Below, one piece after another: positions 1-47,678 of a stretch of DNA of 47,678 bases (the stretch's first letter is position 1; each line of letters begins with the position of its first letter). Position numbers and translations under genes: made by a program. The notes beneath the pieces are model-generated. The model made no database searches, was not told the origin of the DNA, and saw only the letters and a program-made list of their open reading frames with translations. The DNA is from Candidatus Enterousia scatequi (lineage in GTDB: Bacteria; Pseudomonadota; Alphaproteobacteria; Rs-D84), in the NCBI GenBank assembly GCA_018064405.1, contig JAGHVG010000011.1:1-47678 (forward strand). Reading direction: 5' to 3'.

Positions 1-1121
1 TTATCTTCAGCTTTTTGAGCACGAGTTGCTTCATTAGCGATTGCTTTTTTGTTATCGTTTATTTGTTTGTCTTGCTTAACATCTTTAGCTGCCAAACCCG
101 CGATAGCTACGTCTTGCAGCTTGTTTTCTATCGCCAATTTATCTTCAGCTTTCTTAGCGCGAGACGTTTCGTCTTTAATATCTTTTGCATTGGCTATTAT
201 TTGATGTTCTTGGAACTGGTTTTCAATAGCCAAACCTGTGATAGCAAAGTCCTGTGATACATTTTTCTTTGCCAAATCTGCTTCAGCCACTTTAGCGCGG
301 GCTTCTTCAGAAGAAATAGCTGTTTTTAAACCTGATTCAGCTGTCATAGCACGAGTGTTTTCACCTGAAATTGCGGCTAACAACGCCTGGTCGGTTGAAT
401 CACGTGTTTCTGCCTCTGCGGTGATGGCGCTTTGCAAATATTCATCCGCTTCCCATCTTTTGCCGGCTTCTTCGTTGATTTTTGTGGATAAATCAGCTTC
501 AGCTGTCATAGCGCGAGTATTTTCATCTGTAATTGCAGTTAACAATGCCTGGTCGGTTGAATCACGTGTTTCTGCCTCTGCGGTGATGGCGCTTTGCAAA
601 TAGTTATCCGCTTCCCATCTATAACCCGCTTCATCTGTGATTTTTGTGGATAAATCAGCTTCAGCTGTCATGGCACGGACTTCTTCAGCAGAAATAGCGG
701 TTTCTAAACCTGATTCGGCTGCCATAGCGCGAGTATTTTCATCTGTAATTACAGCTAACAACGCCTGGTCAGTTGAATCACGTGTTTCTGCCTCTGCGGT
801 GATGGCGCTTTGCAAATATTCATCTGCTTCCCATCTTTTGCCGGCTTCTTCGTTGATTTTTGCGGATAAATCCGCAACATCTGTAGTTAACCCGTCAATC
901 GCTTCACCCTGTTGTGTTATGATCTCAGTGTTACTGACAATATTGTTATTTATTTTTGAAATTTCTTCTGAAATTCCTGTCACAACATTATTAATCTGCT
1001 CTGAGACCCAATCTGTAATTGCACTAGCGCAAGCGTTTCCGGATATTCCAATGCAACATGCAATCACACCCAGTGTCTTTATGGTTTTATTATAGCGAGA
1101 ACTCAAATTTTTAATAAACAT
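1..1121 (-). CDS. Exported coiled-coil repeat protein, trimeric autotransporter adhesin (YadA-like) stalk or fibre protein; partial, runs off the window edge
   Basis: Hand translation from ATG 1121 (preceded by AAAGGG) is open to position 1: MFIKNLSSRYNKTIKTLGVIACCIGISGNACASAITDW... A signal-peptide-like N-terminus is followed by 18-aa repeats of type ExxRAxxAExxLxxxI. Not in the ORF track because the stop lies outside the window. The anchor domain is not visible. Confidence 0.75.
   Translation of the reverse strand, partial: MFIKNLSSRYNKTIKTLGVIACCIGISGNACASAITDWVSEQINNVVTGISEEISKINNNIVSNTEIITQQGEAIDGLTTDVADLSAKINEEAGKRWEADEYLQSAITAEAETRDSTDQALLAVITDENTRAMAAESGLETAISAEEVRAMTAEADLSTKITDEAGYRWEADNYLQSAITAEAETRDSTDQALLTAITDENTRAMTAEADLSTKINEEAGKRWEADEYLQSAITAEAETRDSTDQALLAAISGENTRAMTAESGLKTAISSEEARAKVAEADLAKKNVSQDFAITGLAIENQFQEHQIIANAKDIKDETSRAKKAEDKLAIENKLQDVAIAGLAAKDVKQDKQINDNKKAIANEATRAQKAED
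300..875. repeat. Intragenic tandem repeats built from 54-bp (18-aa) units
   Basis: The block GAATCACGTGTTTCTGCCTCTGCGGTGATGGCGCTTTGCAAATA occurs three times (about 397, 559, 775). Spacings are 162 and 216 bp, i.e. 3 and 4 units of 54 bp. Confidence 0.9.
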
Positions 1122-1125
1122 ATGT

Positions 1126-1530
1126 TTACCCTTTTGTTTGTATTTGATTCTCTCTCGCTATATCCTCCTGGTTAGTTTGAATTGTGTTATCTTGCTCTGA
1201 CTGCATAATATCTGGGTCTGAGTTTGATGGCATTTTGCGACATAATGAAATCAAAGAATAAATATTTTGCGCAGTATCTTCGTCTGTGAATTCCAAAATA
1301 TTTACATTGTCGCGAATCGGTAATGTTTCTAAAAAATGGTTAAAAGCAATCAGTTCTTGTGTTGTTAAACGATATTTAACAATGTTGTTAAAGCAATAAC
1401 AATCCAAACTGCTGTCGCACTTGGAAATAATGGTGTTGCGCAGGTTTTTGCTGAACGCAAAATACCCACCACAAAATGCCATTATGACGGCACTAATAAC
1501 ACAAATAAAAATCGTTTTTCTAACAACCAT
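1126..1530 (-). CDS. Hypothetical membrane-anchored or exported protein with Cys motif (KCDSSLDCYC)
   Basis: 134-aa ORF with an N-terminal hydrophobic segment. Ends 4 nt before the adhesin ATG. Confidence 0.7.
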   Translation of the reverse strand: MVVRKTIFICVISAVIMAFCGGYFAFSKNLRNTIISKCDSSLDCYCFNNIVKYRLTTQELIAFNHFLETLPIRDNVNILEFTDEDTAQNIYSLISLCRKMPSNSDPDIMQSEQDNTIQTNQEDIARENQIQTKG

Positions 1531-1655
1531 TATATCTATCTTTGTTTGTTAACAAAAATATTTTTATGGCAATACGGTATATCAAAAATGGCCATTGTCA
1601 ATAAAAAATATGAAAAAACACCTGTTTTGCCGGGAATTTTGAAAAAATACAGGGT

Positions 1656-3899
1656 TTACAGTTCTTTTACTGTGTTTGTTTCCTTGTCAAATACACATGG
1701 CTTGCCGGCATAACCCAATGCTTTGTGGTGTGACGGAATCAAAAATTCCGGCATTGGCAACGATTCGCCCATCATAACCTTTTTATACAATGCCTTTTCT
1801 ATATCGGTTTTGTTTTTAAACCAGCGTTGCTGATCTGCCTCTATCGGGCGGTGGTACCAACCCTGGAATATAACGATTTGTTTTCCTTCTTCCAGTTTCA
1901 TTATATCCATTGGACTATATAATGGTTTCCGTTCTGTATCTTCAAAATCCTTGCCGTCTGGACCTTTTTTGGTTTTCTTTTTGACCTCGTCCCCTATCAT
2001 TTTGGAAAAACGTTCCGCTGTATCTGGGTCGTTTTGACGCAATAATATCTTGGCTGCGGTTGTTGAAATAATCGTGGAAGCGGCATCTGCACCGTATTTT
2101 TCCTGAATCTGGTGTATGTCCTGACCGATAATCAGATATGATATTTCCTGACCGCGTCCCAAATCAGGCCCCTGAATTACGGCCTGTAACTTTTGCATTT
2201 TGGGCATTTCGTCCAGTATGAATAATACTGGATATGGACCCATTTTTTGACCCGATAGGTTCACACTGTTTGGTTTGTTCGCCAACAGGAAGTTTGACAT
2301 CAATTCAATAAATATTCCTGTAATTGGGTTTAATGCCTGGGCATCAACCATGTTTATTGACAGATAAACCGTCACTGGTTTTATTTTTCCATCACGCGGA
2401 TCAACCATGCCGCGCAAATCATTAAAGTGGAAATCAGAATGGCTGGTTCGATTGCGGACCGCAGAATTGCGGAATATGCCCAAACCTTCCATAATCGTGG
2501 ATAAAATAGAACCACGTTCTTTATCCGGCGTATTGGCGAGTTGTGTTAATTCCAAAACACTGCGGTGTGCGTATGCATATTGGCGTGCTTCATTTACCGC
2601 GTCTTCCAATACGTCACGCATAGGGTCTGCCAATGCAACCATTTGGTCGCCCGCACGTCTGCGGTTTTCCAATTCTTCGGCATTGGCGAGTTGTGCAGCA
2701 TTTAACCAATCCAGAATCATTGATAATGACGCTTCACGTCCAACCCATGATTGCGGAATATTGCGCCACGATCCAATATGAACATAATTTGTTGCATTTA
2801 ATTCGCCACGTTGCAGTAAACCCAATGCCGCATATGCATTTTGATCTGTCATCATTGATAAATAATAATCAGATAAAACCGCTGCATCTTCGGCATCAAA
2901 CGTGCCGTTATTAATTCTGGCATAGAAATAATCGTCGGCCTTGGCACGTTCAACCTTGGACACCATAAAGTGTATAAAGCCTGATAACCCAGCCCGTCCA
3001 GTGTTTGACCAGTGTGGATCCATCGCTGTATCAGGAACCAAGACATTACAAATTGTATCAATATATAAATCGCGTTGCTCTGAATTAAATGGTACGTGTT
3101 CTGGTGACAGCGGATTCCATGATGGATAATAAATACCGTGCGCTGGATCATCCTGACCTGCCCAATTCATGATGAATACCGGCCCAACCATTGCACGATA
3201 TGCAGATGTCAGTTGTTTTAGTTCTGGCTTTGGATCGTTAATAATCATTGATACACCGTCACAATCCAAAATTGTTGGAATAACCACCCCTGCTGTTTTA
3301 CCGGTCCCCGGTGGTGCGACACACAATGTGGACAGGCATTCATTCATCATCAATGGCTTGGTTTTGCCCTTGTCCTTGAAATACCCTAGGACCATCATAA
3401 ATCCACCGAACAGACCACCATCGCCCTTGCCCATTTTTTTAATATCTTCGGCAGAGGCCTTTTTGGATGTTTCCTTGTCGTATTTATCCTTGCCATGTGG
3501 GTTAAATTCATCGGTTAATGTTTTATCTGCCACAAAGAAATATGCAATAAATGGTAATACCGGAACTGTGCACATAATATCGGGGTGTGTAAAGCACCGT
3601 CCAATCCATGCGGGCACCCCCGCCAACACAGATAGGCCCGCACTGTGCCACAAATTTGTTAAATATATTCCGCACCAATGTGCTGTGGCCGGTGACCAAC
3701 CATACCGCCATATGTGTTCAAGTATAAATGCAATTGCAAACGCGATTGCGCATGCAATCCACATTGCCGCATTCCACCGCATAACCCAGAATATTTGTGC
3801 CATTGGTTTACGGTCTGCTTCCTTGTATGCGCTGGATTTGAATATGTTCAAACCCATGCCTTTACCGCCTGCGGATAAAATCTTGATTTTCTCTGCCAT
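1656..3899 (-). CDS. virD4: Type IV secretion coupling protein, VirD4/TraG family
   Basis: N-terminal TM segments, Walker A APPGTGKT followed by GVVIPTIL, SMIINDPKPEL, WNPL, DPHW, Walker B FILDEMP, QDIHQIQEKYG, QNDPDTAERFSKMIG. Confidence 0.9.
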   Translation of the reverse strand: MAEKIKILSAGGKGMGLNIFKSSAYKEADRKPMAQIFWVMRWNAAMWIACAIAFAIAFILEHIWRYGWSPATAHWCGIYLTNLWHSAGLSVLAGVPAWIGRCFTHPDIMCTVPVLPFIAYFFVADKTLTDEFNPHGKDKYDKETSKKASAEDIKKMGKGDGGLFGGFMMVLGYFKDKGKTKPLMMNECLSTLCVAPPGTGKTAGVVIPTILDCDGVSMIINDPKPELKQLTSAYRAMVGPVFIMNWAGQDDPAHGIYYPSWNPLSPEHVPFNSEQRDLYIDTICNVLVPDTAMDPHWSNTGRAGLSGFIHFMVSKVERAKADDYFYARINNGTFDAEDAAVLSDYYLSMMTDQNAYAALGLLQRGELNATNYVHIGSWRNIPQSWVGREASLSMILDWLNAAQLANAEELENRRRAGDQMVALADPMRDVLEDAVNEARQYAYAHRSVLELTQLANTPDKERGSILSTIMEGLGIFRNSAVRNRTSHSDFHFNDLRGMVDPRDGKIKPVTVYLSINMVDAQALNPITGIFIELMSNFLLANKPNSVNLSGQKMGPYPVLFILDEMPKMQKLQAVIQGPDLGRGQEISYLIIGQDIHQIQEKYGADAASTIISTTAAKILLRQNDPDTAERFSKMIGDEVKKKTKKGPDGKDFEDTERKPLYSPMDIMKLEEGKQIVIFQGWYHRPIEADQQRWFKNKTDIEKALYKKVMMGESLPMPEFLIPSHHKALGYAGKPCVFDKETNTVKEL

Positions 3900-3954
3900 A
3901 ACAGTATGATTATATCAGAAAATTTGTTAATGATAAATCAGGAAATTTATATTC

Positions 3955-4608
3955 ATGAAAAATATTCCAAGAATTTTTTTAGATACTGATTTGACGCCAG
4001 GGGTGTCTGTCGCTGTGCCACGTGATGTGTCGCATTATTTGGCAAACGTGATGCGTCAGGCAAATTGTTTGGTGTTTAATAACGGCGTTGAATATAATGC
4101 CTATCTGTCAGATGATAAAAAAAGTATTTATGTTGAATCTGCGACAGCGCATGCTGATCCATCAAATGATATAACACTTTATTTTGCACCAATTAAACGT
4201 GTGGATGATATGCTGAATATGGCAACGCAAATGGGTGTTGCGCGTTTTGTGCCGGTTATAACTGCGCGCACGGTTGCAAATCACATTAATTGGGATCGTA
4301 TGCGTAAAATTGTCATAGAGGCATCAGAACAATCAAACCGTAATAGCGTTCCATTAATTACAGAGGCAATTAAATTTAACGATTTACCATTTCATGATAT
4401 TGTTTTTGCAGATGAACGTGCAGCGTATGACCGTGAGTTGCCGATGCACGTTGGGGATGCAAAAAATGTTCTTGTTGGACCAGAGGGTGGGTTTTCAGAT
4501 TCTGAATTTGAAATATTGGATAAAAACGGTTCGCGCGGAATATCGTTAGGTAAAACAATATTGCGCGCTGAACTGGCGGCGGTTATTGCAATTAGGGGTG
4601 TGATGTAA
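3955..4608 (+). CDS. rsmE: 16S rRNA m3U1498 methyltransferase
   Basis: HYLANVMR, ATQMGV, EASEQSNR, VGPEGGFS, SLGKTILRAELA motifs. Confidence 0.93.
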   Translation: MKNIPRIFLDTDLTPGVSVAVPRDVSHYLANVMRQANCLVFNNGVEYNAYLSDDKKSIYVESATAHADPSNDITLYFAPIKRVDDMLNMATQMGVARFVPVITARTVANHINWDRMRKIVIEASEQSNRNSVPLITEAIKFNDLPFHDIVFADERAAYDRELPMHVGDAKNVLVGPEGGFSDSEFEILDKNGSRGISLGKTILRAELAAVIAIRGVM

Positions 4609-5303
4609 TGGCACTGCGTATTGCAAAATTTTTATCTGAATCGGGTGTCGCGTCCAGGCGTAGTGCCGAAAAAATGATTCTTGATGGTCGGGTTTATATA
4701 AATGGTAATAAAATAGAATCCCCTGCGACATTTGTTTCTGAATCAGATGTTGTTAGTGTTGATGGAAAACAAGTAAAAAAATCGTCAGATATTGAACTAT
4801 ATGCGTTTCATAAACCGGTAAATACAATGACAACACGTTCTGATCCAAATGGTCGTAAAACAATTTATGATGTTTTACCACAAAAATATAATGGATTGAA
4901 ATATGTTGGACGTTTGGATTTTAAGACAACTGGGTTGTTATTAATGACAAACAGCGGTGATTTGGCACGTAAACTAACACTGCCGTCATCAAATATTCCG
5001 CGAACATATATTGCAACAACGAATGGCAATATGAAAAATTTAGCATTGGCGCGCAAGGGTGTAACGGTTGATGGAATAAAATATCGCCCTATGCAAATAT
5101 CGGTGTTAAACGATAAACAAATATTGGTCACAACCACAGAGGGCAAGAAAAACGAAATCCGTATAGTTTTACGTTTTTGTGGTGCGCCTGTGTCACAGTT
5201 GCATCGTGTATCGTTTGGAAATATTGAATTGGGTAATCTGCCTGTTGGGAAAATAGTCAAGGTGCCTAAGAAAACAATTGACGAAATATTAAAAAATTTC
5301 TAA
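4608..5303 (+). CDS. rluB: RsuA/RluB-family rRNA pseudouridine synthase
   Basis: S4 domain (RIAKFLSESGVASRR), HKP, catalytic VGRLD, TEGKKNEIR. The exact paralog is uncertain. Confidence 0.8.
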   Translation: MALRIAKFLSESGVASRRSAEKMILDGRVYINGNKIESPATFVSESDVVSVDGKQVKKSSDIELYAFHKPVNTMTTRSDPNGRKTIYDVLPQKYNGLKYVGRLDFKTTGLLLMTNSGDLARKLTLPSSNIPRTYIATTNGNMKNLALARKGVTVDGIKYRPMQISVLNDKQILVTTTEGKKNEIRIVLRFCGAPVSQLHRVSFGNIELGNLPVGKIVKVPKKTIDEILKNF

Positions 5304-5335
5304 TATTTGTTTGTTAGAGATAAAGGGAGGGGTGT

Positions 5336-6361
5336 ATGCAAAAAAAATCACCAAAAAAACCGATTAAAAAAGTCGCAAAAAAATCAGCATCTGCAAAGAA
5401 ACAGGTAAAGCGCAGTGTTCCTGTAAAACAGATATTGAAACCAGTGCCAGCGGCACAACCGGTAAAGCAACATCGTGGTGGTTGGTCTGCATCAATTTAT
5501 ATTTATTGGTTTATTATTTTGTTCTTTATTGCTGCAACTTTTTACATTTTGGGCCGTGCACGTCCAACATATGCACCAAACAAAGCCCCATTATCAGAGG
5601 AAGAATTACAAACATCTGATGTATCAGATATGAATTCTGTTCAGCAGAATTTGTCTGATGGCAATATTGATGGTGTTATTGCAGAATTAACATCAATGAT
5701 TGATGCGGGAAATGCGGTTGCACAAACCTATGTTTTGCGTGGCGAAGCATATATGCAATACGGTGATTATGCCAAGGCATTATCTGATTTTGAATCTGCA
5801 ATAAATATGGATTCACAGTATGCTGTTGCATATTATGATCGCGCATTGTTAAATATGCGTCTGGAAGATTATTCTGGGGCATTAAATGATATTAATAATG
5901 CGTTGGCATTGGCGGCAAACGGTACAGATACAGTGTTGTCGTTGCGTGATTTGTATGCAAAACGTGGCCAGATTAATTTGTGGTTAAAAAATTGGGAAGG
6001 CGCGATTGCTGACTATACCAATTCATTGGCACGTCCAGAAGGAACAGTGAATCCTGATGTTTATGCCGAACGTGCCGAAGCATATACTGCAATCGGTGAT
6101 TACGACAGTGCTATTAATGATTATTCATCTGCGGTACGTGTAATATCCGAACAGATTCAGGCATTAACCACGGTTGAGGAACGTGAACGTGTGTCAACAA
6201 ATGCAATGAATTATTTTGAAAAATCTGCTGCGTTGAATTTAACACTTGGAAACAATGATGTGGCACGCAGTGATTTAGAATCTGCATTAACAATTGCAAG
6301 TGCACTAAATAATGCAGATATAATAGAGCATTTACAATTGTTGCTAAATCAATTAGATTAA
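5336..6361 (+). CDS. Membrane-anchored tetratricopeptide repeat protein
   Basis: Lys-rich N-terminus, one TM helix, several TPR units (YVLRGEAYMQYGDYAKALSDFESAI). Confidence 0.85.
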   Translation: MQKKSPKKPIKKVAKKSASAKKQVKRSVPVKQILKPVPAAQPVKQHRGGWSASIYIYWFIILFFIAATFYILGRARPTYAPNKAPLSEEELQTSDVSDMNSVQQNLSDGNIDGVIAELTSMIDAGNAVAQTYVLRGEAYMQYGDYAKALSDFESAINMDSQYAVAYYDRALLNMRLEDYSGALNDINNALALAANGTDTVLSLRDLYAKRGQINLWLKNWEGAIADYTNSLARPEGTVNPDVYAERAEAYTAIGDYDSAINDYSSAVRVISEQIQALTTVEERERVSTNAMNYFEKSAALNLTLGNNDVARSDLESALTIASALNNADIIEHLQLLLNQLD

Positions 6362-6388
6362 AAAAAACCGCCCATTTGGGCGGTTTTT
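6361..6388. terminator. Bidirectional intrinsic terminator
   Basis: A7-CCGCCC-ATTT-GGGCGG-T5 between convergent genes. Confidence 0.85.
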
Positions 6389-8765
6389 ATAATTCTGCCT
6401 TCATTTCTTGAACTTCGTAACATTCAACACGATCACCCTCTTTCAGATCGTTATATTTTTCAAAGCTCATACCAAATTCAACACCTACAGATACCTCTTT
6501 GACTTCGTTTTTTTCACGGCGCAGTTCACCGATTTTGCCGTCATATATAACGACATTATCGCGCAACAAACGTACGAACGCGTCTTTCCTGATAACACCT
6601 TCGGTTACTTTACAGCCCGCAACGCGTATCCCCTTGCCAACGGTAAACAGTGCAATAACATCTGCATATCCGATAAAGTTTTCTTTCTTTACTGGCGCTA
6701 ATTTACCAGACAAGATTTCTTTGATTTCATCTGTGATACGATATACAACACTGTGATAGCGAATATCTATACCATTATTTCGTGCCATATCACGAACCGC
6801 AGAATCTGCACGAACATTAAATGCGATTATAACTGCGTTTGATGCGGTTGCCAACCTGATATCGCCTTCGGTGATTTGGCCAACACCCGCAGATAATATT
6901 TCAACATTTGCTTTTTCGGTTTTGATATCTTTTATCATATCTGTAATTGCTTCAACACTGCCCTGAACATCGGCGCGTAAAACAATCGGCAATGTTATTT
7001 TTTTAGATTCGTCGCGTGCCGCAAACAAATCTTGCAGTGACGATCTTTTAACAGCGTTTGCCTTATCTTTTGCTTTCTGTGTACGATATGCTGCAACTTC
7101 ACGTGTTTGTGCTTCTGTTTCCATTACACGTAATTCATCGCCCGCAGATGGAACAGTGTCCAGCCCCAGCACAACAACGGGTTGTCCTGGGTGAACGGAC
7201 TTTACACGTTCGCCAACAGAATTGATTAAACCACGCACGCGACCAAATGTTTCGCCCACGACGAATACATCACCGATTTTTAATGTTCCCTGACGTACCA
7301 GAACGGTTGCCACAGCGCCCAATCCTTTTTCCAGTTTAGCTTCCACCACGTTTGCAACGGCGGGCATTTCATAATCTGCCTTTAAATCCATCATTTCGGC
7401 CTGCAATAAAATTGCTTCTTCCAATTTATCCAAACCAATTTTTTGTTTTGCAGAAATTTCAACACATTGAACATCTCCGCCCATTTCTTCAATCTGGACC
7501 TCTTGTTGCAATAAATCCACCTTTACACGTTGTGGGTCTGCCTCTGGTAAATCAATTTTATTTATCGCAACGATAAATGGAACCTTTGCGGCTCTGATGT
7601 GATTAATTGCTTCAATGGTTTGTGGCATAATAGAATCATTTGCTGCAACAACCAAAACAACGATATCTGCCATTTGGGCACCACGTGCACGCATAGCTGT
7701 AAACGTTTCATGTCCGGGTGTGTCCAAAAACGTAATTATTGCCCCAGACTTTGTTTTAACTTCGTATGATGAAATGTGTTGAGTGATACCACCTGCTTCA
7801 CCGGCAACAACGTTTGCGTCACGAAATGCATCTAGCAGAGAAGTTTTACCATGGTCAACGTGGCCAACAACCGTAACCACGGGTGCACGTGATTTTAATT
7901 TTTCTGGATCTGGCAATCTGTCCAGTTGATCTGCGTATGGTTTAGTATCAACGCGTTTAACAGTTGCACCAAATTCAGTTGCAATTAATTCCGCCGTATC
8001 TGCATCAATGGTCTGATTCTGGGATGCCATCATACCCATTTCCATCAATTTTTTGATAACGTTTCCGACTTTTTCAGCCATTGCGGCCGCCAAATCTTTA
8101 ACAGTTATGGTGTCACCCAATGCGACTTCGTGTTCAACCTTTTGTGGTGCAGAAAATACCGCGCGTGCTTTTTCACGAAAACGTTTTAATGATGCCTCTG
8201 ACCTCCGACGATTCGCACCACGAATACCTATTTCGTCGTCGTCATCGTCACCACCAATTACAATATCATGTATAGATATTTTGCCCTGTTTTTTAAACTC
8301 TTTTTTCCCAGCAAATTTATTTGGGCGAACTTCATCATCGTCGTTATTTGCGTTATATGATTTGCGTGCAGATTGGTTAAATTGTTTTTTTGATGGCTCA
8401 GGTGATACAACCGGTGTATCATCTGCTATATCTGTGCCCGTGTTTTCGCGTGCCGCCAACTGTGATTTTACCTGTTCATATTCTGCGGCATCACGTGCAA
8501 TTTCGGCCTCGCGCGCGGCACGTGCGGCGGCCTCTTCTGCTTCGCGTTTTTTTCTTTCTTCTTCACGTGCCTTGGCGGCTTCTAATACAGCACGCAGTTT
8601 ATCATCAGCAGCATTGTGTGGTGCCTCAACCTTTTTGGGTTCATCACGTAGTTCATTACTGCCTGGGGCAATAACACGACGTCTGCGTTCAACGAACACA
8701 GCATCGCCTTTTTTGCTTTGTACTGCATCAATAGTTACAGATTTTCCAAGTGTTAATGTTGCCAT
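6387..8765 (-). CDS. infB: Translation initiation factor IF-2
   Basis: [40 protein letters not shown]; GGAG RBS. Confidence 0.98.
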
Positions 8766-8801
8766 ATGTTTACTCCATACTTGTACTAGTGCGCCTTATA
8801 T

Positions 8802-10340
8802 TTATTCTTCGGTATTTGAAATTCCGTATGCCAATTCACGTGCCTTCATAATGACACGTCCTGCCAAACGTTCAGACATTGTGTCTTCACCCAGAATTTC
8901 AACCAATTCATCTGCAGATAAATCAGCCAAATCAGACAAAGATTTAATCCCTGCGTTCCCTAATTGCATAATAACAGGACGTTTGATGAAGTCAAAACCT
9001 AATAAATCATCACTCATTCCCATCTTGTGCCCATTATCTTTGTAATCTTGTTCTTGTTTTTGCAAATAATCTTTGGCACGTTTTTGCAATTCAGACGCCA
9101 AATCTGCGTTGAATCCTTCAATGGTTTCCAATTCTTTTGCGTCAACAAATGCGATTTCTTCAACAGTTCTGAAACCTTCTGTAATCAGCAAATGTGCAAT
9201 CATTTCATCGATATCTAATGCACCAATGAATAATTCTGTTTTTTCCTTGAATTCTTTTGCACGACGTTCTTGTTCTTCGGTTTCATTCATAACATCAATA
9301 TTCCAACCTGTAAGTTGTGATGCCAGGCGAACATTTTGACCGCGGCGTCCAATTGCCAATGATTGTTGATCTTCGTTAACCACAACAGATGCTGTCCGCG
9401 TGTCTTCATCAACGATGATTTTTGCAACCTTGGCAGGTTGGATTGCATTAACAATAAACACCGCAGGATCTTCTGAGTATAAAATAACATCGATTTTTTC
9501 ACCGTGGCATTCATTAATCACAGGTTGAATACGTGTTCCCTTAATACCGACCGTCATACCAACCGCATCAATAGATGGATCCTGTGTTTCAACGGCAATT
9601 TTAGCATGTGAACCTGGTGCACGTGCCACAGATTTAATTTTAATTATACCCTCGTAAATTTCTGGGACTTCTTGAACAAATAATTTTTCCATAAATAACG
9701 GGTGTGTTCTGGTCAGGAAAATTTGTGGTCCCGCATTAGAACGTTCAACATCCATAATCAATGCGCGAACGCGATCGCCCACCCCCAGACGCTCCCCAGG
9801 AATTAATTCGCTGCTTTTGATGTAGCCTTCGGCCTTGCCGTTAATATCAACAAAAACATTTCCAAATTCAATACGTTTCACAACACCACTGATAATATCA
9901 CCAACATTGTCTTTGAATTCTTCGTATTGTGTTCCTTTTTCAGCATCACGAACACGCCCAGTCATAATTTGACGCGCAGTTTGAAATGCCATACGACCAA
10001 ATTCAGGTTCTGGTAATTGATCCTCTACGACATCACCGATTTGTGGGTTTTCAGAATATTTCTTTGCCTGTTGGACAGTCAACATTGTATTTGGATCGTA
10101 TTCATCGCCTTTTGATTCTGGGGTTTCAATAACCTCAAATAAACGTTTTACGTAAATGGCCCCATTGTGACGGTCAATATTTGCAACAATATTGAATTCT
10201 TCGCCATATTTGTGTTTCGCGATTTTTGCAACCGCTGCCTCTAGTGATTCAAAAACAATTTCTTGACTAATGTTTTTTTCTGTGGCCAATGATTTTATTG
10301 ATTCCAACAAATCTTGACGTGGTATAGAAACAAAAGACAT
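8802..10340 (-). CDS. nusA: Transcription elongation factor NusA
   Basis: FGRMAFQTARQ, S1 and KH domains, AIGRRGQNVRLASQLTGW, acidic C-terminal repeats. Start moved to the ATG at 10340 (or 10343) behind AAGGAG. Confidence 0.97.
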   Translation of the reverse strand: MSFVSIPRQDLLESIKSLATEKNISQEIVFESLEAAVAKIAKHKYGEEFNIVANIDRHNGAIYVKRLFEVIETPESKGDEYDPNTMLTVQQAKKYSENPQIGDVVEDQLPEPEFGRMAFQTARQIMTGRVRDAEKGTQYEEFKDNVGDIISGVVKRIEFGNVFVDINGKAEGYIKSSELIPGERLGVGDRVRALIMDVERSNAGPQIFLTRTHPLFMEKLFVQEVPEIYEGIIKIKSVARAPGSHAKIAVETQDPSIDAVGMTVGIKGTRIQPVINECHGEKIDVILYSEDPAVFIVNAIQPAKVAKIIVDEDTRTASVVVNEDQQSLAIGRRGQNVRLASQLTGWNIDVMNETEEQERRAKEFKEKTELFIGALDIDEMIAHLLITEGFRTVEEIAFVDAKELETIEGFNADLASELQKRAKDYLQKQEQDYKDNGHKMGMSDDLLGFDFIKRPVIMQLGNAGIKSLSDLADLSADELVEILGEDTMSERLAGRVIMKARELAYGISNTEE

Positions 10341-10371
10341 CATATACTCCTTATGGTCTGTTTTTTTTATC

Positions 10372-10400
10372 AAAAGGGCGGGGTTTTTAGCCCCGCCCTT
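10372..10400 (-). promoter_or_regulatory. Terminator-like hairpin in the nusA-infB leader (rimP-leader-type attenuator)
   Basis: AAGGGCGGGG-CTAAAAA-CCCCGCCCTTTT lies between divergent genes, about 30 nt upstream of the nusA start, so no upstream gene terminates on it. Confidence 0.65.
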
Positions 10401-10474
10401 AAAATTAATCTTTTAAGAACAGTATAATTATTATCTATAAATTTAGTAAAATCAAGAAAAAAACACAAATATAT

Positions 10475-10503
10475 TTGACGGTATAGTTTTTGCGCTTTAT
10501 ACT
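10475..10503 (+). promoter_or_regulatory. Sigma70-type promoter for lptF, predicted leaderless transcript
   Basis: TTGACG-N17-TATACT, 7 nt before ATG 10511; no SD sequence. Confidence 0.7.
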
Positions 10504-10510
10504 GTAAAGT

Positions 10511-11569
10511 ATGAAAATTATAGACAGATATTTTACCCGGCAATTGATCGCAATATTCTTGGTGTTATTGTTAATATTAACGGGTTTGGCATGGATGATG
10601 GAAATTATGTCCATGATGAAATTCTTGATGACTTATGGTGTTAACTTTGGTGATTTTTTGGGCTTAACCGCATTGATGATACCGTTTATTGCGTCAATAA
10701 TAATACCGTTTGTGACATTTATAGCGATTATATTTGTTTACAACAAAACAATATCTGAAAACGAAGTTACAGTTATTGCTGCATCTGGACAATCGCCTGC
10801 CCAGATTGCGCGCCCTGCGCTAAGATTGGCATTGGTAATTACGGCGGTACATTTGTTGTTAAATGTTTTTATTGTTCCGATTAGTCAGGACCAGTTTTAT
10901 AACACACAGTGGAATTTGCGTTATGGATTGGCACACCTGAAATTGCAAGAATCTGCATTTACAGAATTAACCGACAATTTGGTCGTTTATGTGGAAGGGG
11001 TTTCTGGGTATGATATGTCACAGTTAATGTTGTCTGATATGCGTGATGAAAAAAATCAGGTTGTTATATTTGCAGAGAAAGGAAAACTAGTATCCACGGT
11101 TCATGGATTATCAATTGTCATGTCAAACGGGTCATTACAATTTATGTCTGATAATTTAATTACAGGAACGTTTGATACGTTTGATATGGATTTAAATGTG
11201 GCGGAAAAGGAAAACGAACGTTCGTTTCGTGTTCGCAGAATATCAACGTATTCTTTGATACGAAATTTATTGGATGCGCCAAATATGCGCCAACATAAAA
11301 TCATATTGTCTGAAATGTCAACGCGTTTGTTGTTACCTTTAATGAATTTACTATTGGCGGCTGTGTGTTTGTTGATATTATTAAAAACATCTCTGTTGCG
11401 CAGACGTGCCAGTTTTGCCCCTATGTTTGCGGTTATATCTATGGCAGTTATAATGGCAACCTATATGTCATTGTCCAATATGGTTGAACATATATACGAT
11501 TTTGGGATTTTGGCATGCGGGGTGTTAATCTGTTTAATGTGTACAATATTTTTATTACATAAAAAATGA
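10511..11569 (+). CDS. lptF: LPS export permease, LptF/LptG family
   Basis: IIDRY start, three N-terminal TM helices, ENEVTVIAASGQS, periplasmic beta region, C-terminal TM helices; adjacent to lptD. Confidence 0.85.
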   Translation: MKIIDRYFTRQLIAIFLVLLLILTGLAWMMEIMSMMKFLMTYGVNFGDFLGLTALMIPFIASIIIPFVTFIAIIFVYNKTISENEVTVIAASGQSPAQIARPALRLALVITAVHLLLNVFIVPISQDQFYNTQWNLRYGLAHLKLQESAFTELTDNLVVYVEGVSGYDMSQLMLSDMRDEKNQVVIFAEKGKLVSTVHGLSIVMSNGSLQFMSDNLITGTFDTFDMDLNVAEKENERSFRVRRISTYSLIRNLLDAPNMRQHKIILSEMSTRLLLPLMNLLLAAVCLLILLKTSLLRRRASFAPMFAVISMAVIMATYMSLSNMVEHIYDFGILACGVLICLMCTIFLLHKK

Positions 11570-13572
11570 ATAGGTTGTTAGGTTTCTTTTTAGTGTACTT
11601 TTTAACATACAATTATGTGTATGCCGTTGCCCTTGATGCTGAATCGCCAAAGACAATCAAGGCAAATAAAATAGAATATAATGTTAAAACTAAATCGATT
11701 GCTACATCTGGAAAAACAGAAATAACAAATGTTGCTGGTCAAAAACTAACATTGACTGGTTCTAAAATTACCGATAATGCCCAGACAATTTCTGGACAAA
11801 ACATAGAATTATGGTTGGGCCCCAGGGTTTATGTGAAATCATCAGATATCACACGTGATAGTGATATAACCATCGCAAATAATGCGGTGTTTACTGCGTG
11901 TAATGATTGCGACAAAATGGGGAATGCTTGGTCTGTACGCGCATCCAGTATAAAGCATGACAATAAAAGACATGAATTATATTTTACTAATCCTGTGGTA
12001 TGGATATATGATACGGCCCCTGTATTTTGGTTCCCGTATTATGAAATGCCAGATCCGTCTGTAAAGCATAGAAGTGGTTTTTTAACACCTGATTTACAAT
12101 CCACAAATAATATGGGAACGCGAATCAATTTACCATTGTATATTGCACTATCTGATACGCATGATTTTACAACAACGTTATCTTATTTAACCAAAGAAAA
12201 CCCGCTGTTTCAATTTGAACATCGTTTAAATATATCCCATGGTGAATTTAAAACAAGTGGTTCATATACGCATAACAAGGAAGGTAAAGACAGGTGGGGC
12301 ATATTTCATGATGATGTAATAGAATTGGGTGATTATGCTAGGGCAAGCGTGTTTATAGAACGTGTGTCTGATAAAACATATTTGCAAAAATATGGTTTTG
12401 ATATGTATAAACCTTATCTGGATTCTGGTGCAAAGTTAGAGGTTTTTGGTCAATCAGGATATGCTGTGGCGGATGCTCATGTCTTTCAAACACTTAAATC
12501 CGGTCGGTATTCTATATCTGGTGATATATTACCAAACGTTCATGGTATATATCAGACAGATCCATTTTTTAATGAAACATATGCATTATTTACTGGTGAT
12601 GTTTTGGGCGTGTCTGGGGATAATACGTCTATGCAGCGTGTTGTTGGTGATGCACGTATAGTGTCACCTTGGACACTGTGGGGCGGAAACCGTTTAACAT
12701 TGAGTGCTGATGTTCGCTATGATTTATACAATTTTAATAAAACAGATATGATAGACGGCAGTGTTTTTTCCGGAATAAAGACACGTTTTTTACCAAGTGG
12801 ATATATAGAATGGGGTTTGCCATTATATAAACCATCAGATAATTGGACACACATTATAGAACCGCGTGCACGATTAACAATTATGCGCAAGTTAGACAAT
12901 GAAGTATTTATGGAAAATAATGATTCTGCCGGAACATTTTTATCTGATGAAGTATTGTTTTCTGACAACCGTTTTTCAGGGTATGATTTGTGGGAAAATG
13001 GAACGTTTGCGGATTATGGTATGCAGTGGTCTGCATTTAATACAAACAACAATGTATCTGTGTTTTTGGGTCAATCGTATGATATTACTGAACGTGCAGA
13101 TACCGATCCTTTAAGTGGTTTCCACAATGGAATGTCAGATTTTGTCGGTCGCATAGAATACAACACAACACAATGGTTTGATATAAAAACAAGATTTCGT
13201 TTGTCGCAACAAGATTTATCTTTGCATCATATTGAATCAAATGCGCGTATTGGAACGTCGCATAATTACATAAATGTTGGACATATGTGGACGCAACAAC
13301 TAGAAGATTTATATGCACAAACTCAGGATATACATGAACTTATTGCGGGTTTTGGTGTTCAAATGACCGACAGGTTGTCTGCACGTTTTAACGCAATATA
13401 TAACGTTGCCTCAAACAGTTTTCAACGGCATTATGGTGGTCTGTTTTACGATCATCCTTGTTTTTATTTGGCCCTTACATATAAACACGATAATGCGGTT
13501 AAGGGCGATTATGTTGGTGATACTACTTTTCAATTTAAGTTTGGTATTACTATTGATGGACAAAAATATTAA
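11566..13572 (+). CDS. lptD: LPS assembly outer membrane protein LptD
   Basis: Signal peptide, FTACNDC, PVFWFPY, PDPSVKHRSGFLTP, SDKTYLQKY, LFSDNRFSGYDLWE, YDHPCF. Confidence 0.92.
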   Translation: MNRLLGFFLVYFLTYNYVYAVALDAESPKTIKANKIEYNVKTKSIATSGKTEITNVAGQKLTLTGSKITDNAQTISGQNIELWLGPRVYVKSSDITRDSDITIANNAVFTACNDCDKMGNAWSVRASSIKHDNKRHELYFTNPVVWIYDTAPVFWFPYYEMPDPSVKHRSGFLTPDLQSTNNMGTRINLPLYIALSDTHDFTTTLSYLTKENPLFQFEHRLNISHGEFKTSGSYTHNKEGKDRWGIFHDDVIELGDYARASVFIERVSDKTYLQKYGFDMYKPYLDSGAKLEVFGQSGYAVADAHVFQTLKSGRYSISGDILPNVHGIYQTDPFFNETYALFTGDVLGVSGDNTSMQRVVGDARIVSPWTLWGGNRLTLSADVRYDLYNFNKTDMIDGSVFSGIKTRFLPSGYIEWGLPLYKPSDNWTHIIEPRARLTIMRKLDNEVFMENNDSAGTFLSDEVLFSDNRFSGYDLWENGTFADYGMQWSAFNTNNNVSVFLGQSYDITERADTDPLSGFHNGMSDFVGRIEYNTTQWFDIKTRFRLSQQDLSLHHIESNARIGTSHNYINVGHMWTQQLEDLYAQTQDIHELIAGFGVQMTDRLSARFNAIYNVASNSFQRHYGGLFYDHPCFYLALTYKHDNAVKGDYVGDTTFQFKFGITIDGQKY

Positions 13573-13584
13573 AGGAGAGATAAA

Positions 13585-14403
13585 ATGAAAAAAATAATTA
13601 CATTTTTGTTTTGTATCACATGTTTACCTGCGTGGTCAGCAACTGTTGTTGCGACGATAAATTCTACACCAATTACGGATACAGATGTCACTGCGCGGAC
13701 ACAACTGATGGCGCGGCAGGGTAAAACACCTACGGATAATCGCAAGGTTGCGTTACAAAATATAATTGATGATTATGTGAAATTGGACTATGCAGCAAAT
13801 TTTGGTGTTAAACCAACGGCCAAGGATGCGGACGCAGAATTGCAGAAACTGAATTTAGACAATCTATCTGCATCTGAACGTGAAATTGCCCGCAATGCCA
13901 TACGTGCAGAAATGGCGTGGCAGGTAATAATCGCGCGAACAATTGTACCAATGGTTGATATATCTGATGCGGATATAAAGGCAGAAACCGCCGCATTGGC
14001 GCGTGATCGTGGATTGCCAATAGAAGTTACACTGGTGCGATTAGTGGATATTCCTAAAAAGGTAGCTGCAAAATTACAAAACCCATCTTCATGTGATGAA
14101 GCTGTTAAAATGGCCGAAGATTTAGGTGGTGCCCCACAAAAATTTACGGCAGTTCAGTATGAATTGTCTCAGGATATCCGTGATCGTATTGTTGATTTGC
14201 CTGAATTAACCTGGTCACCGGTTTTTGATAATACTGTTGTTTTGATTTGCGATACCAAGAAAACAGCGGAATATGGTAAATTGGATGAAATTATAAAGCA
14301 AAACGCATTGTATAAGCAGGCAATGTTTTTGGCCGATGAACAATTAAAGCAACTACGGCGCAAGGCGGTTGTTGTTATCACAGATGATAGATATAAACTA
14401 TGA
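13585..14403 (+). CDS. surA: SurA-like periplasmic chaperone
   Basis: Signal peptide, VVATINSTPITDTDV, C-terminal LKQLRRKAVV; conserved position after lptD. Confidence 0.8.
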   Translation: MKKIITFLFCITCLPAWSATVVATINSTPITDTDVTARTQLMARQGKTPTDNRKVALQNIIDDYVKLDYAANFGVKPTAKDADAELQKLNLDNLSASEREIARNAIRAEMAWQVIIARTIVPMVDISDADIKAETAALARDRGLPIEVTLVRLVDIPKKVAAKLQNPSSCDEAVKMAEDLGGAPQKFTAVQYELSQDIRDRIVDLPELTWSPVFDNTVVLICDTKKTAEYGKLDEIIKQNALYKQAMFLADEQLKQLRRKAVVVITDDRYKL

Positions 14404-15503
14404 AGCAGATATTATTTTCTTTGACGAAACCAGAACTGGAAAATTACGTTGACACGTTTGGTCAACCAAAATTCCGTGCACAGCAAATTCGCGATTGGAT
14501 GACGCGTGGTGCACCTGACTTTGCATCAATGAAAAATATTCCTGAAAAACTACGTAATGATTTAGATGCGGTTGCGCAAACTTTACCTGTTCGCGTTGTA
14601 AAACGTTTGCAATCATCCGATGGTCAAACAACCAAGTTTTTGTTGGAACTGCATGATAATGAACAAATAGAATGTGTTTTGATGCGTACCACCTATGGCA
14701 ACAGCGTATGTGTCAGTTCCCAGGCCGGTTGTGCAATGGGATGCAAATTTTGTGCCAGTACTTTGTTAGGTTTAAAACGTAATTTAACGGTTGATGAAAT
14801 TTATTCACAAATTTTGGTTGCACAATGGGAGTTAAGAAACGGAACGGGTACCAATCCAAACGGCGACCCAAATAATAACGATGTATCGCATATTGTTGTT
14901 ATGGGAACGGGCGAACCATTACAAAACACGCAAAATGTTATTGGTTTTTTGGAACGCGCAAATCGTGACATGAATATTTCATGGCGGCGTATAACCGTAT
15001 CAACATGCGGTATAGTTCCCGGGATTCATGATTTGGTCAGTTGGGGACGTCCGATAAATCTGGCAATATCTTTGCACGCACCAAATGATGAACTGCGCTC
15101 AAAAATTATGCCAATAAATAATAAGTATAAAATTAGTGAGGTTTTATCAGCCGCAGACGAATTTACAAATCTGCATAATCGTCAGTTAATGATAGAATAT
15201 ATTTTACTGGGTAAAAAGGACGAAAATGGCGAAACGGTTCTATATAATTGTACACCCGATTTGGCAGGCGATTTATCAGATTTGTTGCGCGGTAAAAATG
15301 TGATGGTGAATTTAATTCCTTGGAATGCTGTTGATGAACGTGATTTTGCATCGCCATCTGGAAATGCGGTGCATCGTTTCCAGGATGTTTTGATTCAAAA
15401 TGGTATTCACACAAGAATAAGACGGGAACGCGGAACAGATATTGGTTCGGCATGCGGTCAATTAAGATTAAATAACAACAAGGATAAACAAAAATGCAAT
15501 TAA
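14400..15503 (+). CDS. rlmN: Radical SAM 23S rRNA A2503/tRNA methyltransferase
   Basis: CVSSQAGCAMGCKFCAS (CxxxCxxC), MGTGEP, SLHAPN, VNLIPWN, SACGQL. Confidence 0.96.
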   Translation: MKQILFSLTKPELENYVDTFGQPKFRAQQIRDWMTRGAPDFASMKNIPEKLRNDLDAVAQTLPVRVVKRLQSSDGQTTKFLLELHDNEQIECVLMRTTYGNSVCVSSQAGCAMGCKFCASTLLGLKRNLTVDEIYSQILVAQWELRNGTGTNPNGDPNNNDVSHIVVMGTGEPLQNTQNVIGFLERANRDMNISWRRITVSTCGIVPGIHDLVSWGRPINLAISLHAPNDELRSKIMPINNKYKISEVLSAADEFTNLHNRQLMIEYILLGKKDENGETVLYNCTPDLAGDLSDLLRGKNVMVNLIPWNAVDERDFASPSGNAVHRFQDVLIQNGIHTRIRRERGTDIGSACGQLRLNNNKDKQKCN

Positions 15504-16240
15504 AATATATTACCTGTTCTGACCCGCGTGAATTCAACGATATAAACGATATTATAAAATTGGGGCAAATATCACCATTGGTTGAAATTGCGATTCAATC
15601 ACACCCATCAAAAATGTCACCCGGTATGCCACGTTTCCAGTGGTTTGAAGAATTGGTTTTACGGGTTGCCTCTGATAAATCATCAAAAATAAATTTAGCA
15701 ATGCATATAAACCGGGAATATTGTGATAGTATATGCCGTTTTGGTAAAATACCAACAGAAATAAAGCAGTTTTTTGATTTTACGTATGAAAACGGATCAC
15801 CAATTATACAACGTATACAGTTAAATATGCCCGCAGACACCGCAAAAAAGGTGAATATACGTAAATTATCTGAATTAATTGCAGCGGATTCAAAACGTGA
15901 GTTTATTTTTCAATATAATGACGAAACGAAAACCGCTGTTCAAAATATGTATAAAATGGGAACTTGTTTTTCTGTGTTATACGATGCGTCTGGTGGGCGC
16001 GGTATGTCACCGGCTGCATGGCAAAAACCTGTGTTTGCGAATCGTTTTCAGGGGTATTCTGGCGGAATATCCCCAGCAAATGTTATTAAAAACCTTGATG
16101 ATATCAATTCTGTGGTGTGGGCAAAGAAAAGGCCAATCTGGATTGATGCCGAAGGAAGATTGAAACAATATGACATGTTTAATATCGATTTGGCGCGTAC
16201 CTATATAAACAACGCATTGGCATGGCAAAAAATACGATAA
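15494..16240 (+). CDS. TrpF/PRAI-like TIM-barrel protein of unknown function
   Basis: RIQLN, VLYDASGGRG, GYSGGISPANV, WIDAEGRL resemble PRAI-like barrel motifs. Confidence 0.65.
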   Translation: MQLKYITCSDPREFNDINDIIKLGQISPLVEIAIQSHPSKMSPGMPRFQWFEELVLRVASDKSSKINLAMHINREYCDSICRFGKIPTEIKQFFDFTYENGSPIIQRIQLNMPADTAKKVNIRKLSELIAADSKREFIFQYNDETKTAVQNMYKMGTCFSVLYDASGGRGMSPAAWQKPVFANRFQGYSGGISPANVIKNLDDINSVVWAKKRPIWIDAEGRLKQYDMFNIDLARTYINNALAWQKIR

Positions 16241-16303
16241 AATGCCACTTGTTTTAGTTTTGTTTTTTGTTTAGTATAACATTTGTTAAAAAGGGGGAAA
16301 TAA

Positions 16304-17032
16304 ATGCAGCAATCGTTATCAGAAAAAAGATTTTTAGGACCAATAATTTTGGCACTGGGGTTGTTTTTTGCCGGCCTTTTGCCGGGATATTTCTATTATA
16401 GTTCTAAATTTGACAACAATACTGTAACCGTTAAGGGACTGGCGGAACAGGATGTTGTATCGGATTTAGCAATTTGGAAAATCAAATTTGTCGCCACAGG
16501 AAATGATTTGGTTGCAACTAAATCAAGCATTGAACAGCAAACAAATGCGATTGTGGCTTTCTTGAAAGATAATGGTTTTGAAGATGCAGAAATTGAAAGT
16601 GGCCAATTAGAAACACATGATGTAATGGCGGATGCCTATCGTAGCGAGCCGGTAAATACCCGGTTCATTTTGACAAAAACAATGTTTTTGCGTTCAACCA
16701 AGGTAAACGATGTAGCATCCGCGTTTGCCAAGACGGGCGATTTGATAAACCAGGGTGTTGTTTTTGATAACGAATATATGTTCCCTGTATCATATATATT
16801 TACGGGTTTGAATGCTATCAAACCACAAATGTTGGAATTGGCAACGAAAAATGCACACGAAGCAGCATTGGAATTCGCCAAGAGTTCAAATAGTCATGTC
16901 GGTAAAATTCATAAGGCAAACCAGGGTGTATTTTCTATTTTGCCACGTGATGAAACAAATATGTCGGATGCATCGCAACAGATAAATAAAAAAGTTCGCG
17001 TTGTTTCAACCATAGAATATTATTTGGATTAA
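16304..17032 (+). CDS. SIMPL (DUF541) domain protein
   Basis: N-terminal TM, VTVKGLAEQDV, FTGLNAIKPQML, ANQGVFSI, KKVRVVSTIEY. Confidence 0.88.
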   Translation: MQQSLSEKRFLGPIILALGLFFAGLLPGYFYYSSKFDNNTVTVKGLAEQDVVSDLAIWKIKFVATGNDLVATKSSIEQQTNAIVAFLKDNGFEDAEIESGQLETHDVMADAYRSEPVNTRFILTKTMFLRSTKVNDVASAFAKTGDLINQGVVFDNEYMFPVSYIFTGLNAIKPQMLELATKNAHEAALEFAKSSNSHVGKIHKANQGVFSILPRDETNMSDASQQINKKVRVVSTIEYYLD

Positions 17033-17033
17033 T

Positions 17034-17056
17034 AAAACGCCCATTTGGGCGTTTTT
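17034..17056. terminator. Bidirectional intrinsic terminator
   Basis: AAAA-CGCCC-ATTT-GGGCG-TTTTT between convergent genes. Confidence 0.85.
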
Positions 17057-18401
17057 AATTTTGTGCTAAGAAATTTTCCAACCAGTGGTTATCAATATTT
17101 AATTTTCTAACATCGCTGTTTGCTAATAAGCGCTTGTGCAATGGAATCGTTGTTTTGACCCCATCTATGATAAATTCGTCCAGTGCCCTATCGGCGCGCA
17201 TGATGCACGCGGTGCGATTCTGGGCGTGTACAATTAATTTGGCAATCATAGAATCGTATGTTGGTGGAATTGTATATCCAGTATATGCCGCTGAATCAAC
17301 ACGTACACCCAATCCGCCCGATGGTGAATATTGCGTCAGTGTGCCTGGATTTGGAATAAATGTTTCAGGATCTTCGGCATTTATGCGAAATTCAATCGCG
17401 TGTCCATGTGGAATGACATTAGATTGGTCATATCCTAATTTTTCGCCAGCTGCGACACGAATTTGTTCGCGAACTAAATCTATGCCATATACCGCTTCTG
17501 TCACAGGATGTTCAACCTGCAGACGGGTATTCATTTCCAGAAAATAGAATTTACCATCTTCATACATAAATTCAAATGTCCCGACATTGCTGTATCCCAT
17601 TTTCTTTGCGGCTGTTTTGCACGTTTCTATCATATCATCACGTTGTTTTTGGGTGAGTATCGCCGCAGGGCATTCTTCCATAACTTTCTGATTTTTGCGT
17701 TGCAAGGAACAATCACGTTCACCAAACACAACCACATTACCATGGTTGTCGCCTAAAATCTGAAATTCAATATGCCGTGGATGTAATAGCAGTTTCTCCA
17801 TATACAATGTATCATCGCCAAAACCGGACTTTGCCTCACTCTTGGTCACTTGATATGCCTCTGCCATATCGTCTGGACACATTACTGGTCTTATTCCGCG
17901 CCCGCCACCGCCAGCAGCGGCCTTTAACATAACGGGATATCCAATTTTATTAGCCCATTTTAATGCATCGGGCAAACTCTTAATCGCGCCATCTGATCCT
18001 GGAACAACAGGCAAACCACATTTTATTGCTGTTTGTTTGGCATTAACCTTATCCCCCATACGTTCAATCATATCAGGACTTGGACCAATCCAAATAATAC
18101 CATGTGATTCAACCTTGCGCGCAAAATCTGCGTTTTCAGACAGAAAACCATATCCAGGATGTATCGCATCTGCATTTGTTAACAGCGCAGCCGTTAAAAT
18201 TGCAGATTCATTAAGATATGAATCGCGCGCAGGTGCAGGACCAATGCACACAGATTCATCAGCCAACTGTGCGTGCATAGCGTTTTTGTCCGCACTTGAA
18301 TAAACGGCGACTGTGCGTATGCCCATATCCCTGCATGCGCGAATAATACGCAGTGCTATTTCACCACGATTAGCAATTAAAACTTTTTTTATTTTAGGCA
18401 T
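17055..18401 (-). CDS. accC: Acetyl-CoA carboxylase biotin carboxylase subunit
   Basis: LIANRGEIALRI, IHPGYGFLSEN, KAAAGGGGRG, EMNTRLQVEHPVTE, YDSMIAKLI. Confidence 0.98.
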   Translation of the reverse strand: MPKIKKVLIANRGEIALRIIRACRDMGIRTVAVYSSADKNAMHAQLADESVCIGPAPARDSYLNESAILTAALLTNADAIHPGYGFLSENADFARKVESHGIIWIGPSPDMIERMGDKVNAKQTAIKCGLPVVPGSDGAIKSLPDALKWANKIGYPVMLKAAAGGGGRGIRPVMCPDDMAEAYQVTKSEAKSGFGDDTLYMEKLLLHPRHIEFQILGDNHGNVVVFGERDCSLQRKNQKVMEECPAAILTQKQRDDMIETCKTAAKKMGYSNVGTFEFMYEDGKFYFLEMNTRLQVEHPVTEAVYGIDLVREQIRVAAGEKLGYDQSNVIPHGHAIEFRINAEDPETFIPNPGTLTQYSPSGGLGVRVDSAAYTGYTIPPTYDSMIAKLIVHAQNRTACIMRADRALDEFIIDGVKTTIPLHKRLLANSDVRKLNIDNHWLENFLAQN

Positions 18402-18402
18402 T

Positions 18403-18831
18403 TTATTCTATAACAATTAATGGTTGTCCAAATTCAACTGCGGCACCATCAGAAACCAAAATTTCTTTAACAACACCGTTTTGTGTTGCTTTAATGGGGT
18501 TAAAGGTTTTCATGGCCTCAACCATGGCGACTGTATCACCCGCCGAAACTGTTGATCCAACCTGGACAAATGGTTTTGCGCCTGGTTCGGGGGCCAAATA
18601 CACAACGCCAACCATTGGTGATGTTAATGCATTTGTATTATTGGTGTCTGCTGTTTTTTGCTGTGCTGCCGAAACAGTCATAGTGGGCATAGCAACAGTT
18701 TTTTCCTTAGACAAATGAATATGCTTACGATATACACCAAACAAGAACTGGCGTTCCAAATCCAATTCTGTTATTCCCATGTCATCCATAATCTTAGACA
18801 TGTTTTCCACGGTTGCACGAAAAGATGTCAT
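18403..18831 (-). CDS. accB: Biotin carboxyl carrier protein
   Basis: SPMVG, EAMKT biotinylation motif, VEFGQPL. Confidence 0.95.
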   Translation of the reverse strand: MTSFRATVENMSKIMDDMGITELDLERQFLFGVYRKHIHLSKEKTVAMPTMTVSAAQQKTADTNNTNALTSPMVGVVYLAPEPGAKPFVQVGSTVSAGDTVAMVEAMKTFNPIKATQNGVVKEILVSDGAAVEFGQPLIVIE

Positions 18832-18890
18832 ATAAAATCCTTTTTACGTTATATGTTTAAGGTAAATTTTACCCGAAAATCCCCCGATTG

Positions 18891-19130
18891 TCAAGGAACA
18901 GGGTCATATCCAAACCCACCACCCGGTCTGCAACGGAAAATACGATTTAATGCTAATTTTATCCCCTTTATAATGCCGTGTTTTTCTATTGCCTGTTTGG
19001 CATATTCACTGCATGTTGGGGTAAATCTGCACGCAGCACGCCCAGATATAAAAGGCGATATTCCACGCTGGTACAGAATAATCAATTTTATTACCAGTAA
19101 ACTAAGCAAAGATTTATTTTTTGCCGCCAT
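18891..19130 (-). CDS. yidD: Membrane protein insertion efficiency factor
   Basis: [31 protein letters not shown]. Confidence 0.95.
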
Positions 19131-19458
19131 ATTGTTTTTTCAAATATGCCAATGCTTTACGCATGGCCTCACGCCCATCGTCGCGCGTAGCGGTTAGTAT
19201 TGCCGCCCGTGATATAAACACATAATCATATTCAGGCAGCATTAATTTATCGTTAAAACGTATCCAGTCACGCAGCAGGCGTTTCGCCCTATTACGATGA
19301 ACGGCAAATTTAAACACCCGTTTTGTTACTTTCAGTCCATATCGTGGCGCCCCAGGTGTTTTTGTTGGAATCGTGCGAACAACAAAAAACGCACTCTTTG
19401 CCACAGGGCTATCCTCTGGCGCTAGGAAATCAGTATGTTTTTTTATTGTATCTCGCAT
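19114..19458 (-). CDS. rnpA: Ribonuclease P protein component
   Basis: [21 protein letters not shown] (RNR motif), DYVFISR. Confidence 0.92.
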
Positions 19459-19525
19459 AATACTAGCAATAATACCACAATATATCGTAATGCAAATAAA
19501 AAAGGTATTTTTAGGTGCATGGCAC

Positions 19526-19554
19526 TTGCTTTTTTAGGTTTGGGGTTTTATAGT
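19526..19554 (+). promoter_or_regulatory. Sigma70-type promoter for mreB
   Basis: TTGCTT-N17-TATAGT, then AGGGG RBS. Confidence 0.55.
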
Positions 19555-19575
19555 GGAAAAAACGATAATTTTTAG

Positions 19576-20632
<1,057 letters not shown>

Positions 20633-20634
<2 letters not shown>

Positions 20635-20660
20635 AAAAACGTCCGTTTGGACGTTTTTTT
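20633..20660. terminator. Bidirectional intrinsic terminator
   Basis: A7-CGTCC-GTTT-GGACG-T7 between mreB and rpsO. Confidence 0.85.
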
Positions 20661-20661
20661 A

Positions 20662-20934
20662 TTATTTACGCAGACCCAATTTTTTAATCAAATCTTCGTA
20701 TTCAGCATCGCTATTCTTTTTGATGTATGCCAACAACTTTTTACGACGGTTAACCATCAACAACAAACCACGTTTAGAATGTTTGTCATTATGATTATCC
20801 TTCATATGTTGGGTCAAATTACGAATGCGTTCTGTTAAAACAGCAACCTGAGATGCGGCACTGCCACCATTATCTTTATCAGTTGTTTTATATGCTTTAA
20901 TCAGTTCTGCTTTTTTTTCTTTTGTTACGGACAT
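20662..20934 (-). CDS. rpsO: 30S ribosomal protein S15
   Basis: [41 protein letters not shown]. Confidence 0.97.
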
Positions 20935-20944
20935 TTTTTATCCT

Positions 20945-21814
20945 TTATATTGTGCGCACTGGGCGCAATGTTTGATCTGATACATCGCCAATACCGATAA
21001 AAACACCATTGTTATATATTCTATATCGGCCATCACGCGATGCGGTTTTAATAAATCCACCATTTTTATACAAAACAGCATCTTTATTATCAAGATTCAG
21101 AACCGGAATGTCCCCCAGTCCAAAATCAATCGGCATCAGATATTTTTCCAATGCCCCCGTATTATTAACCAGATTTTCCAGAAAATCAAGTTTTACCGCG
21201 TTTTTTATATCAAAACCATTTGTTTTTACGCGTTTTATCATATCAACTGTGCCAAATGTCCCCAGTTTTCTAGCAATATCACGCCCCAAACTACGAACGT
21301 ATGTTCCGCGTGTGCAACAAACCCTAAAATTATAAGATTTATCTTTAATGCCTAAAAATTCTAGTTTGTGTATAGTAATTTGTCTGGGGGGAATATTTGC
21401 GCTTTTCCCACCTCGCACAATATCGTATGCGCGTATTCCGTTGACATGGACAGATGAATATTGGGGTGGGGTTTGAAAAATATTGCCAATGAAATCAGGT
21501 AAAACGCGAACAATATCTTGTTCTGATGGGCTGTCGCCCCCCTGTTCTATTATCTTGCCGGTTATATCCAATGTATCAGTTTCAAAACCAAATTGAACAG
21601 AAAACAGATATTCTTTATTGCCGTCTGACAGGTCTTCAATAAAAGGAATCATTTTTGTTGCAGACCCAATGGCGATTGGCAGGACACCCGTTGCCATCGG
21701 ATCAAGCGTTCCAATATGACCCGATTTTTTTTCGCCGAATAATCGTGCAACGCGCGAAGATGCGCTTCTGCTGAACAGACCACTCGCTTTATCCAAAATA
21801 ATCCATCCGTTCAT
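20945..21814 (-). CDS. truB: tRNA pseudouridine 55 synthase
   Basis: GWIILDK, GHIGTLDPMATGVL, QTPPQYS, GTYVRSLGRD. ATG 21814 preferred over TTG 21826. Confidence 0.95.
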   Translation of the reverse strand: MNGWIILDKASGLFSRSASSRVARLFGEKKSGHIGTLDPMATGVLPIAIGSATKMIPFIEDLSDGNKEYLFSVQFGFETDTLDITGKIIEQGGDSPSEQDIVRVLPDFIGNIFQTPPQYSSVHVNGIRAYDIVRGGKSANIPPRQITIHKLEFLGIKDKSYNFRVCCTRGTYVRSLGRDIARKLGTFGTVDMIKRVKTNGFDIKNAVKLDFLENLVNNTGALEKYLMPIDFGLGDIPVLNLDNKDAVLYKNGGFIKTASRDGRYRIYNNGVFIGIGDVSDQTLRPVRTI

Positions 21815-21818
21815 GCGC

Positions 21819-24275
21819 TTACCCAAATAAAGATAGTTGATCGCTATTTTTTGCCGTTGGTTTTGATTGCGGGGTGCCCGTCTCTAATCTGTTTAAAACC
21901 TCTGCTGCACGTTTAACAACACTATCTGGCATCCCCGCCATACGCGCAACGTGAATTCCGTATGAACGGTTTGCAACCCCTGGGATAATTTTATGCATAA
22001 ATATAATTTCATTGTTGTGTTCGCGCACGTCAATTGTTAAACAGCACACATTTTGCAGACCCCTTAATGACGTTAATTCGTGATAATGTGTTGCAAACAA
22101 CGTTCTTGCAGATAAATTGTTCATGTATTCTAAAACCGATTGGGCAATTGCCATGCCGTCATATGTTGCGGTTCCGCGCCCTATTTCGTCAAATATTATA
22201 AATGATTTATTTGTTGCGCGTTTCAAAATGTTTGCGGTTTCTGCCATTTCAACCATAAACGTAGATTGACCTGCGGCCAGATTATCTGATGCGCCAACAC
22301 GACTGAATAATTGGTCGCAAATTCCGATTGTTGCACTTTGTGCCGGGACAAAAGACCCCAGGTGCGCCAATACAACAATTAACGCATTTTGACGCAAGTA
22401 TGTTGATTTACCCGCCATGTTTGGTCCGGTCAATAACGCAATTGGTTTACCATTTAAATTACAATCATTTTTAACAAAGTTTTGTGCAGATGCTCGCAAC
22501 ACAAATTCAATAACAGGATGACGCCCACCAATAACATTAAAATCACATCCATCTGTGATGTTTGGTTGTGTCCAATCAAATTCACGTGCACACAATGCAA
22601 GTGCATACCAAACATCTAAATCCGCCAACATGTCGGCAGTATTTAATAAATCGTCTGAAATATTGCGTATATCATTGATAAATGATGTGATAATTTCGTT
22701 TTCAATTCCAGACGCTTTTTCTGATGCACTGCGGATATCATTATCCAAATCAATCAAGCGTGATGTTGTAAAACGCATATTACCAACCAATGTTTGCCGG
22801 TGGATAAAGCCCGATTCGGGCTGCATTAATGCGTCGGCCTTGGTGGCGGGAACCTCTATAAAATATCCCAATATGTTGTTATATTTAATTTTGAGTGTGT
22901 GCACATCTGTATCATTGGCATATTCTGCCTGTAATGCAGCAATTGTTTCCTGGGCACCGTGTGACAGGGAACGCATATTGTCCAATGCAACATCATATCC
23001 AGCCCGTATAACATTACCATCGCGGAAAAATGTGGGTAACGTATCCGCCAGGGCCAACTTCAATTTTATTGCAATATCATCATGTGTATTAATAGTTGAA
23101 AATTTATCAGCTAAATTTTTATTCAATGATGCAGATACTGACTTTACATTTGGCAATGCGCAAATAAAGTCGCGCACGTTTGCTAAATCACGTGGTGAGC
23201 CCCGTCCAGATAACAGGCGCGATAAACTGCGCCCAACATCCGGCAGCCCAGATAGTGTTTCAGAAACAACCCCGCGTACAGACGAATTTAATACCATGTG
23301 TGATATGTTTTCTTGTCTGTCATAAATTTCGTGTATATCCCCAGATAATGTGCGTAAATATTGTCTCAATTTGCGGGCGCCCGCAGATGTACGTGTTTTA
23401 TCCAATACGTCTAACAAGCATCTGCCACCATCGTTAATCGGTGCATCTATTTCCAAACTGCGCCATGTCGCAGAATCAATTAACAGCTGTTTGCCCGATT
23501 TAAATGCGTGTGGGGTGCGAAATGTTACCGATGCGCCACGTTGCGTATTAAACAGGTATCCTGCAAGTAAAGATATCGCGTTATCTGGATTTTTGGCGTT
23601 GTCACAGACACCACCGAATACCTTGGCTACAATTTGATCAATGTCTGAACGGATATATAGTTTTTCAAACACAGCGGTCGTTTTAAAAACGTCACGCAAC
23701 TGCATTATTGTTTCGTTTTCTGCATCAGATGCGGGATATATAACCTCTGCCGGTGATATTCTCACCAAATCGTCCAATACATCAGATGTTTTACCAATAA
23801 AAAATTCACCAGTTGAAATATCACATCCTGCAATATCAAACACATTATTGGGGATTGGTAAAACAGCAACCAGAAAATTGGAGTTTTTTGGTGATAACAA
23901 ATTTTCATCTGTTAATGTTCCGGGTGTCAGAACGCGGATAATCTTTCTATCTATAAATTTGTGTCCCCGTTTTTTTGCTTCTTCTGGGGTTTCCATTTGC
24001 TCAACCAGGGCAACACAAAATCCATCACGCACCAATCTGCCGAAATAATTATCTGCGGCATGCCATGGTATTCCGCACATCGGTATATCCGCACCATCAG
24101 AATCCGCCCCGCGGTGCGTTAAAACCAAACCTAAGGTATTACTAATTGTTTTTGCATCATCAAAAAAGGCCTCGTAAAAATCACCCAAACGAAACAGCAA
24201 CAATGCATCTGGATTTTCAGATTTCATATCCACATACTGTTGCATCACAGGACTTAATTTTGATTTTTCGGGCAT
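21819..24275 (-). CDS. mutS: DNA mismatch repair protein MutS
   Basis: FRLGDFYEAF, TGPNMAGKSTYLRQ, GQSTFMVEM, DEIGRGT, SYGIHVA, C-terminal clamp motif QLSLF. Confidence 0.98.
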   Translation of the reverse strand: MPEKSKLSPVMQQYVDMKSENPDALLLFRLGDFYEAFFDDAKTISNTLGLVLTHRGADSDGADIPMCGIPWHAADNYFGRLVRDGFCVALVEQMETPEEAKKRGHKFIDRKIIRVLTPGTLTDENLLSPKNSNFLVAVLPIPNNVFDIAGCDISTGEFFIGKTSDVLDDLVRISPAEVIYPASDAENETIMQLRDVFKTTAVFEKLYIRSDIDQIVAKVFGGVCDNAKNPDNAISLLAGYLFNTQRGASVTFRTPHAFKSGKQLLIDSATWRSLEIDAPINDGGRCLLDVLDKTRTSAGARKLRQYLRTLSGDIHEIYDRQENISHMVLNSSVRGVVSETLSGLPDVGRSLSRLLSGRGSPRDLANVRDFICALPNVKSVSASLNKNLADKFSTINTHDDIAIKLKLALADTLPTFFRDGNVIRAGYDVALDNMRSLSHGAQETIAALQAEYANDTDVHTLKIKYNNILGYFIEVPATKADALMQPESGFIHRQTLVGNMRFTTSRLIDLDNDIRSASEKASGIENEIITSFINDIRNISDDLLNTADMLADLDVWYALALCAREFDWTQPNITDGCDFNVIGGRHPVIEFVLRASAQNFVKNDCNLNGKPIALLTGPNMAGKSTYLRQNALIVVLAHLGSFVPAQSATIGICDQLFSRVGASDNLAAGQSTFMVEMAETANILKRATNKSFIIFDEIGRGTATYDGMAIAQSVLEYMNNLSARTLFATHYHELTSLRGLQNVCCLTIDVREHNNEIIFMHKIIPGVANRSYGIHVARMAGMPDSVVKRAAEVLNRLETGTPQSKPTAKNSDQLSLFG

Positions 24276-24278
24276 AAC

Positions 24279-24473
24279 TTATTCACTAACTTTCAGAGTT
24301 TCTATTTTTAATTCGGCTTCTTTTAATAATTGTTCACAATATGCCTTTAACTTAATTCCCTGTTCATACGCAGCGACCGAATCAGCCAATGCTAATTCCC
24401 CAGATTCCATTTTTTTTACCAATTCAGTTAGTTGTTTATATGCTTCTTCAAAAGATAGTTTTTTTTCGTTCAT
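24279..24473 (-). CDS. xseB: Exodeoxyribonuclease VII small subunit
   Basis: SFEEAYKQL, ESGELALADSVAAYEQG, CEQLLKEAE. Confidence 0.93.
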   Translation of the reverse strand: MNEKKLSFEEAYKQLTELVKKMESGELALADSVAAYEQGIKLKAYCEQLLKEAELKIETLKVSE

Positions 24474-24528
24474 TTGTTTCCCTTAACTTCATGAATTTAC
24501 GATACAACATGGTAATATCAAAAGCAAC

Positions 24529-24554
24529 AAAAAACCGCCATAATGGCGGTTTTT
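24529..24554. terminator. Intrinsic terminator after gpsA
   Basis: A6-CCGCCA-TAA-TGGCGG-T5. Confidence 0.8.
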
Positions 24555-25416
24555 ATAAACCCATGTTTGTTTTCATTTTGGATAGGGTTGGTGTTGGTAT
24601 GCCAATCATTGTTCCGCGTTCTATTAGTCCGTTTATTGCAAATACACCTTCCACCGTTCCTTGCATTTGTTCGCCACGTGCCAATGATGCACCGCCGGAA
24701 CAATTCCTGCTGGTCATGGATGTCGCAGACAAAAACAAATCACCAATACCGCATAAATCGCTAAATGTGCGTAACTTAGCACCCATTTTTAAACCGATTT
24801 CTATAATTTCGTTCCATGCTTTGGTAAATATCAGCGCCCTTTCGTTTTCACCACTTGCGTTTACTGTGTTAAATCCAGCGATTAATGCAACCGCGTTTTT
24901 ACCGATACCACATAATTGTGTGCCAATAATATCGTCTGTAAAGTTTAAATCTAAGTTTGCCAGTGCGATTTTTCCAACATTCTGAACAATCGCGTTTCCT
25001 GCCAGTGTGGATCCGGTTGGCAGACCAGATGCAACCTCTGCTGCGAATTGTGGGCCCGATAAAACGCCATAATTTATACAGTTTGGTAACACGTCCGCTA
25101 GGATTTCGGACATAAATTTGTTTGTTGTGCTTTCTGCACCTTTGGTACAAATGATAATCGGACAAGCGTTATAAAATTCCGCGGCTTTGCGCAGGGTTTC
25201 CCTGAAAAAAGCCGCCGGTGTAGCAATTAACCATAAATCCGCATCATGTAAATCTGATAATTCGCGTGTGATGCACAGGTTTATAGGCATAGTAACATTG
25301 TCAAATAATTTGCATTCGCCATCAAATGTCCATAATGTGACTGTGTTGCCGGCATTTGCTGATGATATTGCTAATGCTGTGCCCCATGCACCCGCACCTA
25401 TGACACAGATTTTCAT
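24553..25416 (-). CDS. gpsA: NAD(P)H-dependent glycerol-3-phosphate dehydrogenase (short form)
   Basis: GAGAWGTALA, CTKG, LSGPQFAAEV, KNAVALIAG, GIGDLFL, SRN, TVEG. Confidence 0.93.
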   Translation of the reverse strand: MKICVIGAGAWGTALAISSANAGNTVTLWTFDGECKLFDNVTMPINLCITRELSDLHDADLWLIATPAAFFRETLRKAAEFYNACPIIICTKGAESTTNKFMSEILADVLPNCINYGVLSGPQFAAEVASGLPTGSTLAGNAIVQNVGKIALANLDLNFTDDIIGTQLCGIGKNAVALIAGFNTVNASGENERALIFTKAWNEIIEIGLKMGAKLRTFSDLCGIGDLFLSATSMTSRNCSGGASLARGEQMQGTVEGVFAINGLIERGTMIGIPTPTLSKMKTNMGL

Positions 25417-26996
25417 TTTATTTTCCTCAACTTCTTGTTTATATAAGGCACGACGACCATACCGTCATCAGATAAATCTATTGCGGTCAAATACGCATCT
25501 TTGGCCAGTTCAAATTCCCCTATTTCAACATACATATCACCCAAGTGTTCAAATAATGATGAACATGTTGTTGATACAGATGCAACATTTTCTACGATTT
25601 CTAGTGCAGCATCAATGCCTTCACGAACATATACAACCTGCCCCAAAGTATCCCAGGCAACGACATCTGTGGGGTGTTGAGTTATAACTTTCATTACGTA
25701 TTCATATGCTGTTTCTATTTCCTGATTTGCTGCTGCCCATATTTTGGCCTGTAACAAAATAACATCTGCATCTATAAATGTATCAGATACACTATGTAAA
25801 TCAGATTGGGCTTTCTTATAATCGCCAAACGTGAAATATATATTTGCCCTAATTTTAGTAAAAAACAACCTGCCCTTATCGCTCAGTTGTTTGTTACGTA
25901 ACGCGCGGTTAATGGTTTTTATCGCGGCATGCTTATTACCATTTTGTATTTCATGCGCAACCAGTTGTTGCAGTGTTGGAACAAATAATGGATTATTTCT
26001 TACTGCAGTTTTTAGCTCGGATATGTCATGTTCCGAACGAATCGATTGAACGAATGGGTAAAATGGACTTTGCTTATCTATCTTGTTAAATTCGTTCATA
26101 TAATTTCCATGTGTGTTATACAGGTATTGACCAATATAATATGTGTTCGCATCTTTGTTTGTGTTCGGCGCGATAATATTTGCAAACTGTAACATAACCA
26201 GTGCCAAATCCGAATGCATCATAATTTTAGTGTGTGACACAGTTTGCAATAAACTAAACGCCAGTTGTTTTTTATATCCTGCGTATTCAGACCAATCTGG
26301 AACATAATCATAATCAGTTAAATACATTCCCCCAGGCATATTGATAAATTCTGTGCGTAAATTTTTTGCTTCTTCATCCATATTATTGTGCGTATAAAAC
26401 GACATCACATACAAATAATCATTAATGTTCATAAATTCTGGAGCCACAGATTTAAATTCTTTTGCTGCCTTGGGTGTATCGCCCTGCTCTGCATAAATTT
26501 GACCGCGTACAAAAGATTTCCACGCGGGTGCAGTGGCCAATTCATCTATAAATTTCAATGTTTTTGTTTTTCTATCCGTTGCTATCCCTGCCCAAATTTT
26601 GATTGGTGCCATCAGTGCCGCAGAATCTTTTTCATGCCTTGTGCGCACATCGTCCCACGAATCGTTTATCACCAGATATGCATCGTAAATAATTTTAGCA
26701 GGTGCGGTCTTGTCGTTTTTTAATTCGGAAACATTTTCCGGCAATTTACCGGCAAGAAATTCTGACAGTATATGTAAGGTTGAAACGTTTTTATAATCAA
26801 TATCCGACAGATCGGTAACGAATTTAGATGCAGATTCAAAATCGTTAACGTAAACAGCATGCTGTGCCGCTAGGAATGATCCGTATTTATTAGATTCTGG
26901 TTTTTGTGTTTGCCAATCGTTTGGTAATAAACATATCGTTGTAATGGTTGCAACAACCAGAATTGTTCCTATAAATAAACTTTCTACTTTTTTCAT
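25413..26996 (-). CDS. Periplasmic or membrane-anchored TPR protein
   Basis: N-terminal TM, YGSFLAA, C-terminal TPRs (DTLGQV...EHLGDMY). Confidence 0.8.
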   Translation of the reverse strand: MKKVESLFIGTILVVATITTICLLPNDWQTQKPESNKYGSFLAAQHAVYVNDFESASKFVTDLSDIDYKNVSTLHILSEFLAGKLPENVSELKNDKTAPAKIIYDAYLVINDSWDDVRTRHEKDSAALMAPIKIWAGIATDRKTKTLKFIDELATAPAWKSFVRGQIYAEQGDTPKAAKEFKSVAPEFMNINDYLYVMSFYTHNNMDEEAKNLRTEFINMPGGMYLTDYDYVPDWSEYAGYKKQLAFSLLQTVSHTKIMMHSDLALVMLQFANIIAPNTNKDANTYYIGQYLYNTHGNYMNEFNKIDKQSPFYPFVQSIRSEHDISELKTAVRNNPLFVPTLQQLVAHEIQNGNKHAAIKTINRALRNKQLSDKGRLFFTKIRANIYFTFGDYKKAQSDLHSVSDTFIDADVILLQAKIWAAANQEIETAYEYVMKVITQHPTDVVAWDTLGQVVYVREGIDAALEIVENVASVSTTCSSLFEHLGDMYVEIGEFELAKDAYLTAIDLSDDGMVVVPYINKKLRKIK

Positions 26997-27022
26997 GATT
27001 TTCTTATGTTACAATAAGATTT

Positions 27023-27571
27023 ATGAATAATAAAGTTAAATTTGATTTATATGCAAATCTGTTGCGCGATTGGTCAAAACGTATGAATTTGGTGGCCCCC
27101 AGTACGCTGGGTGATATTGAAAACCGTCATTTTGCCGATTCGGCACAGTTGGCGAATGTTCTGCCACGTGATGTTAATGTGGTTGATTTGGGCAGTGGTG
27201 CGGGGTTCCCTGGTGTCGTTTTGGCAATTATGGGGTGGAATGTGACGTGTATAGAATCTATTGGTAAAAAGGCACAGTTCTTGATGGCTGTAAAAGAGGC
27301 ACTAAAACTGGACAATTTGATGGTTTATCATGGCAGGGTAGAAGATTTTGTTAAACAAACGAAATTAAATAAAAATTCGTGTATTTTTACTGCACGTGCA
27401 TTTGCACCATTGATTAAAATTTTAGATTATGTGTATAGACAAAAATGCCGGCTTTTTTTACTAAAAGGCCGGGATGTTGAAAGAGAAATTTTGGTGGCCA
27501 AAGAAAAATACGATTTTGATTATCGCTTAATTCCATCTAAAACTGGCGATGGGTATATTTTAATCATATAA
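27023..27571 (+). CDS. rsmG: 16S rRNA m7G527 methyltransferase
   Basis: MNLV, RHFADS, DLGSGAGFPG, TARAFA; precedes parA-parB. Confidence 0.95.
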   Translation: MNNKVKFDLYANLLRDWSKRMNLVAPSTLGDIENRHFADSAQLANVLPRDVNVVDLGSGAGFPGVVLAIMGWNVTCIESIGKKAQFLMAVKEALKLDNLMVYHGRVEDFVKQTKLNKNSCIFTARAFAPLIKILDYVYRQKCRLFLLKGRDVEREILVAKEKYDFDYRLIPSKTGDGYILII

Positions 27572-27580
27572 AATACCGGT

Positions 27581-27596
27581 GATTTCATGTGAAATA
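27581..27596. promoter_or_regulatory. parS-like centromere site, copy 1 (GATTTCATGTGAAATA)
   Basis: Near-palindrome resembling TGTTTCACGTGAAACA, in the rsmG-parA intergenic region. Confidence 0.75.
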
Positions 27597-27699
27597 ACAC
27601 ATAGTGTGTTGAAAATACTGTGTTTTATTTCCTTCTTTCTTTTGTGTGCATTTTTCGGCAAAATACCGGAAAATATGTTTTGTTGGTTTTGTAGTTTGG

Positions 27700-27715
27700 T
27701 ATTTCATGTGAAATA
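27700..27715. promoter_or_regulatory. parS-like centromere site, copy 2 (TATTTCATGTGAAATA)
   Basis: Second copy 119 bp downstream; 15 of 16 positions identical to copy 1. Confidence 0.75.
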
Positions 27716-27763
27716 ATGTGTAATTTGTTGATTTTAGTTTGTTTTTGTTGCTTTAAATACGTC

Positions 27764-27793
27764 TTGACCTGTTTGCGTTGGTTGTTATATAGT
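27764..27793 (+). promoter_or_regulatory. Putative parAB promoter
   Basis: TTGACC-N18-TATAGT. Confidence 0.45.
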
Positions 27794-27815
27794 GTGTGTT
27801 ATAAAGGATGAAATA

Positions 27816-28595
27816 GTGGCAGTAGTAATTTCTTTTGCGAATCAAAAGGGTGGTGTTGGGAAAACCACAACGGCTATTAACATAGGAACATCGTTAGCGG
27901 CGATAAAAAAACGTGTTTTATTGATAGATTTAGATCCCCAGGGTAATGCGGGAACGGGTCTTGGGTTCGTTCGTGCAAATCATCAACAAAGTGTATATGG
28001 TGTGATAATGGGGATTGCAAATATTTCTGATAATGTTTTGACGACAGCTGTCCCTAATTTACATTTGTTGCCGTCCAGTTTGGCACTTGCCGGGGCAGAA
28101 GTTGATTTGTTGGATATGGATAATCGTGAATATCGGTTGCGTGATGCGTTGAATTCTGTAAGCGAATTTTACGATTATATTTTGATTGATTGTCCGCCTG
28201 CGTTGGGGTATTTGACGTTAAACGCGTTAAACGCATCTGATTATGTTGTTATTCCATTACAGTGTGAATTCTTTGCATTAGAGGGTATTAGGCAATTAAC
28301 AACTTCGGTGGGCGAAGTGAAAAAGAAATGGAATCCTAAGTTGGAAATATTGGGTGTTTTACTTACAATGTATGATAAGCGGTATGGGCAGACGCGTGAT
28401 GTTGAGGATGATGTTCGTAGGGTTTTTGGTGATAAAGTGTTTAAAACTGTTGTGCCGCGTAATGTCCGTGTATCCGAAGCACCTAGTCATGGTAAGCCGG
28501 CGTTGTTTTATGATTTTAAATCATCTGGGGCCCAGGCGTACTTACGTGTGGCAACAGAAATAGTGAACAGATTAGAGCAGGGGGGACAACAATAA
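27816..28595 (+). CDS. parA: Chromosome partitioning ATPase ParA
   Basis: NQKGGVGKTTT, DLDPQGNA, IDCPP, PLQCEFFALEG, PRNVRVSEAPSHG. GTG 27816 follows AAGGA. Confidence 0.97.
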   Translation: MAVVISFANQKGGVGKTTTAINIGTSLAAIKKRVLLIDLDPQGNAGTGLGFVRANHQQSVYGVIMGIANISDNVLTTAVPNLHLLPSSLALAGAEVDLLDMDNREYRLRDALNSVSEFYDYILIDCPPALGYLTLNALNASDYVVIPLQCEFFALEGIRQLTTSVGEVKKKWNPKLEILGVLLTMYDKRYGQTRDVEDDVRRVFGDKVFKTVVPRNVRVSEAPSHGKPALFYDFKSSGAQAYLRVATEIVNRLEQGGQQ

Positions 28596-29461
28596 TGTCA
28601 AAATTTGGTTTGGGTCGCGGTTTGGAAGAAATAACCGCAGAAATGGGAACAATTCCTGATATATCTATTTTAACGGGGGCTGAACGTGTTGTGGTTAAGC
28701 AGATACCATTATCACAAATTGGTATAAATACTGATCAGCCACGCAAGGTGTTTGATAATGATAAATTGGCAGAACTGGCGGAATCAATTCGGGAAAAGGG
28801 CGTTTTGCAACCCATTTTGTTGCGCAGTGTGAAAAATAAACCATATTTATATGAAATTGTTGCGGGGGAACGCCGGTATCGTGCATCTAAAATGGCGGGG
28901 TTAGCAGAGGTACCTGCGCTGGTTAAAGATTTAAACGATGCAACGTCAATGGAAATAGCGCTTATTGAAAATGTTCAGCGTGAAAACCTGAATCCGATTG
29001 AAGAGGCACTTGGTTACCAAAATTTGATAGATAAATGCGATTATACAATAGAAGATGTTGCACGTTTAATCGGTAAGTCGGTCAGTTTTATCAGGAATTC
29101 TATACGTTTAATTGGATTGCCCGATTCGGTAAAATCTTTGGTTAGTGCCGGCAATTTATCGGCATCGCATGCAAGAACTTTGTTGGGTGCTGATAACCCG
29201 GAAAAAATGGCGCAAGAAATTATAAACGGCAAATTGTCTGTGGCAGACACACAAAAAAAAGTCAAAATTTCCGGCAAAAACGGCAAAAAAGCCGGATCGG
29301 AATTGGGAGCAGACGTCGTAAAACGCATAGAGTTAGAAATAAAAAAAGCATTAGACGTTCCGGTCAAATTGGTTGAACATCGTGGCGGGGCAGGGCAAAT
29401 TGTTTTGTCATTTGCCACAAGACCCCAGTTATACGATTTGGTGGATAAGTTGACAAAATAA
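28595..29461 (+). CDS. parB: Chromosome partitioning CTPase ParB
   Basis: GLGRGL ParA-binding motif, QPRK, GVLQPI, VAGERRYRA, ENVQRENLNPIEEA, HTH, HAR. Confidence 0.97.
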   Translation: MSKFGLGRGLEEITAEMGTIPDISILTGAERVVVKQIPLSQIGINTDQPRKVFDNDKLAELAESIREKGVLQPILLRSVKNKPYLYEIVAGERRYRASKMAGLAEVPALVKDLNDATSMEIALIENVQRENLNPIEEALGYQNLIDKCDYTIEDVARLIGKSVSFIRNSIRLIGLPDSVKSLVSAGNLSASHARTLLGADNPEKMAQEIINGKLSVADTQKKVKISGKNGKKAGSELGADVVKRIELEIKKALDVPVKLVEHRGGAGQIVLSFATRPQLYDLVDKLTK

Positions 29462-29492
29462 AAAAACACCGGCAAAATGCCGGTGAATTTTT
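29460..29492. terminator. Intrinsic terminator between parB and pal
   Basis: A-tract-CACCGGCA-AAA-TGCCGGTG. Confidence 0.75.
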
Positions 29493-29504
29493 ATCAAACA
29501 ACAA

Positions 29505-29918
29505 TTATTTAACAGTTGTTGTTGCGTTACGATTCCATTTCCATACGGATTCACCCGAACCTTTAACCAAAGGACGTTCTTTACCATAAGAAATGGTGGA
29601 AATACGTTTCGCGTTAATTCCATCATTAACTAGAACTTTCTTTGCTGCGTTCGCACGACGTGCGCCCAAAGCCAAGTTGTATTCCGTTGAACCACGTTCG
29701 TCGCAATTACCAGCAATCTGGATTTTAACATCTTCGTGGTGTTTCATATACAAAGATTGACCCAACAAGTTATTGTTCGCTTCCTTAGAGATTTCGGAAG
29801 AATTGAAATCAAAGAAAACGCGTTGTTCGTTCAAATCAGCAGGTTCCACAACCGATCCGCAGCATGCAGCCAACAAACCAGCTGTACCAGCCAACAAAGC
29901 AAATTTTGTTATTTTCAT
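29505..29918 (-). CDS. pal: Peptidoglycan-associated lipoprotein
   Basis: Lipobox LAAC, VFFDFNS, GNCDERGSTEYNLALGARRA, ISYGKERP, NR. Confidence 0.93.
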   Translation of the reverse strand: MKITKFALLAGTAGLLAACCGSVVEPADLNEQRVFFDFNSSEISKEANNNLLGQSLYMKHHEDVKIQIAGNCDERGSTEYNLALGARRANAAKKVLVNDGINAKRISTISYGKERPLVKGSGESVWKWNRNATTTVK

Positions 29919-29989
29919 GAAAATACTCCCTTGAGTTTTTGTTGCTCAGTTGCTATTTTATAACAAAAATATGGTAAAAGCAAGGAAAA

Positions 29990-30742
29990 ATGAATTCTTC
30001 TAAAAATAGTTTGATAGATTTGGATTTATCGGGGGTTAAATGGGAAATATCTGATACCCCAGCGGTAATGCGCTTAAATGATATGCGTCCATGTGCAACA
30101 AAACAAACACGGACAGCAACGACAATGGTTGTCCCGCCGATTGTGCCGGTAAAACCAATTTCAATTGAAACTGCGGTGTCTATGGCAGCGCGTCCGGCGG
30201 ATTTAAACGCTTTGATTCGCCTAATAGGCGAATTTAATCATCCATTACGTGGCGGGGCCACAAATGTTGTACTGCCGCATTTAGCACAAAATCCAAACGG
30301 TGTGTTGATAATAACAGATATTCCTGGATCAGATGATGATGCCACGGGAAATGTTTTGTCTGGGCCAGCTGGGGCATTGTTGGATAAAATGCTGGCGGCA
30401 ATTAATATGGGTCGTGAATATGTATCTATTTGTCCACTATTGTTTTGGCGTACCCCTGGTGGACGCAGTGCAACCCGTATTGAACTTGATTTATCACGAC
30501 CCTTTGTTAATCGTTTAATAGAATTTGTTAATCCGAACGTTATTTTAACTTTGGGTGATTTGGCGGCGATGGAAATAGGGGGAATTAATTTATCGCATGC
30601 GCATGGTACAGTTGCAGAAATGGCGGGTGATATTAAAATTGTCCCAATATATCACCCAAATTATGTTTTATTAAAACCCGAAACAAAACGTGATGTTTGG
30701 AATGCGTTACAGGAAATGCAAAATTTGTTGAAAATCCAATAA
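29990..30742 (+). CDS. Uracil-DNA glycosylase family protein (family-4-like, degenerate motifs)
   Basis: PGSDDDATG, GPAGALLDKMLAAI, WRTPGGR, PIYHPNY, KRDVW. Confidence 0.8.
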   Translation: MNSSKNSLIDLDLSGVKWEISDTPAVMRLNDMRPCATKQTRTATTMVVPPIVPVKPISIETAVSMAARPADLNALIRLIGEFNHPLRGGATNVVLPHLAQNPNGVLIITDIPGSDDDATGNVLSGPAGALLDKMLAAINMGREYVSICPLLFWRTPGGRSATRIELDLSRPFVNRLIEFVNPNVILTLGDLAAMEIGGINLSHAHGTVAEMAGDIKIVPIYHPNYVLLKPETKRDVWNALQEMQNLLKIQ

Positions 30743-30785
30743 AAATAAATAATAATATCTTACAGGTATTACAAAGGAGCCTACA

Positions 30786-31334
30786 ATTAAACAAGCATTT
30801 AATCGTGATAATAGGCACGATAACGGTCCGCGTATAAATGAACGGATATTCGCTAAAACAGTCCAGGTAATTAGCAGTGATGGACAAAATCTGGGGATTA
30901 TGCCGATTGCAGATGCATTAAATACTGCATCGGATATGGGGCTGGATTTGGTTGAAATTAACAATTCTAATGCCGTTCCAATTGTTAAAATCATGGATTA
31001 CGGTAAATTCAAATATGAACAGAAAAAACATGCATCTGAGGCAAAAAAGAACCAAAAAACCACAGAGTTACGTGAAGTTTGGATAAAACCTTTTATTGAG
31101 GGAAATGATTTAAATATAAAAATGAAAAAGGTTTTTGAATTTTTGGAATCTGGGAACAAGGTAAAGATTACCGTTATGACCAAGGGTTCTAAAAAAGTTT
31201 TAGCGCGTGGCAAGGATGCGGTTCCTGAATTATTCGCACGTATCGTTGAAATCATTGGTGACAAGGGAACGATAGAATCAAAATCTAAACCAGACGAAAG
31301 AACTAAATCTATGGTTATTGCACCAACAAAATAA
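30786..31334 (+). CDS. infC: Translation initiation factor IF-3 (ATT start)
   Basis: In-frame extension of the track ORF to ATT 30786 behind AAGGAG adds the conserved PRINERI. Also GLDLVEI, KIMDYGKFKYE. Confidence 0.95.
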   Translation: MKQAFNRDNRHDNGPRINERIFAKTVQVISSDGQNLGIMPIADALNTASDMGLDLVEINNSNAVPIVKIMDYGKFKYEQKKHASEAKKNQKTTELREVWIKPFIEGNDLNIKMKKVFEFLESGNKVKITVMTKGSKKVLARGKDAVPELFARIVEIIGDKGTIESKSKPDERTKSMVIAPTK

Positions 31335-31342
31335 AAAAAATA

Positions 31343-31370
31343 CACCCACCTTTTTGGTGGGTGCTTTTTT
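31343..31370. terminator. Bidirectional intrinsic terminator
   Basis: CACCCACC-TTTTT-GGTGGGTG-C-T6, with an upstream A-tract. Confidence 0.8.
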
Positions 31371-31384
31371 ATAACAAGGTTTTA

Positions 31385-32053
31385 TTAGAAACCTTTTGGC
31401 GTTGTCATTTTGATGCTAGATACTTTCTTGTTTAATGCTGATACGACTTCGTTTGTAATATCCAAATTTTTAACCGCTGGATTTGTACGTGCAAAACGGC
31501 CGTCAACAACCAAAGACAGATTTTTCTTTTTGATGATGCCTTCAATTACAGGATCAAGGTGTTTTGATTGAATTTCCGCCAATGCCTTCTGGTATGAGGC
31601 TTCAATGCTTTGTGCACGTTCGGTTAAATCGCGTTGCAAATCATTAACGCGTTTTTGATAGTCAACAACACGTCTTTGCAATGCTTCCTGTGACAGAGCG
31701 CCCTGTGATTTTTCAATTTCTGTTTTTTCTTTTTCTAGTTTTTTCTGTTGTGATGTTAAATCGTCACGCAACTTTTTTTCAAATGTTTCACGTTGCTTAC
31801 GCAAAGATTCCAACGCCTTGGCTTCGGTTTGTATTGCATCCATACGAACAACCGCTATGCGTAAATCTGCGCCAGTGACGGCATCTTTGGATACTTCTGA
31901 TATTGCGGTATCAACGCTAACTGTGCGGTGAGATATTGAATATATGCCCCACGCGCCAAGGATTGCAACAATCAAAACAATTGCGGCAATAATACCAGTT
32001 TTTTTGTATTTAACGATTATTTCATTGATTTGTTCTTTTTTTATTTTAGCCAT
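31385..32053 (-). CDS. skp: OmpH/Skp-family periplasmic chaperone
   Basis: RIAVVRMDAI, long coiled coil, LSLVVD, LDITNEVVSALN. Has an N-terminal membrane anchor. Confidence 0.8.
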   Translation of the reverse strand: MAKIKKEQINEIIVKYKKTGIIAAIVLIVAILGAWGIYSISHRTVSVDTAISEVSKDAVTGADLRIAVVRMDAIQTEAKALESLRKQRETFEKKLRDDLTSQQKKLEKEKTEIEKSQGALSQEALQRRVVDYQKRVNDLQRDLTERAQSIEASYQKALAEIQSKHLDPVIEGIIKKKNLSLVVDGRFARTNPAVKNLDITNEVVSALNKKVSSIKMTTPKGF

Positions 32054-32132
32054 TTTTCCATCCTTTTTGATTAATTGGTTGGGCTAAGTATAGCAATATA
32101 ATTTATAAAAGTAAAACAGAAATCTGTGTTTT

Positions 32133-32807
32133 TTAGCGGGCAGGGCTAATACGAATTTCAACCCTGCGATTCGTTAAACGACCAATATCATCTTGTGCTG
32201 CGATGGGTCGTGATGCCCCACGTCCGACAATAAACATCCGTGCGGGTAATATATCATGTTGCGCCAGGTAAACCCCAACGCGCTGCGCCATATCCATAGA
32301 TAATGTATTCGCCGCAGCAGAATTACGCATGGCGTCTGTATATCCAGCAATTTCAATGAATGTTGCGTTGTATTTTTTCAATATTGCAGATATTGTTTTT
32401 AGTGTGTCATCACCTGTTTCAGATATGTCGGGTGCATTCAGTTCCATAATGGCATCGCGTACCAAAATAACCACAACATCAGATCCGGCGCGTTGAACTG
32501 ATATTCCGGGCTTTCGCAAGGCGTCATACAACTCATATTCCAACTTTGACATATATGCGACGTTTATTGCGTTATCACTAAGTGGTTGGTTTTTGCCAAA
32601 ATCTGATGTGACAGATTTGATAATATTATCATCAATTACCTGGCCACCAGCACCGACATATACAGGTCGTTTAGCCATGCGGGATACTTCGTTCATGTCT
32701 GTAAAAGATGCCCCACGCAGATATGTTCCCCATGCTTCATGTGCAGGGCTGTGATATTCGGCACATCCGCATAATAAAATTGGCAAAATAATGTATCTAA
32801 ATTTCAT
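32133..32807 (-). CDS. OmpA-C domain lipoprotein (YiaD-like)
   Basis: Lipobox LCGC, IEIAGYTD, NTLSMDMAQRV, GRGASRPIA, NRRVEIRI. Confidence 0.88.
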   Translation of the reverse strand: MKFRYIILPILLCGCAEYHSPAHEAWGTYLRGASFTDMNEVSRMAKRPVYVGAGGQVIDDNIIKSVTSDFGKNQPLSDNAINVAYMSKLEYELYDALRKPGISVQRAGSDVVVILVRDAIMELNAPDISETGDDTLKTISAILKKYNATFIEIAGYTDAMRNSAAANTLSMDMAQRVGVYLAQHDILPARMFIVGRGASRPIAAQDDIGRLTNRRVEIRISPAR

Positions 32808-33265
32808 TATTCAACAATAAATGATATTTGGTTCGTATCTGATGAAAAACAATGTTGTATAATTTCTGTGTCAAAACCATTAATTACCACAGATTTTGCC
32901 CATGTAAGCACGGTGTTGGCAAAATATGCACATTCACTATTTGTAAGACCGTTTAGATTTATAGAAAATGTTTTGCCATCTATGCTGGGACTAATTGACC
33001 AGTTGTCATCACCCAATGGGGCCTTGTCAGATTGCAGGGCGCCCGCCTTTATCAAATAATCAATAGATACACCATCGTACGTTTCGTGTTGCCCAAGCAG
33101 GATTTTTGTATCGTTTGCGATATCCTGCATTTTATTAGCCGCAATAACGCGAATTTGGTTTGAACGAACTGATTGGTATGTTGCAATAACGCCCGCAGTC
33201 ATTGCCAAACCAATGGCCAACACACCAACAACTTCAATCAATGAACGCCCAGATTCTGTTTTCAT
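32807..33265 (-). CDS. Type IV pilin, PilS-like major pilin candidate
   Basis: Class III signal MKTESG|RSLIEVVGVLAIG with E5, YDGVS..LIKAG, FSINLNGLTNSEC, C-terminal Cys pair. Confidence 0.8.
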   Translation of the reverse strand: MKTESGRSLIEVVGVLAIGLAMTAGVIATYQSVRSNQIRVIAANKMQDIANDTKILLGQHETYDGVSIDYLIKAGALQSDKAPLGDDNWSISPSIDGKTFSINLNGLTNSECAYFANTVLTWAKSVVINGFDTEIIQHCFSSDTNQISFIVE

Positions 33266-33280
33266 ATTTAATCCTTTGTT

Positions 33281-34807
33281 TTATTTTGACACATCAACAA
33301 CTTCTGCATCTGTGAACAGGTTCATTGCGCTAGCCACCAAGGGGTCTGCTTCCAGTTCTTGCTGTGTTTTTTCTGTTTGTGTTTTGACATGGCAAGATTC
33401 CGTTGCGGCATTCAATTTCCATGTTTTTCCAGTGTATTTTTCCAACCATGCAGATAGTTTGTGTGGAAAATCAGCATTGCCACCACGATCAAAATACGTT
33501 ATTTTGCCATCAGTAATTTCACATATTTCTATATTGGCCATATAATAAGCATATAAAATTATTTCTTTAGCTGCCTGCATAGCGGCACCTAATTCATCAA
33601 TGGTGCTTATTTTTTTTGTAGTGCTTTGTGTGATTGGTGTTGGCTTTGCTGGCTGTGATGCGACCCCACCAGATTTTAAAATTTCCTGAACAGATGGTAA
33701 ATCGGCAATATGCATCATACGCACAATTAGCATGTCAAAGCATTGTTTTTGATTTCCTGCGGCCTGCATTTCAGGCATAGAAGCGACCATGACCTGCCAC
33801 AAACGCGACAAAGTATTCAATGTTACATGTGAATCCATCTGGATTATTTTTTCGCGTTGTTCCGCGGTATATGGGGAATTACCGGCATCGCCAATAGACA
33901 GGGCAGGGTGCATACGTGTTGCCCAATGTGTTAATTCCATTATGTCGCCCAACAACATTGTCAGGTCGGCACCGTTTGTATAAATTTGATCAGCCATAGC
34001 AAGGGCGGCACCCGTGTCCCCAGAAAGTATTGTTTTCATAAACCCAACAACAACCCCACGATCAGCACGTTTTAGCATATCCAGAACCGCCTGTTCATCA
34101 ACGTGACCACCTGTTTGTGCAATTGCTTGATCTAATAAAGATAACCCATCACGAACAGACCCATCGGCCGCACGTGCAATCATTTCGTTTGCACTGTCCG
34201 ATAATTCTATTTTTTCCTGTGTTGCAATCCAGGCAAAATGTTTTTTTAATACTTCAACAGGAACACGTGCCAAATCAAATCGTTGGCAGCGCGATAATAT
34301 TGTCACAGGAACCTTGCGAATTTCAGTTGTTGCCAATATAAAAATAACGTGTGCAGGGGGTTCTTCCAGTGTTTTTAACAGTGCATTAAACGCAGCGGTG
34401 GATAACATGTGGACTTCGTCAATAATATAAACCTTATAACGACCGTTGGTTGGACGATACTGTGATGCGTCCAGAATGTCGCGTATATTATCAACACCTG
34501 TATGTGATGCAGCGTCAATTTCAATAACATCAATGTGTTGTCCTGCGGCAATCGCACGACAATTTTCACAAACACCACATGGGGTTGCCGTTGGGCCATC
34601 AGACGACAAACAATTTAATGCCTTGGCTAAAATACGTGCAGTGCTGGTTTTCCCAGTTCCGCGAATTCCTGTAAAAACATAGGCGTGGGCAATACGTCCA
34701 GTTTTAATTGCAGTTGTTAATGTTTTTACCAAAACATCCTGTCCAATTAAAGTTGTAAAATCTTGACTGCGGTATTTTCTTGCCAGAACAGTATAGTCAT
34801 TATCCAT
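33281..34807 (-). CDS. dnaX: DNA polymerase III subunit tau/gamma
   Basis: VLARKYR, GIRGTGKTS, zinc module, IIDEVHMLS, LLKTLEEPP, TILSRCQRF. Confidence 0.98.
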   Translation of the reverse strand: MDNDYTVLARKYRSQDFTTLIGQDVLVKTLTTAIKTGRIAHAYVFTGIRGTGKTSTARILAKALNCLSSDGPTATPCGVCENCRAIAAGQHIDVIEIDAASHTGVDNIRDILDASQYRPTNGRYKVYIIDEVHMLSTAAFNALLKTLEEPPAHVIFILATTEIRKVPVTILSRCQRFDLARVPVEVLKKHFAWIATQEKIELSDSANEMIARAADGSVRDGLSLLDQAIAQTGGHVDEQAVLDMLKRADRGVVVGFMKTILSGDTGAALAMADQIYTNGADLTMLLGDIMELTHWATRMHPALSIGDAGNSPYTAEQREKIIQMDSHVTLNTLSRLWQVMVASMPEMQAAGNQKQCFDMLIVRMMHIADLPSVQEILKSGGVASQPAKPTPITQSTTKKISTIDELGAAMQAAKEIILYAYYMANIEICEITDGKITYFDRGGNADFPHKLSAWLEKYTGKTWKLNAATESCHVKTQTEKTQQELEADPLVASAMNLFTDAEVVDVSK

Positions 34808-34886
34808 TGATTCTTCCTTTTGCCATCAGCATAGCAAAGTAATGTGAAATTTCAATAAAAAAGCGCACCAGACGATGCGCTAAAAT

Positions 34887-35204
34887 TTACTTTAAATTCT
34901 GAATAAAATCAGGGAACCCTAGGTCTTCTTCTTCGTTGTTATCACCGGGTTCGGATGCATCAGGTGCATCTGGAATAATATCTTCGGCTGGCGTTTTATC
35001 CTTAGGGTCGCGTGTTGAATCAATCTTGCTTTGTTCTTCGTTGACAATACGGCAATAATGCTCTGCGGCTTGCAGCAAGCGTTCACGTTCAACTTCATCA
35101 TTTGTCTGACGTGCCATGTCAATATATTGTTTTCGTTTTTGGCGCCATTTGTGACACCGTTGTATCATCATACCTACGTTGGATGTTTGTTTTTTTGTTG
35201 CCAT
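34887..35204 (-). CDS. DUF4167-like alphaproteobacterial protein
   Basis: YIDMAR...ERLLQAAEHYCRI resembles the DUF4167 motif; acidic tail ending FPDFI. Confidence 0.65.
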   Translation of the reverse strand: MATKKQTSNVGMMIQRCHKWRQKRKQYIDMARQTNDEVERERLLQAAEHYCRIVNEEQSKIDSTRDPKDKTPAEDIIPDAPDASEPGDNNEEEDLGFPDFIQNLK

Positions 35205-35300
35205 AATATTTTCTTTTAATTTTAATTTGAAGGAAATCATGCGTTGTGCAAACTATTAACCTTTGCCAACGCTTTCAATTCTAGAATATATCAAAACCAT

Positions 35301-35329
35301 TTGCAATATTTTTTTTCAATTGCTAATCT
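35301..35329 (+). promoter_or_regulatory. Putative promoter of the PilV-like operon
   Basis: TTGCAA-N17-TAATCT with TG extension, followed by a G7 RBS before TTG 35350. Confidence 0.55.
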
Positions 35330-35349
35330 TTTGTACGTAGGGGGGGATT

Positions 35350-36711
35350 TTGCATAAACAAAGTGGTAATTTTTTATTACAAGCATTGTTGGCATTAACG
35401 GTAATGTTTGCGTTTATCCCTATGGTTGTTGGGCGCATATCATCGCGTGATTTGGATGCCAAGATGTATGCCACAACCAACCAGATAGAAATATTTCAAA
35501 CAGTTGCACGTATATATGTTCGTGAAAATGCGGATGGGTTATCGTATGGTCAGACAATTTTGTCGGGTAATGCGTTGATTGATGCTCTTGAACCTTATGG
35601 GTTGCCGATTGGTTTTAGGTCGCGTACAGCATTGGATCAGGATGTTCGGGTGATTGTTGATAAATCACCAACGGATATAATCGCAGGTATAGAAATTATT
35701 GGTGGTAAAACGTCTGAACTAGATAATGCTGAATTGGCTAGGCGTATTGGTTTTTATGCAACAACTATTGATAATGGCGTATATGTTGGTGTGGTTTTAT
35801 CAGATTCGTATTCTGATGTGGTTCGTCGTAATGAAACAAATCTAACGAATAGTCGTTTCTTGAATGATTTAGATATGGGTGATAATTCGTTGTCTGGTGC
35901 GGTCAGTGTTTCGGGACATAACGGGGTTTTTGAAACGGGTCAGTTTGATAACATCAGTATTTCTGGAATTGAAACAGACCGAAAAATAAAAAATACAATT
36001 AAAACAATAATTACAGATAAAACTGTTTTTCAATCCAGGACGGGTGAAACGGCACTAACTTTGACACGTGGAACGTTGTCGGCAAAAAATGTAACAACAC
36101 GAACTATTGCTGAATATGGCGATACAGGCAATTTAACCGCCAGGGTTGCTGGGGTATATGATTTTTCTATGACTGCGGGGCGGACAGGATTTACTGGACC
36201 ACTAGATTGGTCTGTGCACGGCAGTTTGATATCAGATCGTATAAATTTTTCAGTTGAACGTTTAGACATAAGTTCATATTTAAATGCGGCAAGTGGTCAA
36301 GATGTTTATATTGATTCTTCGTCATCAGAATTAACATATTCGTCAAACAGCGGTATTGATACTGGAACAATATTTGCATCAAATATTACGTTGCGAGATC
36401 AGACGTCTGGGGGAATAAATCTGGGGGCGTCGGGTGGAATAATTGTTGATGTCCGCCCTGCGGGAACATCTGTGTTGCCGGATGTTTATATTGAATCAAT
36501 CAATAATGATGATATTGAAATTCTTGCGGATCCTGCTGGTGCTGATGCACAAACAGAAACGTGCAAATCTATAATTTCAGATTTGGGAAAAACATATAAT
36601 TCACATTCACTGGCACAAAAAATTATATGCGAATATGTTTTTTGGCAACGCCTGGAAAAACGTATAGATATAAAACAATGTATGTTAAGTGGTGGAAATG
36701 GTTGTATGTAA
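35350..36711 (+). CDS. Minor pilin/adhesin, shufflon PilV N-terminal-like (paralog 1)
   Basis: MHKQSG|NFLLQALLAL, ELARRIG, RFLNDLDMGDN, beta-rich stalk, C-terminal Cys residues. Confidence 0.65.
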   Translation: MHKQSGNFLLQALLALTVMFAFIPMVVGRISSRDLDAKMYATTNQIEIFQTVARIYVRENADGLSYGQTILSGNALIDALEPYGLPIGFRSRTALDQDVRVIVDKSPTDIIAGIEIIGGKTSELDNAELARRIGFYATTIDNGVYVGVVLSDSYSDVVRRNETNLTNSRFLNDLDMGDNSLSGAVSVSGHNGVFETGQFDNISISGIETDRKIKNTIKTIITDKTVFQSRTGETALTLTRGTLSAKNVTTRTIAEYGDTGNLTARVAGVYDFSMTAGRTGFTGPLDWSVHGSLISDRINFSVERLDISSYLNAASGQDVYIDSSSSELTYSSNSGIDTGTIFASNITLRDQTSGGINLGASGGIIVDVRPAGTSVLPDVYIESINNDDIEILADPAGADAQTETCKSIISDLGKTYNSHSLAQKIICEYVFWQRLEKRIDIKQCMLSGGNGCM

Positions 36712-37906
36712 AATAAAATCTTTTAAAGATGATTTGTGTGGCGCCAGTATAATAGAGGTCGTGCTGGCGATGGCTATTGTTGGCCTGGCAACACCGTTTA
36801 TATATAACCAGATTGCGCGTGTTAATCAAGAACTACGCTATGTGTCCGCAGCGAATAAAATCGTATCTGTGCGTAATGGTGTTCTGAATTTAATTAGAAT
36901 AAATCAGGGGGATTGGCCTGATGTTGCACAAATTGAATTAACAGACGAAGAGTTGGGGTCAATATCGTCAAACGTATCATCTGGGTTTATAGATAAATAT
37001 GCTGTGTCTGGCGCAACGGTTACAGATGCATATTTAGCTTTTGATATGGCAGACAATGTCTTGGAAGCAAATAAAATTGCAGAAAAAATAGGTTATGATG
37101 CAGCGGTGGTTGGTCCTGATGGCATAGCGCATGGCCAGGATTGGGCGGTTGGTGCACCTAATTTTATTGAAGGTCAAATCATATATAAAATATCACGTGA
37201 TTTATCGGGTCAGGATAGATCTAAATATTTACATCGTGGGTCGTCTGGGGATGAACATTTAAATCAGATGCAACGTGATTTGGATATGGGGGGTAATGAA
37301 ATTTCAGATGTGGGCAGTGTTATTGCTAATTCTGCAAAAATACAGAATACAAATGTGACATTTGTTGATATAGAAGATTTATATTCTAATTCGGTATACT
37401 TTTCATCGGGCGCAAATATGGATGGTGCAAATGTTAATATCAATTCGTTGCGCGTCACAGGTGATACGACTGGGTTTAAAAATATTGTTGCAGATACATT
37501 TAATAATAAGGGTCACACAACGACGGGTCGTATAATAACAGACAAGGCAACGATTAATAATAAAATAGATGTGTCAAAAGATTTTGTGTTAAAATCTGAC
37601 AGTGTTCGCACTATTAGTGGTTTTACAGTGATGTCTGCAAATTCTGCGTTTGTTCCGTTTGTTTCAACAGACGAGATGATTTTTTATAATAATTACGGTT
37701 TAACGGTCACAGGTGAATTGTTGTTGTCCAGTAATGCGCCATTAAGGATTGGAAATTGGTCGTTCCCATCAAATAATTTACCAACGTTTCGTCAGTTTAC
37801 ATTAAGTCGTGCAAATATCAATCCTGCACCAACGTCACGTGAGTTTCCTGCGATGTATAACAGTGCATGGCAAACAATCAGCCCAGAGGATCAAGTAATT
37901 CAATGA
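36698..37906 (+). CDS. Minor pilin/adhesin, shufflon PilV N-terminal-like (paralog 2)
   Basis: G|ASIIEVVLAMAIVG, KIAEKIG..AHGQDW, KYLHR...LNQMQRDLDMGGNEISDV. Confidence 0.75.
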   Translation: MVVCKIKSFKDDLCGASIIEVVLAMAIVGLATPFIYNQIARVNQELRYVSAANKIVSVRNGVLNLIRINQGDWPDVAQIELTDEELGSISSNVSSGFIDKYAVSGATVTDAYLAFDMADNVLEANKIAEKIGYDAAVVGPDGIAHGQDWAVGAPNFIEGQIIYKISRDLSGQDRSKYLHRGSSGDEHLNQMQRDLDMGGNEISDVGSVIANSAKIQNTNVTFVDIEDLYSNSVYFSSGANMDGANVNINSLRVTGDTTGFKNIVADTFNNKGHTTTGRIITDKATINNKIDVSKDFVLKSDSVRTISGFTVMSANSAFVPFVSTDEMIFYNNYGLTVTGELLLSSNAPLRIGNWSFPSNNLPTFRQFTLSRANINPAPTSREFPAMYNSAWQTISPEDQVIQ

Positions 37907-39213
37907 TGTGTTGTGATAACTTTTTTTCGGATAATAAATCGCATGGCGGAATTTTGGCCGAATTGTTATTGAGTGTTGCGCTGGCAATGATGGCGATTCC
38001 GTTCGTATTTAAGTATCAACAGGATGCATTAACGCGTGCTGAAAATATTGAAATAACCAACAGCATGAAGAAAATTCAAACTGCGCTTGAACGGTATATA
38101 TCTATGAATCGTGAAAATCTGCTTAAAACAGTTGGTAAAAATATTACACGTTTGGAAATGTCTGATTTGGAACCTTACGGTGTAGATGCAGGTGTCATAG
38201 AAGACGAGCAGGATAAATATCAATTAAGAATCTTGAAATCATTGGATTCTAATGGCCAGGCAACATTGCAAGGCATAGTTGTTTATTCTGATTCAGATAT
38301 AACACCGCTGCGTACACGCCAGTTGGTTTCAATGGATCATAGTATGGGGTTTGTGGACGGGACGCGTGCGTATGGAGCATATGGTGTGTGGCGTACAGAC
38401 ACGGTTGATTTGGGAATTTCTGGTACAGATGGTATTATTCAAACAACCCCAGTAAAACGTGATAATGCATTATATTTATGGCGAATTCCATCCTCAGATG
38501 CCCAGGATGCAACAATGTTATCATCACTCAGTTTGGGTGAACACGATTTAGTGAACGTAAAGTTTTTGGATGTATCTTCATTGTATTTGGATGAAAATTT
38601 AACTGTTGGAACGGCTGCGGCTAACCAAACGGTTTTTGAAAATCGTACAAACATAGATACTTCTTATACAACAGATTTAGCAACTGTTTTTGGAACAATG
38701 TCATCTGATTCGCGTGGAATGAATGTCAGTAATACATTGCTTGTTAATGATATTGCTAAATTTTCCAGTTTTACTACGGATGATTTATATGTTTCTAATT
38801 TAACGTTATCTGGTTTTTCACTTAATTCAACGAACGAAATCGCAACCATCAGAATCAGTGACCGATTGGATATGACATACGGCCGTATAAACGCATTGCA
38901 TGTGACGGTTGGGTTTGCTGGTTCTATAACCCCACGTTTGGTTGTCAGAAATAAAATTCAAGATTCAGCTGATCCGAACTATTATTGGGATGCCACTGCG
39001 TCGGTTGCTAATTTTGTAGATTTATCAATTCCTGGTCTGAACGATATGGCGACCAAGGTCGTATCAAGTGAACGTGATACTGCGACATTTGCTGGGAAAA
39101 CATTTTCAGCGATTACGACAAACAAAAATTCAACTGTTGGGGATTTTCTGTCTGGTCTGGCAGAAATTGAATCGCGCGTTCGTGCAAAATATAACATGTT
39201 GAATTTAGAATAA
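37903..39213 (+). CDS. Minor pilin/adhesin, shufflon PilV N-terminal-like (paralog 3)
   Basis: ATGA overlap with paralog 2. G|GILAELLLSVAL, ALERYISMN, GFVDGTRAYGAYGVW, YLWR...MLSSLSLGEHDLVNV. Confidence 0.75.
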   Translation: MMCCDNFFSDNKSHGGILAELLLSVALAMMAIPFVFKYQQDALTRAENIEITNSMKKIQTALERYISMNRENLLKTVGKNITRLEMSDLEPYGVDAGVIEDEQDKYQLRILKSLDSNGQATLQGIVVYSDSDITPLRTRQLVSMDHSMGFVDGTRAYGAYGVWRTDTVDLGISGTDGIIQTTPVKRDNALYLWRIPSSDAQDATMLSSLSLGEHDLVNVKFLDVSSLYLDENLTVGTAAANQTVFENRTNIDTSYTTDLATVFGTMSSDSRGMNVSNTLLVNDIAKFSSFTTDDLYVSNLTLSGFSLNSTNEIATIRISDRLDMTYGRINALHVTVGFAGSITPRLVVRNKIQDSADPNYYWDATASVANFVDLSIPGLNDMATKVVSSERDTATFAGKTFSAITTNKNSTVGDFLSGLAEIESRVRAKYNMLNLE

Positions 39214-39233
39214 TTTGTGATATAGGTAATAAT

Positions 39234-39743
39234 ATGAAAATAAAATGTGATTTTTGTAAAACAGAATATTCCGTTGATCGGATTCCGTCAACCCCAGTTC
39301 GTTGTGCAATATGCGGTCATTGTTGGGTTGCCCAAACCCCATCACGCAGAAACAATTTTTTTGTGTTTGTTGCTGCGTTGTGTGCGTTATTGTCTGCAAT
39401 TATATTTACGGTTGTTGTTATTACGCATTATAATACGACCCATCGGAACCTGAATCCGTTAATTGCTACAATAACGGCTAGCGAGATTGTCGCCGACAAT
39501 TCGGGTGTTTCGCATTTCAAGGTTCATGGGACCGTTCGTAACCAATCGGCTGAGATATATGGTGTTCCTGATTTACAGATTGTTTCATATGATGCAGACG
39601 GGAATGTTTTATATAGGCAACGCTTTGCACCATCTGGCACATTGATAGAAGGGGGGGCGTTGATTAACTTTACGCACACATTATCTGATCCGTCTGCGGG
39701 TGTGAAAAAAATATCGGCTGAATTGATAGGAATTGAAAAATGA
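39234..39743 (+). CDS. Zinc-ribbon (MJ0042-type) membrane protein with DUF3426-like domain
   Basis: CDFC...CAIC, one TM helix, VHGTVRN..VPDL Ig-like domain. Confidence 0.8.
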   Translation: MKIKCDFCKTEYSVDRIPSTPVRCAICGHCWVAQTPSRRNNFFVFVAALCALLSAIIFTVVVITHYNTTHRNLNPLIATITASEIVADNSGVSHFKVHGTVRNQSAEIYGVPDLQIVSYDADGNVLYRQRFAPSGTLIEGGALINFTHTLSDPSAGVKKISAELIGIEK

Positions 39744-40201
39744 AGAAATTATTTGCTTTTTGTTTGTGCGCATTGTTGACATCCATCGCCTTTGGTGCAG
39801 GCGAAATTATGCCTAGGGTCAGCGTTTTTTCAACTACGGTTGATTGGGCGGCGGTAACAGGATTGTCACTGCATCAATATAGCGGACATTTTGTTGGTAA
39901 AAACAAGGTCTTGGTAAAGGATGGTTTGGTATTATATTACCTGGATTCGTTCCCATGCTATGGTGAATCGGACAGTGTTCGTGTTTGGATTGATAAAAAT
40001 GGTAAAACAGACAATCATTTGCGTATTGTCTGTGTTCATGAGCCAACAGAAATAAAATTTGCGTGGCGTAATGCCGAACGTAACGCGACCCAGAATACGA
40101 CAACGGGTTTGCTGGAATGCCCGGTCAATACGGTTGGTCGTGAATTCAATATTGATTTATCTGAATGCAAGGTTGATAAAGATTGGCAAGAGTATAAGTA
40201 A
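39740..40201 (+). CDS. Hypothetical exported protein
   Basis: ATGA overlap, signal peptide, four Cys in the mature part. Confidence 0.7.
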   Translation: MKKLFAFCLCALLTSIAFGAGEIMPRVSVFSTTVDWAAVTGLSLHQYSGHFVGKNKVLVKDGLVLYYLDSFPCYGESDSVRVWIDKNGKTDNHLRIVCVHEPTEIKFAWRNAERNATQNTTTGLLECPVNTVGREFNIDLSECKVDKDWQEYK

Positions 40202-41154
40202 TGCAACGTGAATTTGTTGTGTCGGCGGATGATGCAGGCACACGTCTTGATAGGTTTTTATCGGCAATGATGCCTGAATTTTCGCGCAGCGAGGTTCAGC
40301 GTTTTACTGTGACCCGTAATGGTAATCCTGTAAAGTTTTCAGAACGTATTCATGAATCTGATAAATATGTTGTTGTAATTCCGGACACTAATCCAGCATC
40401 TGTTGCCTATGATAATGTATCCCAGGATTTTGACCTGGATATTTTATATGAAGACGATGATATTATCGTTATCAACAAACCGCGTGGTGTGGTTATGTAT
40501 CCATCGGCGGGGAACAAGACCGGAACATTGGTTCAAAATATTTTATCGCACACTCATTTGTCTGCCTTGGGTGGGGATGTTCGTCCGGGTGTTGTTCATC
40601 GTTTGGACAAGGACACCAGTGGTGTAATGGTCTTTGCAAAATCAGATGCGGCATTTCGTGGTTTGGTTAAAACATTTATGTCGCATGATTTGACGCGAAA
40701 ATATATTGCTTTTGCGTGGGGGGTGCCTAATTGGGAATCTGCAACGATAACGGGCAATATTGCGCGTTCGTCACGCAATCGGCAAAAAATGACAATGGTT
40801 AAAACTGGGGGCAAGCCCGCCACGACCGAGGTTGCAGTTGTAAATTCCTGGACGCGTGCTGGTGTTACAGAATTTAGATGCAATTTATTAACAGGGCGCA
40901 CGCATCAGATACGTGTTCATTTGTCTGTGCATGGTTTTCCTGTTTTATGTGATGGTGTTTACGGACGTGGTGCAACGCGTTTGGGGTCGGTTAAGAATCC
41001 AGATTTGTTGGATTTCTTGAAAACGCATAATGGCCAGATGTTGCATGCCGAAGTGTTGGAGTTTGCGCATCCTGTGACAGGTAACCCAATGCGTTTCAAG
41101 GCGCATTTGCCATCTGATATGCAAGAGTTAAAATACATTTTAGATTGTGATTAA
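40201..41154 (+). CDS. rluD: RluA-family pseudouridine synthase (RluD-like)
   Basis: RLDRFL S4 domain, INKPRG, RPGVVHRLDKDTSG, TGRTHQIRVH. Confidence 0.92.
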   Translation: MQREFVVSADDAGTRLDRFLSAMMPEFSRSEVQRFTVTRNGNPVKFSERIHESDKYVVVIPDTNPASVAYDNVSQDFDLDILYEDDDIIVINKPRGVVMYPSAGNKTGTLVQNILSHTHLSALGGDVRPGVVHRLDKDTSGVMVFAKSDAAFRGLVKTFMSHDLTRKYIAFAWGVPNWESATITGNIARSSRNRQKMTMVKTGGKPATTEVAVVNSWTRAGVTEFRCNLLTGRTHQIRVHLSVHGFPVLCDGVYGRGATRLGSVKNPDLLDFLKTHNGQMLHAEVLEFAHPVTGNPMRFKAHLPSDMQELKYILDCD

Positions 41155-41246
41155 TTTTTGTTTTTTTGGGTTGGTGAAACCCATTTTTTGTGTTGTTTAA
41201 ATTTCCATTTATGATATAATAAATTAAAAAAGATAAGGGGAAAGAG

Positions 41247-44200
41247 ATGGCTTTTCTAAAAAATACAGTTAGTTTGTTGGCGGTTTTTTGCGTTATTCCA
41301 GGGGCGTTTGGTGCGACATCGCGTGTTGGTGTTGTGACAACAAATGCGGCGCGTATGCCAACGCTTAGTGCATATTTGACAAATGTTGCTGCAACAACTA
41401 CGACAACAACTGCATCGTCACTGCTTGCAAATGCGGAATGCATTGACGCGTACACGTCTTGTTTAAAGTCAGAGGATGTATGTGGTCTGGACATGGAAGA
41501 ATGCACAACAAACGTTTTATTCCATGGGAAAATGCCATTATGTTTCAGCACGTTATATCAATGTCAATCTGCAGGTATTTCCAGTTTGTTTGGTACATCC
41601 AGTATTGATGCGTTGTCAAACGTTTCAACCAAGAATGCCGCAGGTGAGGTGACACGTTATACGTACCCAACTGATGGTAGTGTTTTGGGTCAAATGATAA
41701 TCGGTGCGAAAATTTCTAATTCTTTCAAAGATACCGGAACGTGTGTAAAAAAATATAAATCATGTTTGAACAAGGATACGGTCTGTGGCGAAGATTTTGA
41801 ATTATGCACAGATGCAAATTCGTTCAAGAAACAGGCGGTATATTGCGATGGCACATTGGCGCGTTGCGATGCGGCATCGGTTGCACAGTTGTTTGGTAAA
41901 AATCAAACAACGCGTCCGGTTGGGTCATATGGAACAGGTACTGTGGCACAATGGGTTGCTGATGGTGCTGATTTGGCGGCGGCAAACGCTGTAAATACCT
42001 GTTACAAGGTTATTGATAACTGTTTCTTGTCTGCGTGTAATGCAAATCCATATCGTTGTGTTGAAGGTACAGATTTGTCCATTATATCAAATGCTGATTT
42101 GATTGGTGCTGGGGCGGATAATGATTTGTCAACATCATCTAATTCAATTGAATATGTTTATGGTGATAATGGGGTTATGGTTGGAACCAAGAGTACGGCT
42201 GCCAACATAAAAAAATATTTCAAAACGGCATGTATGGATACTATTGGTGCAAACAAGTATTGCTATATGACATTTATGGAAAAAACACCGTCTCAAAAGG
42301 CGTTGGCTGACGTTGACGAACAGGAAGAAGTATTTAGCGAGGCATATAGTAATCGTAAAACTTATATCAATTCTAAATTGAATGATATGGTGACTAAGTT
42401 TGATAAAAAGGCCAAGGATGCGTGCAAGGATACAATTACAAATTGTGCGATGCGTACATGTGGTGGCGGTATTGGTGCGGCATGTTATACCCAGGTTTTG
42501 GGTTCTTCGGGTACCAAATCTATCAATTTAAACAATGCAACATATAAGCCATATGATGCGATTTCAACAGGGTGCAGTGCGGTTGTAAATAACGATCCGT
42601 ATTGTAAGTATGCTTTTGCATCTGTGACCGATGGTGGATATTCATATAATTATACTGAAAATGGCGCGTTTGCGTATTTGTTCCCAAATGATGAAACATC
42701 TGACCCAATTGGTGCGGTTGCTGAATTGAATTCGTTGTTGGCGACATCTTATAATGATGCGGCGATTGCGGCAAAGAAAAAACAATGTCAATCGGTTGCG
42801 ACATCGTGTGTAAAGTCATTGTGTGGGACGGACTATGTGAATTGCTATCGTAACAGAACAGATATTTATTCAACACTGACCAACAGTGGTGAAACGATTT
42901 ATGATATGAGCATGAATAAGGTTGGTGGTGTTCTGGATTACACAATTGTTTTGGGGTTGTGTCTGGATACGGTTAAAAATTCATCGTCTTGCACAGAACA
43001 TTTGGCAATCGCAACCCAGGATTTTGCAACCCAGGATGCCAAAAATTCATGGAATACAGGTTCTAATGTTGGTGGAAATTGGTTGTCATCTGGGAACGCA
43101 TCTGCGATTTCCGTTAATGAAAATGATAACAATGTTGTAATTGGTTGCACATCTCTTTCAAGTGATGCCTGCATAGCCAAGGGGGTTGAGGCATGTGATA
43201 CCGTTGATGACGAAGGGTGTTTGTTTGATCAACCACAAACAATTTCACGTACAACATACAATGAATCCAAGGGTGCTGAGTCATTATTTGCTGAATTGTT
43301 GTATGATATTGAAAAAGAAGCCCAGGCAAAATATAACGCTAAATTGACCAAACAACAGAATATGTGTATGTCTGGCAATACTGGTGGTATTATGGGGGCG
43401 TCTGATACAGGTTCAACATATATGTGGGTGAAATTGAAATCTAACAAGGTTCCATCTGCGTATGCAACCCAAGGGTTAAAGACGAATCAATTCGTGGCGA
43501 GTAATGATTTGTATGGTTCGTTCTGTCGTATCAAGGTGACGTTGCAATCTGATGATAAATATATCCAGGATGCAATATCCAAGGGAAATGGTTGGTCAAC
43601 GGCATATTTTGCTGCGGGTGACGCATTCACGTGCGGTTCGTGGATTAAACAGACCGACTTGGAAAAAATCACAGACGATGTTCGTGAGAATGCAATATCT
43701 GAGGGAACCAAGACATCACAGAATTGGACCGCGGGTATGTTAACAGCACTTGGCACATTGGCAGGTGGTGCAGGTGGTTTTGCAATCGCAAACAAATTGC
43801 AACAGGATGGCGGAATATCCGGATTGTTGGGTAATACAAAACTAAGCAACACAGGTGACAAGGTCGGTGCTGCTAAACTATGCCAAACCGAAACATATGA
43901 TATTAATAGTAAGTGTGCTGGACGAAACTGTGAAGATCTGAAAAGCAACTTAATGTTACATGCTCAGCAAGCAGGGGTTGCTTTTAATCGCGCTAATTTG
44001 TATAGCTTGAAAGGGGAAGAGGTTGCAGAAGAGGTGGAGAATATTAATAAACAATGCACTGCTGTTATAAACAGCAATAGTAATACCAACCAAACAGTCA
44101 GTGGTAAAAAGAATTGGATTGGTGCGGGTATTGGTGGCGCGGTTGCAGGTGGATTGACGTTTACCACGATTAAGGCAATCCAGGAAACCAAAAACGCCCA

Positions 44201-44318
44201 GGCCGAAGATGCTGCGGTTGCTGAATGGATGGAAAACATTGGTGAAAAAATCAAATGTTATATCGGTTCAGAAGAGATTGGTTCATATGGTGATATAATC
44301 AGCACAGAATTGCAGTAA
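41247..44318 (+). CDS. Large Cys-rich exported protein with repeated six-Cys modules and C-terminal glycine-zipper segments
   Basis: 1023-aa ORF with signal peptide, AGGGG RBS and TGnTATAAT upstream; about 43 Cys by hand count. Confidence 0.85.
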   Translation: MAFLKNTVSLLAVFCVIPGAFGATSRVGVVTTNAARMPTLSAYLTNVAATTTTTTASSLLANAECIDAYTSCLKSEDVCGLDMEECTTNVLFHGKMPLCFSTLYQCQSAGISSLFGTSSIDALSNVSTKNAAGEVTRYTYPTDGSVLGQMIIGAKISNSFKDTGTCVKKYKSCLNKDTVCGEDFELCTDANSFKKQAVYCDGTLARCDAASVAQLFGKNQTTRPVGSYGTGTVAQWVADGADLAAANAVNTCYKVIDNCFLSACNANPYRCVEGTDLSIISNADLIGAGADNDLSTSSNSIEYVYGDNGVMVGTKSTAANIKKYFKTACMDTIGANKYCYMTFMEKTPSQKALADVDEQEEVFSEAYSNRKTYINSKLNDMVTKFDKKAKDACKDTITNCAMRTCGGGIGAACYTQVLGSSGTKSINLNNATYKPYDAISTGCSAVVNNDPYCKYAFASVTDGGYSYNYTENGAFAYLFPNDETSDPIGAVAELNSLLATSYNDAAIAAKKKQCQSVATSCVKSLCGTDYVNCYRNRTDIYSTLTNSGETIYDMSMNKVGGVLDYTIVLGLCLDTVKNSSSCTEHLAIATQDFATQDAKNSWNTGSNVGGNWLSSGNASAISVNENDNNVVIGCTSLSSDACIAKGVEACDTVDDEGCLFDQPQTISRTTYNESKGAESLFAELLYDIEKEAQAKYNAKLTKQQNMCMSGNTGGIMGASDTGSTYMWVKLKSNKVPSAYATQGLKTNQFVASNDLYGSFCRIKVTLQSDDKYIQDAISKGNGWSTAYFAAGDAFTCGSWIKQTDLEKITDDVRENAISEGTKTSQNWTAGMLTALGTLAGGAGGFAIANKLQQDGGISGLLGNTKLSNTGDKVGAAKLCQTETYDINSKCAGRNCEDLKSNLMLHAQQAGVAFNRANLYSLKGEEVAEEVENINKQCTAVINSNSNTNQTVSGKKNWIGAGIGGAVAGGLTFTTIKAIQETKNAQAEDAAVAEWMENIGEKIKCYIGSEEIGSYGDIISTELQ

Positions 44319-44349
44319 TCTTTCCATTGATGTGAAATACATGTTGTAT

Positions 44350-44379
44350 AAAAAAACGCACCGCACGGTGCGTTTTTTT
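44350..44379. terminator. Bidirectional intrinsic terminator
   Basis: A7-CGCACCG-CA-CGGTGCG-T7. Confidence 0.85.
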
Positions 44380-44417
44380 ATAGACAAATGTTTTTTATAA
44401 AAGGCATTCTGCCTTTG

Positions 44418-44449
44418 GTCATTGCGGGTCTGACCTTCGTCAGAATGAC
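44418..44449. repeat. Short GTCATT...AATGAC palindromic element (REP/RPE-like remnant)
   Basis: GTCATTGCGGGTCTGACCTTCGTCAGAATGAC has inverted ends and an inner TCTGAC/GTCAGA hairpin. Single copy in the window. Confidence 0.4.
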
Positions 44450-44495
44450 AAAACGTTTTTACAAAAAAACAACCGCCATTGTGGTGGTGTTTTTT

Positions 44496-45659
44496 TTATG
44501 GGCACATTTCCAATTGTTTTAATACGTTTTGAACATCATTATTTACCGATACCTTGACCTGACGTTGCAGACCATCCGTATATGTATAATAAAATTTTGC
44601 GTTCTTAAATTCGCTTGATGCATTATACGCGGTGACAAATGGTGCCAACATTGCCTTGAACCACTGGCGACCACGGCATAGGCATCCGTTACGAACATCG
44701 GCGGCAACAACCGCGGTTGATGTATTTGGATATTGTTCGTCTAATTCGGCATCGGTCATCATTAAACAGCGCGCGCCAAATCCATAGAAATTCGCATCAT
44801 CTGCCATAAATTTGTATATTAAATCATCGGCAGCCCCTGCGGATTTTAATTTATAAACAAAGCCATCTGTGCAACACGCGTTCGCAGATTGCATTAACAT
44901 TTTGTACCGTGCCAACATTGGGGCGGATACATCATCATTTGCACGAATATCCGGATCGCAACTTATTGCATCAATAAACGCATCTATTTTTTCGTTCGCC
45001 ATTTTTGGACTGTGTGGTGCAACCGATTCGCTATACATTGGTTTTTTGCGCCATATTTCACATTCACTGTCGGTATCAAATGGGCACCCATCAGTTTGAC
45101 CAAATGTTTCCTGTATTACCTCGGACATATCTTGTGCGGAATAATCGCCAGATGTTGTCCAAATATTATTCATTGGTTTTTTGGGGGACAATATTTCATC
45201 AACGCGCGCACGTGTTACAGCCGCATTCGCCATGTTTTCCCTGTATACATCAATTAGTGTATTATCTTCGGAAATATAATATTCATCCAGCGGTTCCAAA
45301 AACCAATCGCTAAAATCAGTTTGTTCAGGGTTAGATATTGAATCGTCCCAAATTGGTGCGCCATCACGCCAACTGACTGTCTTGATGTAATTTCCCGGTC
45401 TAAATTCACCGCGTGTACCATCCCACAACTTTGCGTGGTTGTCAACCGCCACAGGTTTTATTGTTAATAGTTTGGCATTATAATCCGATTCGGCATAGCG
45501 GGTATCGTTGACAGGTACCTCAAATTCAAATCCATCAATTTCTGCTGTTTTATAAAGTGGGCCAATATTGCATTCGTCATCAATACAATCAGATGCAACC
45601 GCAGGTGCAACCCCACACAGTCCAATTAGTGCGGACAAAATAAAAATTTTATTCTTCAT
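44496..45659 (-). CDS. Hypothetical exported Cys-containing protein
   Basis: ATG 45659 gives the signal peptide MKNKIFILSALIGLCGVAPAVA; CIDDEC, CC and CLC motifs. Confidence 0.8.
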   Translation of the reverse strand: MKNKIFILSALIGLCGVAPAVASDCIDDECNIGPLYKTAEIDGFEFEVPVNDTRYAESDYNAKLLTIKPVAVDNHAKLWDGTRGEFRPGNYIKTVSWRDGAPIWDDSISNPEQTDFSDWFLEPLDEYYISEDNTLIDVYRENMANAAVTRARVDEILSPKKPMNNIWTTSGDYSAQDMSEVIQETFGQTDGCPFDTDSECEIWRKKPMYSESVAPHSPKMANEKIDAFIDAISCDPDIRANDDVSAPMLARYKMLMQSANACCTDGFVYKLKSAGAADDLIYKFMADDANFYGFGARCLMMTDAELDEQYPNTSTAVVAADVRNGCLCRGRQWFKAMLAPFVTAYNASSEFKNAKFYYTYTDGLQRQVKVSVNNDVQNVLKQLEMCP

Positions 45660-45897
45660 GGTAATTAAATTATACCACAAAAACACCATGCATAAAACAC
45701 AAATTTTACGTTTATAACAAAAAATTTACCCGAATCGGTTGTTTTTTGTGTTGTGGTGAATCGCAAAATGGCTGAAATCCGAATCGTTTTCATGGTTTTT
45801 CTTGCGGTGTTTGTTAAAGGTATAAAAACAAAAACCGCTAAAATCTGGCTTTTTTGATGGGTGATAGTTTTTTTTATGATTTTTTTTTAAAAAACGC

Positions 45898-45926
45898 TTG
45901 ACTTTTTCCCGTTTAGGGCAAATAAT
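45898..45926 (+). promoter_or_regulatory. rRNA operon promoter
   Basis: TTGACT-N17-AATAAT, A/T-tract UP region, GC-rich discriminator GGGTGC. Confidence 0.6.
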
Positions 45927-46261
45927 GGGTGCACTTTCAAGTTGGGAAACAAATAAAACATCTCTCAACCCCTGAAATTCAGCGGTTTACGGAACGGCCA
46001 ATGAAATAGGGTTCCATAAATTACGCAAACATTGTTAATAAAAGCAGCTCATCAAAAATTCAAGAAGGGATGTGCAGACAGTTGAATTTGGAATTATCCA
46101 AACTTTGACAAAGTCAAATGTGCATATCCTAGACAGGTAGTAGGTTTACAAATTAAACCTCGTTAAAACTTGTCTTGCGAATATATAATATATGTAAAGA
46201 CGAACTGATTATTAGTCAGCTTTGTTTAATATGCACAGGACTTAAACCACAAGTTTTTTAG

Positions 46262-47678
<1,417 letters not shown>

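Follow-up and report, generated by a model that had tools for sequence, protein, structure and literature searches.

Three tandem PilV-like minor pilin genes in the order Rs-D84, candidates for a hetero-oligomeric pilus tip

The gene triplet and its conservation

The window analysed here is a stretch of 47,678 nucleotides from Candidatus Enterousia scatequi (contig JAGHVG010000011.1), a member of the alphaproteobacterial order Rs-D84, and it carries on the forward strand three consecutive genes for PilV-like minor pilin paralogs, here called A, B and C. Gene A (35350..36711) is an open reading frame of 453 aa with a TTG start, preceded by a Shine-Dalgarno-like GGGGGGG run. Gene B (36698..37906) encodes 402 aa from the ATG at 36698, which is the database form; its mechanical open reading frame (36689-37906) begins with the GTG at 36689 and gives 405 aa. 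Similarly, gene C (37903..39213) encodes 436 aa from the ATG at 37903 in the database form and 448 aa in the mechanical open reading frame (37867-39213). The stop of A and the start of B (36698) overlap by 14 nt, and the stop of B and the start of C (37903) overlap in an ATGA. All three products have a prepilin-type N-terminus followed by a hydrophobic helix (A, ...G/NFLLQ; B, ...G/ASIIE; C, ...G/GILAE), corresponding to a class III (prepilin) signal with G-1 and E+5 in B and C and with G-1 and Q+5 in A; a weak N_methyl match was returned by Pfam for 22 of the 32 members of the B family. Further downstream each gene encodes a linker motif, located on the forward strand at 35857..35889 in A (the FLNDLDMGDNS region), at 37226..37303 in B (YLHR...LNQMQRDLDMGGNEI) and at 38473..38550 in C (YLWR...DATMLSSLSLGEHDL). 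The locus had been described in an earlier note, made from the DNA alone, as three overlapping, prepilin-like and strongly diverged genes, a description with which the open reading frames, the N-termini and the pairwise identities of about 20% agree.

R64-type PilV is accompanied by sfx repeats, inverted cassettes and the Rci recombinase, none of which was found adjacent to A-B-C. No shufflon was found between 34800 and 41300, where the direct and inverted repeats are only short and at chance level, and no tyrosine recombinase was found near the triplet, the two clear ones of this genome lying on other contigs (C37 and C38); the earlier observation that Rci, inverted cassettes and sfx-like repeats are absent is thereby confirmed. 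A scan for promoters and terminators was otherwise uninformative and recorded a terminator-like hairpin at 41167-41183, 3' of a pseudouridine synthase gene.

The triplet is widely distributed in the order. Of 201 Rs-D84 genomes, 193 contain a match to the B profile, and the A-B-C order is kept in all 30 same-genus loci as well as in a second genus of the family. Among seven more distant genomes, representing the other five families, six have three complete tandem genes and in the seventh the third gene is interrupted by the end of the contig, so that three tandem genes are found in six of the six families examined. Outside the order, three alphaproteobacteria have a single PilV-like gene of ~1000 aa in place of the three. 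These comparisons support the view that the triplet is old and fixed in copy number and order; the ancient triplication with constant copy number that had been proposed is thus borne out, and three genes in conserved order were found in every complete locus examined.

Paralogy and kinship to PilV

The three proteins are highly diverged from one another. In a three-way alignment B and C share 19% and 21% identity with A, and the pairwise BLASTP matches are marginal (E 0.003, 3e-4 and 1e-4); the BLASTP alignment of A with B, being out of register, was discarded, and profiles are required to show the kinship. Between the family profiles the first 180-230 columns, a stretch that contains the linker motif, align for B-C (Prob 98.0, E 2.1e-13), A-C (Prob 96.4, E 1.3e-9) and A-B (Prob 83.7, E 8e-6), and no mutual alignment of the C-terminal halves was obtained in these comparisons. 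By this profile evidence A, B and C are mutual paralogs.

Alignments of 32 sequences per family are nearly devoid of indels, and conservation is even along A, B and C with the exception of the last ~40 residues of B. For A, which has 933 relatives in the database, all 32 aligned sequences share residues G6, N7, F8, Q11, C405, C427, C444 and C452, the four conserved cysteines being close to the C-terminus, and all 32 carry Q in place of E at mature position 5. E5 is also missing from GspK and PilX, which occupy the extreme tip in type II secretion and type IVa systems. The A orthologs of the other families of the order retain E5; Q5 was therefore rejected as an order-wide mark, and any argument from it is limited to this family.

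As for the relationship with PilV, the proposal fared differently according to the measure applied. The Pfam Shufflon_N model (PF04917) leaves all three proteins below its gathering threshold of 27.5 bits: B matches at 14.3 bits (E 0.028), in a single stretch over the linker motif (profile positions 152-225), and neither A nor C has a match in the Pfam search. In a genome-wide Shufflon_N search B was the sole match, at 14.7 bits, and at E<=1, all below threshold, one of 32 B-family members and none of 32 C-family or 32 A-family members matched; in fact, no above-threshold Pfam domain of any kind was found in A, B or C. Membership of Shufflon_N is thus not upheld, whereas remote homology is, through hhalign and profile searches. 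Against one annotated PilV, hhalign gave Prob 87.1 for B, 83.6 for C and 10.3 for A, with the linker motifs of B and C aligned to that of PilV. Against an eight-row PilV/Shufflon_N alignment, to whose motif that of A also aligned, the values were 99.3 for B, 99.6 for C and 97.4 for A, the value for B being partly circular because seven of the eight rows were taken from B-profile matches.

Further evidence comes from the reverse searches. When the B profile was run against 1.84 billion proteins, eight of 53 weak matches exceeded the Shufflon_N cut-off, the best-matched at E 4.8e-7. A tblastn search with B against 72,556 plasmids gave matches in 235 records, and each of the 15 matches listed falls on an annotated pilV, with collinearity extending over as much as 89% of B. 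Among the named Atlas matches, Shufflon_N clusters account for 22 of 30 with C and likewise for 22 of 30 with A. Kinship with bactofilins, annotated for 20% of the members in one Atlas cluster, was considered and rejected, as A, B and C have no corresponding Pfam match at E<=1. Taken as sequence comparisons, these results support A, B and C as remote homologs of the PilV constant region, linker motif included.

The PilV of IncI-type plasmid thin pili (R64, TP114) is likewise a large minor pilin of 400-460 aa with a prepilin N-terminus, in which a homologous N-terminal constant region of ~220 residues has the same linker motif at its end, and its type IVb machine likewise includes PilO-, PilQ-, PilR- and PilN-like parts. 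However, IncI PilV is one gene of a plasmid pil operon with a switchable C-terminus, whereas the present triplet consists of three diverged chromosomal genes, with a dispersed machine and with conserved post-linker halves.

The pilus machine and the modelled assembly

A candidate for the major pilin of the same pilus is encoded in the window on the reverse strand at 32807..33265 (152 aa, ...ESG/RSLIE). It has a weak PilS match (16.3 bits, E 0.01, below the cut-off); the gene begins next to the dnaX stop region, overlaps at its stop with the start of a gene for an OmpA-family lipoprotein, and remains syntenic with the triplet in two genera of the family. The remaining parts are dispersed: a PilO-like protein (PAP_PilO, 20.2 bits, below the cut-off), T2SSE (212.7 bits) and T2SSF (73.5 bits) are encoded together on contig C11, a TcpQ-domain protein (65.4 bits), a lipoprotein secretin (Secretin, 52.3 bits) and a second pilin of 151 aa on contig C26, and an A24 peptidase (Peptidase_A24, 49.6 bits) on contig C4. 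All 61 genomes sampled from the order have T2SSF. The assignment of the rest of a type IVb pilus machine (R64/Tcp type) to contigs other than that of the triplet is supported by these domain matches, and the chromosomal type IVb pilus of the earlier note is supported by ATPase, platform, secretin, TcpQ, PilO-like protein, peptidase and pilin.

Structure prediction assigns pilin folds to A and B. The AF2 model of B has a pLDDT of 74.6, with an N-terminal pilin-type domain (18-170) at 82-92, and that of A has a pilin-type N-terminal domain (6-150) at 79-89; as a monomer, A is confident at both ends, with a stalk (152-377) at only 24-49. Compared with 48,161 chains, the A model best matches the ETEC type IVb pilus (Z 8.7, rmsd 2.7, 136 aligned residues), followed by TcpA (Z 8.3), PilA1 (8.2), TcpB (7.3) and CofB (7.3), so that only type IV pilins and minor pilins occupy the top five rows. 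With the B model, Foldseek gave no match at E<=0.001 (best E 0.05; TcpB at ranks 19 and 22, E 0.56-0.71) and VIA-align mostly single-helix matches, the best being 3eoi 'PilM' (Z 6.6); in these whole-model searches, for A and B alike, most of the signal comes from the N-terminal helix and pilin domain. Sequence searches of the PDB returned no match for the A profile, only geopilin N-terminal helices for that of C (E 0.05-0.11) and a weak, short-repeat-driven match to the phage tail fibre protein 9cuy for that of B (E 0.0064), the sole sequence lead on the C-terminal region and treated as no more than that; neither CofB nor TcpB was matched at sequence level by any of the three profiles.

A three-chain model was built from the post-linker halves of A, B and C, leaving aside the pilin domains. 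It reached ipSAE values of 0.79, 0.80 and 0.75, against 0.00, 0.00 and 0.18 for the controls, the best of which (0.18 vs 0.79) retained B and C and had A swapped out. Of 157 solved complexes 116 reach the ipSAE mark applied, as do 2 of 215 mismatched pairs; for the present model, with three chains and its own alignments, this calibration is only approximate. Moreover, proteins closely related to a genuine partner can reach the mark as well, and the score therefore does not distinguish between a heterotrimer and homotrimers of the paralogs. The model runs share at least 29% of contacts, with partner pLDDT of at least 63, and run 3 has lower pLDDT values (63 and 56).

The lowest-error contacts are in register, pairing A373-376 with C373-376 and B367-369 with C369-371. 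The pairing of C with B spans almost the whole post-linker length of C and makes the B-C interface far larger than that of A with C, which begins only at about A333; A180-330 is therefore left unplaced, and the assembly is no simple three-fold fibre. The heterotrimeric tip fibre that had been suggested for the triplet consequently survives in part: this one model supports co-assembly of A, B and C, and the simple three-fold fibre is not retained.

The candidate tip complex, its alternatives and known tips

On balance, the triplet probably encodes an adhesive, hetero-oligomeric, PilV-derived tip, composed of A, B and C and carried by a type IVb pilus. According to this model, the ancient paralogs of a PilV-type large minor pilin would be made jointly from one translationally coupled operon and first cleaved by the prepilin peptidase. 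Their beta-rich post-linker halves would then fold jointly into a single hetero-oligomeric tip complex, in the simplest case A:B:C 1:1:1, which the three pilin-type N-terminal domains would seat at the end of a filament of the 150 aa pilin, assembled by the dispersed type IVb machine. The complex would both prime pilus assembly and serve as an adhesin; in this lineage, with its genomes below 1 Mb and presumed dependence on partner cells, the likely task is binding to the surface of a partner or host. Of these steps, co-assembly is inferred from the three-chain model only, and the equimolar stoichiometry, the location at the tip and the adhesive function are likewise putative. A stronger version, in which Rs-D84 swapped the homotrimeric type IVb tip for an obligate, asymmetric heterotrimer of PilV paralogs whose stalks fold only together and which lets these metabolically dependent bacteria recognise and grip a partner cell, appears doubtful; if true, no earlier PilV-type tip would be heteromeric, and the complex would give a way to approach the unknown partner of these uncultured bacteria.

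The closest structural precedents are CofB of CFA/III and TcpB of TCP, likewise large minor pilins with an N-terminal pilin domain followed by beta-rich, trimer-holding domains, which both match the A model (Z 7.3 each) and have the role in priming and capping the pilus that is likewise proposed for A, B and C. Their loci have a single minor pilin gene, the product of which forms a homotrimer in the solved tips, as far as the available portion of the source describes them (PMC13533445), whereas here three paralogs are predicted to co-assemble. This precedent favours the unlikely alternative that each paralog forms its own homotrimer, the three tips making up a fixed repertoire of adhesins in place of a shufflon; the lack of alignment among the three C-terminal halves would fit, as would the different recipient specificities given by IncI PilV variants (PMC9045228, in the part available). 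However, adhesin repertoires usually vary in copy number and the triplet is constant in the complete loci examined across six families, the start/stop overlaps favour equimolar co-production, and there is no hypervariable receptor-binding end, save for the last ~40 residues of B. Furthermore, E5 is lost from A in this family, and in the modelling C loses its confident placement once A is swapped and B retained (0.18 vs 0.79), points that also speak for a mixed tip.

GspK-GspI-GspJ and PilV/W/X (PilI/J/K) also combine in one tip three distinct minor pilins with adjacent genes, and in the GspK-GspI-GspJ type one subunit, GspK, is without E5, as is A in this family. By analogy, A, B and C might form a priming complex through their pilin domains only, with independent C-terminal halves or with a B-C pair capped by A, as the modelled excess of the B-C over the A-C interface would suggest. 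According to the accessible text of PMC13533445, type II secretion and type IVa systems as a rule have tips that are heterotrimers of minor pilins, and EpsI-EpsJ, XcpV-XcpW and GspK-I-J chains do appear in the VIA list of A, only at Z 4.3-4.7. Nevertheless, this arrangement is less probable still than three separate homotrimers: GspI, GspJ and GspK are distinct, much smaller families joined via pilin domains, whereas A, B and C are paralogs of each other and of PilV, which argues against one-to-one orthology, and their scored interface is predicted in the long C-terminal stalks, modelled with the pilin domains left out.

Finally, a non-adhesive filament (a short secretion pseudopilus, or a device for DNA uptake or contact-dependent transfer, with A, B and C as its cap) is the least probable reading, for although type IVb tips have been tied to retraction and TcpF secretion (PMC5207764 and PMC9565799, each in the part available) and the many missing biosynthetic pathways make import or exchange conceivable (PMC12306168, likewise), no cargo gene was identified, the markers are those of the type IVb pilus kind (TcpQ domain, PilO-like protein, PilS-like pilin), and the proposal concerns function more than architecture, being compatible with a mixed tip.

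The mixed tip remains the preferred reading, and the pilus bearing it would most likely be a variant of a type in which the known tips hold three copies of one protein. In the available text of a recent study, type IVb tips are described as homotrimers of a single minor pilin with pilin-pilin contacts unlike those of heterotrimeric tips elsewhere (PMC13533445, 2026), and a PilV-type tip of three fixed paralogs would be intermediate between the two. No description of three PilV paralogs or of a heteromeric PilV tip was found in literature titles and abstract openings, subscription journals lying outside this scope. If the tip is mixed, a symmetric tip would have been made asymmetric through gene triplication, leaving three surfaces open to specialisation. 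In one study these gut bacteria are proposed to live off partner cells, and its accessible part reports type IV pilus genes for another lineage and notes none for this one (PMC12306168). The triplet is among the few obvious surface-interaction genes retained throughout this order of gut bacteria with genomes below 1 Mb; since such genes are conserved in presumably partner-dependent bacteria, the putative tip proteins would be natural baits for the partner or its receptor.

Paralogy of A, B and C and their kinship with PilV

The three PilV-like genes A, B and C overlap one another on the + strand at 35350..39213. Gene A (35350-36711) is an ORF of 453 aa with a TTG start and a G-rich, ribosome-binding-like run in front of it, while the ORFs of B (36689-37906, +) and C (37867-39213, +) appear in the public protein collection as forms of 402 aa (ATG at 36698) and 436 aa (ATG at 37903), respectively. 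With these starts, the end of A overlaps B by 14 nt and the end of B overlaps C in an ATGA; at the level of the sequence, both junctions carry the usual signature of translational coupling. The N-termini of the three proteins are alike: a hydrophobic helix is preceded by a short, polar leader whose last residue is G. Position 5 of the mature protein is a glutamate (E5) in B and C and a glutamine in A, the latter invariant in 32/32 A relatives. Since distant A orthologs, from other families of the order Rs-D84, retain E5, its loss is derived and confined to the source family.

B and C share only 19% and 21% identity with A, respectively, and pairwise BLASTP among the three proteins is marginal. 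When one alignment of 32 sequences per family (A2, A3, and A4) was used for profile-profile comparison, B-C aligned with Prob 98.0 (E 2.1e-13, 230 columns), A-C with Prob 96.4 (E 1.3e-9, 223 columns) and A-B with Prob 83.7 (E 8e-6, 181 columns). The alignment extends from the prepilin N-terminus across a globular domain and as far as the linker motif, with which the PilV-like constant region ends (RFLNDLDMGDN-type in A, YLHR in B, YLWR in C); in the same comparison the C-terminal halves did not align to one another. The earlier description of three highly diverged paralogs with a shared linker is thus borne out, as is the absence of a shufflon: within 34800-41300, direct and inverted repeats are all short and at chance level, and the two clear tyrosine recombinases of the genome lie on other contigs (C37 and C38).

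The proposed kinship with PilV stands as remote homology and fails at the level of the Pfam family. Shufflon_N touches B alone, at the linker, with 14.3 bits vs. a cut-off of 27.5, and at E<=1 it matched 1/32 members of the B family and 0/32 of both the C and A families, so that A, B and C are not members by Pfam's own criterion. In a tblastn search of 72,556 plasmids with B, 235 records matched. The best 15 of them all fall on genes annotated as pilV and are collinear with up to 89% of B; identity is 22-24%, and none of the E-values is significant by itself. Against one annotated plasmid PilV, hhalign gave Prob 87.1 for B, 83.6 for C and only 10.3 for A, with the linker motifs of B and C aligned with that of PilV. 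When the B profile was run exhaustively with HMMER against 1.84 billion representatives, only 174 clusters scored at E<=0.001; among 53 weaker matches scanned, eight pass the Shufflon_N cut-off. One of these eight is P0466 (123 bits), matched by the B profile at E 4.8e-7. Against an eight-row PilV alignment, consisting of the annotated PilV and seven B-profile matches (five above and two below the Shufflon_N cut-off), the Prob rose to 99.3 for B, 99.6 for C and 97.4 for A, the value for B being partly circular and those for C and A less so, given the origin of the rows. Moreover, in a language-model Atlas, Shufflon_N clusters make up 22 of the 30 named matches for C, and likewise for A. These comparisons agree in pointing to remote homology of all three proteins to PilV.

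The AF2 model of B (48-row alignment, mean pLDDT 74.6) has a confident pilin-like N-terminal domain (18-170) and a beta-rich C-terminal half of moderate confidence; fold searches with it reached at best E 0.05 in Foldseek and Z 6.6 in VIA. For A (37 rows), the pilin domain (6-150) and a C-terminal piece (380-446, with a helix at 421-446) are confident, and the stalk between them (152-377) reaches a pLDDT of only 24-49. The best structural match of the A model is an ETEC type IVb pilus (Z 8.7, rmsd 2.7, 136 residues), followed by TcpA (Z 8.3), PilA1 of C. difficile (8.2) and, at 7.3 each, two minor pilins, TcpB and CofB.

Conservation and age of the triplet

Passages of PMC12306168 assign Enterousia to the order Rs-D84, with genomes smaller than 1 Mbp, put forward a lifestyle that depends on partners, and refer to type IV pili in another lineage only. 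The B profile matched 193/201 genomes of the order, all of 0.5-1.3 Mb, and 169/171 in the same family. The best A-, B- and C-profile ORFs stand in A-B-C order in 30/30 loci of the same genus, and the wider neighbourhood is also retained in two genera of the family. Of seven genomes examined from the other five families, six carry a complete tandem set of three PilV-like ORFs (430-600 aa); in the remaining one, a contig end truncates the third ORF. Outside the order, weak B-profile matches occur in 12 of 298 sampled alphaproteobacterial genomes, and the three of them inspected encode a single PilV-like ORF each, of 967-1024 aa (L077:1196-4099, L078:4809-7883 and L079:5268-8231), and within the 9-12 kb inspected there is no tandem paralog. 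Three tandem genes across the families and a single gene outside the order argue that the triplication is older than the radiation of the order, and that the copy number has been fixed since, in keeping with the ancient triplication that the earlier note had suggested. The single long protein may be an unsplit or untriplicated counterpart of A-B-C; upstream of each of the three lies a conserved gene (~240 aa) with a product beginning MYIWV(I/V)LATF. Many B matches in the same genus carry one in-frame TGA or TAA flag, and there the profile match starts near position 11-12; probably these are the stop of A read through at the overlapping junction and not broken genes.

Proposed co-assembly of the tip

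In sequence, A, B and C are closest to the PilV tip adhesins encoded on IncI plasmids; in architecture, to the homotrimers CofB and TcpB; in logic, to the heterotrimeric GspIJK and PilVWX tips. GspK and PilX, the tip-most subunits of their complexes, also lack E5, and by analogy the loss of E5 in A fits a tip-most position. The solved type IVb tips treated in PMC13533445 are homotrimers encoded by single-gene loci, whereas A-B-C are three fixed paralogs, without a shufflon, that are predicted to co-fold; such a set would be a novel version of the known PilV-type tip.

The complex prediction took as input the post-linker halves (A 158-453, B 168-402 and C 182-436), each with its own alignment, and C was the scored partner. 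The three-chain model gave ipSAE values of 0.79, 0.80, and 0.75, vs. 0.00 in both controls that replaced C and 0.18 in the control that exchanged A but kept B and C; the mark used, reached in calibration by 116/157 solved complexes and 2/215 mismatched pairs, is only roughly valid here. The runs share at least 29% of contacts, with a partner pLDDT of at least 63, and in the model C contacts B along nearly its whole length, while its contacts with A begin near A333 and reach the C-terminal helices, in register. The model supports, and does not show, binding of the three proteins through their post-linker halves. Further indirect support for co-assembly comes from the poor monomer model of the A stalk, the almost complete lack of indels in the three family alignments, the coupling of the genes and their fixed number. 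The predicted heterotrimer of the earlier note scores above the replaced-chain controls and is not separated from homotrimers, because paralogs can substitute for one another in such models. On balance, we somewhat favour a hetero-oligomeric tip complex of A, B and C; three alternative homotrimeric tips, which the solved single-gene systems would suggest, seem rather unlikely, and the remaining weight falls on other arrangements.

Pilus machine and neighbouring genes

The source genome (756 kb, 79% complete) encodes further type IVb parts: on contig C11, in order, a PilO-like protein (below cut-off), a 225 aa gene, the T2SSE ATPase and the T2SSF platform protein, the last present in 61/61 sampled genomes of the order; on C26, a TcpQ-domain protein, with a lipoprotein secretin encoded after it; and on C4 (36384-36842; L011:785-1243) an A24 prepilin peptidase of 152 aa. 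This peptidase, the only A24 member in the genome, consists of the peptidase domain without the N-terminal methyltransferase part, and the pilins may therefore lack N-methylation. Two pilins are alternative candidates for the major subunit: one of 152 aa at 32807-33265, on the strand opposite to A and 2 kb upstream of it, and one of 151 aa (processing site ESG|RSMIE) on C26:45957-46412, ~12 kb from the secretin gene. In the − strand block at 32133-33265, the end of the former gene shares base 32807 with the start of a gene for an OmpA-family lipoprotein (224 aa), after which comes an OmpH/Skp-like gene; the block lies beside dnaX and is syntenic in relatives. The peptidoglycan-binding lipoprotein, coupled to the pilin, may be part of the pilus machine.

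Downstream of C come three + strand genes that overlap one another (39234-41154). The first encodes a zinc-ribbon/DUF3426-like membrane protein of 169 aa, whose matches stay below the cut-off; the second, a product of 153 aa that has a signal peptide but belongs to no family; and the third, a pseudouridine synthase of the RluD type. The order A-B-C-DUF3426-153aa-RluD is retained in two genera of the family, and the first terminator-like hairpin after A-B-C (41167-41183) lies only past the pseudouridine synthase gene. The next protein (41247-44318; 1023 aa) is Cys-rich, carries a signal peptide and, close to its C-terminus, a hydrophobic segment rich in Gly and Ala, and matches no Pfam family; it adjoins the cluster in two genera at 43-51% identity and may be another surface protein.
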